Origin: Iphione sp. A-MEVVRFRX5
Taxonomy: Eukaryota
Assembly: GCA_976226885.1 (NCBI GenBank)
Contig: OZ320320.1
Coordinates: 61,876,001-61,940,000 of the forward strand
DNA length: 64,000 nt
Direction: 5' to 3'
Position numbers and translations under genes: made by a program. Numbering within the stretch: the first letter of the stretch is position 1; each line of letters starts with the position of its first letter. Below the pieces are notes generated by a model. That model was not told the origin of the DNA and did not search any database. It saw only the letters and a program-made list of their open reading frames with translations. Below are positions 1 to 64,000 of the stretch, in pieces.

Positions 1-1859
1 GCGATGTATCTGCGTGGATGGAGCAATCAGTTGAAAAGCAATCCGTGAATGGATCCCAGATAGTCAAAAGATGTCCAGGTTGGTAGACAATGTACAGGGT
101 ATACGTATCCAGAATACCCCGTAAATTTTGGATAGGGTTCCAGGATACACACATGTATATATGTACTTTTTGTACCTAAGGAAAGGCACCAGTGTTTAAT
201 GCACGTCCTGGATATGTATCCATGTGCATGAATACATATATGTAAAAAGCCACTTATTGTTATTTCCTTTCAATTTACTAACATATCTCATCACTTTTGT
301 ATGCAAAGATCTCCAGTGTGCTTATATGATATGATCGCTAAAGAAAGAGACAAAAATGTACAAAAGCTACCAGAACACCAGTACTCTAATAATTGGTAGC
401 TGAGCGAACGTGTCCTGGGAAGCTCCAAGCTGAGGTCTCCAGAATGTATGTGACCTCACTATTTGCATAACCTAGAAAGAGACTCGGTTGCCATTGTGAG
501 GAGAGACATTGGCGAGTGTGGTTCTGTTGCCATAAGAGAATCTCTCGGCTGTGTAGTTTGTAAGTGTGGAGATAAGGACAGTTTAGACTCTGAACGCTGA
601 CTCGATATAGTGAATAAGATGATCCAGGTATATGTGCACGCCCTTGAGTCTGGAAGCCTTACCTTTACTTCAGTTCGTTTTCTTCTTGCAGGCCTACCTC
701 CGCAGGCAGTCTCGGGTACACTGCCACTATATAGCGTGTGCTTTTGTTTTCAAACCTCCACATACATTGATGACGTGTACACACTTCTACATATATACGA
801 AATATATCCAAATCACGACTTACGTGAATGGTTTACTTATCTCCTTGTGTTATGTTGCGCCTGCTACGGCATGATACCCAAGCAGTGATCCCTGCGATCC
901 CCAGTGGGCCTGGGTCAGCATCTAGGACGCATCGACGTTACTGGGGTTGTTCGGAAATTTACCTTTACGCTGCTACGGCACCCGGGTTTCAGTGTAGATG
1001 GGTATGCATGTTGGCCGGTGGTTGACCACTGAAGACGCCTTTGATCAGTAGTTCTTCACTGACATGTTCACATGGATGTTCACATTGAATAAAAGGATCC
1101 AGTTGCATGCATGTACTTGACTGTAAATTGGACTGGGATTGGTAATGTCATTTTATTTCACGTATATGCCATGGTTGAAAGGGTTGCACGTTGTCCAATC
1201 ATATAGTCCTGACTGGTGGCACCACTAAAACATTTCTCAGCAACAGACCAATCGGTTGATAGCGTGAACTGGTATGTTCTAAAAGAATGTACCATGGGTT
1301 TTAGTAGGTCAAGGGATTCGAGAGAAGCCAATGTTCAATGTTCAGGCCTCCCAGTGATAGGTCAATTGTAATTGGGCAGCTGAACTTAGATCATTCTGGG
1401 CAACTTGTCATGAAGAAACCAGGTATTATTATACATCTGAGACGTGTTGTCAACCTAGCCAGATTATGTCATATTAACCATAGATGACACGGTAGGTCAA
1501 AGAAGTACGATGGCCCTGCTGTGCTGCAGACTTACTAGGTTACACATCCCTCTGAGACATGAATATATGCTGACTTTCTTGGTTATCTTACAGTGGGTTA
1601 AATCAATAAACACCACCTCCTGGATATGATCGGATACAATCGACTGTCCCAAATGCAAACATCTTACGTTTTTTCCCATACCGTGTGCATTTCAGATATG
1701 TCTGGTTTACAAATCCGTGAGTAACATGAAGGTGGGGAGGGGGGTCAAAACTGAAAAAAAATATCCTCTTGTCCCTCTCTTTCTACAAAGTAAATACATG
1801 TCTACCCACACCTTAGGCAATGAATAACCCTTCAAACACTCTCTTAGGTTGGCTTTCCA

Positions 1860-2420
1860 TGTATTGGGTGATAACAACAGATGCATGGGTCTGGAAATAT
1901 ATGATCCTATGGCGTTCAAGATGATTATTTCCATATGTATGGGTCTCCAGGTCTGTGGTATGGATCCGGAAATGGCCCTTGGCTGTAAATCTTTCAGATT
2001 CATCTTTTCCAGACTCTGGATACAGTAGTAGAATCAAAATGCCAGTAATCTCAGGCGAACAATAAAAGAAGACTGTCTAACATATGTTAGATCAAGTAAA
2101 ATATTATCTAAATTGCATAAAAAAAACTTACGATTTACACAGATTTGGATGGATATGCTTGAGATCTATGCAAAAAAAACTCTATTTTACACAGATTTGG
2201 ATGGAATTCCCCAAAATCTGCACAAAAAAACGTGCAGTTTACATAGAATCGGATGGAATTCCTTTCAATCAGCATACACTCACACAATCCCTCTCTCCGC
2301 TTCTCTGCACATGGAAACAATCATGTTGAGCACCATAGGATTAAACACTATAGGACCATTTATTTGTGTACCCATGCATCTGTGGTGTGGGAAATATTTC
2401 TCTCCATACACATGGAAACC
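1860..2420. repeat. Imperfect inverted paralogous segments (foldback/MITE-like relic)
   Basis: Reverse complement of ~1910-1945 (catatggaaataatcatcttgaacgccataggat) matches ~2308-2341 (cacatggaaacaatcatgttgagcaccataggat); cccatgcatctgt is also shared in inverted orientation. Confidence 0.5.
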
Positions 2421-2743
2421 ATCTGTGTGGAGAGGTGTCGAAAATTTTTCCGGACTGGCACTCAGTATGGAAAAAACACACATTGAAAGCTGGCCTAAGG
2501 GAGGAGTGGTCACACTAACACCTCTCTACCAACACCTTTCAAATGCTCTGTTTTAACTGTGGTGTGGGAAATATTTCTCTCCATACCCATGGAAACCATC
2601 TGTGTGGAGAGGTGTCGAAAATTTGCAATTTTTCCGGACTGGCACTCAGTATGGAAAAAAAAACACACATTGAAAGCTGGCCTAAGGGAGGAGTGATCAC
2701 ACTAACACCTCTCTACCAACACCTTTCAAATGCTCTGTTTTAA
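2380..2743. repeat. Tandem duplication of a ~180-bp unit (2380-2556, 2557-2743)
   Basis: Two near-identical copies from ctgtggtgtgggaaatatttctctcc to ctttcaaatgctctgttttaa; copy 2 has a small insertion and a longer A-run. Confidence 0.95.
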
Positions 2744-2806
2744 GGGAGGACCGGTCGTGCTAACACCTCCACCAACAGCTTACAATGAATATCCCTTCAC
2801 CACCCT

Positions 2807-2841
2807 TTCAAGATTCAAGATTCAAGATTCAAGATTTTATT
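2807..2841 (-). repeat. 3' tail of LINE A: AATAAA plus (TCTTGAA)4
   Basis: Plus strand reads ttcaaga x4 then ttttattg. Confidence 0.9.
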
Positions 2842-4102
2842 GTCTTCTCTATAAATGGGTTACAGAGATTTCAGAGACGCTGCTCCAAGAGGAGAAAAGA
2901 TGTAGTGCTTACACGTTGAAATATGAAAATACGCATATGAGAATAAATACAAATATGAAAAAGTAACTGCATACATATTTTGTTAAATTGCACACAACAT
3001 GGTCGTAAAATAAAGTGCAGATTGGATATAGCGCGCCAGGTCTTACTATCTAGCTTATTCAGCATTTATACAGACTCACATTATGTCACATATCCCAAGC
3101 TGGCTCTCATAACAACTTCTTGCTCTGACAGTGCTCCCTGTTAATATACGTAAGCAATCAATGTTTGCCTGCATTACAATATGTCAGTCAATTACGGGTT
3201 ACACTAACTTTGGCCGTCAGATCATTTTCCTTATCCACATCAATAATCTGTACACGACGCACAGCATAAGCGGTACAAGAGGCATAAGTGGTAGAGATAA
3301 ATACAGACATAGACACGATGTTATGCACAATATAAGCAAAAAATCAGTTCAGTGGAGATAAACGTACAATATGTACAATAGTTACAATAGTTACACCCGT
3401 TTGATGAGGTAATAACATTAGATCAGTTGCTAATGATTTTGTTTAGAATTATCCTTCACTAATCATGGTTGGTATATCTATCTGTAACCGGTAGGGGCAA
3501 CCCAGAGCCCAGTCACATATCAGATTTAATTGGGGGTGATTCATCACTGTTACCATTTTGAGGTACAATTTTGAAGTAGACGCTGGTACATACTTGATAG
3601 CAATAATTTTGTATGCTATCACTCAACTGTTGGTCATTCAGTTTATCATGAGATAATGGAATAGGGTGCATGCACATACGAGTCAACTCACAGGCCATAC
3701 CTTTACAAGACACAGTCCTGGTTGGTGGTTTAGACCGACGAATCCACTATGAACAATGGTTGATTAATTGTAATGTGCCTATAGTATCCATACCCTATAC
3801 AGTATTCCGTATTCCACCCACTTCTTGTACCACCTAATATATACCCGAAAGGACATAAGACACAGCTCATAGAATAACTTGCCCCACCCTAGTCAGGATG
3901 AACGACTACCCTCCCTACCCTGCCTCACCCTCTAGGATGGAACCAGCTATTTGTGTAGTTATTTTAGGTGATGTCCCACCTGATTTGGAGGATAACCTTC
4001 TGGTATGTTATGGGGTTACTGCACTGGGTCTTCGACCATCGGCTATGATCATTATCCAACTAGTTTATTCGATGTCTTTGCCTCCTTGACAGTTGGCTGG
4101 TT

Positions 4103-5889
4103 TCATGATCTGCCTTTCACCTGCTTCTTATCAGGAGGCAGGGCATTCCAGGCATTTACCCCCCGATACCTCAGTGATCGTTGGTACAATTTACTGCGCG
4201 GCTTTGTCAAAGAACCCCTGGTAGTCTTACCCCTCCTCGTCTTGGTCGTTGGATCTGTGGGCAGTAGTTGCAACATCATTTGACGACCAACTGCTTTTAG
4301 ACCCCGCTCATCTAGGAGTATATCTACCCTCGGGATCCCAAATTTCTCCTGTAGCCTGCGGGCTGACAGGAACGGACCACATTGGATGCATGTTCGCGCG
4401 CAACGATTCACTTGGATCTGCAGCTTTACTCTCTCAGCACTACTGATACGATAAAGGGCTGCGAGGTGGTATTGTAAGTGCGATAGTGCTAGCGACATGA
4501 ATAATTGTATTCGGGTCTCAATTGGTAGGTACCTTTTGACTCTAGAGATTTTCTTTGAGGCGCCCCACATTCTACTCACTACCGTTCCCATAGTTGTTTT
4601 GGCACCGAGATTTCCTTGGATCGAATACCCCAAGAACTCGATTGGGTTTTGCAACTTGAGGTTCTGGCCGTTTAGTGCTAGGTCTAGAGGAATGCCTGCT
4701 GAGCGACCTATCGTGTTGTAACAGCATTTACCTTCGCTTAAGACAAACTTGTTAGCCTTGCACCACGCGGAGATGTTATTGATCGCCATCATTGCTTTGC
4801 CACGCAACATCAGCAGATCCCTGGCCATTACTAAGACACTCAGGTCATCAGCATATAAGACCGGGTGCACATCCTTTGGCAGGGCTTTTGCAAGATCATC
4901 GATGACCAGAAGGAAAGCACTCGGTCCAAATACCGATCCCTGAGGGACCCCCTGGTGTAATGCAATTCGACCCGAGTTCACCCCTTTGCAACGCACAAAT
5001 TGGAACCTCTCCTGAAAGTAGCTTTTGACCATTGTAATAGTCCTCCATCCAAACCCAAGTCGTGCTAGCGCATTCAGGACACTTGTATGCGGCACCAGGT
5101 CGAAGGCTTTGGTTAGATCAAAAGTGACCAGGCAAGTGTATAGTCCCAGATTGTGACAGGACATTAATTCATTTGTCAGGTTTACATAGGCTGTCTCCGT
5201 ACTCCTGCCCCTCCTGAAGCCATGTTGAGCTTTTGACAACCGTCCCATACTCTCCACTCGGTCCATTATTTGAGCAGTGAACCAAGTCTCGCAGAGCTTA
5301 CTGGGTAGGGGCAGGATGGAGACGGGTCTGTAGTTTCCTAATTCCCCAGGGTCTCCCTTCTTGAAAACGGGGGTGACCCTCGCCACCTTCCAACTGCTCG
5401 GGTAATTGCCAGTGCGAAAAACTTCTGAGAAAATCCATGCAAGGACATCTGGGATTCTTAGAAGCAGCGGCTTGATCACCTTAGTGGGTACCCCTTCGAT
5501 ACCAGAGGGTTTTGTCACCTTTATCTTCGCAACAATTGAGGCTACCTCACATGGTCCCGGGCATGACAGTTCGAAGCCACCATAGTCTGGCTGAGTGGCG
5601 GGGGTACTCTGACGGTCAACTCCTTTGCATAGGCTATCAACTTTATCGATGAAGAACTTGTTGAAGGCCTCAGCTAGGTTGTCTGGAGTTCCATGCCCCC
5701 CCGATCTGTCATCAGGAAGTCTCTCCTTCTCTTTCACACGACCAAGAAGTTTGTTCACGACTGACCATTTCCCACTAGAGGAATTCCCCGCTGCTTTCAG
5801 CTTCCTGTGCCAGTACTCCTTCTTCTCAGCCTGAAGAAGTGACTTTATCTTCTTACTAAGAAATTTATAGATATTTTTGCTATCAGTAC
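4103..5889 (-). pseudogene. LINE A ORF2 remnant: linker plus complete reverse transcriptase; APE endonuclease deleted
   Basis: Uninterrupted frame (ORF track 4103..5980) with RT motifs; no APE motifs upstream of the linker. Confidence 0.9.
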
Positions 5890-6035
5890 TGATCGCCATC
5901 ATTGCTTTGCCATGCAACATCAGCAGATCCCTGGCCGTTACTAAGACACTCAGGTCATCAGCATATAAGACCGGGTGCACATCCTTTGGCAGGGCTTTTG
6001 CAAGATCATCGATGACCAGAAGGAAAGCACTCGGT
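5890..6035 (-). repeat. 146-bp ectopic copy of the RT YADD region (source 4780-4925)
   Basis: Identical to 4780-4925 except at 5913 and 5937, both CpG-type transitions. Confidence 0.97.
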
Positions 6036-6801
6036 AATAGTCCTCCATTATGTCTTCAATCTCAGTACCTTTTATTTTCGCTGTATCCCATAACAGCTTG
6101 TTGACAAAATGTCTCATGCCTTCATGGTTTTTCGAGGGGGCTCCTTCAATGACTAGACGCCTGCATCTGTCCCTAATTTCTAGGCGTATCAGGTCCTGAT
6201 CTACTCTCTCACATTTTTGGTCAAGTTCCTTTAGGTGTAAAAGTGAACGATCAATGACCTGCTCTATTTTGTCAATTCTGGACGAAATCTCCCCCGAAGT
6301 ATCTGGGATTTCAGGTGCCTCCGTTGCAATCGGTACGTGCGACGCTATATTTGAGCTTCGGATCTTATCTAATTCTGTATCGATAAAATCCTTTAACTCC
6401 TTAATATTTTCTTCAAGTACCTGGATACGTGAGTGACAGTTGCAGCTTATTGCTTCAGATTGACAGGCCACGCTTGACATATTCTTGGGTTCGGCAGGGG
6501 AACCTGAATCGAGATCATTTGTAAGGCTTACTCAACACTCACCATTTGATGATCCAGGCTGGACTTCTTCGCCTTGGTTTTGCGAATCGGCGCTACTAGA
6601 CGACGGACCCGTCGCATCGCCATTATTGTTTACACTATGGCCGTCATATCCCTTATTTCCGCTCACTCTTGGGTCAGTCCTCCTTAAATTTCGCATTTCC
6701 TCGAGACTGGAGCAGCGGAGATCATTAATCGAACTCGATCTGAGTTGCATCGTCCTGCCACTTGGAATAGGTAACTGCATATTGTTCGATTTCTTGCCCA
6801 T
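6036..6801 (-). pseudogene. LINE A ORF1 5' half (disordered N-terminus, coiled coil, start of RRM), one in-frame TGA at 6532-6534
   Basis: ORFs 6532..6801 and 5950..6480 are in the same frame, separated by a single TGA; heptad-rich segment, then RRLVIEGAP, comparable to RRWNLILKGIP in LINE C ORF1. Confidence 0.8.
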
Positions 6802-7612
6802 AGTGTATTTTGATGTATTCTATCCGGGAGAGCACCAAGACAACCGTCTACTCGCTTCGCGCCATGACACGCCTTCACCCTTTCCATAGGGGCATGTTCC
6901 ATGAAAATGGGTGAGCTGATTACAAATGTCTTGATATACTGGGAAGTAAGTCGGTTCTCTTCTAAATCGTCTGCATTTGGGGTGCTTCCAGTTTTTAGAT
7001 GTGTCCATGAAGGGACAGTCAACTGTGTTCAAATTCACGTTGAACCAGAATCTAATGAAGTTTGAATAATCGTATTCACTTTTCATTTTTACAAAGTTAG
7101 ATAGAGGTGTTCCAGTGAATGTAACAAGGACGTTAATAGAACAGAACATTTTGAACAGAGTTCTCTTGAAACATTTTACTTCTCTTTGAATTTTGCTACC
7201 TGCTTTGACGTCATTTGCAGCCTTTAACAACTTTACACCAGAAACATTTTAGTAAACACGGAGTTAGAGGGCTTTATGACACTTATATTTGTAGCTCATC
7301 TACAAGCTTTTTCTTACCAGTCACTAGATATATTAGCCCATATTCAAATAATGGAAGAAGCGGGGAAAAAATACAAAACAATGGTGATTTAACCACCCTG
7401 TGACTTTTTAGTAGAAAATACAGGGGACTGTCCATAAATTGACACTTTACTGGCATTTTTTTAAGGTTCACCCTTATTATCCAAACACTCAGTATATTGA
7501 TTCTGCTGTTGTATGATCAATTCTACCGTGGCAATTTTGTATGGTCAAAATTAGGCATTCCACTGTATCATACATGATAGATTCATAATAAGTAAGGCAC
7601 TGTACATAATAA

Positions 7613-7673
7613 TATTCCCACCCTAGGAATTTACACAAGGCACAGCCAAGTGTTTATTCCTAGGGTGGAAATA
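7613..7673. repeat. Short inverted repeat/hairpin (17/18-bp arms)
   Basis: tattcccaccctaggaat (7613-7630) versus attcctagggtggaaata (7656-7673). Confidence 0.8.
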
Positions 7674-8199
7674 TATCAAGTGATAGGCTTACAAGGTGTG
7701 TATTTCACTTAAAGCAGAGCACTCCTCAATCAATACACAGACACTCACACTCATACAGGAAACAAACACTTTAAACTCTAGTTCGAAAAGGACATTAGGA
7801 CAGACAACAAACTACACTGGATGTTCTGTGATATGTATTTATTAAGGATTTTAACACTCGTTCTATATATTATCTTTTTAAACACAATTATTTATTCAAA
7901 CCCCAAGAGAAATTACCTGTATTCCAGCTCATTGATTACATAGTCTTTCTACAAAAATTAAATTTTGAAAACAACAATTAAATATTTACTGCTTAACGCT
8001 TTTCATATACATTTCCTGGAAATCATTAGCAACCAAGAGACTATAAGGCCCTAAGCCAGTGTGTTTTGAACACAACTACCCAAACCCTAAAAAAGGGAGG
8101 TCCTCCTCCCGAAAGCTTGGATGTAACTTGGATGTTTCTTGATGAATACAAGACAGTTCTGGAAATAGCATTTTGATTTTGATTTTGCTTATTCACTTT

Positions 8200-8790
8200 T
8201 ATGAAGGGTTACAGGAGGCACACATGTAACATACTCTTGTAGATGATCACAGGTGACACACAACATGTAATGACCAGCTCTTATAGAAGGTTACACATGA
8301 CACCCAACATGTGACAGACACTTGTACATATTGTTACAGTCGGCACACAACAGGTGACAGACACTCTTAAAGGCGATTACAGGTGTCACACAATGGGCAT
8401 CAGAGGATTACAGGAGACACAACAGGCAATGGACCCCATTGCAGAGGGTTACAGATGGCATACAACAAATTACAGACAATCTTACAGAGATTTACAGGTC
8501 ACACACAACAGGTAACTTTATAGAGGGTTACAGGGGACACACCATACTTAACAGATAACTCTACAGAGGGTTACAGGTAAGAGCAGGTAAGACACTCTTA
8601 CAGAGGGTTACAAGAGACACACAACAGGTAACTGATGTTCTTATTAAGGGTACAGATGACACACAACATGTGACAGACATTTGTACACAGTGTCACAGTA
8701 GGCATACAACAGGTAAGAGACACTTTCACAAAAGGTTACACGTGACACAGGTAACAGACTTTTACAGAGGGCTACAGTAGCCACACAACA
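8200..8790. repeat. Degenerate ~40-bp minisatellite
   Basis: Recurring agagggttacaggtgacacacaacaggtaacagacactctt-like units. Confidence 0.8.
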
Positions 8791-9019
8791 GATAACAAAT
8801 ACGCAACCATATTGATGATGTTTTGTTTGTACTTGCGGTTGACTGGATGTAGACTATATTATTGTTCCGCTATAATTCATTTCTTTTTCTTGTGCGGTAT
8901 TATATACGCAATCGTTATTACATATAATGAATAATAACTGTCACACTGTTGCTACGTATCAAACCATATGGAATGATTTCCTGAAATTCAATACAATTAA
9001 AAACGCCTTAATGAGGCGA

Positions 9020-10370
9020 TTTGATTGTTTGATTGATTGATTTAACATTTTTATTGCCTCAAATCTCTCCCATGGAGAGTTCTCCCAATACGGACATTAT
9101 GGTACATGGTTTTAACATAAAATTGTATAAAAATACATGTGCATACTTTAGGATAGCATTGCATCATATGACTTTGTAGAGGTTGTTTTTACATCGTGAT
9201 TTGCCTCATGTGAGTTTCAGTTTACACAATTTGTTGTAGAATTCTTTCATTGTTTTACACTCTTTTACATACCTTGCTAGGTTATTCCATCAGCATACCT
9301 CTATTTCGTATATTGGGCGTCCAATGATTTAATTTTTCGACTTATACATGGCTAACCTATCTGTTGACCCAGATCTTGTTGACGTCTTTCTTTTTAGGGT
9401 CAAGCGGCTACATATCACGAAATAATGTACTAATTGTGTAGTGGCAGTTTTTATTCATACTGTCTAAGTCTTCGGTAAATGTTGGGTTCTGATTCTTACC
9501 TGATACACTTTTACAAATTATTATATGCGCACACCTGGTGTATGCCTTTCTTGTCTAGAGCGCGTTTGTTAATTCCACAGATAAAATGTGAGATACAGTC
9601 TATCAAAGGATAGATGTATAACTTAAAGAGATTGACTCTTATTTCTTTAGGAATGTATTGTAACGTGTCTCTTGTCTTCGAACGGATGGCTTAAAGAATG
9701 TCCAAATAGAATATATGCGTTGGTTGTGCTCAATCCGGATGAGAACTAACTTTATTCAGAAACGCCATGCCACCGGTGGCCTTTTTCAGAAGATTATTCT
9801 CCGAAATCCTTTCAGAAGAAACACTCTTAATGTGCATTTCAGTTGACACACAGCTCCGATATGCTACACTATTTTTTTTAGCTTCCATATCTTGTATGTT
9901 GCTAACTACATTCTACAAATGGTAGTATTCACTGACTCTCGCCATGTCAGACGTTCATTGATACCGTATCCCAGGATTGTGATCATTTGTTGTCTTCTTA
10001 GAATATGGCCTTTGTGTTCAATATTTCCAAAATCATCTGCTACTTTACCTATCAAGCAGTAGGAACTCTTTTCGTGACTTGTCACCAAGGTATTATTTTC
10101 ACACCCCGACAGTGCGCAGGGATATGTAGTAACATTGCTTTAGGTTAGATACATTTTCTCTTTTATTACAAATGTTATGTCGTCTGCATAAAGAGTGACT
10201 TGCATGCTGGATGGACCATTTTCAGTAATATTGTTTATGCTCATAGCAAAGCCCCAAGGGCCGAATGTGCTGCTTGTGGTACACCATTCCTCTGCACATA
10301 GTTCTGAAGTATAACCATTAACATCAACATATTGTTTTTACACTACCTATATAAAACATTGCCCGAAAGT
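9020..10370 (-). mobile_element. LINE B: old 5'-truncated CR1/L2-group RT fragment with (AATC)n-type tail
   Basis: Minus strand shows GVPQ-like, TLYADDITF and C-terminal WNNL...KEFYNKL motifs, broken by stops and frameshifts; ends gaggcaataaaaatgttaaatcaatcaatcaaaacaatc. Confidence 0.85.
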
Positions 10371-13300
10371 AGAGGCTGACATATGTGGCCCTACTTTCTA
10401 CACAGTGTGGTGTATTCTTACTCCGCCCCCCATTTGTTCACTGAAGCAGAACTAAGGTTGTAAAAGGCCAGATTCACAGGCAGAACAGGGGGTTGTAAAC
10501 TTCAACTTCAGTCAGTCACAACTCTTACAGCCCCACCTCTAGGAAACAACAGAGAGAGAGAGGTGCGCCAAAGGCACTTGTCATCCTGTAAAATAGTCAC
10601 TTACTAGAAATAATATGGTGCTATGTGCTCCTTCAACTTCACATATTGTGTTACACTAGTGCCACGTAGCATACGGTCCACGTAGAAAAGTTATATGTGA
10701 TATAATTGAAACATTCGAGGCACTGCATGAGTGTGATTACAGGAAAGGGTATATTAGGGCATGAGGAAAGAGCGGCGTGAGGGAGGGGAACGAGAGGAAT
10801 GAGACAAAAGGAGAGGAATAAGACGGAATGTTTGTAACAGGAAAGTCATATAACAAGCAACCAGTCAGAGAATACAGCCAGAAAAAAATATGACTGAGAG
10901 AGGGGAAGGGGATAGACCAAACCAGTACTATCCCAGGGTGCAGCAGTACATGGTGTGCAACACTTCTGTTTCTAGGTTAAACAAAGGCTTGTCATAGCTG
11001 ATTTTAAGTATATTATAAGATATGACAATTAAATCTTTTATCTCTATTTAATTTATCAATTAATTAAAAAAAGAGAAATATCCAAAGTAAATCTAAATCC
11101 TCTCCAAAGTTGTTTATTTTGTAAGAATACCACAGAAGTGAAGAATGGGTAATAATGGGGGAGTTTGCACATATTCCTTTGAGAATTTGCAGCCTATTAT
11201 ACACAGAATGAGGAAAGTTTAGATGTAAGCACTTGATCTAAAGGTTGTTTCACCTATCTATTTATCCTAATTCTGTGACATAAAATAAAATCTGCTTCCA
11301 AGTATGTAAACATTTCAATTAAAATCATTCAGTTGTACATAGAGTTAGGTACAACAGGAAGTACTGCATACCATGTGGAACTCTTCACTGGTAGCCGTAG
11401 CGAATTGGTGAATACCGAAGAAAAGCAAACGAAAAAAGGTAGGAAAGGATTGAGAGACAAACAGACAGAAAGAGAGAGAGAGAACAGAACTCACAGAAAG
11501 AAAGGGAGTAAGGGAGGGAGACTAGAAGGGAACAAATGAGAATTAAAGGAGACTAGGGAGAGTGATAACAGAGATTAACGAAGGAATGAGGGGAGAAAAG
11601 GGCACTAGCTGCATAAGAAAATAATCGTTGACATGCATTGTCCCTTTCGACGTAAACTAGAATTTCATCGGTTTTCTTTCAGCCAAGTTGCTTACAACCT
11701 TGCCCAAAAGTAGGGCCGATCTGGTAACCATAGAGACAAATATGTTTTGATAGGTCTAAATATAAATATAGTTTTAAATCTCCTGCAATATTTGTAGGCC
11801 TGTGCAACTAACCTGGCAATGATTAACATTTGAAGACATTGAATTCATTGGTATTAGGTATGTAACAACAAAGTGTACACCACACTAGCAAGTTTGATTC
11901 TTCAGCCTTTATTTCTTGAACAGCATACAACACTTCAGCAGTCAGTAATGGTGAGTCTGATGAGAGCATCGGAACAACTCTCTTATATACTCAACATTGC
12001 TTCAAACACTCTGTACAACATCATGCAACTTGGAAAACAATCATTAATCACATGGTGATTGATCAATAGTTGCCTGTCAGTTTCTACATCTGGTGACATC
12101 ACAGCATCATATATCCAGGTTACTTCTGTAGATTCAGATAAGAAATGTTAGTTCTTGCATTGTACACACATATAGAAACATGTTCATGATACTAAGAAAC
12201 ATGTCCGTTAAGTTGTTTTACCAAATGGAAGTCATGTAAATACTGTTTACCAGAAACACTGGTACTGGTCAAAAGTTTTGTTTGTCTCAGTCAAGTACAT
12301 TGTATAGGGTTTTTGTGCATAATGATACTGATATCTATACACTATACAATACACAGTTACTTTTAAGAATGTTATTACTAATGATACATTTTCATAAGAA
12401 AAAACACTGTGTTAGAGGTAATTTGACCATCAAACAGTGATCCATTGTAATTTCATTTTGCTACTCCAACAATTAAAATGGTTGTAAACGAAAACTTAGT
12501 GTCTTAAGAGATGAAAGGTATTGACAGCTCTACTTAAAATATGTTTGGTCAGGATATGTACACAAATACATCCTAGACTATTAAAATTACTGGAGTGTTA
12601 CTAGATTCATCCAAGTAAGTTTTATTACCTTGGTTTTACTAAAGTATTCTTTCCAAAGTTCAATACTTTGCGGATAATAATATAAGAAAAACTGGGCTAG
12701 CATCACTGCTTATTAGTTGATATATTTTAAAAGAACAGGAAGTAATCAAAATTATGTGTCTATATGAATTATCTTATAGTTTGATCCTATGAAAACTAAT
12801 TTGTTACAACCCTGCAGATGCAATTATGCATATTGGGTTATTTATAGAGTATTGCTTTTTTAAGTTCTTTTTCCATTCCTACCAGAATCTTTTTTTGTCC
12901 TCCATTCTCCACCTTGTGGAAAAATCCTGCCAATCCTGGCTAGATGTGATAGAACAAAGGTGTGCTATGACCAGGGGATGAAAGAATTAAAGAACAAAAT
13001 AGCTACTGTATAAAACAAAGCACAATATGACCAAAGTGTGATAGTCTAGATGTGATATGGTAAAGATGGGAAAGGTATTAGGTGATCGAGGTGTGAAATG
13101 GTCAAGATATCAGTGGTATGTATGGTAAAAGTGTAATATGACCCAGAAGTACAAAAAGCTTAAGGCTAAATATAACCAAGATATAGATAATCGGTCAAAG
13201 TATGGAATTCCTGCATACAGGAAGAAACAAAATTAAGAACTGTCTTGTTGCCAATTAAAGGGATGTCCCTCGTTCTGGAATGTCCCAATATCGAGTTTGT

Positions 13301-14930
13301 ACTGTACATTCTGCTCTTCCATATAATTATAGTGATCACTATCAATGAGCCATCATGTGTGTGATTTACTGTATAGAAAAAGAAATTATGGTACATACAA
13401 AATACTTAAAATATAACTGATATATAATTTATATATTCTAGTATGAAGGGTCTAGTGAATGCAGTCAATATTATTAATTATGACCTAAGAGCAATTTTCC
13501 TTTCTCAGTGTAGCTTATAAACATTTTTCCCATTATGTTATAGAAAGGAGACAGCTTTCACTCCTTTCTGAGGAGGGGGAGGGTGGAGTGGGTGGAGACC
13601 CTATCAGGACTACTGTGCAATCCTCCATCTTACTGACTGGCAGGATTTTTGTACAATAAAAATTTGATTAAGGATGAACAAATTTAAAAGCGTGTGTTTT
13701 TCTGAAAATTTGATGGACAAGATATGTCTCTTTCTGCTAGGGATAGGCAATTGAAGTTAGTATGGTAGTAGTTAACGATAGATGCTAAGAACTGTAAAAA
13801 AATAGTTAAGTTTAGCAACGAACCCTTCGAGGTATAAAGGTTTTGTTCTCTCTTTTTTATTACAGGGAAACATAACCATCTCACGTTTTTAATAGATAAC
13901 TGTAAACCCTGAAGGGCAGGTATTTACGAATCATTCAGATCAACTTGTCTTAACTTACTTCTCATTTTGTTCACTCCAACATTGGTGTCAGAGGAGTACG
14001 CCTTTGCACCTGCACGGCGTTGAGTACATGTGAGTACGTCAGCTGCTTGACTTGCAGCTTCATGTGTATCGGCATCGGGGGAAAGTAACAAGTCATATGT
14101 ATACATGATAAAGTCGGGCGCAAAGAATTTGTCAATTAACACCAGAATTATTGCTACATATTTCTGCTATGAATTTGAAAGGAATAATACCGTTGTGAGA
14201 TATGGCCGTGTAGCTCCAGTAGTTAAATCAACAATCAGGTTAATTTCAAATGTTAGTCCTGTGTTAGAAGGCGATTTTGGCGCTTCAAGATTGGTTGGTT
14301 GGCCGGGAGGGGGGGGGGGCACTATACTCGGCTTCACTCAGCCATGTCTAGCATACGAATTCGAGGGTAAGCCTATACATTTAGTTAGGTTTGCCAAGGG
14401 ATTGACTTCATTTTCCCTCAAACTTTAGTTCAAAACGTCTTGAGGACGTCCCTCTGCAGTGGTCAAAACGGGTCTGGAGTGCTTGGCTAAAGCCAAATAC
14501 GAGGTCAGGTCTCAAGAATCCCAAACACAGCCGAGTTTGGGGTGAAATTGAGGCCTGACTGGGTATTTGGCTTCAACTACAGTTCACCAGGCTGGTTTTG
14601 TCTTTACCCGACCCCCTGAGAGACTGGTAATAACCAATCTGCACTTGTGCCTTGTAGATTTCTATTAGTGTGTCTCGACACCGTCTAGTATGTCTCGACC
14701 CCGTAAGAGGGCTCTGCTGCATTGTCTCCGAAAACATTGACCATACAAGTGCTCAGACCGAGCAAAGATTCGGTCTCCCACCAGGTATGCGGTAACAAGG
14801 TTGGTGGAAATGGGCTGAAAGTAGATTGGTCAACCAGTTCCTTCCTTTGATACCCGAAGTTGAAGAGGCGACTAATCATCTCGATTGTACTATAGACGTG
14901 TTAACGGTCGCTCTGCGGAAAATTTGAATT

Positions 14931-16409
14931 ATGACACGATCTAAGCCACATAAAGACAGCGATGACAAGAAAACTGAGACTGGAAACCTGAGGAGTGGCC
15001 GAGGAAAGGAGAATGGAGTGAACTTACAAGTTTTAGGCAGCTCTTCGACCGAATATGAAGACAAGAATGACGCGGGGGCAACTCAACCAAAGGGGCCTAC
15101 AGAGAACGTGCGGAGTACTGTATTAACGTCCACACGGACCGGGGTCGATACACACAGCAACGGTAGAGACTCTGAGGGAGACCGCACGGTCCCCATGCCC
15201 GGTGCAAATGAAGGAGACCTGAGGACTGCACTGTCTGCTATCCTCACGAATGAGCAAAGAGTACTCCATGAACTACAGGAGCTAAGGAAGCAAGGAAGCC
15301 AGAATAATGCGGATGACATGCAACAAGTTGAGCGGTTAGTGAAAACAAACGTTGAACTAGTTGAACTAATGAATAAGGTGCTGGAAAGGGTAGACGAACT
15401 AAAAAACAGAGTGGATGAATTGGAGCGGGGGCCAGTCACAATAGAAAAAGATGAGGCAGCGGAAAACAACAACCTGGAGGAAAATGTCTACGAGCGGAGA
15501 TGGAATCTGATTCTCAAGGGTATCCCTGAAAGCGAGGACACAGACCTACGGGAAACAGTGCTTGATCTATTATGGCACTTAGACCATAACACGACCGAAA
15601 AGGACATTTTCAGTGTTGAAAGAATTGGCAAGGCGAGACAGGGAGCTGAGAGAAATGTACTTCTCTCATTCAACTCGACCTTTGCACGAAATAAGATCTA
15701 CAGTAAAAGGTTCAAACTGAAATCCAACGAAGAATATTCCTCCATCTACATTAAGGAGGACATCCCTTGGGAGGCGATGACATTACACCGGGATCTACAT
15801 AAAATCGCAGGGGAAGCGAGGCGAAACGGCCTGAAAGCGAGCGTCAGGGGCATCACATTGGTGTTAGAAGGGATTAAATATGGGCACCGGGAACTTGACA
15901 ATCTGCCGTACAGCTTGAGCAGGGAGAGCGCAAACACTATTGAAGACGAGAATACAATAGCAGTGAAGGGCGAAAGCTGTAGACTGTCAAGCCTATACCC
16001 AAGACCAATAGAACTACAGGGTGAAAGCTTCAGGTCGGCAGAGCATGCGTTTCAATTCAAAAAAGCTATCGGTTGCAACGAGAACGAGACCGCCGCGCGA
16101 ATAAAATCAGTTGAGAGTTCATTCGAGGCGAGAAAGCTAGGGGAATCGGTCAATGCTACTGCAGGCTGGCGAAAGAAAGAATTAAGCGTATTGTTTGAAG
16201 TTCAAAAGGCAAAATTCGAACAGCACGAGGACCTGCAACACCTGCTGGAGGATACTGGATCAAAGGACATTGTTGAGGTATCTACGAACGAATTTCTAGG
16301 TAGCGGGAAGGGGGCACTCGATAACACTTTATTGAGGGGTACTTACAAGGGTGAAAACAAGATTGGCCGCGCTCTAGAAAATGTTAGGGACTACCTGTTT
16401 CCGTGTTAG
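14931..16409 (+). CDS. LINE C ORF1 (492 aa): coiled coil-RRM-CTD fused to a C-terminal NADAR/YbiA (DUF1768)-like domain
   Basis: Heptad region, RRWNLILKGIPESED RRM start, CTD-like VRGITLVLEGIKY; then LSSLYP, SAEHAFQFKKA, EARKLG, W, AKFEQH, LLEDTG, IVEVS, GENKIGRAL, in the order of NADAR motifs (recognised by eye). Confidence 0.88.
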   Translation: MTRSKPHKDSDDKKTETGNLRSGRGKENGVNLQVLGSSSTEYEDKNDAGATQPKGPTENVRSTVLTSTRTGVDTHSNGRDSEGDRTVPMPGANEGDLRTALSAILTNEQRVLHELQELRKQGSQNNADDMQQVERLVKTNVELVELMNKVLERVDELKNRVDELERGPVTIEKDEAAENNNLEENVYERRWNLILKGIPESEDTDLRETVLDLLWHLDHNTTEKDIFSVERIGKARQGAERNVLLSFNSTFARNKIYSKRFKLKSNEEYSSIYIKEDIPWEAMTLHRDLHKIAGEARRNGLKASVRGITLVLEGIKYGHRELDNLPYSLSRESANTIEDENTIAVKGESCRLSSLYPRPIELQGESFRSAEHAFQFKKAIGCNENETAARIKSVESSFEARKLGESVNATAGWRKKELSVLFEVQKAKFEQHEDLQHLLEDTGSKDIVEVSTNEFLGSGKGALDNTLLRGTYKGENKIGRALENVRDYLFPC

Positions 16410-16487
16410 CCAGAGAATTAAGCTAGGACATGTGCCGACTCCGAAATACCTTATCTATTTGCTGTGACATTGTCTCTTATATGAAAG

Positions 16488-17093
16488 ATGCGCCTACGAG
16501 TGAGATACGTGACGGACGAGAGGGGCATGTCGCTCGGCCAGGGAGTCGGGGATCGGATGACGCAGTCGTGTCGCTGGCTTACAATGGTAGAGGGTGGAAT
16601 CAGCCTGGAGGATCTAGTACGATGCACGGAGCAAGCACCATTGGACGAATATGATGTTACCTTGATCCATTTGGGCATGCATACGCTTGTCGAAGGGATC
16701 GGGCACTGTGAAATCGTCCGCCATCGTTCCAGACCTGAACTTGCGGAGAGCGTACTGGACATGATGATGACAGTCGGTGAGAGGTTGGTGACCCCGTACA
16801 TGCACGAGGTTGTGTTTCTTCCTATTTTTGGCAAGATTATTGGTTCTGGTTGCCCAGAATGTCAGGCTGAACTAAATGAACATGTTACCATATATAATGA
16901 AGCCTGCCATGCAGCGAATGCAAGGAACGGGCTTGGCACACCAAACACTTATTGGCCTGTCCATGAGTACAATGACGAGGAAGAAATCTTCAGAAATGAA
17001 CTGATTGTTGACAACATAAATGTCGTACCACATGTCGAATCAAATTGGATATCCGAAATAGAGGAATTCATCACGATTAACTTTCTCACTTGA
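16488..17093 (+). CDS. LINE C middle ORF (201 aa): degenerate SGNH/GDSL-hydrolase-like protein
   Basis: Block order RYVTDERGMSL / VEGGISLEDL / DVTLIHLGMHTL / IVDNINV resembles SGNH blocks I, II, III and V with catalytic residues replaced; intact frame inside the element. Confidence 0.6.
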   Translation: MRLRVRYVTDERGMSLGQGVGDRMTQSCRWLTMVEGGISLEDLVRCTEQAPLDEYDVTLIHLGMHTLVEGIGHCEIVRHRSRPELAESVLDMMMTVGERLVTPYMHEVVFLPIFGKIIGSGCPECQAELNEHVTIYNEACHAANARNGLGTPNTYWPVHEYNDEEEIFRNELIVDNINVVPHVESNWISEIEEFITINFLT

Positions 17094-17502
17094 ACATACT
17101 TTAGCCACTTTTCCGTTTCATTTTTTCAACTTCTAAAAAATCATGCAATAGTTGAATTATCATTATTCCTTTTCTCCAAACAGTGACATTTCCAGGGTGA
17201 GTTATCACTGTCACTAAATGAACACATAGACTTGCACATATTTCTTTCTATACCCAAAGACAGCTGTGATATTATACTACACTGCATAAGTTCTAACTAG
17301 AACTTAAGTATACCACTTGGTTGTTTGAATCATGAAAGGTAGATCTGTTATATTCTGTTACCACTGATCACTGTTACCACTGTTCCCGAGGAATACAGTG
17401 ACTTACACATTTTTCCTTTTAATGTCCAGCAACAGCTGCGATAGTTTGCTACACCACAAAAGGTCTAGTTGTCATTTATGTAAACCATTTATTGTTTGAA
17501 TC

Positions 17503-20282
17503 ATGAAGGGAGACCATTTATATTCTGGAACGCCCATAGTCTTTACCCGAAAGTCGAGGAACTGAAGGATATGTTATGTAAACATAGCCCACACGCACTA
17601 TGCATAGGGGAGACTTGGTTACGTGATTCAGTCCTAAACAGTCAACTGGCCCATGCGGGTTATACCATCTTCAGGCAGGATAGAGTGGGCCTTCAAAAAA
17701 GCAAAGGAGGGGGCCTACTAGCGTATATCTCAAACAAATCCCAGTGTACTGAAATAACTGAACTAAGCAAAGTAAGTGAAGATATTGAGGGACTCTGGCT
17801 TAAAATAGTGACACCGCACAGGAAAAAATTGAGCCTGGGTGTACTGTATGCGCCCCCAGGAGGGAATATAGATGCCATAGTCAAGTACTTAAATGAGTGT
17901 CTCCTAATCCTAAAAAAAGAGAAATCCAGTGATATACTGTTTGGGGGTGACATAAATGTTGACTGGTCCAAGGCAAACTTGCGTATGAGTAAACTACTAA
18001 AGTTAAGTCAAACTTTTAAGTTGCACCAGTATATTAGAGAACCTACCCTGATACACCGCAGTAGTAAATCTGTTCTTGATCTCATATTCAGTAACATGAG
18101 CCATATAACTGCAACAGGTGCTTTAAACGTACATGCCAGTGATCATGCTCCAGTTTTTGTGTTAAACAAGAAGATCAGGGAGCGTGATGCCTCAGAAACA
18201 AAGAAAATCCGTAGCTGGAGGAGGTACAACAGAGTAGCGCTTGAGCAGGAACTAGCAGGCACACTAAGAGAGGTAGAAAATGGCGAGGGTACACTAGCGG
18301 AGGAAAAATGGAACTGCTTGCAGCACGGAATAGAGAAAGCGACTGAAGTGTTGTGCCCGTTTAGAGACTGTCGTGTCAGGCCAGACAGGGGTTGGGTCAC
18401 ACCAGAAATTAATGAGTCGAGGCTAAACAGGGACTTTTTCCTTGACGATTTTAGGGAGACAGGTAATATTGACAGTCTAAGGATTTCTAAATTTTACAAA
18501 TCAAAAGTCCAGAAACTAGTGTTCACAGCAAAAAAGAGACACCTAACACAGGCGCTGAGAGAGTGCAATTCTCCCAATGAATACTGGAAGTGCATAAACG
18601 ATCAGGTACTGTGTAGGAAGGAGAAGCATTCTAATATCGTACTGAAAGGAGGACAAAGCGTAGCAGACGTAGACAATGTACCGAGAGTCCTAAACCAGTA
18701 CTTCATCTCCCAGGCGGAGAGTTTATCAGGATCAATATCGGTTAAAGAAATGGAGTGGGACCCCAGCTGGGACCTAAAACCAGTAACACATAAGACCTTA
18801 TGTAAAGCGATCCAGTCATTAAAAACAACAAAACCTAGTGGAATGGAAGGGATACCGACAGTAGTATTGAAGGACTCATTACTCGTTGCGTCAGAACAGC
18901 TGCTGGGAATAATAAATTCAATGATACTCACAGGGACTTTTCCGACGCAGTGGAAAGTAGCACGCATAACGCCACTACACAAGAAGGGCTCAAAGACTGA
19001 AAAATCCAACTATAGGCCAGTTTCCATACTACCTATGATTGGAAAACTGGTTGAAAAGTTGGTACATTCGCAGCTGAGAGACTATCTAGAAAGCAGTGGG
19101 TACTTCTGTCAGCAGCAACATGGGTTTAGGCAAGAGCGGGGAACTGCAACTGCATTAGCTGTATTTCTGCGAGACTTGTACAGTGCAGTTGACCAGGGAA
19201 AGTATATATCCAGTATCTGTTTTGACCTGACTAAAGCATTTGATGTAATCGATCATTCACTAATCATTGCAAGCTTAAAACGAGCGGGTACTGGGGAAAG
19301 GATGATAGCATGGGCAAAGTCATACCTAGCAGACCGATATCAATTTGTCAAATGCAATGGATACTGCTCTGGCCAGTTACCAGTCCGACAAGGGGTACCA
19401 CAAGGGAGCCTAATGGGCCCGTTGATGTTTACGTTGATCATAAATGCACTTCCAGGCTCACTAGCAATAACAAAATCCATACTTTACGCTGACGATCTGA
19501 CAATCTACTGCGAGGCGAGCAACGCCATGGCTCTACACTTGAAATTGCAGCGTGGCATACGTGACGTTGTGAACTGGACAACAGCGAACGGACTGACATT
19601 AAATGCGAAAAAGACTGTATGTATCTCCTTTGGAAAAGCAAGGGGACTTGATCTCGACCTATCTTTGTTTGACCAGAGGATAACTATGGTTAATCAATGC
19701 ACTTTTCTGGGTTACACCCTAGATGACAGGTTGGGGTGGAAGCCTATGGTGAATATTATGGTAAAGAAATTAAGAGCTAGATCGCATGCACTATCAAAGG
19801 TAATAAAACTGGTGCCGTTTAAGGACCGAGTAGTGATGCTGAAAGCATTTGTAGTGCCAGTGCTAGACTACGGTTTACCCTTTGTAGTAACTACATCGAA
19901 GTCGCTAATAGACAACCTGCAGATCGAGCTAAATCGCGCAATCAAATTAGTGTTATTGGGAAGTCTAAGGGCTGAGCGGTCGGCAACATCACTACGAAGA
20001 GTGGTGGACTTGCCAACAGTAAATCAAAGGGGTAGGCATCAGTTGGTATGTCTTATTCACCGTGTGCATCTACTGAACGAGTGTGTGGTGCTGGAGTGAC
20101 CACGTAGATCACGAAGAAGTGGTATTGCTCAACTCAGCGTAAAACGCCCAAGACTCTCCTTGTATGCAAAATCTTTCTGGAATCAGGGACTATTAGCCTG
20201 GAACAGTTTACCGTTCCCACCAAAAAGTAGACTAGATGTGAGTACTTTCAAGAAGTTGCTGAGCAATGTAGAATCTGTGTAG
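17503..20282 (+). pseudogene. LINE C ORF2: APE endonuclease plus reverse transcriptase, with a probable 1-nt deletion after the ATG and a premature TGA at 20097-20099
   Basis: APE motifs WNAHSL, CIGETWL, GGGL, LYAPP, GGDINVD, LDLIF, SDHAP; RT motifs NYRPVSIL, QHGFR, FDLTKAFD, GVPQGS, YADD; the frame resumes after the TGA with SFWNQGLLAWNSLP...FKKLL to TAG 20280-20282. Confidence 0.92.
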
Positions 20283-20802
20283 GAGTAGTCCACGATGCAG
20301 CTGTTTTGATCCGTTAGATGTGAAAACATGTAACTATGTACGATAGCTTTGTCATTGAAACGATCTTAAGGTATTAAGATGCTTGTAATATAGGGATATC
20401 TGCATGAGAGGGTTGATACTGTGATGTATTTTTTAAATGTATAATGTGTCACTATTATCCAACTGCATGTACCAAGTCGAATATGACTGCATATCTGGTG
20501 TTAACATTTCTCGTTACTTGTGTGTTCATACCAAATTAGCACCAACTTGTAAACTGTTTTTGTTATCTTTTATGTTTAATCACTATACACCACGCATGCT
20601 TGTTATTATACACTATTTCTAGTTTGTTATTATTACAGTGACTGAAAACGAGAGGTTGACCGTATCAAGTAAAATCAATTTTCTTTTCTCCTACTAGTAT
20701 TATTCATTTACCTTTAAAATGTCTTTATGTTTATTCTCTCTTACTCTTGCCTGTTCACTGGAAGGACCTCCGTGTATATCACCTGATCTACCTTGAGAAG
20801 TG

Positions 20803-20834
20803 AATAAAGCAATTTGAATCTTGAATCTTGAATC
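20803..20834 (+). repeat. 3' tail of LINE C: AATAAA plus (TTGAATC)3
   Basis: gaataaagcaatttgaatcttgaatcttgaatc. Confidence 0.92.
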
Positions 20835-20911
20835 TTTGCTCAACAAAATAAGTTATGTAAGTATTTGACCCTCGCAGAAGCCCATTTCAAGAGGGGGAGT
20901 CAGGGGGTACC

Positions 20912-21092
20912 CAATAACGCTTCACCAAGAATTTAAAACAGCCATGACGCTTAAAGAAGGGACAGATAACGCTTCACCAAGAATTGATTTCTTCATCTCC
21001 CATCACCAGGATATGCTGAATAACGGTTCACCTTGATTTAGGGAAGCAAATAATGCTTTACCAAGAATTGAAAAGTACCCATAATGCTTCAT
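20912..21092. repeat. Degenerate short direct repeats (ataacgcttcaccaagaatt, ~5 copies)
   Basis: Two exact 20-mers and three decayed copies at irregular spacing. Confidence 0.75.
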
Positions 21093-21199
21093 TTAAATAG
21101 GTGTCCCCCCTGTATTTCAGACAGATTTGCACTATAAAATTTTATTCTAATGTGACAGTAAGAAAAAAAATTGGAAATGGGAATCTATTTGTTGAGGAT

Positions 21200-21201
<2 letters not shown>

Positions 21202-21259
<58 letters not shown>

Positions 21260-21305
21260 GGGAGAGAGACAGAGACAGAAAGAGATGGAGGGGAGAAAGA
21301 GAGAG
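21202..21305. repeat. (GA)n microsatellite
   Basis: Direct reading. Confidence 0.98.
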
Positions 21306-24300
21306 ACATGCACAGATCCAGTGTCATCCATGTGTAACCTTCAGTGAATACTGCTTGTTTACGAATTTGGGCTGGTAAACAGAAACGCACAGAAAACTCT
21401 CCTGGCAGTTTCAGTTTCAAAGTTTGCTCATTGCCACATTTTTGATGAATAAACTCGTATGGAGCGTATAGCATAGTGCTTTTCAGTTAATTATAGGTTA
21501 CGAATTGCATGTGCTCATCGATTATTACCCCACATAATAAAACATTACACGATGATGAAGCTTCTATTCTAAGAGTGATCATGAGATCTTTTAGTTCCCC
21601 TGTAGGTAAGCTCTCTACCCAAACCTCCATAACGCATGCCCTTCTGAATAGGCCATTTCAGACGATCCCATGATACCTAGACCTTGGCCGGACCTTCCAG
21701 TGCGTACATGCCCATACTGTAGGTTGGAAAAAATCATCATAGCCATCAAAATCACTCAGCTAAATTTTTCTTTATGTAAAATGATAGAAAAGGGATATGG
21801 CATTTTTCACATCAGATGACAAGAGCATGTGACTCATAAATGTTATTCTTTATGGTGTCTTAACTTTAGTTAGAGACAAATTTAGAAGACCATGACCACC
21901 ACCAAAAATAAGAAAAATTCGAAGTTCTGTATTTAATGTCAGAATTACTTTACATAGTTGATATTTGGGGAAACACAATATGTAGGATGGAGGAAGGCAT
22001 GAGTCAAACCACTTTTCTCTGTCTGAAATATTAGCAATGATGCAAGCATTGGAACTACACGTTTACAACGGCGAGCAAAGCAGGAAGTACGCTTTTTCTC
22101 CCTTACCCCGCTGTATTATGGGATCGTCTGAAACACTCTATGGGACACTGCTGGGAACTAGATCAGCCCGTAAAGGGTCACTAATACGCGGGCTACATAC
22201 ATTCGAACACTGTAAAGTATGGTCGCTACTACGAAATTTCCACGTTCTGATATACATGCACAGTGTCCTTATGGAATCATTAGGATAAGCTGGAAAAGGA
22301 TTGCATTTAAATGGCAGAAACGTGTGCTCATTTAGTACTGAAATGAGACCAAGAGGTGATGATCAGTGACAATTATCTTTATTATCATTATTATAAGAAA
22401 AATACTATACAGGAAAGTACATAATTACACTGGACTCGGGGTCAGCTGACCCCATCGTCCGCCATGCTAATATAGAGTGTGGATATACATATATTATCTT
22501 GAGATATTTACTGCATATAGAAATCAACGATGTGATACCTAGCACAATAATATAGATAGAACGATGACTGTGATAGGCCGACTGGGAACCCGACAAGAAC
22601 CAGGACTGTGATTGGCTGGATCAGAAACATCTGACAAGAGTTTGTGTTCTATGAAAAATTACTTGGGAAATCCTTCGGTAAGAAAGAACTGCCTCACACG
22701 GCACAAAGGGTGAGCTGTTTTTGATTGCAAGTTTCCCTGTTTTCCTTTGTGTCAGCGGACGTGCTTTCTGATTGGTTCGTATCACTGATGACGTCAGCTC
22801 CACAGAGTCTTTGAGGCACCAAATGGACAGGTATACGAGAGCGATGGACTTGTACAGAGGGGTTTGACAGACAGACAGACCGACATAACATAGACAGATA
22901 GGGCAGAGAGACAGATGCTACCCGACGGACCATATCCTGGGTTCACTTCCATAGTGGAGGTAGCTAAATGCTAACACTGACAGCACCTCAAGAATAGAAC
23001 AGACATCCCACCCGGGTATACCCCCCACCGGCCTCACCACACTAAGTACATAAGACAACTGGAACAGTTCGGATCTTCCCGGTCCTCCTCCTCTTCTTCC
23101 TCCTACCCTCCCAATCACAACACATGCACCTTTTTGGTCGCCTGAAACCTGCCTCCCTCCTCTCCCTACGTTGCCCCCCACCCTCCACCCCAAACCCCTC
23201 CCTGACAAAAGGTACAAAAAGTAAATAAGAAATAAAAGAAAAATCTCTGTGGGCATCTAAATTTGCAACACTAGAATATGGCTTCCTGGATATAGGGAAA
23301 GCGAACAAAACGGAACAGTTCCCTTATCTCTCTTTTCCTTCCTCAAATATATATACGTTCCCTTCTTGTGGAAGACGTAATGGTGGAAAGAAACTTAACA
23401 ATACCTTGGGGTGCGCTACAGTGACAGTCGTAGAGGAGAAGGGACATGGACATGAAGATACCTCGGTGACCAGTCTGCGACGGGGAAAATGACAGTAAAC
23501 GTCCACATTTAGACTGGGTCGTTAAGCGCTCTAAAGCTGGAGAAGAGCTTGGACTAGTGCAGGGGCAGGCAGCATAACAACGCCCCGCCCCCTCCGCTGC
23601 TGTGAGGGCTACTACTTGTATTCTTCACAGAGGTTGGTGGGGTACGGGGGGAACTGGTGGGAGGAGTAGTGTGTTAGGAGGGGAGAGGTACACAATTTCC
23701 CTTTGTAAAAGGGAGTGTGTGTACGTGTGTGTGTGCTTATCAATTAAGATTAAGCCTACGTATGAGAAGTTGGAGCAAAATAGGCATGTATACACATGTT
23801 CTTGTGTGTGTGTGTACATGTGCACATATGTACATAACATATACCATGTGTTTATGTGTAAAAAGTCTGAGGTTCATCTTTGGGTTCGCGTACATGAGTA
23901 TGTATGCATCTGCTGTTACGTGTATGCTGGGTGTGAATTTTTGTGTGAATTGTATAAAGTGAAGTCACTCAAGCTCCATCCAAAAAGGGAAAAGAATGTG
24001 AGGCAATGACTCTCCATCTCGCTCTCCTGTGTCTCTCTTCCCCTCCACTGCCATCACCACCACCGCCATCACCACTGCCACCCCAGTGACCCTTCTCTTC
24101 CTCGAGCCACTAACGTCCCACTGGCTGCCCTCAAGGGGGGTCCCTTCAATGCACGAAGAACGGGATAGACAAGCCCGACGCCTGACGACCACAGACTGGC
24201 GTCGACCAATCACAGTGCCGCCCGGTGGTCACGTGGCTGGCCCATCATTGGTGTACATCGCTGTGGAACACATTGCCATTCGGCTTGTCTCGTTCAAATG

Positions 24301-24479
24301 TTTTCACCCCCAGTTATAATTTGCTCCCTCTCTGGCTCTCTCTCTCTGTCGCCCACTGTCTCTGATATCCCTGTCTTCGCTGCTAGTTTAAGGTTGTATT
24401 TCTATCCTCTTTCAGGTCTACGCTGACGTTTGTTTTGTGAGTGTATAAACTGGCTGCAGTGTGTGTGCGAGTGTTCCCA

Positions 24480-24781
24480 TCAGGTGGCGTTGCCACTATT
24501 CGACGTCTCGTCGTCCTCGCCCTCCTCGTCCTCGTCCTCCTCCTCGTCTTTGTTAGCTCCTTCCCGCTCCTCGGATGAAGAGGTTGGGTTCTGGTTGTCA
24601 TCGGGAACAAACGTCACCGTCGTGACGTCATCTACTTCAGTCTGCTCGATGATGTCGTCATCACCCACGTTGTGATTGGTGCTGTCCGCTTCCGGTTCTG
24701 ACTCGACGACCTGGAGCTTCTGGACGTCATAGAGCGACGTCACCGTGACGCCACGTGGGGACGTACTGTAGGGGTAGGGCC
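24480..24781 (-). CDS. ARHGEF11/12: RhoGEF last coding exon, acidic tail, stop TGA at 24480-24482
   Basis: tcacag acceptor, phase 1 entry, open to TGA. Confidence 0.85.
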
Positions 24782-25321
24782 CTGTGAAGAAACATACAAT
24801 GGTATTAGGTTCAATATCTAGCTATTTCTCCATCTGTCCCTCTCTGGCTCTTTCTATCTTCGTCTCCGTGCCTCTGTCGGTCTCTGGCTTTATGTCTAAC
24901 TACACTGTCTACCTCTTCTGTCTATACAAATGTATATGTCTCCCTGTCTGTCTCACTACATATCTTTTTAATTGATATGTTAATCAGGCATAGTATAAGG
25001 CATCAAATGACGTTTGAAACTACTTCTATGCCATGTAGCTGTTACCAAAAAAGATGGCACATTTTCCTATTCGCACGCTCTCCTTGTGAATTCACACCAG
25101 ATATTTTCAAACCAGTCTGCGCAGAAAGGTTGAACTTGCAACCGTGAGCGATGCGAGATGAAATTGCTTCAAAGGTGAAGGAATGGGGCTTTTACAGAAT
25201 GCCCAATAGAGCAACGTACAGACTATATTCGTTATAAATATTCCCTATTACACCCATTCTCCCTTATTACAGCAGATCTTCAGCGCTTGCAGCGGCGTCT
25301 ATTGAGGACAGGAATACCTAC

Positions 25322-25547
25322 CGGCTTCGTCACTGGACAGTGCTAGGTGTGCACTTTCCTCGGGTGTGTCCGCAACTTCTGACGTTGATGACGTCATCGA
25401 GGCAAAGCTGTTGGGACGACTGTGTCTTGAGAGGCTGTTGCTAGGCGACCGATGGCTGACATCACGGGCCAGTATGAGATGCTCATTGGCAATGTCAAGG
25501 TCCCTCTGTAGGCGTTTATTTGTCTCCTCCTGCTCTCGGAACATGAC
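25322..25547 (-). CDS. ARHGEF11/12: RhoGEF exon: C-terminal coiled coil (VMFREQEETNKRLQRDLDIANEHL...)
   Basis: atacag / gtaggt, phase 0-1. Confidence 0.88.
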
Positions 25548-25980
25548 CTGTATAAGGTAAACATAGAAAGGTCATTGAGAGCATGGTCTATGTACAGAAG
25601 CAGAGGTTATGGCTTAGTCATGAAAAGGATTGTAATACAGAGCATAGGAGGGTTAGTGAGAACATGACCTGTGTCAGTAGATGGCAACAGGCCAGTGAGA
25701 ACATGAACTGTGTAAGTTGATAGAGAAGGGTCAGTGAGAACGTGACCTGTGTAAATGGATAGAGAAGGGTCAGTGAGAATGTGATCTGTGTAAGTGGATA
25801 GAGAAGGGTCAGTAAGAATATGACCTGTGTAAGTGGACAGAGAAGGAAGGGTCAGTGAGAACATGACCTGAGTAAGTAGGCAGAGGATCTATGAGAACAT
25901 GGTCTGTACCAATGGACAGAGCTGGCTTCATGAAAACATGTTCTTTGAAGGATGGAAATTCTCCTGAGGAGAGCATGAAC
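25538..25980. repeat. 39-bp minisatellite abutting and overlapping the acceptor of exon 25322-25547
   Basis: Core tgacctg/tgaactg/tgatctg at 25665, 25704, 25743, 25782, 25821, 25864, and the true acceptor at 25544. Confidence 0.9.
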
Positions 25981-26773
25981 AGTTAGGCCTAGTTTCCATA
26001 CCTGTGTTTGTATGTGTGCGCATTTTTGTGTGTTTTGTGTGCGTTTTTTTATGAGTATGGTTATTTCAATGAAGGGTGTCTTCTATGTGTGTCTGTACAA
26101 TGTCTGTGTTGAGGTGCGTTAGGCTGTGAATGCTCATTTTTGAACAAGTCTTAATTTTTCGCACAAACGCATGGGCCCAGACACCAGTATAAAAGATATA
26201 GTCTTTGTATCAGGCACATTGCCTCATATTGCCTCACTTTTCTAGGTGAATTACACCCATTTACGCACCAATTGGTCCTTTTCCGAAGATTGTCTCCTAA
26301 CTTTGCCCATTTTTTTTGTTTGCAATATTCAGCATCAAATTTATCCTTTCTCATCATTTTTCCTGACATTTTTACCGTCTTCCATGATTTTTAGTATCAA
26401 ATGTGTCCTTTCTCACCATATTTCGGCTCATTTTCGTTGTTTCTCGTGGTTTTTGTCCTCCTTTGTGCATCTATCATAGATTTCCGGTCATTGCACGCAC
26501 ACAGATGCACTAGGTAATAGTGGATCTAGTGAGAGCATCAGCGGCAAGAGAGCGAGAGAGAAAGAGACGAAAAAACGAAAGACAGAGACAGTCGGGGACA
26601 GAGGGAGAGAAAGGTCAGACAGTCAGGAAGGAAGGGAGGTGCTAAATAGAGAGACGACAGAAGAGAGCCACACACCCCTGATAGACGGAGATGTGAGGGA
26701 ACGGCAAAGGGAGGTAGGGACAGAAACGATCATGGGGTTTAATAAACTGAGCAGTCTCGCTTGATTCACTCAC

Positions 26774-26886
26774 CAACATTTGTGCAATTTGCTCGCTCAG
26801 TTTCTGAGTAACAGACAGGAGAACATCCGACGGTAGCGTTACGTTGACTACTGGTTTGCTGTCCCGTCTCCCGGCAGAGGCTTGAG
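26774..26886 (-). CDS. ARHGEF11/12: RhoGEF exon (...VLLSVTQKLSEQIAQML)
   Basis: ttgcag / gtgagt, phase 1-0. Confidence 0.87.
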
Positions 26887-27169
26887 CTGCAACTAAGTAT
26901 TAAAACAAACAACTAAAGAAAACATTCCAAAATGTCCTTGAAATCCGCAAATATCAGGAATTCGTTTTGCTCTACCAGGTTCCCATCAATTTTTATTTGG
27001 AAAATAGCTTTTGTATTGTATCTGTATACGATTATTTTTGTTTACGTGGGCACAAAGAGATACAAAATCAGACATTATTCTGTCCGTCTTTGTCACCGAA
27101 GACGAATTTCCGAAACATCAAATAGCCTTACGCTTGACACAGAGTTTCCACCATTAGAATACCACCTAC

Positions 27170-27326
27170 CAGGGGGCTGGCTGTTTGTGGTGCTTGCGTC
27201 ATCGACGTCACCCTCCTCGCGCACATTCAGACTCTCACTAACTAGTGACGTAAGACGCTTGGCCTGATGTGTGGCGCCCAGTATCAGTTCCCGTAGGTCC
27301 TTCTCTCCGTCCATGTCGGAGGCCAG
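27170..27326 (-). CDS. ARHGEF11/12: RhoGEF exon (LASDMDGEKDLRELILGATHQAKRLTSLV...)
   Basis: tgccag / gtaggt, phase 0-1. Confidence 0.88.
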
Positions 27327-27487
27327 CTGGCAATTTAAAAAAAGATTACGATGAATATTTGCACAAATTCTTGAGAAATTACCCCTACACCTCAACGAAC
27401 GAAGACGATCTCATGTTAATTCGGTTACTGTCATCCTGAGGGGACGACTGGTGATGGTAGACTACAGAGATGTCCCCAGTGACCTAC

Positions 27488-27597
27488 CTCAGCAATGTGA
27501 GTGTACTCTGAGTACGGCACATTGAGCATCTGGGCAACCAGGGTCTCCTTTTCGGACAGACATCGACTAATCTCCTGCTCCTTACGTTTTAACATTT
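27488..27597 (-). CDS. ARHGEF11/12: RhoGEF exon (EMLKRKEQEISRCLSEKETLVAQML...)
   Basis: ttgcag / gtaggt, phase 1-0. Confidence 0.9.
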
Positions 27598-28248
27598 CTG
27601 CAAAGAAAAACGGACCTAGAAAGGACATACTTCTAACGACGAACTTATGCAAACCCTCTACACACAACGTATCGCTATCTCGATTGTGGACATAAGCCTG
27701 TTACGGCAATTACCAACTGCTAGTCTCGTGTGAACTGCTATAGTGTGGTTGTATGATGTTCCAGATCACAATTAAAATACATGAGGGAATCTTGCTCGTC
27801 ACAGAGTGAGTATGCATGTATATATTTTTTTATTTTGAAGTGACTTCAGCTTGTCACTGTCATATCTACGGTTAACAGTTGAAACCAGCAGGTGGATTTG
27901 CCCTACCACAATCGGAAAAGGAATTAATCTCTCAAAGTTTTTCCTCAAACTTGACCAATATAGCTTTGTTTATGCACTCACTACAATTAATAATTTACAA
28001 TAGTAATTTACATGTCCATAAATAGTATATGTAATAAGCTGTAAAGACAAAGATTTCCTCGTTCTTGGATCAAGAATACAAAGCAGGGAACACTGCTGGC
28101 ATGACAATATATGCTATGTGCAGAAACAATAGATCACTCTCTTACCAATTATAAGAGATAGGAGTCAGTTGACTGACAGCCAAGTCTGCCCCCCCCCCCT
28201 GTCATCCTTAGCAACGTACGTTTCTACAACTGGTCTATCAGGGCTTAC

Positions 28249-28424
28249 CTCGTGGGGTAAGTACGGGCTCTGCCCGCTCCAGCACCGTGTCTGAAATGAC
28301 CACCTCGTGCGGGTGGATGAGATGGGACGGGTTGGTGTGCAGCACGGCCGCCTTCTCGGCCGGCTCCAGGCTGTCCACACTGCCGCTGCCATACTGCTGC
28401 TCGGCGCTCTCCACGTCGCTCACC
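28249..28424 (-). CDS. ARHGEF11/12: RhoGEF exon (...LIHPHEVVISDTVLERAEPVLTPR)
   Basis: tgacag / gtaagc, phase 2-1. Confidence 0.9.
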
Positions 28425-28917
28425 CTGTCAACCGAGACGTTCAAAATAGAGGTTAACACAGGACTCTGCTACTGGACGGCGAGGCAACCCAACCCGGGCT
28501 TGATACAACCGAGCAATGAAAAGAGGAGGCGGCTTCTACTGACAAGAAGTGTGCTCGCAGGGCGTGTGCGTACTTCGCTTACGACAGCTCGTGTTTTATT
28601 TCAAATACACGTACTCTATTGCGATTTAGACCTTTCCATATCCATCACATCTCACAGCACACCCTTCTCCCTCTTTAGACCCACCCCGGTCTTTTGACAA
28701 CATGAAATATCAAAGCGTTTTCACGGCGTGAACAATAAAAATCTGTTCTTATGGCAATATTTAAAACCCCTTATCAATTCCCTTCTTTTCTTTCTTTTTT
28801 TTTGCATCATACAGGAAACAGCCACGTTTTATAGTACAATGCTCTTCTTTTGCCCGACTTGACAAGTATGAAGAGATCAGAGTGCGGGGAGGGGGGGAGG
28901 GGGATATGTATACGTAC

Positions 28918-29070
28918 TCCTCCTTGGATTGCTTCCTGAGGCCCACCTGCTCCTCGGCGGGCTGGGCCGGGCCGGCGGCGGTGGCGGCGGGCGGCGACCC
29001 GTCCCGCCGGGCTCGCTTCTTGGTGCGTTCCGTGTAGGCCTCGGCCGCCTCCGAGATGTACCGCAGCCAC
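28918..29070 (-). CDS. ARHGEF11/12: RhoGEF exon: PH C-terminal helix (WLRYISEAAEAY...)
   Basis: acacag / gtacgt, phase 2-2. Confidence 0.92.
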
Positions 29071-30405
29071 CTGTGTGAGAGAGAAAACCCACAGAAACAT
29101 GAGTGTTGTGGATGATAATATTCTACCATACGAGGGGGTTTTGCGTTTGGCTTTCCGTCCCAATTCGTTATCTGGATCGTACAAAAACTAGCAAGGGCTG
29201 GCTACATTTTATGAGTGCTCGTTTATGTCATCAATGAATAAATCTGTATTAAAGAGGAGGCTTCACAAGTACACGCAAATGCACTATATTGGAAAATATC
29301 ACAAGAAATGATGGGCGCTTCTAATAAAACCTCGAAGTCCAAACGTTATAGATGTACAAGCCATCGTCACAAAATTGTGATCATCGTGCCGGGGACTTCC
29401 CTATCTACTTCAAAGGAACAGTGGTATGGGGACCAATGATAAAAACTACAGTATGTAGAGCAAGGTGATAAAGGAAGGAGTCGACGCTATCTGTGACCCG
29501 ATAAATCACCATAGCCTGTGATATCATCCCCACACGTTTTTACAAACACGCTTAACTGCACACTGGCCTGTTTACTCAGTACTTAATAGATGGGGTCATC
29601 TTGAAACTAGTCTGGGCACCAAACACAAAGTCCACGGTCATCTGTGTTTGATAAACAAAGAATGTTGATTCTGATCCCAATTGGATTANNNNNNNNNNNN
29701 NNNNNNNNNNNNNNNNNNNNNNNNNNNNNNNNNNNNNNNNNNNNNNNNNNNNNNNNNNNNNNNNNNNNNNNNNNNNNNNNNNNNNNNNNNNNNNNNNNNN
29801 NNNNNNNNNNNNNNNNNNNNNNNNNNNNNNNNNNNNNNNNNNNGTATTTATGTCCAGTGGAGTCTCTATTTACGACCATATCATTTTGCGACCATTCTCT
29901 ATTTCAGACCAGCTGAGATGGGTACCAAAATGTTGATTTCTATACATGTGATTCTCTATTTACGACCAAATTCACCAATAAGACCATTTGTATGTATGTA
30001 TGTGCCTGAATCTTTGTAACGGTGCGTATTTCGTGTGTCGTCCTCCAACTCCTCTCCCCTGTAGGAACGTCTGTCCTTCTGTCTCAATCTCTCATCCGAC
30101 ATGTGTATTTGTCTGTGTATATCTCCTACTTGTGTTTCATATCTCCCTCTAAAGTTTCTTCCCCATCTCTGCCCACGACCTGGTTAATAAGGAAACCTAT
30201 CATTATTTCAGTACTCCCCCCCCCCCCCCATGGACGTCTCATCAGGTATAAACAACCGTAGGCCGTCCTAGCCGACCATGCGTCCTCCTGCCCGCCCTCC
30301 ACGTACTCCCTGTTCTCTCTGTCTCCCTAATACCCCTTTCTCCTCCCGGTTCCTGCCCCCGTCACTCCTCCTGGTAAGGTTGCCCTTCCTCGTCTCTAGC
30401 CTTAC

Positions 30406-30599
30406 CTGCTCACTGCTGTCGCCCTGGGGCCCTTCTCAGCTCGGGCCGCCATAACTACTCCTTCCACGACCTTCTCTACATGACGAGTGTCAGTATGTGT
30501 GCCTGTGTGTGTGACCCAGTGCGCCAGGGTTACAAGGCGGGTGGGTGGGTCGTCTTTTACGTGGAAGGGCGGACGAGGGCGATCCTGACATGATACCAC
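30406..30599 (-). CDS. Candidate alternative (first) exon joining exon 28918-29070 in frame
   Basis: Open frame from ATG 30599 or ATG 30452 to a strong phase-2 donor CAG|gtaagg. Confidence 0.4.
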
Positions 30600-31874
30600 A
30601 GTTTGCGAACCTTACACCTGCTACTACACCTAACCTTACGTATACAGGACCACACACCCTCCACATACACACACATACGTACGCATACGTATACGCGTGT
30701 ACGCACTCACCCCATAGACCCTTTTCGTCCTGCACTTAATCTGCAGTCATCGAATAAAGCACTCATCCCGTTCCTTCTCGCTCACCCTCATCACCATCCA
30801 CCCTTGCAGACTGAATGCACCTCATAATCGCTACAAAAGCAAATCATGCCACCACATACACACTCACACGCAAACACCGGGGTCAATCCAAGCATGTCTA
30901 GCCGCTAGAAACCCGAACTACGTCATATCCCAATCATTCTTCTCCGAGGGGGAAATCTCCCACGAGATAATGTGACGCATATAAAGAGAAGAATATCAGA
31001 ACCGTCACGAAGTTCAAGGACGACACGCATTTTCTTCTGAACAGATTGATTAAGAGTCCTTTCAGTATACGACTTCCTCCTGTGCACAAGTCATGGAAGA
31101 AATGTAAGGTAATAGGGCTTGGCCGTTCAGAGGGCCCGTGGATACCAAATGTCATGATATCTTTCTTCCTGGCAATTATCAGCACCGCACCAGCATATAG
31201 GCATAGACGTAAAACTGCGCAGTACAATATGCTCGAATCTCGGAATGGCAAACGAGGAAATACCCATACTTATAATATAAGTACTTTCCTTACGTCCTTA
31301 CTAAATGATTAATTCGACTTTTTCCCCTAATCTGCCTCGTCTTTCTAAACGAAGAACGTAACCCCCTCAGTGCCATCAGTGTGTGTTGTTGGGGCTCATC
31401 TGAAACCGATCTAAAAAAATGTCCGAATTTGGCCTGAGAGGGTTTGCACCACGGCAACTGAAAGGGTTCTCGTGTGACGGACTATTCATGAGGGGCTCAT
31501 CAACATCTGACCTACTGACGCAGACATGAATATTTACAGCCCTTGCCGGCTGCAGACCCGTGGGGCCTCTACGGGCCTTGGTGGGGAGGAAGGGGGGGGG
31601 GGGGGAGACCGATACCATTGGGTCCCCTGGTGGAGTAATATTGAATCACTCTTTGCAAGACGCGAACTGCAGATCGGGTCTCGATTGACAACGTGAACCC
31701 CCCCCCCCCTTCCCCACCCCCCTACACACCCTTTCAATTAGAGTACTGTTTGCTGATAGAGTACAAAGGCTCGTGAATTTCCTGATGAAATGCCCTGGTA
31801 ATATTTCGGATAAAATCGCTCAGGACATGCAGACTGTAACAGGAATGGTAGAGGAAATAACGAAGAAAGAGACG

Positions 31875-31882
31875 GAGACAGG

Positions 31883-31931
<49 letters not shown>

Positions 31932-31990
31932 TCAGAGAGAGCGGAAGGGAGAGATCAGAGAGTGTGTCAGACAGAGTGTCAGAGAGGGGT
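31875..31990. repeat. (GA)n microsatellite and agagtgtcag repeats
   Basis: Direct reading. Confidence 0.9.
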
Positions 31991-32149
31991 GTCACATTAA
32001 GAGAAAAAGAATCTTANNNNNNNNNNNNNNNNNNNNNNNNNNNNNNNNNNNNNNNNNNNNNNNNNNNNNNNNNNNNNNNNNNNNNNNNNNNNNNNNNNNN
32101 NNNNNNNNNNNNNNNNNNNNNNNNNNNNNNNNNNNNNNNNNNNNNNNNN

Positions 32150-32232
32150 TTTCTCCTCTGTCGACATGGCATGCAGTTCGTAGATCTGGGGTCCTATATC
32201 CGACGTACATACCAAGAAGAAGGCTCTCTTAT
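32150..32232 (-). CDS. ARHGEF11/12: RhoGEF exon: PH domain (DKRAFFLVCTSDIGPQIYELHAMSTEEK), 3' end lost in an N-gap
   Basis: tttcag acceptor; runs into gap 32017-32149. Confidence 0.92.
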
Positions 32233-32804
32233 CTGAAAACAACGTATTAAGTACTTCAGAACCCATATTTTGTACTACCCTTGTCACTAGTGGCAGATCA
32301 GGTAAGACAGGAGGCAACGTACTTCTTCTGTTAAATAAAGCAGTTTACTATCAATTACCAGGAATTAAAAGTGACAAATTTGAGATATGTACTTGAACCA
32401 ACACAAATTTACTGTAACCGACTTAGCAATTACATGTACTTAATATGTCAAGTATAAATCAAACTCTTACAGAGCGAACCAGAAAATCATCAAACAACTG
32501 CACCGTAGTATCAGTAACTGCATTAATCATATTAATAGCTATAAGAAAAAAACGTCCTTTCAAACGAGGTCTCTGCTGTAGTAGTAGCAATAGTAGTCAG
32601 TACGTATATGGGTTCCTGATATTTTGTTTTGAAAAGAGACAAAAGGGCACTAAACACACCAACAGCGTATTTACCAACAGCGACACCGTGCACGATAACG
32701 TTGCTGAACCACAATCATGGTGACTATGTGTACTAGTAAGGTAACTTGTTTTTTTTTTCTTGAAGCTTGTACCAATCTTGCACTGAAAGGAATGTCCTAC
32801 TCAC

Positions 32805-33048
32805 CAACAGCGACATTGCGCGTGATGACATTGTTCAGCCGCAGTACGGGCGAGTGGGTGTACTTGGTGTCCTCCCGTCCAGACACCACCGTCGTGCTAC
32901 ACTTGAGCACATACTTGTCGTCCTGGCGCTGCAGCAGGACGAGCAGGTCCTCGAGCAGGACAACGAGCAGCTCGATCTGCTTGGTGCGGCTGATACGCCA
33001 CGTCAACTGGCCGGAGTAGATCATGTGGTGCTTGGTCAAGTCCAGGTT
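32805..33048 (-). CDS. ARHGEF11/12: RhoGEF exon: PH domain (NLDLTKHHMIYSGQLTWR...)
   Basis: tttcag / gtgagt, phase 0-1. Confidence 0.95.
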
Positions 33049-33412
33049 CTGAAAGCACAGCAAAATGAACAGTCGGTAAACAATCAACCCTTCATAAGAA
33101 TATGTGTGAGACCGCCANNNNNNNNNNNNNNNNNNNNNNNNNNNNNNNNNNNNNNNNNNNNNNNNNNNNNNNNNNNNNNNNNNNNNNNNNNNNNNNNNNN
33201 NNNNNNNNNNNNNNNNNNNNNNNNNNNNNNNNNNNNNNNNNNNNNNNNNNNNNNNNNNNNNNAGAGATCAAAAACTGTAAGATAGAGAGGTAAACAACCA
33301 GGAAAATGATAACGATGGGATGTATAAAAACAGATGAACTCATTTGCATTCTTCTACACCCGAGTCTATCCCTTTCCCCTCTGACCCGCAGGTCATGTTG
33401 CCCTTGACCTAC

Positions 33413-33591
33413 CTTGTATTCAGCTACCATAGGCTGGCTGGAGCTCTCAAAGGCCTTCTTGTCCAGGCGCCGCTGGATCTCTGCCAACTTCTGGAGGTTT
33501 TCACACTCCTTCACGGCCTCGTTCACATAACTCAGGATGTCCCGGCTACACTGCAGTGCCGTCTGCAGGTTCTCGTACTCTGTTGCGTTGG
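33413..33591 (-). CDS. ARHGEF11/12: RhoGEF exon: DH end (...VNEAVKECENLQKLAEIQRRLD...)
   Basis: ctatag / gtaggt, phase 1-0. Confidence 0.95.
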
Positions 33592-33746
33592 CTATAGAAA
33601 GACACAGACCCAGAAGTTATCAAGTAATCTTCATTTCCAGCTCTCCGCTAAGTTACTTTCAGACTGGGAATTTCAACAGGAGGGCAACACAGAACGTCAC
33701 GCCTGATATGACGAGATTCAAGGCTAGGTCTTCAGCTTATACGTAC

Positions 33747-33864
33747 ACTGTGTATACTTCATCAGGTTCTCGATGAGCAGCGGGTACTTGGTTAGCCGCT
33801 GCATCACTGTGGGTATTAGATCCTTGAGCTCCAGTCTCCGGCACAACGGGTTCATGCTTGCTTC
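33747..33864 (-). CDS. ARHGEF11/12: RhoGEF exon: DH (EASMNPLCRRLELKDLIPTVMQRLTKYPLLIENLMKYTQ)
   Basis: ctatag / gtacgt, phase 0-1. Confidence 0.95.
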
Positions 33865-34016
33865 CTATAGAGATGAATAAATAACACTTTAGGAATACAG
33901 ACCCACTAGATATGACCAAAGTTCGCTTCGTGTCCGACAACTACTTAGCTTAACGACTACCCTTTTTTTGGTATATAATGTTTAACGTAATTTGGTGATG
34001 GTTTTGGAAAGCTGAC

Positions 34017-34142
34017 CTGTAAAAACATGGCTAGTTTCTGGTCCTTTCGTTGCCGAACACGCAACATTTCCAATGCATGTGACTGGTTCTGGCAGAATGT
34101 GGCACAAGTCGTTTTCAACTGTTCCCCGGCCTCACCTGCGAA
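34017..34142 (-). CDS. ARHGEF11/12: RhoGEF exon: DH (FAGEAGEQLKTTCATFCQNQSHALEML...)
   Basis: ttctag / gtcagc, phase 0-0. Confidence 0.92.
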
Positions 34143-34462
34143 CTAGAATAAAAATTTCAAAGGTTACACTTGTGAACTGCGTATGAAAACAAAGACAAAA
34201 ACCTTTGGGCGCCAATGACATCTTCGCTTGTTTACAGAAGATCATAGCCACCGTATTTTTTGATCAATTATTTTCATGCTGATATCAGTGATTAGGGAAT
34301 GTAGAATAGGAACCTACTTGATTATAGTGACTCTACTTGAAATACAGAATAGGTCTTCCATTTGCTCTTTCTAAGAGTACGTCTTTCACTAATCAATATT
34401 GATAGTTCTTACGATTAAATAGTAATTACCTATTTCTATTGGATACTAAGTCTCCTACTTAC

Positions 34463-34542
34463 CCTATTTAATAGTAAGTCTCCTAATTCTGGTACTTGAG
34501 GATTATCTTTTTTCCTAGCTTTTAAACTGTTGTTTAATAAAC
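34463..34542 (-). CDS. ARHGEF11/12: RhoGEF exon: DH (SLLNNSLKARKKDNPQVPELGDLLLNR)
   Basis: tttcag / gtaagt, phase 1-0; fills the expected DH segment. Confidence 0.88.
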
Positions 34543-34824
34543 CTGAAAAAAAATCAGATGAAATGTTTGTCACGCTTTCTCAATATGAACCTCTGTTCTT
34601 TTGATAAGGGTATTTATCTGTGACACAAAAGGTAGGGATAATGTTTGAATACGAATTGATGACGGCTACCCATTAGGATAAAACTCAGTACTAATTCATA
34701 TCAAATTAATACATGTGCTGTATTTATCATGACCTCCTTAAACAAAACGTTATAACGACCTACCCTCTTTCCCAGTATGATTAAATAGTATCAACACAAA
34801 TGATGCATAAAGTGGCTGACGTAC

Positions 34825-34971
34825 TGTGCACTTGGACGACATCATCCAGGTTGGGGAAGAGAACATGGGCGAGGTCCTGGGCGATCCAGCCTTCGGATCT
34901 CATGGGTAGGTAGAACACGCGGTGCATCACTTTGAGTGTGCGCATGTGTGTGCGTTCGGTGTGGATGAGCT
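34825..34971 (-). CDS. ARHGEF11/12: RhoGEF exon: DH (ELIHTERTHMRTLKV...FPNLDDVVQVH)
   Basis: tcccag / gtacgt, phase 1-1. Confidence 0.95.
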
Positions 34972-35602
34972 CTGGGAAAACAGACGCAAGGAAATCAGTC
35001 TGCTAGTCGAGACATTCAAAAAACACGTCATTACCCCTAGGCATGGGCCAGTACTTGTCTGGTAATTGTTCATTTTCCAGCACTGCTACAAATGAACCGG
35101 CAGATCAATCAAGGTTCCAACGCTGCAGAGTACATACACACCGTATAAGCCTTCTTTACTGAAAATAACTGTTTAATATATACATGGGTATATACCAGGG
35201 TATTCCTGGTTGTTATTTTCAACGTATGTTCATGTACATACACTGTATTTTCCTTGGTTGGGATTTGAAATTTATGAGACTGAGATGATACGAAATGACT
35301 CTAAACAACTCGATATGTTATTTAACAGAGATTCAACCTTTCAGAACTGCCGTGTTATACTTAAACAGGATTAACAGATGCCATTTAGGACAAAACAGTT
35401 CCTAAAACATGAGTGAAAGAAAATCTCTGAGGAGCTTCGTTCAGAAGCAGAACTATTACTCTCAACTCCATGCAGGTTAACAGGTCACGGTCAACAGGAT
35501 GGATTCCTCCTTACTCCCCAATGCATTTTCGATAGTATCTCCGCCTTTACAGGATTAGCTTTCTTCGTTACTGCCAGTCGAAGGCACTAATGGACACCTT
35601 AC

Positions 35603-35790
35603 CATTTATCACATCCTGGCGCTTCTTCTCCTTGGGCTTCAGTTTTCGGAGCACCTCGGGAGGGATGCTCAGCGGCGGCAGCTCGTTCTCCACCTCCAGG
35701 TCCGAGTCGTCGAGGCTCAGGTGGAGCTTGGCGGTTGATGTCAGCTGCTCGGTGCTGAGCCACTCACTCGAGTTGCTCGGGCTCTCGATG
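35603..35790 (-). CDS. ARHGEF11/12: RhoGEF exon: pre-DH and DH start (...KLKPKEKKRQDVIN)
   Basis: tggtag / gtaagg, phase 2-1. Confidence 0.93.
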
Positions 35791-36088
35791 CTACCAAGGG
35801 AACACGGCAAATTATGTTTGTGTGTGTATGTGTGTGAATGAGCGTGTGTTACAAATGTTTCAAAGGTAAGAAGGTTACAACGATATTGACCTCGCAGGCG
35901 ACAGCACAGGTCTTAACGCCTCGGCCTAGACAACAGAGGAACGAGATAACAGCGTTAAGCGCTGTTATCACAGATACAAGAAGGGTCTTGTTATCCTAAG
36001 TCACATTGTTACAGGAACAGCCATAAAAGAAAACGTCAGGTATGTAGCTGAACCAGACGAGTTGGCGAGGAATGGGAAGGCGACGTAC

Positions 36089-36163
36089 CTGCCGGTTATG
36101 CTGTTGTCGCTTCCGGACGGGTTGAGAACGGTCTTGACGCTGGGGTCGTCGACGTGAAGGTCA
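36089..36163 (-). CDS. ARHGEF11/12: RhoGEF exon (SDLHVDDPSVKTVLNPSGSDNSITG)
   Basis: tgttag / gtacgt, phase 2-2. Confidence 0.88.
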
Positions 36164-36635
36164 CTAACACAAAAGAAAGAATCCCCACGTGAACAACGCA
36201 AGAAAACGGGGCCACTTAACAACAGCACCACCACGCACGGTCAGTGTCATCAGGCAGACCAGCAATACAGATAACGAAACAGGTGAGCAGAAAATGAACC
36301 AAAAGGAGTCATCAAACGATGCTAACAAAAAAAACAGGCCCTGTGTAATGAAAATAAAAACACTCCCTGCATAGATAATAGGTGAAATACAATCGATCGA
36401 GTAAACTGTGAATACAATAACTTGGTCGGCTGCGTTTTACGGAGCGTCGATAACATCTTCCCGTAAGTTATTGGGTCCCCAGCGAACAAACCATATCGAC
36501 CACTCAGCTACCCAGATGAACGGAGTACCATGTCATCTACATCGACCTCTAAGCTTTTATCACTCCATCTAAGAAGGAGAGGGGCAGGGGGCGGCGTCAA
36601 GGACTACCTCTCGCTGTCTAAAGAGCAAACCTTAC

Positions 36636-36707
36636 CTTTGGGATCGTCGGATCTTTGACTTAATTTCCTGTTTGTTTTTCAAACTTTCCGACCGGCCAAC
36701 TGGTTTC
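36636..36707 (-). CDS. ARHGEF11/12: RhoGEF exon (RKPVGRSESLKNKQEIKSKIRRSQ)
   Basis: tgacag / gtaagg, phase 2-2; GRSESLK motif known from PDZ-RhoGEF/LARG. Confidence 0.9.
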
Positions 36708-39233
36708 CTGTCATGAGAATGCCACGGTTTAACTGTGAATCGTGTCAAACGAAGGCTAGCAGAGTGAGCAAAGTTCTCAAATCTCAGCTTTCAGTTGTAT
36801 GTGTGGGTGAAGTCTTTTTTTCTTTTGGAGGAGCTTTAAACTTTTTCTTCTTCAAACTATAATGTACGTGTATTTGTGTAGTGGAAATCGACGGCTTATC
36901 GAAACAACAAATAATAACAGTGATACCGACATTTTTTTAAAGACGCCGATATTAGTGCAAACGGAAAATGTGATCTAGATAAAAACGTGTCACGTGACTG
37001 CTGAGAACTATCCTCTAGAATGCAGTTAACTGCTAAGAACTCCGTGGGTTAGTAGAACAAACAACACTTAGGTATCCACCATTACGATACACGGCATCGA
37101 GTATTACAGGTAGAGCGTAGTGGGGCTATCCAATACACTGTAACCCCAACTAGCATACAGTTCTGCAAGTTTACAGGATGACCTTCAAAATGCACAATTA
37201 ACCCTCCAGTTAACCTGGAGATCCTGCATTTACTTATAGCACCAAGAATAACATTAATCAACTTCCAGTTCATTTCTACAAAGTGACGTCAGATACATTT
37301 ATCTTTTCTTTTTTTTTTCTTTAAATACATGTAGTGAATGGTGAAAGATGTTTCGATACTTTCTGTGATATTATCGCATTATCACTTGGCAAAACCTACA
37401 AGCATAGTTCTGTGAAAGCAGCGGTGAATTTTAAGTGTCCACACAGTTTTTCGGTGTCGAGTACAGCATTATATCAACGTGCTTATAAAGATAAGAGGTG
37501 AAATAAGTGATACGCTCCTCTGCCTAAAACTACTTGGATGGCTGAGGGCTGGTGAGACACTCCAGATTCCAGTCATGTCAAACCATACTTCTGTGGTCCT
37601 AGTAGGAGGTGTTATAGTTACGGCTATGGGGCGGGAGGGCAGTANNNNNNNNNNNNNNNNNNNNNNNNNNNNNNNNNNNNNNNNNNNNNNNNNNNNNNNN
37701 NNNNNNNNNNNNNNNNNNNNNNNNNNNNNNNNNNNNNNNNNNNNNNNNNNNNNNNNNNNNNNNNNNNNNNNNNNNNNNNNNNNNNNNNNNNNNNNNNNNN
37801 NNNNNNNNNNNNNNNNNNNNNNNNNNNNNCTGTCTGAGGGATTTGCCAGAGATGTAGTGTGCAAGGAAGAGGGACTCACATAACTGGGATCCGGAGTGTC
37901 TTAAAAAAAAAGACTGGCGTGTGCTTGAAGACGAAAAGCTTCCTGCATAGCTGAGGATGCAAACAACCGGGTAGCTACCATTCCTTCTCCTATCCAAATC
38001 TACTTATCCGAGGTATTGAGCAAAACAATAGCCCAGCGTGAACGGGGGAAGGGCAAGGGAGAGGAAGGCGAACCAGTCGCCAACCCAGAATACCACAGAA
38101 AAAGGAAAGGCTTGGCGGAGAAGAGAAGGAAGATGGGGGTCTGTGGTGGTGCCTAAAGCTCTTCATTTCCCTTCATGTATGGGGTGGAAGCACAAACCGT
38201 GGAACACAACAAGCCAATGGGATTCACTTATTTTTACAGGTATGCAAACAAGCAGGCTCAGTGAAGGAACAAACCACATAATGTATGTATTTAAAATATA
38301 ACCTTGACTGTGTACATGATGGAACCTGATGAAAATAGATTCTATGACCTATTTTCATACCAGGTCACCATGACCTAATTTCAAACTGTGACGACAGGGA
38401 AAGCAACACCTACTTCTTCGGTGGTTTCAGAATTGGAGTTGTTATTCTAAAAAAAAGTGTAATCACAAAAAAAATCAAAGCATTTTGAAATAGCATCTGT
38501 AGTCAGGAAAGTCATTCCAAATTTATCCAGAAGCTGCATAGTCCCTGAAAGAGCTTACTTTCAGGGATATGCGTGCTTGAGACAAGTGAGGAATTTGGAA
38601 TTCAGGAACATTTAGAAGTATCAACATACAGTCAACATTGTAGCAAACACAGCAGCAGCTAACATGAAAGGCATTACATTTTAACAGTGAGGCTAGCGGG
38701 ATGCCTACATCTTCAGCCCTGCGTGCGTCGTGGTTCCCCTCTTGGTTAAGATATGATAGCTAAACAGAAGCTTAAGATTCCTTTAAGTTGGAGGCCCAGT
38801 TGAATTATAAGTGGCTGCTCTTAAAGCAATATTCAAGACTGCATACTGGCTCCGAAATCACATGGAGAGATACTGAATACTCAACAAGACAACAGGCATT
38901 CACGTGGAACACAAGTTTAAAATGGTAAACGAGGTAAAAGTAGATGCTACACAGGAAACTCTTCAATGAAAGATCAAATGAATGCCATCATCTGCTTCTG
39001 AACGCCTTCCATCTGAAGAAACGGGGGCGTTGTCAAAGATTCTGATTCACAACAAGTTCCAAAACATGATGCATTAGCTTGGAAATACTCGGGGGAAAAA
39101 AAGGACTGAATGTCTTTTGATGATTTATTTGCTTGAGTCTCACTAATGTACAGAGCGGAGGATGGCATCCGTCTTCACAGGGAAACGCACGGTGGAAGGC
39201 GTAACGCCGACAGGAAGGCTGCGAGAGACATAC

Positions 39234-39360
39234 CTTGAAATGCTGTCTGGATCCTGGCCTGGTTCTGGACTCCGGCCCCGGGGCGGGGAGCCTTGCGACC
39301 GCACGTCGTCCGGAGACCGCGGGCTGGCAGGCTCCATGAGCTGACTGACGGGCCGCAAGT
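39234..39360 (-). CDS. ARHGEF11/12: RhoGEF exon: linker (DLRPVSQLMEPASPRSP...)
   Basis: ttgcag / gtatgt, phase 1-2. Confidence 0.87.
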
Positions 39361-39728
39361 CTGCAAGGAGAAAGGCCGAGCCAGTGAATAAGTCACAGCT
39401 CCCGTAAAACACCAGCAATTTCACGAGCGGCGAAATTCAACAATAGTGAAGCTACACTGGTCGGTGTCATTTGGTCGTTAACAAAACGGAGACCCGTCTT
39501 ACAGAACATCGACGAATTGCAGCTGATACAAAGGTAGTGACAACATTTAACAGAGTTGTGGTCTCATCATTAACAAATACAGAGGAGCCAGTCAGAGCCC
39601 CCCCCCCACCCCACCCACCCCCCATCCACCCATCAACCAAGTCGTGTAAACGGTGAAGTAAAAGCTAACTGGTTCGTCAAAATCAGAATTCAAATAAGAT
39701 CGTCGACACCGCTGTCTGCTTGGATTAC

Positions 39729-40058
39729 CTAGGTCGTATTCATCACTTGGTTTTGCTGCTTCATCGACACCTGCCGACGGTATCGTAGTGTAAAAGGTGG
39801 CCGCATTTTTCGGACCTGAGCTATCTAAAGAGAGGATCTTGCGGTATCGCTTCCATGTTGGTGACGCCGGCACTTTCCTCACTGAGCCGGCGGTGGCTTC
39901 TGCCCCGCTCTCCGGTAGGGGGCCGACGGCGGACGGGGGCGAAAGTCCTTTCAGTGACCTTCCCGAGGCCGCCGAGCCCGCCACGTGGCCAGCTGCGCCG
40001 CCGGCCGCGGTGGTGGATCCTGCTGCTTGACTGCACCGACTGGAGCCCTGGTTCTCCT
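39729..40058 (-). CDS. Candidate cassette or alternative first exon of the RhoGEF
   Basis: 330 nt, phase 1-1, open GC-rich frame, donor AG|gtaatc; acceptor weak; in-frame ATG at 40116. Confidence 0.5.
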
Positions 40059-41596
40059 CTTCGTGTGAGAACCATGACAGGAGCATGAAGGTGACATTAA
40101 GGTTTTGACAGGACATAACTTAAAACTTTGAGACAAATGTCACAACTTCGCCTCTTCTTGACGACATGCCATACACGGGCATACATACATGCATATTTTT
40201 TTTGTTTCTTTTTTTTTTAAAGCCTTTAAGTTTTCAGCCATTCAGACACACATTTAATTTGTTTACTGAATATAAACGCTGGATATCTGTGCTAATAAAA
40301 CTTGCTTATATTCAACCTGACTAACCCCACGACACTAGCGATGTCATTATGGGATTGTGACTGGCCCTAGCAACGGTAGCTACAATGGAAGCATTTTTAC
40401 TTGATACTTATGGTAACATCTGCAGTCTACATTTTTCAGCTACGTCTCTCGGTATATGAGTATCAAATAATGTTACTTATTCAGCTTAAATAACATGTTA
40501 GCTAGCCTTGAGACATCTTCCAGTGCGGTGCTCAAATATACTCGCTTAAGGCTCTTATCACGTGTTTGTCACGCGGTAGATGGTGGTGAGTCTTGATTGG
40601 AAGCCTTTCCAAGTTCTTCCTGTTAACTTGGCATCCGACTTGCCACTTACATGCTCTGTTACTGGCTAAAAAACTGACTGGGAAGCGATCTTAGACGAGA
40701 ATGCAACGGCGGAATCCTTCCATGTTGAACTTACTTCGCCTGCTTAAAGCTTTTTGTTTGTGCCAACTTGATACTGGATCGTGTATACCAGGCAAGTAGT
40801 TATAAGACGTACTGAAGTAAACTTATCCAAGCGAGAGTCGTTAACCATTCGTCTGATCCTGTCTGGTCTTATGCAAAGCAGAGGAAAAAAGCTGAAAGCT
40901 GGGAGTCCGATGGCAAAAATTCTTGGTTAACGTGCAGCGCAGGATGGTACTCTGGATTAAGTAGTTAATATGAAGTTCTGGTGATAAACTTCATGTCTGC
41001 ATTCTTCATTATGTTCACTTATTTCCTCTTCGTTCGAGCTTGGCAAGCCTGGCTGAACTTACCGAGCAACCTAACCAAGGTTTCTTTATAAACACTTGGC
41101 TCAGGTGGCAACAACGGTACGTCTTTTACCAGTGTCCGTAGTCTTAGTCTAGATGAACTTGAACAAGCTTAGCTGTCTATTATGTGTTTGTCGCGTGCAA
41201 GCGTAGAAATTAAGCCATCTTAATATGTTCTTGTGATCATCCGTGCCGCCAATTTCTATCCAACTCTTATCAACTTGATCTATGAATATTTCTTCAATGG
41301 AATTTCGTTACCATCTGCTGACATGGGCAGAACGATCTTGTTTTACGTATCTTGAGATTACATGTATACAAAAAGGAGGTGGATGTCCATACTGGTTACT
41401 GCATTTTTAACTCGTGCAGGTCCAAAGAAAAAGTGATAAAGGAGGGCGGAGGGGTAGTATACCAACTGCTTCCCCTGATACCCGTATTACAAAAGCGAGG
41501 TTTACTCCAATCCCGTAGATAACTCGTGGAGGGAATAACCCCCTCCCTCCCCCTCCCATCAGACTGGGGCGCCCTCTGTAGGCTGCCAGAACATAC

Positions 41597-41719
41597 CATG
41601 GTCGTTGTCGTCTTCCTCGCGCACGGAGCGTACGTGGAAGGTGGAGCCCCCCGTGGTGCTGGTGGGGCTGATGTAACCGTCGTCCGAGGAGGACCGCTGG
41701 TTTCCATCCTTCGGGGAAC
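41597..41719 (-). CDS. ARHGEF11/12: RhoGEF exon: linker (SPKDGNQRSSSDDG...)
   Basis: ttgcag / gtatgt, phase 1-1, open frame. Confidence 0.85.
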
Positions 41720-44471
41720 CTGCAAGCAGAGCGAGACGACTTTTAGGCTACCGGGCGGGGGACAGAGAGAGTCGGAGAGACACAATGGTGTGCTCAGCGG
41801 CAAAGCCTTGTAATAAAGAGACCAACGACAACATCGTACGGCGGCTGACCCGTTTCTCTCATTACGGTCTTGCTGAAATCACCAGACCTGATTTTCAAGG
41901 CTGTTATGGAAAGCAGGGCTGCATGCAAAAAGAAGTCCACCTCAGTACGGTATCGACATTCCATGTGTCTACTGAGAACAGTGATTAGATTTATTGGGGT
42001 GTCCCTTTAAACTTCCCAAGTTTAAACCTAGAAATTCGTTCGATATTGTCTATATATATAGACAGCTTTTCTGAATTTTACTCCAAGAGGCGCTTCACTT
42101 TGTATGTTGATTATCTTTTATCATGAACTTAAAGAAAGAGAGAGGGAGGATGGGGACACATGAGTAAACTCATCCCATGCCCCACCTTTGTAAATGCCCT
42201 CTCAAACCCCAGGCACACCTCTGGCCACCTGCTAGAACCTGCTTCAGTTGACCTCAGATTGCCTGGGTTAGGTTGGGCAATATATTGCTGATCTTGTGAT
42301 GGTAGCAAAAAATCAATTTTACAATAGACAGTAATCATTTGATACCAGGGCCAACAATGACCCTGTGCACTGGAGAGAAGACGTACAGTTGACAGATTAT
42401 TACTACCTCACAGTATGGACCCAAATTATGTTAATGGCTAGAGTCAACATCAGAGCTAAGTTCTGGCAGGAAGCCCAGCTTACAGGAGTGATATAACATG
42501 GAACTCTCCGGTCGTGACAGCCCTAGAGCAACCACGTCCTTTTGACACACACAGACGTATATCTAAGACGGTGGCTCAGCTGCCTTGTGACCTCAGGCAG
42601 CCTTGTCCCAAACCGAAACTTTGTCCTTCAACTAGACGATGGGGTTAAACATGGGAAAAGTGAGGCCATAAAGCTAACCTTCTTGACTAGGAACATTTAA
42701 AACGATATACATTTAATGCCACATAAAGCACAATAAGGAGACGGGCTGTTAAAATGACATCTACACACGCACATCAACGGGACGGTGGACCTTACAAATT
42801 ATGACCTATCCAGAAGCAATACTGATGTGAACATGAAAATGAAAAGTAACTTTACCAAGACTTTAAACGTTAAAAGTTGTATACATCCAAATTACAGCTT
42901 CTTAAAATCAGAAGAAATCATAGACCTTTTGGAAACTCGCAATGGATTTTTCTTTCTGCAAACTGCCCAATCTTTCTGTCAGAGAAATAAGCTCTATGTT
43001 TGACAGTATGTTTGGAGCGCTAAATACGGTTAAAATGGGGAAGACGATAGTTAATGTTAGTGGCAAAGTTATTGGGTATACGGTAAAGAAGAATCAAATG
43101 AACTAAACTGTATTGTTTTAAGAACATAAGAAATATATTACCTTTGAACATTATTTTGCTTTTTAAGCGTGTATCACACACTTTATCCTTCTAAGAACTG
43201 AGAAGGGTTAAAATGCTCAGGTAATTTCCCTCTTACTGGTGTTTGCACGACAGAAGAAGGCTTACAACATATCCCCGAGAGCATAGAAATGAAAAAAAGA
43301 TTACTGTTGATGTCAGACTCATTGCCTTTTACTTAACACTTTATAAACACGAAGTGCATTTATTGTTATTATCAGCACGTCTGCTAAGTGGACTTTTAGT
43401 TGGCTTAGCCCGTGAGACCAAAACATCTGCTCATATACATACATATACATACGCACACCAAGCTAAGAGGAACATGCCTATCATCTGCTCACACACTAAC
43501 CTAACCCCAAGCATTCGAGAGTTGCTCTTTCGTGAAGTCACTAGCAACCCAGTGACTGGCACTCTTGACCGGCTCGAACTCAGGACTACGAGCGACAACC
43601 TGATGGACAAACATGCAAGATGTCTTCTTGTTTCGCTCACTCAAGTGCACCCGCAAACTTGCGTCTCCACTTGTGGCAGTTTTCCCTTAGCAAAGATCAT
43701 GCTAACTGACACGCAACATGCATTCGTGGGGGCTTACATCTACTGTGGAACAAAAAGGAGCAATTCGCAATTCGGGAAGGACGGAGGGGGAGAGGCAATT
43801 AGCAACAACTACTTCAAGCTTGAGGCAAAGAGAGTGAAGCACACCGAGACGAAGAATGAATGATTGGTTACCATGGTGATGGTGGTGGTTATTGTCAAGA
43901 TGCAGGTTGAAGAATCCTGAGGCAGCGAAAAAAATATGATCAAGATTGTCTTTCAGCAGGATTCCTGGGCGTGATATCTTCTCTAACAACATTCGCTTTT
44001 GCACTATGCCAAAGTCAGACCTTCACTGGCATAAGCTTGAGGGCTTTCGCTGGCTATTTAACGCAGTGGCGAGAGTATTTTATTGAAAGCACGGTGAAGA
44101 AATAATTGTTCTTAAATATTCTACTGGTGATGCCTGCGACAGCCGATGTCTTGGCGGGTTATGAATGATACAATGAAGATAAAAGTCACAGCAAAGGAAA
44201 AGGACTTCGTGATTATGTTGAACTGTCTGCAATAATATTAGTGTCAAGAAAGCAGAAACCAGCTCGCAGCAGGAAGAAAAATGGCTTACTCTGTAAATGT
44301 ATAAGCGTGTCTGTAAGTGATAACTTTCCTACGTGTATTGTTGCTAAAAGTATGGAAAAAAAATACCCCACAATCATATACAAGCTATAAGCACATCTCA
44401 CAGATTTTATACGATTTGTGTCCCTCTTTCATTTTACTCAGGGCTACCCAGTGAATACGAGATGGACTTAC

Positions 44472-44597
44472 TCGTGGGCTGGGTGACAACGGATGGCTTG
44501 CGAATGATGCGCATGAGTTGGTTGCGACCCTTCTTGCGGTCCTTGCAGGAGTCACGTATTGATTCACAGCACTGCCTGTGAGCATTTATTTCACAAA
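44472..44597 (-). CDS. ARHGEF11/12: RhoGEF exon: end of C1 domain (FCEINAHRQCCESIRDSC...)
   Basis: ccacag / gtaagt, phase 1-1; completes the H-x12-C-x2-C-x13-C-x2-C-x4-H-x2-C-x7-C consensus. Confidence 0.93.
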
Positions 44598-44803
44598 CTG
44601 TGGAAGAGAAGGGTTAAACTGCAGTCAGTGTCTATATATATACTACCCTGAATTAGCGACACTATCAACGGGAGAAAAAGAAAATCATGACTACAATACT
44701 ACTCGCACCGTCCGCTTCATTTATGTAAGACGTGTTTACACTAACTAGGAGATCATCTGGCCGGCAACATATAACAGTTGATAAACAATAGAGGAGTCCT
44801 TAC

Positions 44804-45090
44804 ATTGGCACTGATAGCCTTGGTAGCCTATTCCCCATATAATCTGGCCACAGTGATGACACGCCGTCGTCGTATAGTAGGCGATGGGGAGAAAGCTATG
44901 GTCCCCGACGATAACTTGACGCTTGTTGGTGGATTTGAGCTTGAAGAGCTTGCGGTCTTTGGCAACGAAGATGGGGCACCGGTCAAGGGCGGCGCCGTTC
45001 TTGCCCGACAGCGTGCAGCCGACCTGCTTCAGAACAGTGGCTAACGCATAGGCCATTGCCTGGTTCCGGTCACTGTGCTCCTCATTTTCA
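44804..45090 (-). CDS. ARHGEF11/12: RhoGEF exon: end of RH, start of C1 domain
   Basis: tcccag / gtaagg, phase 2-1; HSFLPIAYYTTTACHHCGQIIWGIGYQGYQCQ. Confidence 0.93.
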
Positions 45091-45606
45091 CTGGGAAAAT
45101 TGTAACGAAAGGATAGTTAAATATGAAATAACAGAAATATTCCAAGCGAGCACTCCACCATGTGTAAGGTAGGTAAGGTACATTACGTGGTCGGAAAACA
45201 TAACTCACGGGGTCGCTTAATTACAACACCAGTCAGAATACAGGTTTATCTCTACTCACATGTAGAGCTATATCATGGTTGGACCAATAACCCGACAGAA
45301 AGGAGACAAAAGAAACATGTAGTAAGAATAAAGAGAGACTGAATGTGACAGACAAAGCGAGAAGCAGAAAGAATGGGCTAGAGACAGAAATACATTTAAT
45401 GAAGTGTGCCACAACNNNNNNNNNNNNNNNNNNNNNNNNNNNNNNNNNNNNNNNNNNNNNNNNNNNNNNNNNNNNNNNNNNNNNNNNNNNNNNNNNNNNN
45501 NNNNNNNNNNNNNNNNNNNNNNNNNNNNNNNNNNNNNNNNNNNNNNNNNNNNNNNNNNNNNNNNNNNNNNNNNNNNNNNNNNNNNNNNNNNNNNNNGATT
45601 GCTTAC

Positions 45607-45718
45607 AGGAGTCGCATGAAGTGAGGCACCAGGTACTTCTCCACTAGCAGTAGCTCCCTGGACCGCTCCATCGTCTCTTTTATGTTGATCTCATGCGTGC
45701 CGTACAAACTGCCGAGAC
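45607..45718 (-). CDS. ARHGEF11/12: RhoGEF exon: RH domain (GLGSLYG...PHFMRL)
   Basis: ttgcag / gtaagc, phase 1-2. Confidence 0.92.
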
Positions 45719-46712
45719 CTGCAATGGGAGGTAGCCACTATGGTTGTTTACGTGATGCCTGGCAGTGTTCCAAATATAAAGCCCATAGGTTCTAAACATA
45801 CAAGGAAACGTGTGATGATGCAAAACCTTACAAGCCTGTAATAATACTCATCGATTCTTATCATTTGCGCAGTTCCCAACATGTGCAACTTATCCGTCTA
45901 ATTCGTTCGCTGAAACCCGAGATACTATAAACCCTAAACCGTTTGGATAGTGCAAGTCGATTTTAACTGTCATTTATATCGAAGGAAAAAGCGCCTTGCA
46001 ACAACAATGAATACTTCGTATACATGTACATGCTCATCAAATCGAGATGTAACTCCACAGCAGTGCGCGAAGTTTTTCTGTCAACTATCACCCTCAAAAT
46101 AAACAAATAGTATCATACATGGTATTCAAATCAATCAACCTTCTCCAGCGCTTCACTAATTTCATGTCGAATGGGATACATAATCGCAGGATAGTCATCG
46201 CACTGTGGTTAGTTTGCCATGGCCCGCGCCCGGCGATGCGCGAAGCAGTGTTGAACAAAGAGCCCGCCAGGTGGCAGCACAGTGTCGCGCAGCTTCATGT
46301 TGAGCGCGTGGGTGGGGGAGAACAGGTAGGTACACATACATGCATGTGTAGTTGCCACTAAGATGTGTCGTATTAAAAAAACAGCATACAAATCCGCCTC
46401 GTTTCAGCCGATGTCTCTTGCTCTCCTGTATTTCACACAGAGAAATCTCTCTTGGTTTCAGTAGCACAGAATTTCTGCTTGATTACGTTTCGAAACAAAA
46501 GCGTTTTGAAAGCATTTCCTTTGTTTAAGTGGGCCACTTAAACCTCTGAGAAAAACTACACCTCTCCTAAATAAGGGCAACCCCTCGTCTGGATAAGGGG
46601 TCCTTGTTTAAATTACCAATCAAAGCGCATATGAGGAAAGACTAACCTCGACTGAGCAGCCAGCGTAGCGCCCCCCCCCCCCCCCAACGGGCCCCATGTA
46701 AATCGCGCTCAC

Positions 46713-46731
46713 CTGCGTCGAAGGCTTTCAT
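46713..46731 (-). CDS. Candidate alternative first coding exon (MKAFDA), in frame with exon 45607-45718
   Basis: ATG AAA GCC TTC GAC GCA G|gtgagc, phase 1. Confidence 0.45.
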
Positions 46732-47527
46732 TATATACTACTCAGTGCATCGCATCCTTACACCCGAGCCCGAGGCGCGGCGGTCCAGGGTCCACTTTTC
46801 TTATACTACTTGATCCAGTGGCGAGCCAAACGTCACGAAGCACCACTTTCTATACTACTAACAGAGCAGCGAGAAGCAAGCCAGCGTGACGGAGGTTCTC
46901 CCTAAGGAATGACCTTCAGTTAAATCCACATCTTGGGCGTTCTCAACTTGACTATAAGGGATGTGACATGGAGGAGTCTACCTTGCTAGCTATAACTAAG
47001 TGAGGCTAGATCATTGTCCAGAAGTCACACTCGGTTACGTACCGCCTTTTGTGATCTGAACTTGACTATTGTTCGGATATATCCTCTGTCTACACCCTGG
47101 ATATCTAACCGCCTGCCCTGGAGACCGCTCCCGGTTATCTCTCTCAAGTTGCCTTGGACGGGGAAACAATGCACCACTTGCCTCCAAGCTGCTAATGTAC
47201 CCTCACTGATAATGTAATGCCGTCATCAAATAGACTGTCTACTTAGATGTACGCCCACTCAGATAACCAACTTTCAAACCCAGCCCAGCGTGACGTCCAT
47301 CCTTGCGCGCACGCCGATCCGCGGCAGTGCAGTCCAGAGCCAACCGACCGTGACCGACGCTCTACGGAGGATTTTTAAAGTGATCAGGCCGGGGAATTTA
47401 TGGTTCGATGATGGGAAGTGCGAGTGAAATTAAGGAGATCCAGGCGGACAAACCTGTCACCCTAACCTGTCTCCTGTAACTGTTGGAAAGTGGTGGTACC
47501 AGGCACTAAGAGTAGACCTTCGCTTAC

Positions 47528-47730
47528 CTTGCCACCGAGGGCCTTCTACGCAGGGGACGCGCCGGACACGCTCAGTGGAGGTTGGGACTCAAGGCGCCAC
47601 CTCCCGGGACGCTGTGGTTGACCGACGACCGCGGAGAGCGGGCACTGTGGGCCTGATCGCGACCACAGATCAGCCAACTGTGACCACACCAAGCACGCTT
47701 CACTGAATCCCCAACTCGGGCGCCCCCTCC
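47528..47730 (-). promoter_or_regulatory. Candidate non-coding alternative first exon / internal promoter
   Basis: GC/CpG-rich stretch ending in a consensus donor CAAG|gtaagc; upstream boundary not defined. Confidence 0.4.
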
Positions 47731-47854
47731 CTCTCCATCCATCCTCCCTCCCACCCACCCACCCACCCACTTTAAATCACTAGTTGATCATGGGTGTGGC
47801 AAGGAGTGTCGCATGAGGAGGGGGGGTAAGCTAGTCTGTGTTCATAGAACGAAA

Positions 47855-47926
47855 GGGAGGGAGGGAGGGAGGGAGGGAGGGAGGGAGGGAGGGAGGGAGG
47901 GAGGGAGGGAGGGAGGGAGGGAGGGA
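47855..47926. repeat. (GGGA)n microsatellite (G-quadruplex-capable)
   Basis: Direct reading. Confidence 0.97.
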
Positions 47927-48427
47927 GAACTGGCAATGGTGCGAATGGTCGGCGTGACACCTGTGACTTGAGAGTGAAACAAGTGGGCGCGGCCAACACG
48001 TCAATCAAAGTCCACACAGCGCCCGGGGGGCGTGGCTTAAAACGCCACAATGCCTTCGGGGTGCCGACACTATCAAAACCGATTCCAACTGGAGGGGGTT
48101 CCGTGATTGGTTGAACAACAGCCGTAACGTTCTCTACCGCTAATAGCATTGTTCTCTCCCAGGGTTAAGAACTTCGTAAAATTGTGATTCCGAAGGTCAT
48201 CTTAAACTATACAATCTGACTTTTGGTTATCTTGTACTCTTAGGAGAAACATGTAACGTCCAAGCCCTGCCCACCTTCCCCCAGTAGCCGGCGAAAACAA
48301 ATCAAAGTCACTTCATTCCCAGGGACGAGAACTTTCTTCAAAATGTATTCCCGATCACGAGATCAGGAGACCCTCTTGCTGTCCGTAACGCAGAGTGATG
48401 CCAGCCTAAAACGATAACAAACGAAAA

Positions 48428-48450
48428 CACACGCACACACACACGCGCGC

Positions 48451-48498
<48 letters not shown>
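48428..48498. repeat. (CA)n/(CG)n/(CGCA)n alternating purine-pyrimidine tract
   Basis: Direct reading. Confidence 0.95.
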
Positions 48499-48501
<3 letters not shown>

Positions 48502-48565
48502 ATTATGCTATCTACAACACAACACAGCTAACAGACCAACTTTAAAAAAAATGAGCTTCACTCAC

Positions 48566-48734
48566 CGAGGGCGCACTTGTTCCGGAAGTCCGAGAGCAGC
48601 TCCCCAATGTCGTTCTGTGCGAGATGACGCGCGTGGCTGAAGACGCTCGCGATGGCGTCCATCTTGTCGCTCTTGGTGCCGAGCGTGTGGTCGATGGCCG
48701 CGACGATGGCCTCGTCGACGTTCACCCGCAAAGG
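48566..48734 (-). CDS. ARHGEF11/12: RhoGEF exon: RH domain (PLRVNVDEAIV...DFRNKCAL)
   Basis: tttcag / gtgagt, phase 0-1. Confidence 0.93.
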
Positions 48735-49330
48735 CTGAAACGTGAAAAGGTCGAACTCAGGGTATGCAGCAAGGTCAAGTTCTGGACAGCGTGGGTGATC
48801 TAAGTAGCGATATATAACATAAGGATCAACATCTATAAGTCCTCCACAACAACTCCCACTAGCTGATTTGTAGGTAGCGGAGTTTTCATTTAGTTGCTAC
48901 GGAGACATACGGGTGTCGACGTGGTAGTTTTGAAACAACTGACAGAATGTAGCCACTTTACTGAACCCAAAAGCTCGTCCGCCATCCCCATGGTTGTTAT
49001 CACAATGAACTGGCACAGAACAAGAAATTGCCGTCCTTCAGTTCACAGATGACACAAAAGTAATGAGACCAACGTATACCTTCGTCTTTAAATATGTTTA
49101 TTACTTGAGCACCTAACGATTATTGGGTCATGCCTAACAGAGTTCTTAAGACAGCAGGGAAGATAATGAGACAAAGGTAAGGAAAGTTTAGGCTGACAGG
49201 AAATTCAATTACGTGTATATGTATATATACATGTATATATATACATTGCAGACTAGTATATCTTATGGTCTCAGGAAAGACCCTCTCTCTGTGCGGCTCC
49301 CTCTTTGTTTCTCTTTCTCCAGACCTCTCC

Positions 49331-49560
49331 AGCCTCCAGCTCTCTATTCTCTAGTCTGAACATGCTCACAGGCTACCTGTGTATTCAGACGTGAACCTCT
49401 CGCAATCACACATGACCCCATTGCTTGTGCTCTGCCGACCACTTCCCCTATGCCTGAACTTGTGCCCCTATCGACTGTAACACCTTCTCCCTCCACTCCA
49501 CCTGCACCATCTCACCGAGGACACCTGCCCCCTCCCACCTTCATCATACCCACCCTTGCC
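49331..49560 (+). repeat. Left arm of a 230-bp inverted repeat
   Basis: Reverse complement of 53230-53459 with no mismatch seen by eye. Confidence 0.95.
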
Positions 49561-51072
49561 CTCCCTCTCTAGCCCTCCTGCACACTCCCAGTCCTACGTG
49601 ACCAGGGCTTTTACGCGACCTTTTATGAGGTGGTATCGAGGGCACATTTCTGAGACTTGTAAACGACCACCTAAGACACAGGGTGACAAAAATCTTGGTG
49701 GGGATGGATTGAGGTACAGGGTGTGTGTCTGTGAGGGGGGGGGGCGCCTACTGGTCCTTCTGTTCGCTCTGGTGGTCCGTAGTTGGCCGCCGCAACATGT
49801 GCATGTGGGCTGCTGGGGCCGGCTGCCGGGGGTCACAAGGGTCTGATAAGAATTAAACATTATTGTTCTTTAGCGTTGTTAATGCGTGCAGGTGGCGGGG
49901 GCAATCTGTGTGTAGTACGGATCAGATGCTACTGTGTGCCTGACAGCGACGGCGGCGGTGGGTTCAGCTCCAGCTCCACCTGTTGGCAGCGCCCCCTGGC
50001 ACATTGTCTCTGTCAAATATTGGCCCACCAGGGGAAATCACAGTCAGAGAGAGACACACACAGAAAGTACGAAAAAAACTACTGCCTGGGGTTACGTGTG
50101 TTTGTGTGTGTTTTAGCCTGCCTCCCCTCAAATTTTTCCCTGACATTGTTTTCCGTATTAACCCTATGCCTGTCGAGGAAAACGGGAAGAAACAGCGACA
50201 GTGATGTTTGTAAGTAGCTCAATTTCACCCAGCAGCTATCTTAACTTACGTTGACCTTACGTCGAGGGAGAACAGGACAGTGACTGTTAACTGGTCGGTT
50301 ATAATCCGGGTAAATCTGGAAACCTACGACAGTCTGGATGAATGCACTTTTTGGCAAAAAAGCAAGTTACTAAGGGTTTTGCGACACCGCGAAGTCAGGT
50401 CGGGTCGTGACGACGTCGGCATTGGCAGCGAGCACGCGCCGCCCGGCGGCCGCTCGCCGCAACTCTAAGATTTCGCCCAAGACTTAGCCATTGTGTCTGC
50501 GTGATGTCTGCGAGACGGCGGCCGGGGGTCAGAGGGCCTGGTCTGGTGATCCATTGTGGCGACTTGACAGCCGCCAGAGCCTTAGGGCCCTGCTCAATAG
50601 TCAGGTGAGGCCTTGACGGAAGGAGTTGCAGAAGGTGGGGAGGGAGCCAGGTGGCTTAAGGCCTACGGCATCGACGGACGGGCGACAGGCGGACGTCGCG
50701 TCGCGTCGCGTCAGCCTCACTCGCGACAAGCGTTGTTAAACACATGGCTCTCTTAAAAGACTTAAAAACTAGGAAATAAACTAAAGGAAGCCTCCTTGTC
50801 ATTCTGACATCGAAGATAACTGACGCTCAGAAGAACGGTGATTAGGGTTGACTTTTTATGGTTCAGTAAAAAGCATTAGCAATAGGGAGGGTTTCACCTC
50901 CTCCCTGTCCCGTGGTTTTGGTCATGTACACATGTATATATATATGTGTGTGTATGTGCACGTATGTGTGTGCATAGAGGGCAGGGCAAGTGGAGTTTTA
51001 AGGAAAGAGAAAGACAGACAGGTAGAGAGGGAAGGAGACAGACAGTACAGAGAGACAGATTTACATCCTTAC

Positions 51073-51171
51073 CGCTCTGTCCACGAGGAAGGTGGAGTGG
51101 ATCTCGTAGGCCCACTTCTTCATCTCCTTAGCGGTGCCCTTGGCGTAGTCCTCGGTTACCAGGTAGAATAA
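51073..51171 (-). CDS. ARHGEF11/12: RhoGEF exon: RH domain (LFYLVTEDYAKGTAKEMKKWAYEIHSTFLVDRA)
   Basis: ttacag acceptor, gtaagg donor, 99 nt, phase 0-0. Confidence 0.93.
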
Positions 51172-52354
51172 CTGTAAAAAGACAAAACAGAAACAGCTAT
51201 GAGTTACTTCACTAAACAGTAATTCTGGGGGGGGGAGAAAAAAAAGAAAAACGCATAAACTGACATGTCCATTTTACATGGTCTTTACTGCTCTGGCTAT
51301 CTCAAATTCAGTCCAACATGGCCAGAAAAGGTCTCTTATCCCTCACATTTAAATCCTACGGCCCTCGGAGAGTCAACTCCGTGCGAGCCGTGAAATACCT
51401 TCTTTTTGTGTGGTTGGTAGTGTTCTGAATGTTGCACAGCTACAGCAATGCACGCTGCTATACACTCATCGATACAGTCGACTGTATTAACGAAAGGCCA
51501 ATGTGTATGAAACTTCATCATGTATGCCAGATGCAGGAACTGCTAATTCCCGCTGACACGTACAGTTGCAAGAGGACAGCCTCCTACATGCATGAACACC
51601 GTGGACTCAGAGCTGGGTAGAAAATCTTTACTCAAGCTGTAGCGTGTATTCGGGTCCTTCTGGATGCATACAGAAACAATGGTATTTTGCAAAGATGGAT
51701 AACTCCTTACTATTACCAGCTGGATGTTACCAGGAATACAATTTTTCTGGAAAGCAGCTGAATAGAAATTACGAAAATACAGTCATGGACTTTGGGACAG
51801 AATATGCAGAACAATGCCCTAGTCTGTGTTTCAACGTCTACAGAAAAGTCATAAACGCCGGCTACAACCTGCTATAATTTGCGTCTACCGTTTTATAAGT
51901 CGTCAATGTAAGGGTCCTCAAATCAAACATACTACACCCATTATTTCTTTGTGTTCTCACTTTCACATTGAGAAATGCGTGACATGCTGGTCATCTTTCA
52001 TTTAGCAAATCAATATTCCACTCAAAATACGGTTTCCCACAGGCACAATCGGTATGACCTGTCAATGCAATGCATTTGATGAAGGCTAATTTGTAATTAA
52101 ACGGATGTCAATATGCACCCGGGGTCTGGGAGTTGTTGAAGGTGTGCTTTGGCATATTCTGCCTTGAACTGGTTGTTTTCCGCGCGGCATCTGGCACAGG
52201 GTTCGGATGGCCCATGTTTGTGTGCATCATGTGACTTTAAATGGCCCATGCAGTGGCTGAGAAGGAGCGGGCACAATACAGCTTGTTTGGGCAGACGGAC
52301 GCCATGTTGGGATCACACGTTCAAAGCCATATCGATGTATCCTTCGCTACAGGA

Positions 52355-52393
52355 AGGTCACGTCAGGGTCATGCCAAGGTCGCGGGAAGGTCA
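52355..52393 (+). promoter_or_regulatory. Four RGGTCR half-sites, each 5 nt apart (three overlapping DR5 elements)
   Basis: AGGTCA-cgtca-GGGTCA-tgcca-AGGTCG-cggga-AGGTCA. Confidence 0.55.
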
Positions 52394-53229
52394 CGTGAAT
52401 GTGGCGGCTGTTTGTTTGTGTATTTGTTTGAATTCGGTCCGAACAGACGAGACTGAAGCGAATACAGCGCTTCCGGCGTCCAAATATTGACAGCGGGAAG
52501 CGTACGACCCATGCTATCTACCCACCCCTACCAGAAAATTAGCACAAAATGAAAGGATGCCAACCAAACAACACACAAACCACAGGGCTGATGTTTCCTG
52601 TGGACTACCTGGTCTCAGCTGTTTACATTAAAGACAGAGACCGGACAGTATTGTTCGGAACGCTTAGCTACATTCATATTGGTACAATATTGTTGGATAT
52701 GGCTGGGCATCTTTGTCAAACTACTCCATGTAAGGATCATTATCAAAGAGAGGTTGCTTGTTTGTTTTATGTTTAAATACATACACGTATACAATGTAGA
52801 CATCAAACATGTACGCAGGCATGTATTCCTTACAAAAAAACTGTACTAGGAGGAGTTTGGGTGAAGCTTTTATCCTATGGATGAACACTTGCCGGGCACA
52901 AAAAAGGAGGGGACAATCCTCCATGCCAAGTCGATGTCAAGTCTCGGTGCTCAGCCTCTTGTGAGGAGAAGTGTAACTCTATCCGCACCTAGTGGCGACC
53001 TCTCCGAGCGGTGCTTCCTTGGTGACCTCCTTCTGACAGCGCCGGCTGGTGGGCGGGCAGCAAACTACTTTGATCTGACAAAGACTTTTTGCAGGTCCGA
53101 TTGTCGTCTGCTCCGCGGATTTTCGCCTGTATTTGAGGCGGGAAACCGGAGACGTTTCTACGAGTGACCGTTGATTGAGCCGTGGATTAAACCGGGGCTA
53201 CCCTGTTCCCCACTTCAAAGGGTTAAGCC

Positions 53230-53459
53230 GGCAAGGGTGGGTATGATGAAGGTGGGAGGGGGCAGGTGTCCTCGGTGAGATGGTGCAGGTGGAGTGGAGG
53301 GAGAAGGTGTTACAGTCGATAGGGGCACAAGTTCAGGCATAGGGGAAGTGGTCGGCAGAGCACAAGCAATGGGGTCATGTGTGATTGCGAGAGGTTCACG
53401 TCTGAATACACAGGTAGCCTGTGAGCATGTTCAGACTAGAGAATAGAGAGCTGGAGGCT
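53230..53459 (-). repeat. Right arm of a 230-bp inverted repeat
   Basis: Reverse complement of 49331-49560. Confidence 0.95.
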
Positions 53460-54939
53460 TTGATATTCCACAATGTTTCATCATGCTCCCCTGAATAGCA
53501 TTTGGCATGCGGGCTCGTGTGTGCGTGTGTGTGTGCGCGCGCGAGAATGAGGCAATATGAGTGTGTATGAATGAATCAAACTGCGTATGTGCAATACAAA
53601 TACATGTATACATATATGAATTATAACGTATTGTTTCGGTGGGGTCGCAACCAGGTAGATACTTCTGGAAGGGAGGTATAAGCGTCTGGACGCCCTATTT
53701 ATCCATGATTTACATGATGGCCGATAACCTCTGAACAAATTATCCACATACTCAACCTTCAAAGACTTGTGGTCTGCTCTAATCCACATCCCGATTATTC
53801 TCGCCAGTAGCTATCGGTTACACGGCTGTTCGCCATGCCCCTAGGACCAGCTGCGCCACCTACTACTTAACTACCACGTAACTAAATTCATAATTAAGCG
53901 TGCAGGTTCGACAGTTCGGGCCATTCAGATGAAAATCCACTCTTCTTTGGTTTTCGTCTGTCCAAGGACAGTCGAAGGTGCCCTGTTGTCTAGAACTGGC
54001 ACCCCTAGTGAAAACTCCCTTATGAAAGAAGAATGATTGGCTGCAGCGCCTGTCCAATGAGCATGTTGACGATTGTAATATACCTGCTCAAGCATTACCC
54101 CATCGGGTGTAGAGCTGTGCAATTGTGTTGTGATGTCGACGTTACATACGTACATTTTCCTTCGAGGTGGACGTGCGGGTTATGTACGGTATATCGGTAA
54201 CTCGGCGCAAGCCCGCCCACCCGCCCGCCCCCGGACTCCCACCACCACGCCCAGCTTCACACGATCCCCCGCCAGTCCTTGACCCAGCCAAAGCCCGCTG
54301 CAGATGACCTCGACGATAATCGACGGCTGCCACTAGGTGGCAGTTAGAATCGCGCTGACCTCTGTATTGAGATGTCAACTTTCATCAATCAACCTTTTTC
54401 TTGACAAGGAATTGTGCAAGCTGCTGCTCACAAGCAAAGAACAGACAACAAAGTGCCGAAATGTCTCGTATTAAGAACAAGGGAGTGTTCTATAACAACG
54501 ACAACGCCTGCGCAGCAGTGTTCAACTCTAAATAACAAAAACAGAAATAATATTAACAAACGACTTACTACATACTAACTAAGGACAACTGGGTGCTTTT
54601 TGTACATGAGGGGGGGGGGGGAAGAACAGGCAACAAAGACTTACTGTTTCTTTGTCCCCATGACTACAAATGTGTCGTACGTCAACGTATTTCACGACCA
54701 ACACGACTCAAATGGGTACTATTTCGATTATGGGTCAGATATACTGTCGCGGAATATTTATAGGGGTAGACAACCTTTTTTTACAAAATTTTCAAAAACT
54801 GTTTGGGAAACATGTTCGCGCTGGAAATTTCCAGGTAATTAGCTCTACGGATATGAAAACTCGTCGACAGAAAAGAACGATGGTCGTCATTGTGTCGACC
54901 GTGATGAGTGACCAGGCAACAATTGGTCAATCATATCAT

Positions 54940-55200
54940 GTGACCACGAGTGACCCGGGAAAGGTCAAGGTCGAGAAGGAGCCATTGACCAGCGCATTTA
55001 GAATCTGACCCTAGCGTGACCTTAGACCTACCAGAAGAAGGCCTTGACCTGTCCTGCGGTCGGGCTGCCATTGCCTGCATGTGCCGGCGTGTGCCGTATG
55101 TACGGTTTGACCTTGAATGGACATCTAATAGGACCAGGACAACGTCAAGGTCAATGAACCCTGTCCAGTTTCACCTTCAGCGAAAGGTTCTGTGACCTTT
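54940..55200. promoter_or_regulatory. Nuclear-receptor half-site cluster (putative enhancer)
   Basis: At least eight AGGTCA/TGACCY-like hexamers, including TGACCTTGA (55108) and TCAAGGTCAaTGAACC (55145-55160). Confidence 0.45.
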
Positions 55201-57459
55201 GGACCGGGTTCCCGGAGAACCTTCCGGTTGAAAAGACTTAATAATACCGTTTATCGGGTGGTCTTTTGACACTACTCCGCGCTAATGTAACATTGTAATA
55301 ACAAAGAGATGGGGATTCAACCTCAAGGTCCATCACACTAGGCTCTCTATGTGTTGTATATTATTTAAGTTACATGTTACCTGTAAGTTCACAATGGTAG
55401 AATTGTCAATTCAGATTCTTTATAACTAAACCGCGGAATTCCCACATCAAACTCAATTCTTGCCAGATGTTCACGAAACCCATTGAAAATATGGTTTAAC
55501 CGTAGACGTTAGTTTTTGTAAAGATGCCCGTATAGAGACCTAGCACCACGCATTGTTCTTATCATTGTACTTCTACTGTCCACTCTATGAACACGACAGC
55601 AGGGGATGCTGACAGGACGGCTGCCGGTGGCCCTGTGTCAATATGGCCGCTGTCACGGCACCCTTCTCTGGATCCACCTGCGCTCATCTCACTGTAGCGA
55701 CCCCTGCCAGGCGGGCCAAACACTAGACGGTTACTGGTTAGTGACCAGACGGCGACCGGCTGTGAGGTTACATTGGCCCCTGCTGCTTTCCACGCCATAG
55801 TGTTGAGCGATCACTGCTGGTTGACAGTGGGGGGGGGGGGCGTGCTGTACTGTTCCAGTGATGTTTTGACCACCGCCCAGATGAACCTGTTTCGTGCCGC
55901 AGTATTAAACAGGTGTATAACATGTATTAGTTAACTATACAGCTACGTTTGCGAGCTGTCTTGCTATTGTTCTGACTGTAGATACCTCCCCTGACTGGTT
56001 CTCCATTACTCCCCCTTATTCTCCTTGCTATGATATTTATACCCGGCTCTACAACCACCTGTCAATCTTAATACTATGCTGGTCAATCCCATACATGGCA
56101 CATTAAACATAGGCTTTTAATTCATATAGATATACACAGAGCTTGGCGTGGCTTCACATATGTGAATCCAGTGGAGTTACATGTTCATGCTTCTAACGTC
56201 CAGATAACTGTTTCCGTCCATTCTTTCAGCTCCTGTCTCTATTTGCCCTTTTTCTCTGCCGTCTATATACATGTACATGTACACATCATCGCTTGAGTCT
56301 ATCTGCCTATCTCATACTCTCCCCTCACCCCCCCGGCCACGCCCATCTTGCCAGACCCACCTGTTTGCTAATGAGATCCTTCATTGCAGCGATGCCTCAC
56401 CCCAGCCCTGGTACCCGCGCCACTCGCCAGGAGGCGTGGTGCTACTGCTGGTTTTCGACGGGTTGCCGACTGACCAGTCTCAAAGGACACGAGTACCAGA
56501 CACGGTCGGGGCCAGCGCCCGCTGAGCAGTTGTTGAGCGCCTACTGAGCATTTGAGGAGCACCTGTTTCACTGTGAGCAAAATGTGCTCTATTATGAGGC
56601 GCTCCAGATGATGCGTTGGGGTTGGGTAGGAATCAATGTCTGCATGGCTGTAGAATGGACGAGGCTGGCGGAGGACGTACGGGTCCCATCAGAACGGGCT
56701 ATTCTGTCAACCCAGCCTCCCATCGACAAGTCCTTTTAACTCCACTCACACAGTGCCAGTGCGGCCTTGAAAGGGGGCCCCGGACCCACCATGAGTTAAA
56801 ATATCCTTCTAAAACAGCTTCAAGAGCGAACATTTTCTCACGAATGATACTGGGAATATGTAATCGTTGCTTATCATTTGCTTCGACACGATCCATTTAC
56901 AAAAGGGAGGGGTGGTGTAATAGAGTGTTGATCACGCATACAAATATGGGTGACAACAATACTGCCTTTGCTGCTGGGAACGAAATATTTTAATAACAAT
57001 AAAAGACAACTGAAAACGCAAAACAAACGTGAAACACAGAATTAAGCAACAACAGCCGTTTAAAACGGAGCTGGTATTTTGCAATTCGCGGTCCTTCTTA
57101 TCCTAAAATACTGGAATATTTGGTGACTATAGCCTAACTCTTAGAAATAGACTGCTCTTGCCAATTTAAACTTCGCTAGCTGATCGAAACGCCAACGTTT
57201 CTAATGGACCCAGAGGTTCAACGCCGCTTGGTCTATATTTATTAGCTGAATGTGGCGAGAGTGATGCTGGATAACCGGCGCCCGACAAACGTTCCGACTT
57301 TCACACCGTCGCCCTCCGTTTCCCAGGCGGGCCGGCGCGCCGTGCAAGCTGATGATTTGGGAACTTTTTCACTGAGGCGGCGCGGGAAAAAGCGCTGACC
57401 CCAGGGCCAAAAGTGTCACGCCGGAGTTCCAACTGTCTCATTATATGGCGATGACATAA

Positions 57460-57700
57460 TGGTAGAGTGCACGGCCGCCGCCGCGGCGAGCGCGGTGGCC
57501 GGGCGTGGTCGGGGCGGGGCGGGCCCCGGGGTGGCGGCGGTCGGGAGGCCGGTCGGGGGCCCGGCCGGGGCGCGGCCCGGGGTCAGGCGGGGCGGCCGGC
57601 CGGGGTCATTACCGGACCAAACACGGTCCACAGGGCGGCCGGCCCAGCGACGGCCATGGCCGCAGGGGAAGGGGCCCGCCCGTTATCCAGCAAAAAATAA
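57460..57700. promoter_or_regulatory. Extremely GC-rich CpG island-like element with GC boxes
   Basis: Almost only G and C; GGGGCGGGGCGGG; repeated cccggggtca. Confidence 0.55.
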
Positions 57701-60129
57701 CCCTTACATGATTGAGGGGGGAAAAGCCCACTCACAAAGGGTCCTCAAAGTGGTCTCGGTGGGCCCGCAGAATACGAACATAGAGGGTTAATTACGATGT
57801 ATTAAACGACCAGTGATTACCGCTTAGCCACTGGGGGGCAGCACTAGCAGTAGAGCACAGAAAGGGCTTGGACCGCACGGTATTCTCTTGGAGAATCCGA
57901 AGGGACTACTGCCCTTGGTGAGCATATCAACAACTAGCAAAGATTTCCTATAGTAAAGATTGCTTAGGCGAGAGAGAGAGGTTCAAAGAAGGAGGAAATT
58001 TTTCCGTTTTATAGCAACAAACAGACGTATCATTTAAAGGTCCTTCCTTAGAATTAAAAAAAACACCTGATTTGGGGCTTTTCCTCTAAAGTAGCGCTTT
58101 GTTCTACTGATACATCAAGGCCTTGAACTGTACTAGTCATATACTGCTGATACCATTTAGGTCCCTCTACTCCCAGGATATCGGTATCAATGATAACGGA
58201 CTAGCTATCATAGTCCTAAAACAAACACCATGTATAGTATTAAATATATCTGCAACATCTATGTATACACCATGCAAGTACACGCCGTTACGGTTTGTTT
58301 ACAGAAACAGTGGCCGTTTCAAGGGGTGGGGCACTTGACTACACAAGGTTGCAAATAACGGTAAGTCTTTTCTGGTGTTCAGGAAGGGAAAATGCTTTCA
58401 CATCCAAGAAGAAAAATGGTCAGATACCACGAAGATAAGAATGAAAAAAGGTGAAAGGGGGGAGAGGTTGTTTTATACACTCCTCCGGGACACCGCCATG
58501 CACTAGACTGCTGCCAAGCCCCTGTCTATTCCCATATTTCCTAACCTGTGATGGCTGGATCATACTGAATGAAGCTGAGATCTTGTCGTCAAACCAGTAT
58601 ATTGTACATGAATGTACTTGTGTGGAGATTTGCATTTCCTTTCGCCTTTGGGCGCTGTTGGTGTAGTTGTGAGGTATGACTGTCGTCTTCCACATTCTGA
58701 TCCTTGTACGTAACAAGACTGAGTCTACAGAATGTCTATTCCTCTCACATTATCATTTACAGCAAAAGACTGGTGGGGTCACCCTCAATGCGCTGAGCAA
58801 AGTCACTTCATTCTTTATAGTTGGTGCAAAGATCACAGGAGACTTTCTGTCCACCACCCCATAACACCTCTGACCCTGCAGGTCAAGGGTCACGCAGGTC
58901 GGTGGACATAAACATTCCGCCGACCCCAGCGTGGGTGGTCCCGGATGTTTTCAGGTGGGGGTCCGAATAGGTTTCTCGGAGAAGGGCGCGTTGTATCGGG
59001 TACGAAGTTTTAACCTTCTTGTTTTACCCTTTCCGAGCGATATGAGCCGACAATGATTTCCTCCAATCTAACCGTGAGGGCAGCTCCCTATAGATGGAAC
59101 GAGGGCGGTCAGATTCTATTCTGTTCTATGTCAACCTATCCCTGTGCTTCCTAATATCCCACTGAGAGTCCCGACTGAATAATTCACTGCTTAAAAAACA
59201 CTCCCAGCATGGCGCTCTGCAATACCTCCAGTTCTAATTGCCTGCTCCAAGTCAATATTTGTACAGCTCTCTTTTCACCTCACCGCGTTAGTCTTTATTC
59301 CTCTGCCCTTCTACTGTCTGATGCTAGCACGTCACATCCCCTCCAGCCTCCACCCTGGAAGGTCTGCCAGTTGGGATCTTCTGCCCAAGTCTTCTCTCGC
59401 CCTCTGTCCCCTCCTCTAATCTCCACCACGAGTGGCCTGTGTTTTAGTTGGTTATACATGATTCGGCCCATGCCTGACATCCATGACATCCACGTCATCT
59501 CAGCTCAGCAAAGCCTCCCACTCGTCCCCGCCTTCCCAACTAGAACCTGATCCTCAGTTTAGTCTGCACTATCACCTGACCCCCTGATCTCACCCGACAC
59601 CTTCAGTCACCTCTAAACAAGCGTTCCCGGAGGGCGCGGGTATAGGGCGGAAGGTTCAACCCCCGCCCCCCCCAACCACACAGACACCTACTGAGGCGGC
59701 CGTATGACCCTATGGGCTCCAAGGTCCACTGCCCTTGGCCCAGAGGTGGGAGGTGCCCTAAGCTGCCCCCACCATCCCCTACACTCACAGACTTAACCTG
59801 CAGACTCCTCCCTTCAGGTTATAACCCTTTCGCCTCGGGTGAGGACTCCGTTCTGTGTAGTATGACGTGTGATTATAGTGAAAAGGGCCAAGTGCAACAA
59901 AGATGGACGTGGAGAGGCTAGAGACTTGACGCCAGACAAAACGGAGACAGAAGAGAGACTGAGAGAGAGAGAGGGGGGGCGGGTGAAAGACACAGGTAGA
60001 CCTCTTCAAGAAAGCCACCAACCACGCTCCTGAGCGGACCAGCCCTTCCTGTCAATGTTAACTACATGCAAAGTCTTCCCCTCGGCCCCTTGTTGGTAGT
60101 CGTAACCTCCCCAACATTCTCTATGGCCA

Positions 60130-60420
60130 CCGGCACCCGACTCCCTGCAAAGACCACAGCCCGCGTCGGCCTTGCTCCTTGCCCCATGGCCGACCAGTGC
60201 GCATGCGTGCCCACAATTAGCTACGAGCGCCGCTTTTTATCACCATTCACACCTGCCCATTCCGTCCGCGGCGCGCCACAGTCCATATTTTCCTCGTATT
60301 GTCGCCGCCACGACGAGCTTCCCGCGCGGTCCACACGGGGGCGCCCCGGCGCACGCGCCCTGGCGACGGCGACGTCAATTAGCGCTGCGTGCCTCCGCGA
60401 AGGGGCGCTCGGGGTTACAA
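60130..60420. promoter_or_regulatory. CpG-rich promoter/enhancer-like segment with an NRF1-type TGCGCATGCG motif
   Basis: High CpG density; gtgcgcatgcg near 60197-60207. Confidence 0.4.
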
Positions 60421-62112
60421 TGTGTTAGGGGTCTTTACTTCCCATTAGACCGAGGTTGGGTAATATGGGGTACAACCCGTGCCCCCTCCCCCCACACCCC
60501 TACGCTTCCTTTGGCGCTACCCGACCCTGTAGCTTTTAGCCCTCAGCCAGCCCCAGTCATTCCAGGCAGCTTCCGACCCCTCCCTCCTCACCATTACGTC
60601 GTCTTTACATTCAGCGGCCGCGTGCTGTCAAGGACAACCCGCAACCCTACTTAGCTACCCGTCTGACAGTTTATAAACGACGCCTCAATGATAAAATACC
60701 CAACAACTAAGATGGCGTAATGCGGCTATTTTTTGTTATCCTGAGTATGATGAGCGGTTGTGTTACTTCATTTTACTAAGTGGCTTACTACGGTAACACT
60801 TTACCCTAGAATTTAGTTTAGATTCACCACACAGCACTAATCAAGACCATCGGAACCTTTTGTTGTCGGAACAAAAGGCATACATCCACTTGTTGCAATC
60901 TATTAATTGCCTTTTAACAATTTTTCTTCCTAACGAGGAATTATTAAAAATGCAGCTAAGATAAACCGAAATACCTGACGAGTTCTTTTGTCTCGAAAAT
61001 GGCAAGCGCCAGAAACATTAGTTTGCATGTACATCTATCTCCTTCCTTAAGAATTTTGCTCCCTGGGCTGACAATGTGGGTGACTTGAAATTATCTAGAC
61101 TAAAACCCTAAGTGCAACTCGCTTTGAAAATGCAATATAATTCTATCTATAAAAAAAATGAATTGTCATGTAGACCAGATGGATAAAAGAAGCTTATTTA
61201 CGCAAAGGTTTCACGTACAGAGCTTCTTACGTCAACACATGCCGTATAACGAGCTCCCTGACAGACTGTCCCAGGTACACACCTTGGTTAAACATACATG
61301 TACATGTACACCGATTACACAGCGGGTTCAGTCAATCAGGAAAAAGGCGCCTAAATCATATGTCACACCTTGAGACCCTCAGGATGCGTTCACCCTTATA
61401 TAGGGAGTTTTGGGGCATGTTTCTCATACAGGTGTAACTTAGCCGGTTAAGGGCACAAACCACTCGACACGAACTACAAGACAGTGTCACCCTATGCTGC
61501 ACATCGTGTAGGTGTAATGGGCTGTTACGCTGAACTGTGACAGAATCAATCCTCAGGAATAAAAAAAATCTCCCAAGCAGAATGGCCATAATCTATCAGC
61601 ACCAACCATGTTTGTTCTTCAGAGTCTACAGTATCTTCGCCATACAAGAGCAGCGAGAGGAAACTGCACCACTGTGAGATTCTCAGATAAGATGAGTTTG
61701 TCCTTACAATAGTTCCCTTATACAATAGGGCATTGTTGTGTAAAGGAGCTACGCCTAAAGAGATGCACTGAAACTTTGCAAACAGTGGCAACAATACACT
61801 GGCAGAGGGATGTCGGGGTAGACCGTGTGAGTGATGGGGAGAGCGGGGGGTGAGGTTGGGGGGGGGGGTTTAAACGTCGGAGGCCCCAAGGGACACAATA
61901 GGCTTGAGTGGTGGTGGTAGAGGCTGTCGTGGTTCAGGTGAGATGGGGGTGGGGGAGTGAGGACGTAAGACTACTGACCAGACTGACACTGAGCTGAGAT
62001 TGGCAGCAGATAGGCGACCACTCCAGCCCGACCCAAGGCAGCCCAATGACATATGACTCTATAATAGGCAGCAGCCAATGTGAGGGAGGGTCGTCCCAAT
62101 TAGTCGGCTCAC

Positions 62113-62167
62113 CTGGCGAAAGCCTCCTGCTCAGCCGGGTTGATTGGAACAGTCTCTCTCACGTTCC
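62113..62167 (-). CDS. Possible upstream RhoGEF exon (NVRETVPINPAEQEAFA)
   Basis: atgtag acceptor, CAG|gtgagc donor, one open frame; no homology evidence. Confidence 0.3.
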
Positions 62168-64000
62168 CTACATAAGCCACTTGGTCTGCGACTGTCTGGA
62201 GTCTGTTCTCCACTTTGGATAGGATTAGGACTGACTGAGAAGATCTCATTCTGATCCATATGACTGAGACAAGTTTCTGCACAGTTCTCTAAGTATAGCA
62301 GCTTTAACTTGGCTGGTACCTTAGTAAGTTTCTTTCCAGTGTGACTCGTGTGACTGAGAGAATCTCTGGCTCATTTTCTACTTTTACAGATTTGAGATGA
62401 CGTGATGTTTGCTCTCTTCCTCTGCTAGATCAGCCAGCACTTATTCATGTAGACGATACCCTGTCAGAAGGATTTATTTCTGAGCAGGGAATGTGTCAAT
62501 GATACATGTATTAAGACACGTAAATGTTGCATAAAGATGACACCGAGCTCGCTGTGACATTCTTACCAAATTATGGCCTTTTTTATACATAGACATCCTC
62601 CTTTCTATAGAAACTTAACATGGAACTGCATGACGAACTGTTTTTGTCTGATGCCCTCTATCGTCCACCTGCGGAGTCATACTTGTGGACAAAAAGTGTC
62701 ACTTTCGATGATACTCATCCGTGGCAATCTAGACTGCAAAAAAAAAACAACACCCCACACATCATTTTTTTCACACATTACATGTCCCCTCTAATCGTCT
62801 GGAAATTTCAGTAACTCCACCTGCATGACCAAGACGATATTTCATGGTAGATGGCAGGGGTTCGCACAGGACGAAAAAAAAACGTGACAAATTGGGCATT
62901 CTCTGGTAACATGCTTAACATAACACGCACTTCCTCCTGCCACGGTCTTCGTCTTTTTTTTGTTCCAAGTCAGGTGCCGATTTTTTTTTTCGCCTCCATT
63001 CAACCCTTTTTTTCTTTCTCTCTTCTCCACACCCATCTTGCGTGAATGGAGACTGGCAGGAAAAAATTAATTCATCTCCTTAGACGATCTGTCACTTGGC
63101 GGCGCAGCTAGTCAATGGGCCAACGTATTGTTGAGCGGAGGCTCCATTGTGGTTGGTTGCGTCAGAACCATAGGGTGTACGTAACCCTTGTTATTAGGGG
63201 TTCCATATAGGGTCGTGTTGCCCACAATAGCGCCCTCTCGGAAATCATAATTTATCCCTTCGTTCTACTATCGCCACCCACGCCAACAAACGGAAATTCT
63301 GCGAAAAAGAGCCTCGACTTGCACTGGATCATCCAAAGAAACCGGTGTAGTCATAAGAAATGACAAAAAATTTATTCAATGACCTTTCAAAAATATATCT
63401 TTCAAACTCCAACCTTTGAAAACTTTAACTTTACACACCTGCTTGAATGTTGTGATACTGACTATAGTTCCCTTCCGAGAGCGGGCATGGAAGAAATTGG
63501 GTGGCGTTAAGTTGTACCCCCATACGCCCCCCCCCCCCACTGGTCTCGTCGTACCCACGGCATCACACTTATCATTCACGCTTCTGACGTCTTGTGGTTT
63601 ACGGTATGATTATGGAGCCTTTAAACCTTGAGCGGTTTGAGTACCAGCTCCGGTCATGGTCATCAGCAGAGAAGAAATAATTATTAGGTAAATTCTAAAT
63701 TCAGTACGAATATCATTAAAGCGATATTTGCTCTGATTTCCTTTCTTGTAATGAGTATTTATGGTAGTGTTTCCATCGAAAAAGCACTTATGATCGTATC
63801 GTACACATGTACATCTGGAAAAGCAGCCTCAAGACTGCCGCTCCTCCCCCTGGGGTCGATGGGTGTTAAATGTCGTCTGCATCCATGGTGCTTTCCATCC
63901 TATGAAAGACGCCAGCGTGTGCTCCTGCCGGCTCCCTCACGAACAAGGACCTCCCCATATTCCAGCCCTGTCACTTCCTCAAAACATGTGGTGGTCGTAA

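Follow-up and report, generated by a model that had tools for sequence, protein, structure and literature searches.

The first open reading frame (ORF1) of a LINE retrotransposon from Iphione sp. ends in a genuine and complete NADAR domain of the YbiA family. Coordinates are given throughout as positions within the window, the 64,000-nt stretch of DNA that was analysed, on its forward strand (+), and are collected in Table 1. The listing of open reading frames returned exactly the limits previously described for an intact ORF1, a frame of 492 codons plus stop that begins with an ATG. The chance of 492 sense codons in an open frame is approximately (61/64)^492, or ~1e-10 per start, placing ORF1 far past random expectation. 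All eight of the NADAR motifs that the preliminary description quoted are found in the translation, in the order in which they were quoted, and the coiled coil-RRM-CTD arrangement that it assigned to the preceding part of the protein is backed by structure prediction, with a long helix as the presumed coiled coil, and by a fold match of the RRM and CTD to human L1 ORF1p. The presence of an extra C-terminal domain likewise holds, although its start, placed at ~15960, has been moved to near aa 342 (window ~15954).

Table 1. Features of the NADAR-bearing LINE within the 64,000-nt window
Feature	Position (ORF1 residues)	Strand	Basis
ORF1, L1-type ORF1 protein and NADAR fusion	14931..16409	+	ORF listing; NADAR profiles; structure and fold matches
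N-terminus, basic, Ser-rich, predicted disordered	14931..15209 (aa 1-93)	+	pLDDT < 50
Single long helix, presumed coiled coil	15210..15428 (aa 94-166)	+	pLDDT about 80-90
RRM, L1 ORF1p type	15504..15725 (aa 192-265)	+	Foldseek
CTD, L1 ORF1p type	15747..15950 (aa 273-340)	+	Foldseek
NADAR (YbiA-family) domain	15954..16397 (aa 342-489)	+	PF08719, TIGR02464, phmmer to 2B3W and 8BAU, Foldseek
E371 codon, equivalent of E43 (P. nicotianae NADAR) and E88 (E. coli C7 NADAR)	16041..16043	+	Alignment; roles PMC11543638
K378 codon, equivalent of K50 (P. nicotianae) and K95 (E. coli C7), 7 residues past the Glu	16062..16064	+	Alignment
E449 codon, last beta-strand (IVE), equivalent of E125 (P. nicotianae NADAR)	16275..16277	+	Alignment
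Middle ORF, 201 codons, SGNH/GDSL-like pseudo-esterase (predicted)	16488..17093	+	ORF listing; language-model features
ORF2, open over 867 codons and lacking an ATG; APE endonuclease and reverse transcriptase	17496..20099	+	Exo_endo_phos_2, RVT_1
ORF2 last 60 codons, in frame past the TGA, with conserved C-terminal motif	20100..20282	+	Comparison with L031
Conserved 3' end	20741..20836	+	83% identity to L031 3' end

Identification of the domain was obtained from both profiles and structure. The Pfam profile PF08719 aligns to aa 354-489 of ORF1 over profile positions 15-162 of 163 (E 4.6e-23; 82.7 bits, gathering score 35.1), and the best NCBIfam match is TIGR02464 at 91.9 bits (cut-off 73.7). 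The AF2 model (pLDDT 97.1, pTM 0.88) shows the NADAR domain packed rigidly on the CTD, and Foldseek recovered both the NADAR of Phytophthora nicotianae (8BAU; E 1.4e-9, TM by target 0.70) and E. coli YbiA (2B3W; E 3e-8, TM by target 0.69). The NADAR/YbiA match proposed earlier as a check is therefore found above curated Pfam and NCBIfam cut-offs, with AF2 and Foldseek in agreement. With YbiA and the stand-alone eukaryotic NADAR of P. nicotianae the domain shares its fold, the Glu/Lys/Glu residues and a naked YbiA core lacking fold extensions. It differs from them in forming the C-terminal domain of a 492-aa RNA-binding-type protein and in a loop past the last strand that is one residue shorter.

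Upstream of the NADAR domain, ORF1 follows the order of human LINE-1 ORF1p (type II; 2YKP, 2W7A, 2LDY), with a long helix, an RRM and a CTD. The N-terminal 93 residues are the least conserved among paralogues (24% mean identity). A crude heptad check of the 73-residue helix that follows gave a hydrophobic fraction of 0.61 at a/d positions, against 0.35 overall. The RRM was matched by Foldseek to the central domain of human L1 ORF1p (2W7A; E 1e-3, TM by target 0.69) and the RRM and CTD together to 2YKP, 2YKO and 2LDY over 140-157 columns, with E-values from 6e-7 (2YKP/2YKO) to 6e-6. Among paralogues the CTD is the best conserved segment of ORF1, at 52% identity. The Pfam family Transposase_22 gave no match in ORF1 at E up to 1, and the predicted likeness to L1-type ORF1 proteins is at the level of fold only. 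Unlike the human protein, ORF1 of this element adds a domain of enzymatic type after the CTD, and the accompanying ORF2 is not L1-like.

The fusion resides in a three-ORF LINE of the APE type, consisting of ORF1-NADAR, a pseudo-SGNH ORF and an APE-RT ORF2. An origin as a host gene exon was rejected, given that the middle ORF, ORF2 and 3' tail of the LINE itself lie downstream of ORF1. ORF2 matches Exo_endo_phos_2 (E 2e-9) and RVT_1 (E 2e-35), and its open frame stops at an in-frame TGA (20097-20099); the nearest relative, L031, has an intact ORF2 of 975 aa. Because its ORF2 lacks an ATG and contains this in-frame TGA, the window copy is probably not autonomous. At the 3' end an AATAAA (20803-20808) precedes a tail of three TTGAATC repeats (20814-20834), where L031 carries three TGAATAC repeats, and short matches of 86-88% elsewhere end at window positions 20834-20838. 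The window subfamily is represented by one full-length copy at the DNA level. With the 5' boundary of the element left undefined, a search for target-site duplications returned only 8-base, chance-level matches.

Several LINE families of the oyster Crassostrea gigas, filed in Repbase as Tx1, appear to encode ORF1 proteins that carry a YbiA-family NADAR (PMC12477816, Genome Biol 2025). The preliminary description had left open whether the fusion was already described; it is in print, in a few sentences, for these oyster elements. That account does not go into selection, catalytic residues, copy number or structure, and what is new here relative to the published record is the selection, the structure, the catalytic conservation and the three-ORF layout. 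Both sets of elements bear a YbiA-family NADAR on a LINE ORF1 in a lophotrochozoan-type host. Elements of the Tx1 clade, within the L1 group, have an ORF2 of ~1200-1300 aa with a C-terminal CCHC motif. In contrast to the oyster elements, compared here by their description only, the present element has an APE-RT ORF2 of ~975 aa that lacks a C-terminal CCHC, a 3' tail of short tandem repeats and a pseudo-SGNH module in an ORF of its own, a combination that fits CR1/L2-like elements. No Tx1-type ORF2 was found; that of the relative is 975 aa long and has no CCHC. The 3' tail consists of tandem 7-base repeats. Against L1 ORF2p in the PDB, only the RT core of ORF2 aligned (E 1e-10), no better than R2. 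Overall, the element looks CR1/L2-like.

Capture of NADAR domains by other replicators is also on record. In Ectocarpus, Gypsy LTR retrotransposons carry a NADAR at the N-terminus of Pol (PMC12477816). This is again a YbiA-family NADAR borne by a retrotransposon, but of the LTR class, in another host kingdom and with Pol rather than an RNA-coating protein as its fusion partner, and it was probably captured independently. [quoted passage not shown] The Macro/NADAR polyproteins of animal positive-strand RNA viruses, the phage NADAR gp30.3 acting against DarT1 and the LINE described here are alike in being selfish replicators with an ADP-ribose-mark eraser of their own, putative in the case of the LINE. 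For the viral and phage systems a host writer has been demonstrated or strongly argued. In contrast, we know of no host ADP-ribose writer for LINEs.

The fusion is widespread. Within the same genome, 3707 first-look ORF1-NADAR candidates were found on many contigs; all 150 of those scored reached E < 1e-20, and most of these 150 are open frames of 450-600 aa (about 500). Beyond this genome, an exhaustive HMMER search turned up 4834 representative clusters with E-values no higher than 1e-3, and most of the best 150 of these span RRM, CTD and NADAR in one stretch. In two other assemblies, ORF1-NADAR proteins lie upstream of colinear APE and RT ORF2s of 964-1042 aa. The association was also reached by the reverse route, as a search begun from ORF2 alone led back to a NADAR-bearing ORF1. 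The fusion is ancient, and is common to many diverged lineages within this genome and to elements of other assemblies.

Constraint on the domain was assessed against L031, which is 74% identical in nucleotides over ORF1. Amino acid identity to this relative is 90% for NADAR, 83% for the CTD, 76% for the RRM, 73% for ORF2 and 71% for the middle ORF, and the NADAR dN of 0.073 is the lowest in the whole element, dS being saturated in this comparison. Across 15 intact paralogues, NADAR and RRM are 42% and 44% identical, respectively. These comparisons show that purifying selection on NADAR is at least as strong as that on the RNA-binding domains. The preliminary description had named three outcomes that would speak against its reading, namely the lack of a profile or structural match, occurrence in this copy only and neutral evolution. 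All three fail, because a profile and fold match was obtained, the fusion is shared by the candidates of this genome and has the same layout in other assemblies, and the low dN and high identity of the domain rule out neutral evolution. NADAR could be a passenger, acquired by accident as a piece of a host or bacterial gene and of no use to the element, which would agree with the single-copy state of the window subfamily at the DNA level. This reading is nevertheless extremely improbable, given the intact frames in most of the scored diverged copies (150 of the 3707 candidates were scored), the identical architecture in other assemblies and a dN lower than anywhere else in the element. Chance insertion or neutral passage was rejected as an explanation on the thousands of related copies, the constraint on NADAR and the catalytic residues kept in 63/70 copies.

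The residues to which NADAR catalysis has been assigned (PMC11543638, PMC11125620) correspond to E371, K378 and E449 of ORF1. A Glu in the last strand is the signature of the YbiA family, the equivalent residue being Asp in the BC4488 family and His in phage NADARs (PMC11543638, PMC11125620). At the E371 position, Glu is present in 69/70 copies sampled from the same genome and in 76/76 foreign ORF1-NADAR proteins. The K378 position is Lys in 69/70 of the former, while the foreign proteins have Lys in 51/76 and Arg in 17/76 (basic in 68/76). At the E449 position, Glu is found in 65/70 and Asp in 3/70 of the copies from this genome, and Glu in 76/76 foreign proteins. The full E-K-E set is carried by 63 of the 70 sampled copies and E-K-D by a further three (3/70). 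As judged from these alignments, no position of the NADAR domain is better conserved than the three putative catalytic residues.

The residues that contact ADP-ribose in 8BAU (K75, G78, R79, Y84, D86, W89, R93, D130 and W133) are kept less uniformly. Within the own-genome family G78 and W89 are retained and K75 is replaced by Arg, with R79 changed to Asp, Asn, Ser or Glu, Y84 falling in a gap, R93 changed to Glu and W133 to Leu or Tyr; the foreign ORF1-NADARs retain the Trp equivalent to W133. Because several ADP-ribose contacts are not kept, the substrate may differ from that of the P. nicotianae NADAR. The drift in some of these residues would also suit a domain that acts mainly as a reader, which binds ADP-ribose or poly(ADP-ribose) and steers the RNP towards ADP-ribosylated chromatin or DNA breaks while having little or no catalytic role, as in the 'sense' option of the preliminary description. 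However, a pure binding module would not need the catalytic residues that are retained in 63/70 copies and in essentially all foreign homologues, and this role is considered very unlikely.

The prevailing view of LINE ORF1 proteins is that they coat RNA and act as its chaperones. YbiA is known to act also on riboflavin intermediates. NADARs, including eukaryotic and animal members, de-ADP-ribosylate guanine, in both DNA and RNA, as well as cytidine (PMC11543638, PMC11833690, PMC12945103), and every NADAR so far tested, YbiA included, is active on base-linked ADP-ribose (PMC11125620). From its conserved residues and its fusion partner, we give about an even chance to the reading that the ORF1p-tethered NADAR is an N-glycosidase removing base-linked ADP-ribose at the LINE RNP. 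By coating the element RNA in cis, ORF1p would hold many NADAR active sites on the RNP, and these would most likely free guanine or cytosine bases of ADP-ribose. Candidate substrates are the LINE RNA, the nascent cDNA and single-stranded target DNA laid bare in target-primed reverse transcription. With adducts removed, the RT could still read template and primer, and base ADP-ribosylation by the host or by a toxin would be undone, while the tether to an RNA-binding protein would supply a nucleic-acid affinity that is absent from the bare YbiA fold.

The substrate might instead be a small NAD-derived molecule, either an ADP-ribose-derived immune signal or by-product or a reactive ribosylated metabolite, as for YbiA in riboflavin synthesis, such that NADAR blunts a host NADase/TIR-type response or detoxifies the vicinity of the RNP. 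The best NCBIfam match, TIGR02464, is a riboflavin-intermediate N-glycosidase family matched above its cut-off, many viral NADARs have been argued to target soluble ADP-ribose derivatives (PMC9503650), and several adenine and pyrophosphate contacts of the ADP-ribose-bound structure are altered here. Fusion to an RNA-coating protein and rigid packing on the CTD (pTM 0.88) better suit a polymer-bound substrate, though, and the activity of all tested NADARs, YbiA among them, on base-linked ADP-ribose (PMC11125620) also makes a substrate other than nucleic-acid adducts unlikely. The domain could also serve the processing of LINE transcript ends or caps, for example by clearing an ADP-ribose-derived group left by RNA repair or capping, in place of counter-defence. 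RNA-processing roles have been suggested (PMC12477816, PMC9503650), and the fold search returned NADARs joined to mRNA guanine-N7 methyltransferase/capping enzymes of giant viruses, and others that lie within RdRP polyproteins. Given that NADARs are inactive on 5'- and 3'-phosphate-linked RNA ADP-ribosylation (PMC11833690) and that the element encodes no RNA-repair partner (KptA, 2H or ligase), this role is judged decidedly unlikely.

The tie to PARP1, PARP2 and PARP13 drawn in the preliminary description fits poorly with known NADAR specificity, so that a base-directed transferase, such as one of the pierisin/CARP-1 type, makes a likelier host writer than a PARP. A PF03496 profile search for a pierisin-type transferase in the host gave no match, and the control genomes were silent as well. 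We put forward only tentatively that annelid, mollusc and possibly other invertebrate LINEs carry NADAR as a counter-defence enzyme against host ADP-ribosylation of guanine or cytosine in LINE RNA or RT intermediates, for instance by pierisin/CARP-1-like writers. Were this so, a nucleic-acid ADP-ribosylation pathway would restrict animal transposons, mirroring DarT/NADAR and phage anti-DarT systems. A putative base-ADP-ribose eraser that is the best-conserved part of a LINE, with conserved catalytic residues and thousands of candidate copies, would imply that, in these animals, nucleic-acid ADP-ribose chemistry is of importance to retrotransposition. The fusion also makes it testable whether animals ADP-ribosylate transposon RNA or DNA as a means of restriction, and supplies a naturally occurring animal NADAR joined to its own nucleic-acid-binding partner.

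To our knowledge, the sole accessory enzyme module so far described in LINE ORF1 proteins is the esterase of vertebrate CR1/L2 elements. Esterase ORF1s were found in vertebrate groups only (PMC4120745). The type IV esterase ORF1s of vertebrate CR1/L2 LINEs such as ZfL2-1 (PMC3905857, PMC4120745) resemble the present element in placing an accessory hydrolase-fold module beside an RNA-binding function, and an SGNH-like module is present here too. They differ in that the SGNH-like module of this invertebrate element is a separate ORF, without the nucleophile Ser in most lineages, and in that the enzymatically equipped module is NADAR. The middle ORF has no Pfam match; its language-model features place it nearest to Lipase_GDSL_2 clusters, at 0.96, and the SGNH likeness is taken from these features only. 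In most of 26 middle-ORF paralogues block I reads xDE, xDV or xDW and not GDS, and block V shows no conserved His. Since another residue mostly stands in place of the nucleophile Ser, the middle ORF is predicted to be a pseudo-esterase. That ORF1 and the middle ORF are joined by read-through was also considered and rejected, for although the frame is shared, three stops lie between them. A middle-ORF homologue was detected at a single foreign locus, L082 (E 7e-11), with none at L032, L036 and L083, and therefore the three-ORF layout is common, not universal. Each of the 29 other loci retrieved, and the close relative L031, has a homologue immediately 3' of ORF1-NADAR. The pseudo-SGNH ORF is co-inherited with ORF1-NADAR.

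The C-terminal part of ORF1 (aa 354–489) matched the Pfam NADAR family PF08719 across positions 15–162 of the 163-position profile (E 4.6e-23, 82.7 bits, gathering score 35.1), and ORF1 also matched TIGR02464, the NCBIfam riboflavin-intermediate N-glycosidase domain, at 91.9 bits (cut-off 73.7). A phmmer search of PDB sequences returned YbiA of E. coli (2B3W, E 1.5e-6) and the NADAR of Phytophthora nicotianae (8BAU). The preliminary description had placed the ends of this ORF exactly, and every motif it quoted is present in the translation. An AlphaFold model of aa 180–492, computed from a 92-sequence alignment, reached a mean pLDDT of 97.1 and a pTM of 0.88, the latter suggesting that the modelled domains hold fixed positions relative to each other. 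Foldseek comparison of the C-terminal part with the PDB again returned the ADP-ribose-containing NADAR structure 8BAU (E 1.4e-9, TM by target 0.70) as well as 2B3W (E 3e-8, TM 0.69). The region N-terminal to NADAR matched chains of the human LINE-1 ORF1p trimer, 2YKP and 2YKO (E 6e-7), with further matches to the RRM-CTD NMR structure 2LDY and the RRM structure 2W7A. Pfam Transposase_22 had no match in ORF1. At the level of predicted fold, the layout originally proposed from the sequence, an RRM and CTD with an extra domain behind a presumed coiled coil, nevertheless holds.

Features of the element, with amino-acid identity and dN relative to L031, the nearest relative in the genome, on the same contig
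Feature	Position	Strand	Identity	dN	Description
ORF1	14931..16409	+			ATG start, 492 aa (ORF listing)
N-terminal region	aa 1-93		61% (with helix)	0.309 (with helix)	disordered in full-length model
Long helix	aa 94-166		61% (with N-terminus)	0.309 (with N-terminus)	unbroken in full-length model; crude heptad bias in support
RRM	aa ~192-265		76%	0.119	full-length model
CTD	aa ~273-340		83%	0.094	full-length model
NADAR	aa 342-489		90%	0.073	full-length model
Middle ORF	16488-17093	+	71%	0.182	201 codons, 3' of ORF1
ORF2 frame	17496-20282	+	73%	0.174	867-codon open frame (APE endonuclease, reverse transcriptase), then TGA and last 60 codons
Isolated 3'-end match	G000:C1:105143949-105144089				this genome
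Isolated 3'-end match	C17:79177530-79177620				this genome
Isolated 3'-end match	C1:160939995-160940081				this genome
Isolated 3'-end match	C15:52184944-52185029				this genome

Key residues of NADAR enzymes include a Glu, which is E43 of the P. nicotianae protein and E88 of that from E. coli C7, and, seven residues on, a Lys (K50 and K95, respectively) (PMC11543638, PMC11125620). The key catalytic residues align with E371, K378 and E449 of ORF1. This E-K-E set was retained in 63 of the 70 copies sampled from this genome, with E-K-D in three others and one change in the remaining four. Among 76 ORF1-NADAR proteins of other assemblies, the first and second Glu were each present in all 76, a basic residue was kept in 68 (51 Lys and 17 Arg), and the Trp equivalent to W89 was found in 74. 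By fold and alignment, ORF1 is an RNA-binding-type ORF1p whose NADAR is conserved and catalytically equipped. That the domain acts as a reader is highly improbable. In this genome's ORF1-NADAR family the equivalents of R79, Y84, R93 and W133, which make pyrophosphate and adenine contacts, are changed and the loop past the last strand is one residue shorter, and because of these differences the substrate could differ from plain ADP-ribosyl-guanine. Degradation of small-molecule ADPr derivatives is regarded as rather unlikely.

Synonymous sites were saturated between the window element and L031, its nearest relative in the genome (DNA identity 72–73%, ~74% over aligned ORF1 codons). NADAR was the best-conserved segment of the whole element in this comparison. 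It also had the lowest dN, contrary to the neutral evolution that the preliminary description had set against its own reading, and the chance that the domain is a neutral passenger is very slight. Across 15 intact paralogues, which align over their full length and have a common architecture, mean pairwise identity was 52% for the CTD, 44% for the RRM, 42% for NADAR, 30% for the helix and 24% for the N-terminus.

When the 1.18-Gb genome was searched in six frames for the NADAR part, 3707 first-look candidates emerged. The 150 of these that were scored all had E < 1e-20, with 32–47% identity plus one at 90%, and most were stop-free within open frames of 450–600 aa. Beyond this genome, 1.84 billion cluster representatives were searched exhaustively with HMMER, which gave 4834 matches at E <= 1e-3, 1250 of them at E <= 1e-10; the best 150 mostly carried RRM, CTD and NADAR as one continuous stretch at 23–33% identity. 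A word-indexed protein search with ORF1, by contrast, came back empty, and for TE proteins rich in low-complexity sequence such an empty result is no sign of absence. Atlas clusters of the ORF1-NADAR type carried the label Eukaryota, with Annelida the commonest group. In two other public assemblies, ORF1-NADAR proteins lie directly 5' of ORF2s with APE and RT, and two foreign ORF2s were colinear with that of L031 (26–29% identity, E 1e-104 to 1e-129). A search from ORF2 alone gave a best match that likewise has a NADAR ORF, of 707 aa, upstream. One 438-aa ORF1-NADAR protein was identical on five contigs, which suggests recent activity of its family. On this sequence evidence the fusion is no private accident of the window copy. 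Among the hits was also P0123, a protein of 1075 aa on a 13 kb ENA contig in which five NADAR domains follow one another in tandem (Pfam 442 bits); it is presumably the product of a multi-NADAR host gene such as has been reported for C. elegans SNA-3.

L031 has the same three-ORF set as the window element, with ORFs of 405, 213 and 975 aa. ORF1 and the middle ORF of the window copy are intact and share a frame, with three stops between them. ORF2 lacks an ATG, its frame opening at a TTG after a stop, and contains a single in-frame TGA at 20097–20099, past which the conserved C-terminal 60 codons, as compared with L031, go on in frame to 20282; the copy is therefore probably non-autonomous. ORF2 terminates in a '...WN.LP...' type motif, as seen in L2-like elements. 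No C-terminal CCHC was found in ORF2, its similarity to L1 ORF2p in the PDB was confined to the RT core (E 1e-10) and was not above that to R2, and PHD fingers, which are typical of CR1/L2 ORF1s (PMC4120745), occur in some of its closer RT relatives. From these four features we infer that the element is probably CR1/L2-like (Jockey superfamily) rather than L1/Tx1. The 3' end consists of ~90 conserved bases with AATAAA and three TTGAATC repeats, and L031 has three TGAATAC repeats. The last 90–140 bases (window 20741–20836) also occurred at isolated sites with 86–88% identity and a common 3' stop; these may be strongly 5'-truncated copies or a non-autonomous partner with a shared 3' end.

Homologues of the middle ORF (~200 aa, 27–72% identity) lie immediately 3' of ORF1-NADAR in all 29 other fetched loci of the genome and in L031. 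One was present in a single foreign locus (L082:7439-8083) and absent from the three others examined. The middle ORF had no match in Pfam and lay nearest to GDSL-lipase clusters by language-model features (SGNH/GDSL-like). Neither the nucleophile Ser of block I nor the His of block V is conserved in it, both being mostly replaced among homologues, and it appears to be a pseudo-esterase that is itself conserved. An annelid atlas cluster (~480 aa) combines NADAR and GDSL-lipase in one protein, with a CCHC zinc knuckle in one fifth of members; NADAR and esterase modules therefore co-travel in several arrangements, including another ORF1 type.

Full-text literature searches gave one relevant statement on retrotransposon NADAR, in a 2025 paper that describes the domain in Pol of Ectocarpus Gypsy elements and reports that ORF1 proteins of several Tx1 LINE families of Crassostrea gigas appear to carry it (PMC12477816). 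A large survey of Jockey-superfamily ORF1s leaves NADAR unmentioned and places esterase ORF1s in vertebrates only (PMC4120745). The fusion as such is thus already known, if barely. Within the literature searched, nothing was found in print on how widespread the fusion is or how selection acts on it, nor on the conserved catalytic triad, the fold-level proof, the association with a putatively CR1/L2-like ORF2, or the set of three ORFs that includes a pseudo-SGNH gene. Although the idea itself is published, a strongly conserved enzyme of apparent ADP-ribose-eraser type on a LINE coat protein is notable to specialists and directly testable.

NADARs of bacteria, of an oomycete and of a sponge cleave ADP-ribose off guanine, in ssDNA as well as RNA, and off cytidine. 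No other hydrolase family is known to do so on RNA guanosine, and a NADAR that itself binds nucleic acid works more efficiently (PMC11543638, PMC11833690, PMC12945103). By coating LINE RNA, ORF1p would concentrate NADAR on the RNP. There the domain could strip base-linked ADP-ribose, lesions that would block RT, off the RNA template, the cDNA or target ssDNA that lies exposed. The preliminary description was right about the fusion, but its link to PARPs is weak; transferases of the pierisin and CARP-1 type, the guanine-specific DNA ADP-ribosyltransferases of butterflies and shellfish (cited in PMC11543638), would match NADAR specificity better than PARPs as candidate writers. RNA-end or cap-related processing is quite unlikely as the function of the domain, even with the giant-virus atlas clusters that join a NADAR fold to mRNA guanine-N7 methyltransferase or capping enzymes. 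In other atlas clusters the fusion partner of the NADAR fold is an RdRP polyprotein of picorna-like viruses, and the capping-enzyme and RdRP fusions together hint that NADAR is linked to RNA guanine or cap chemistry.
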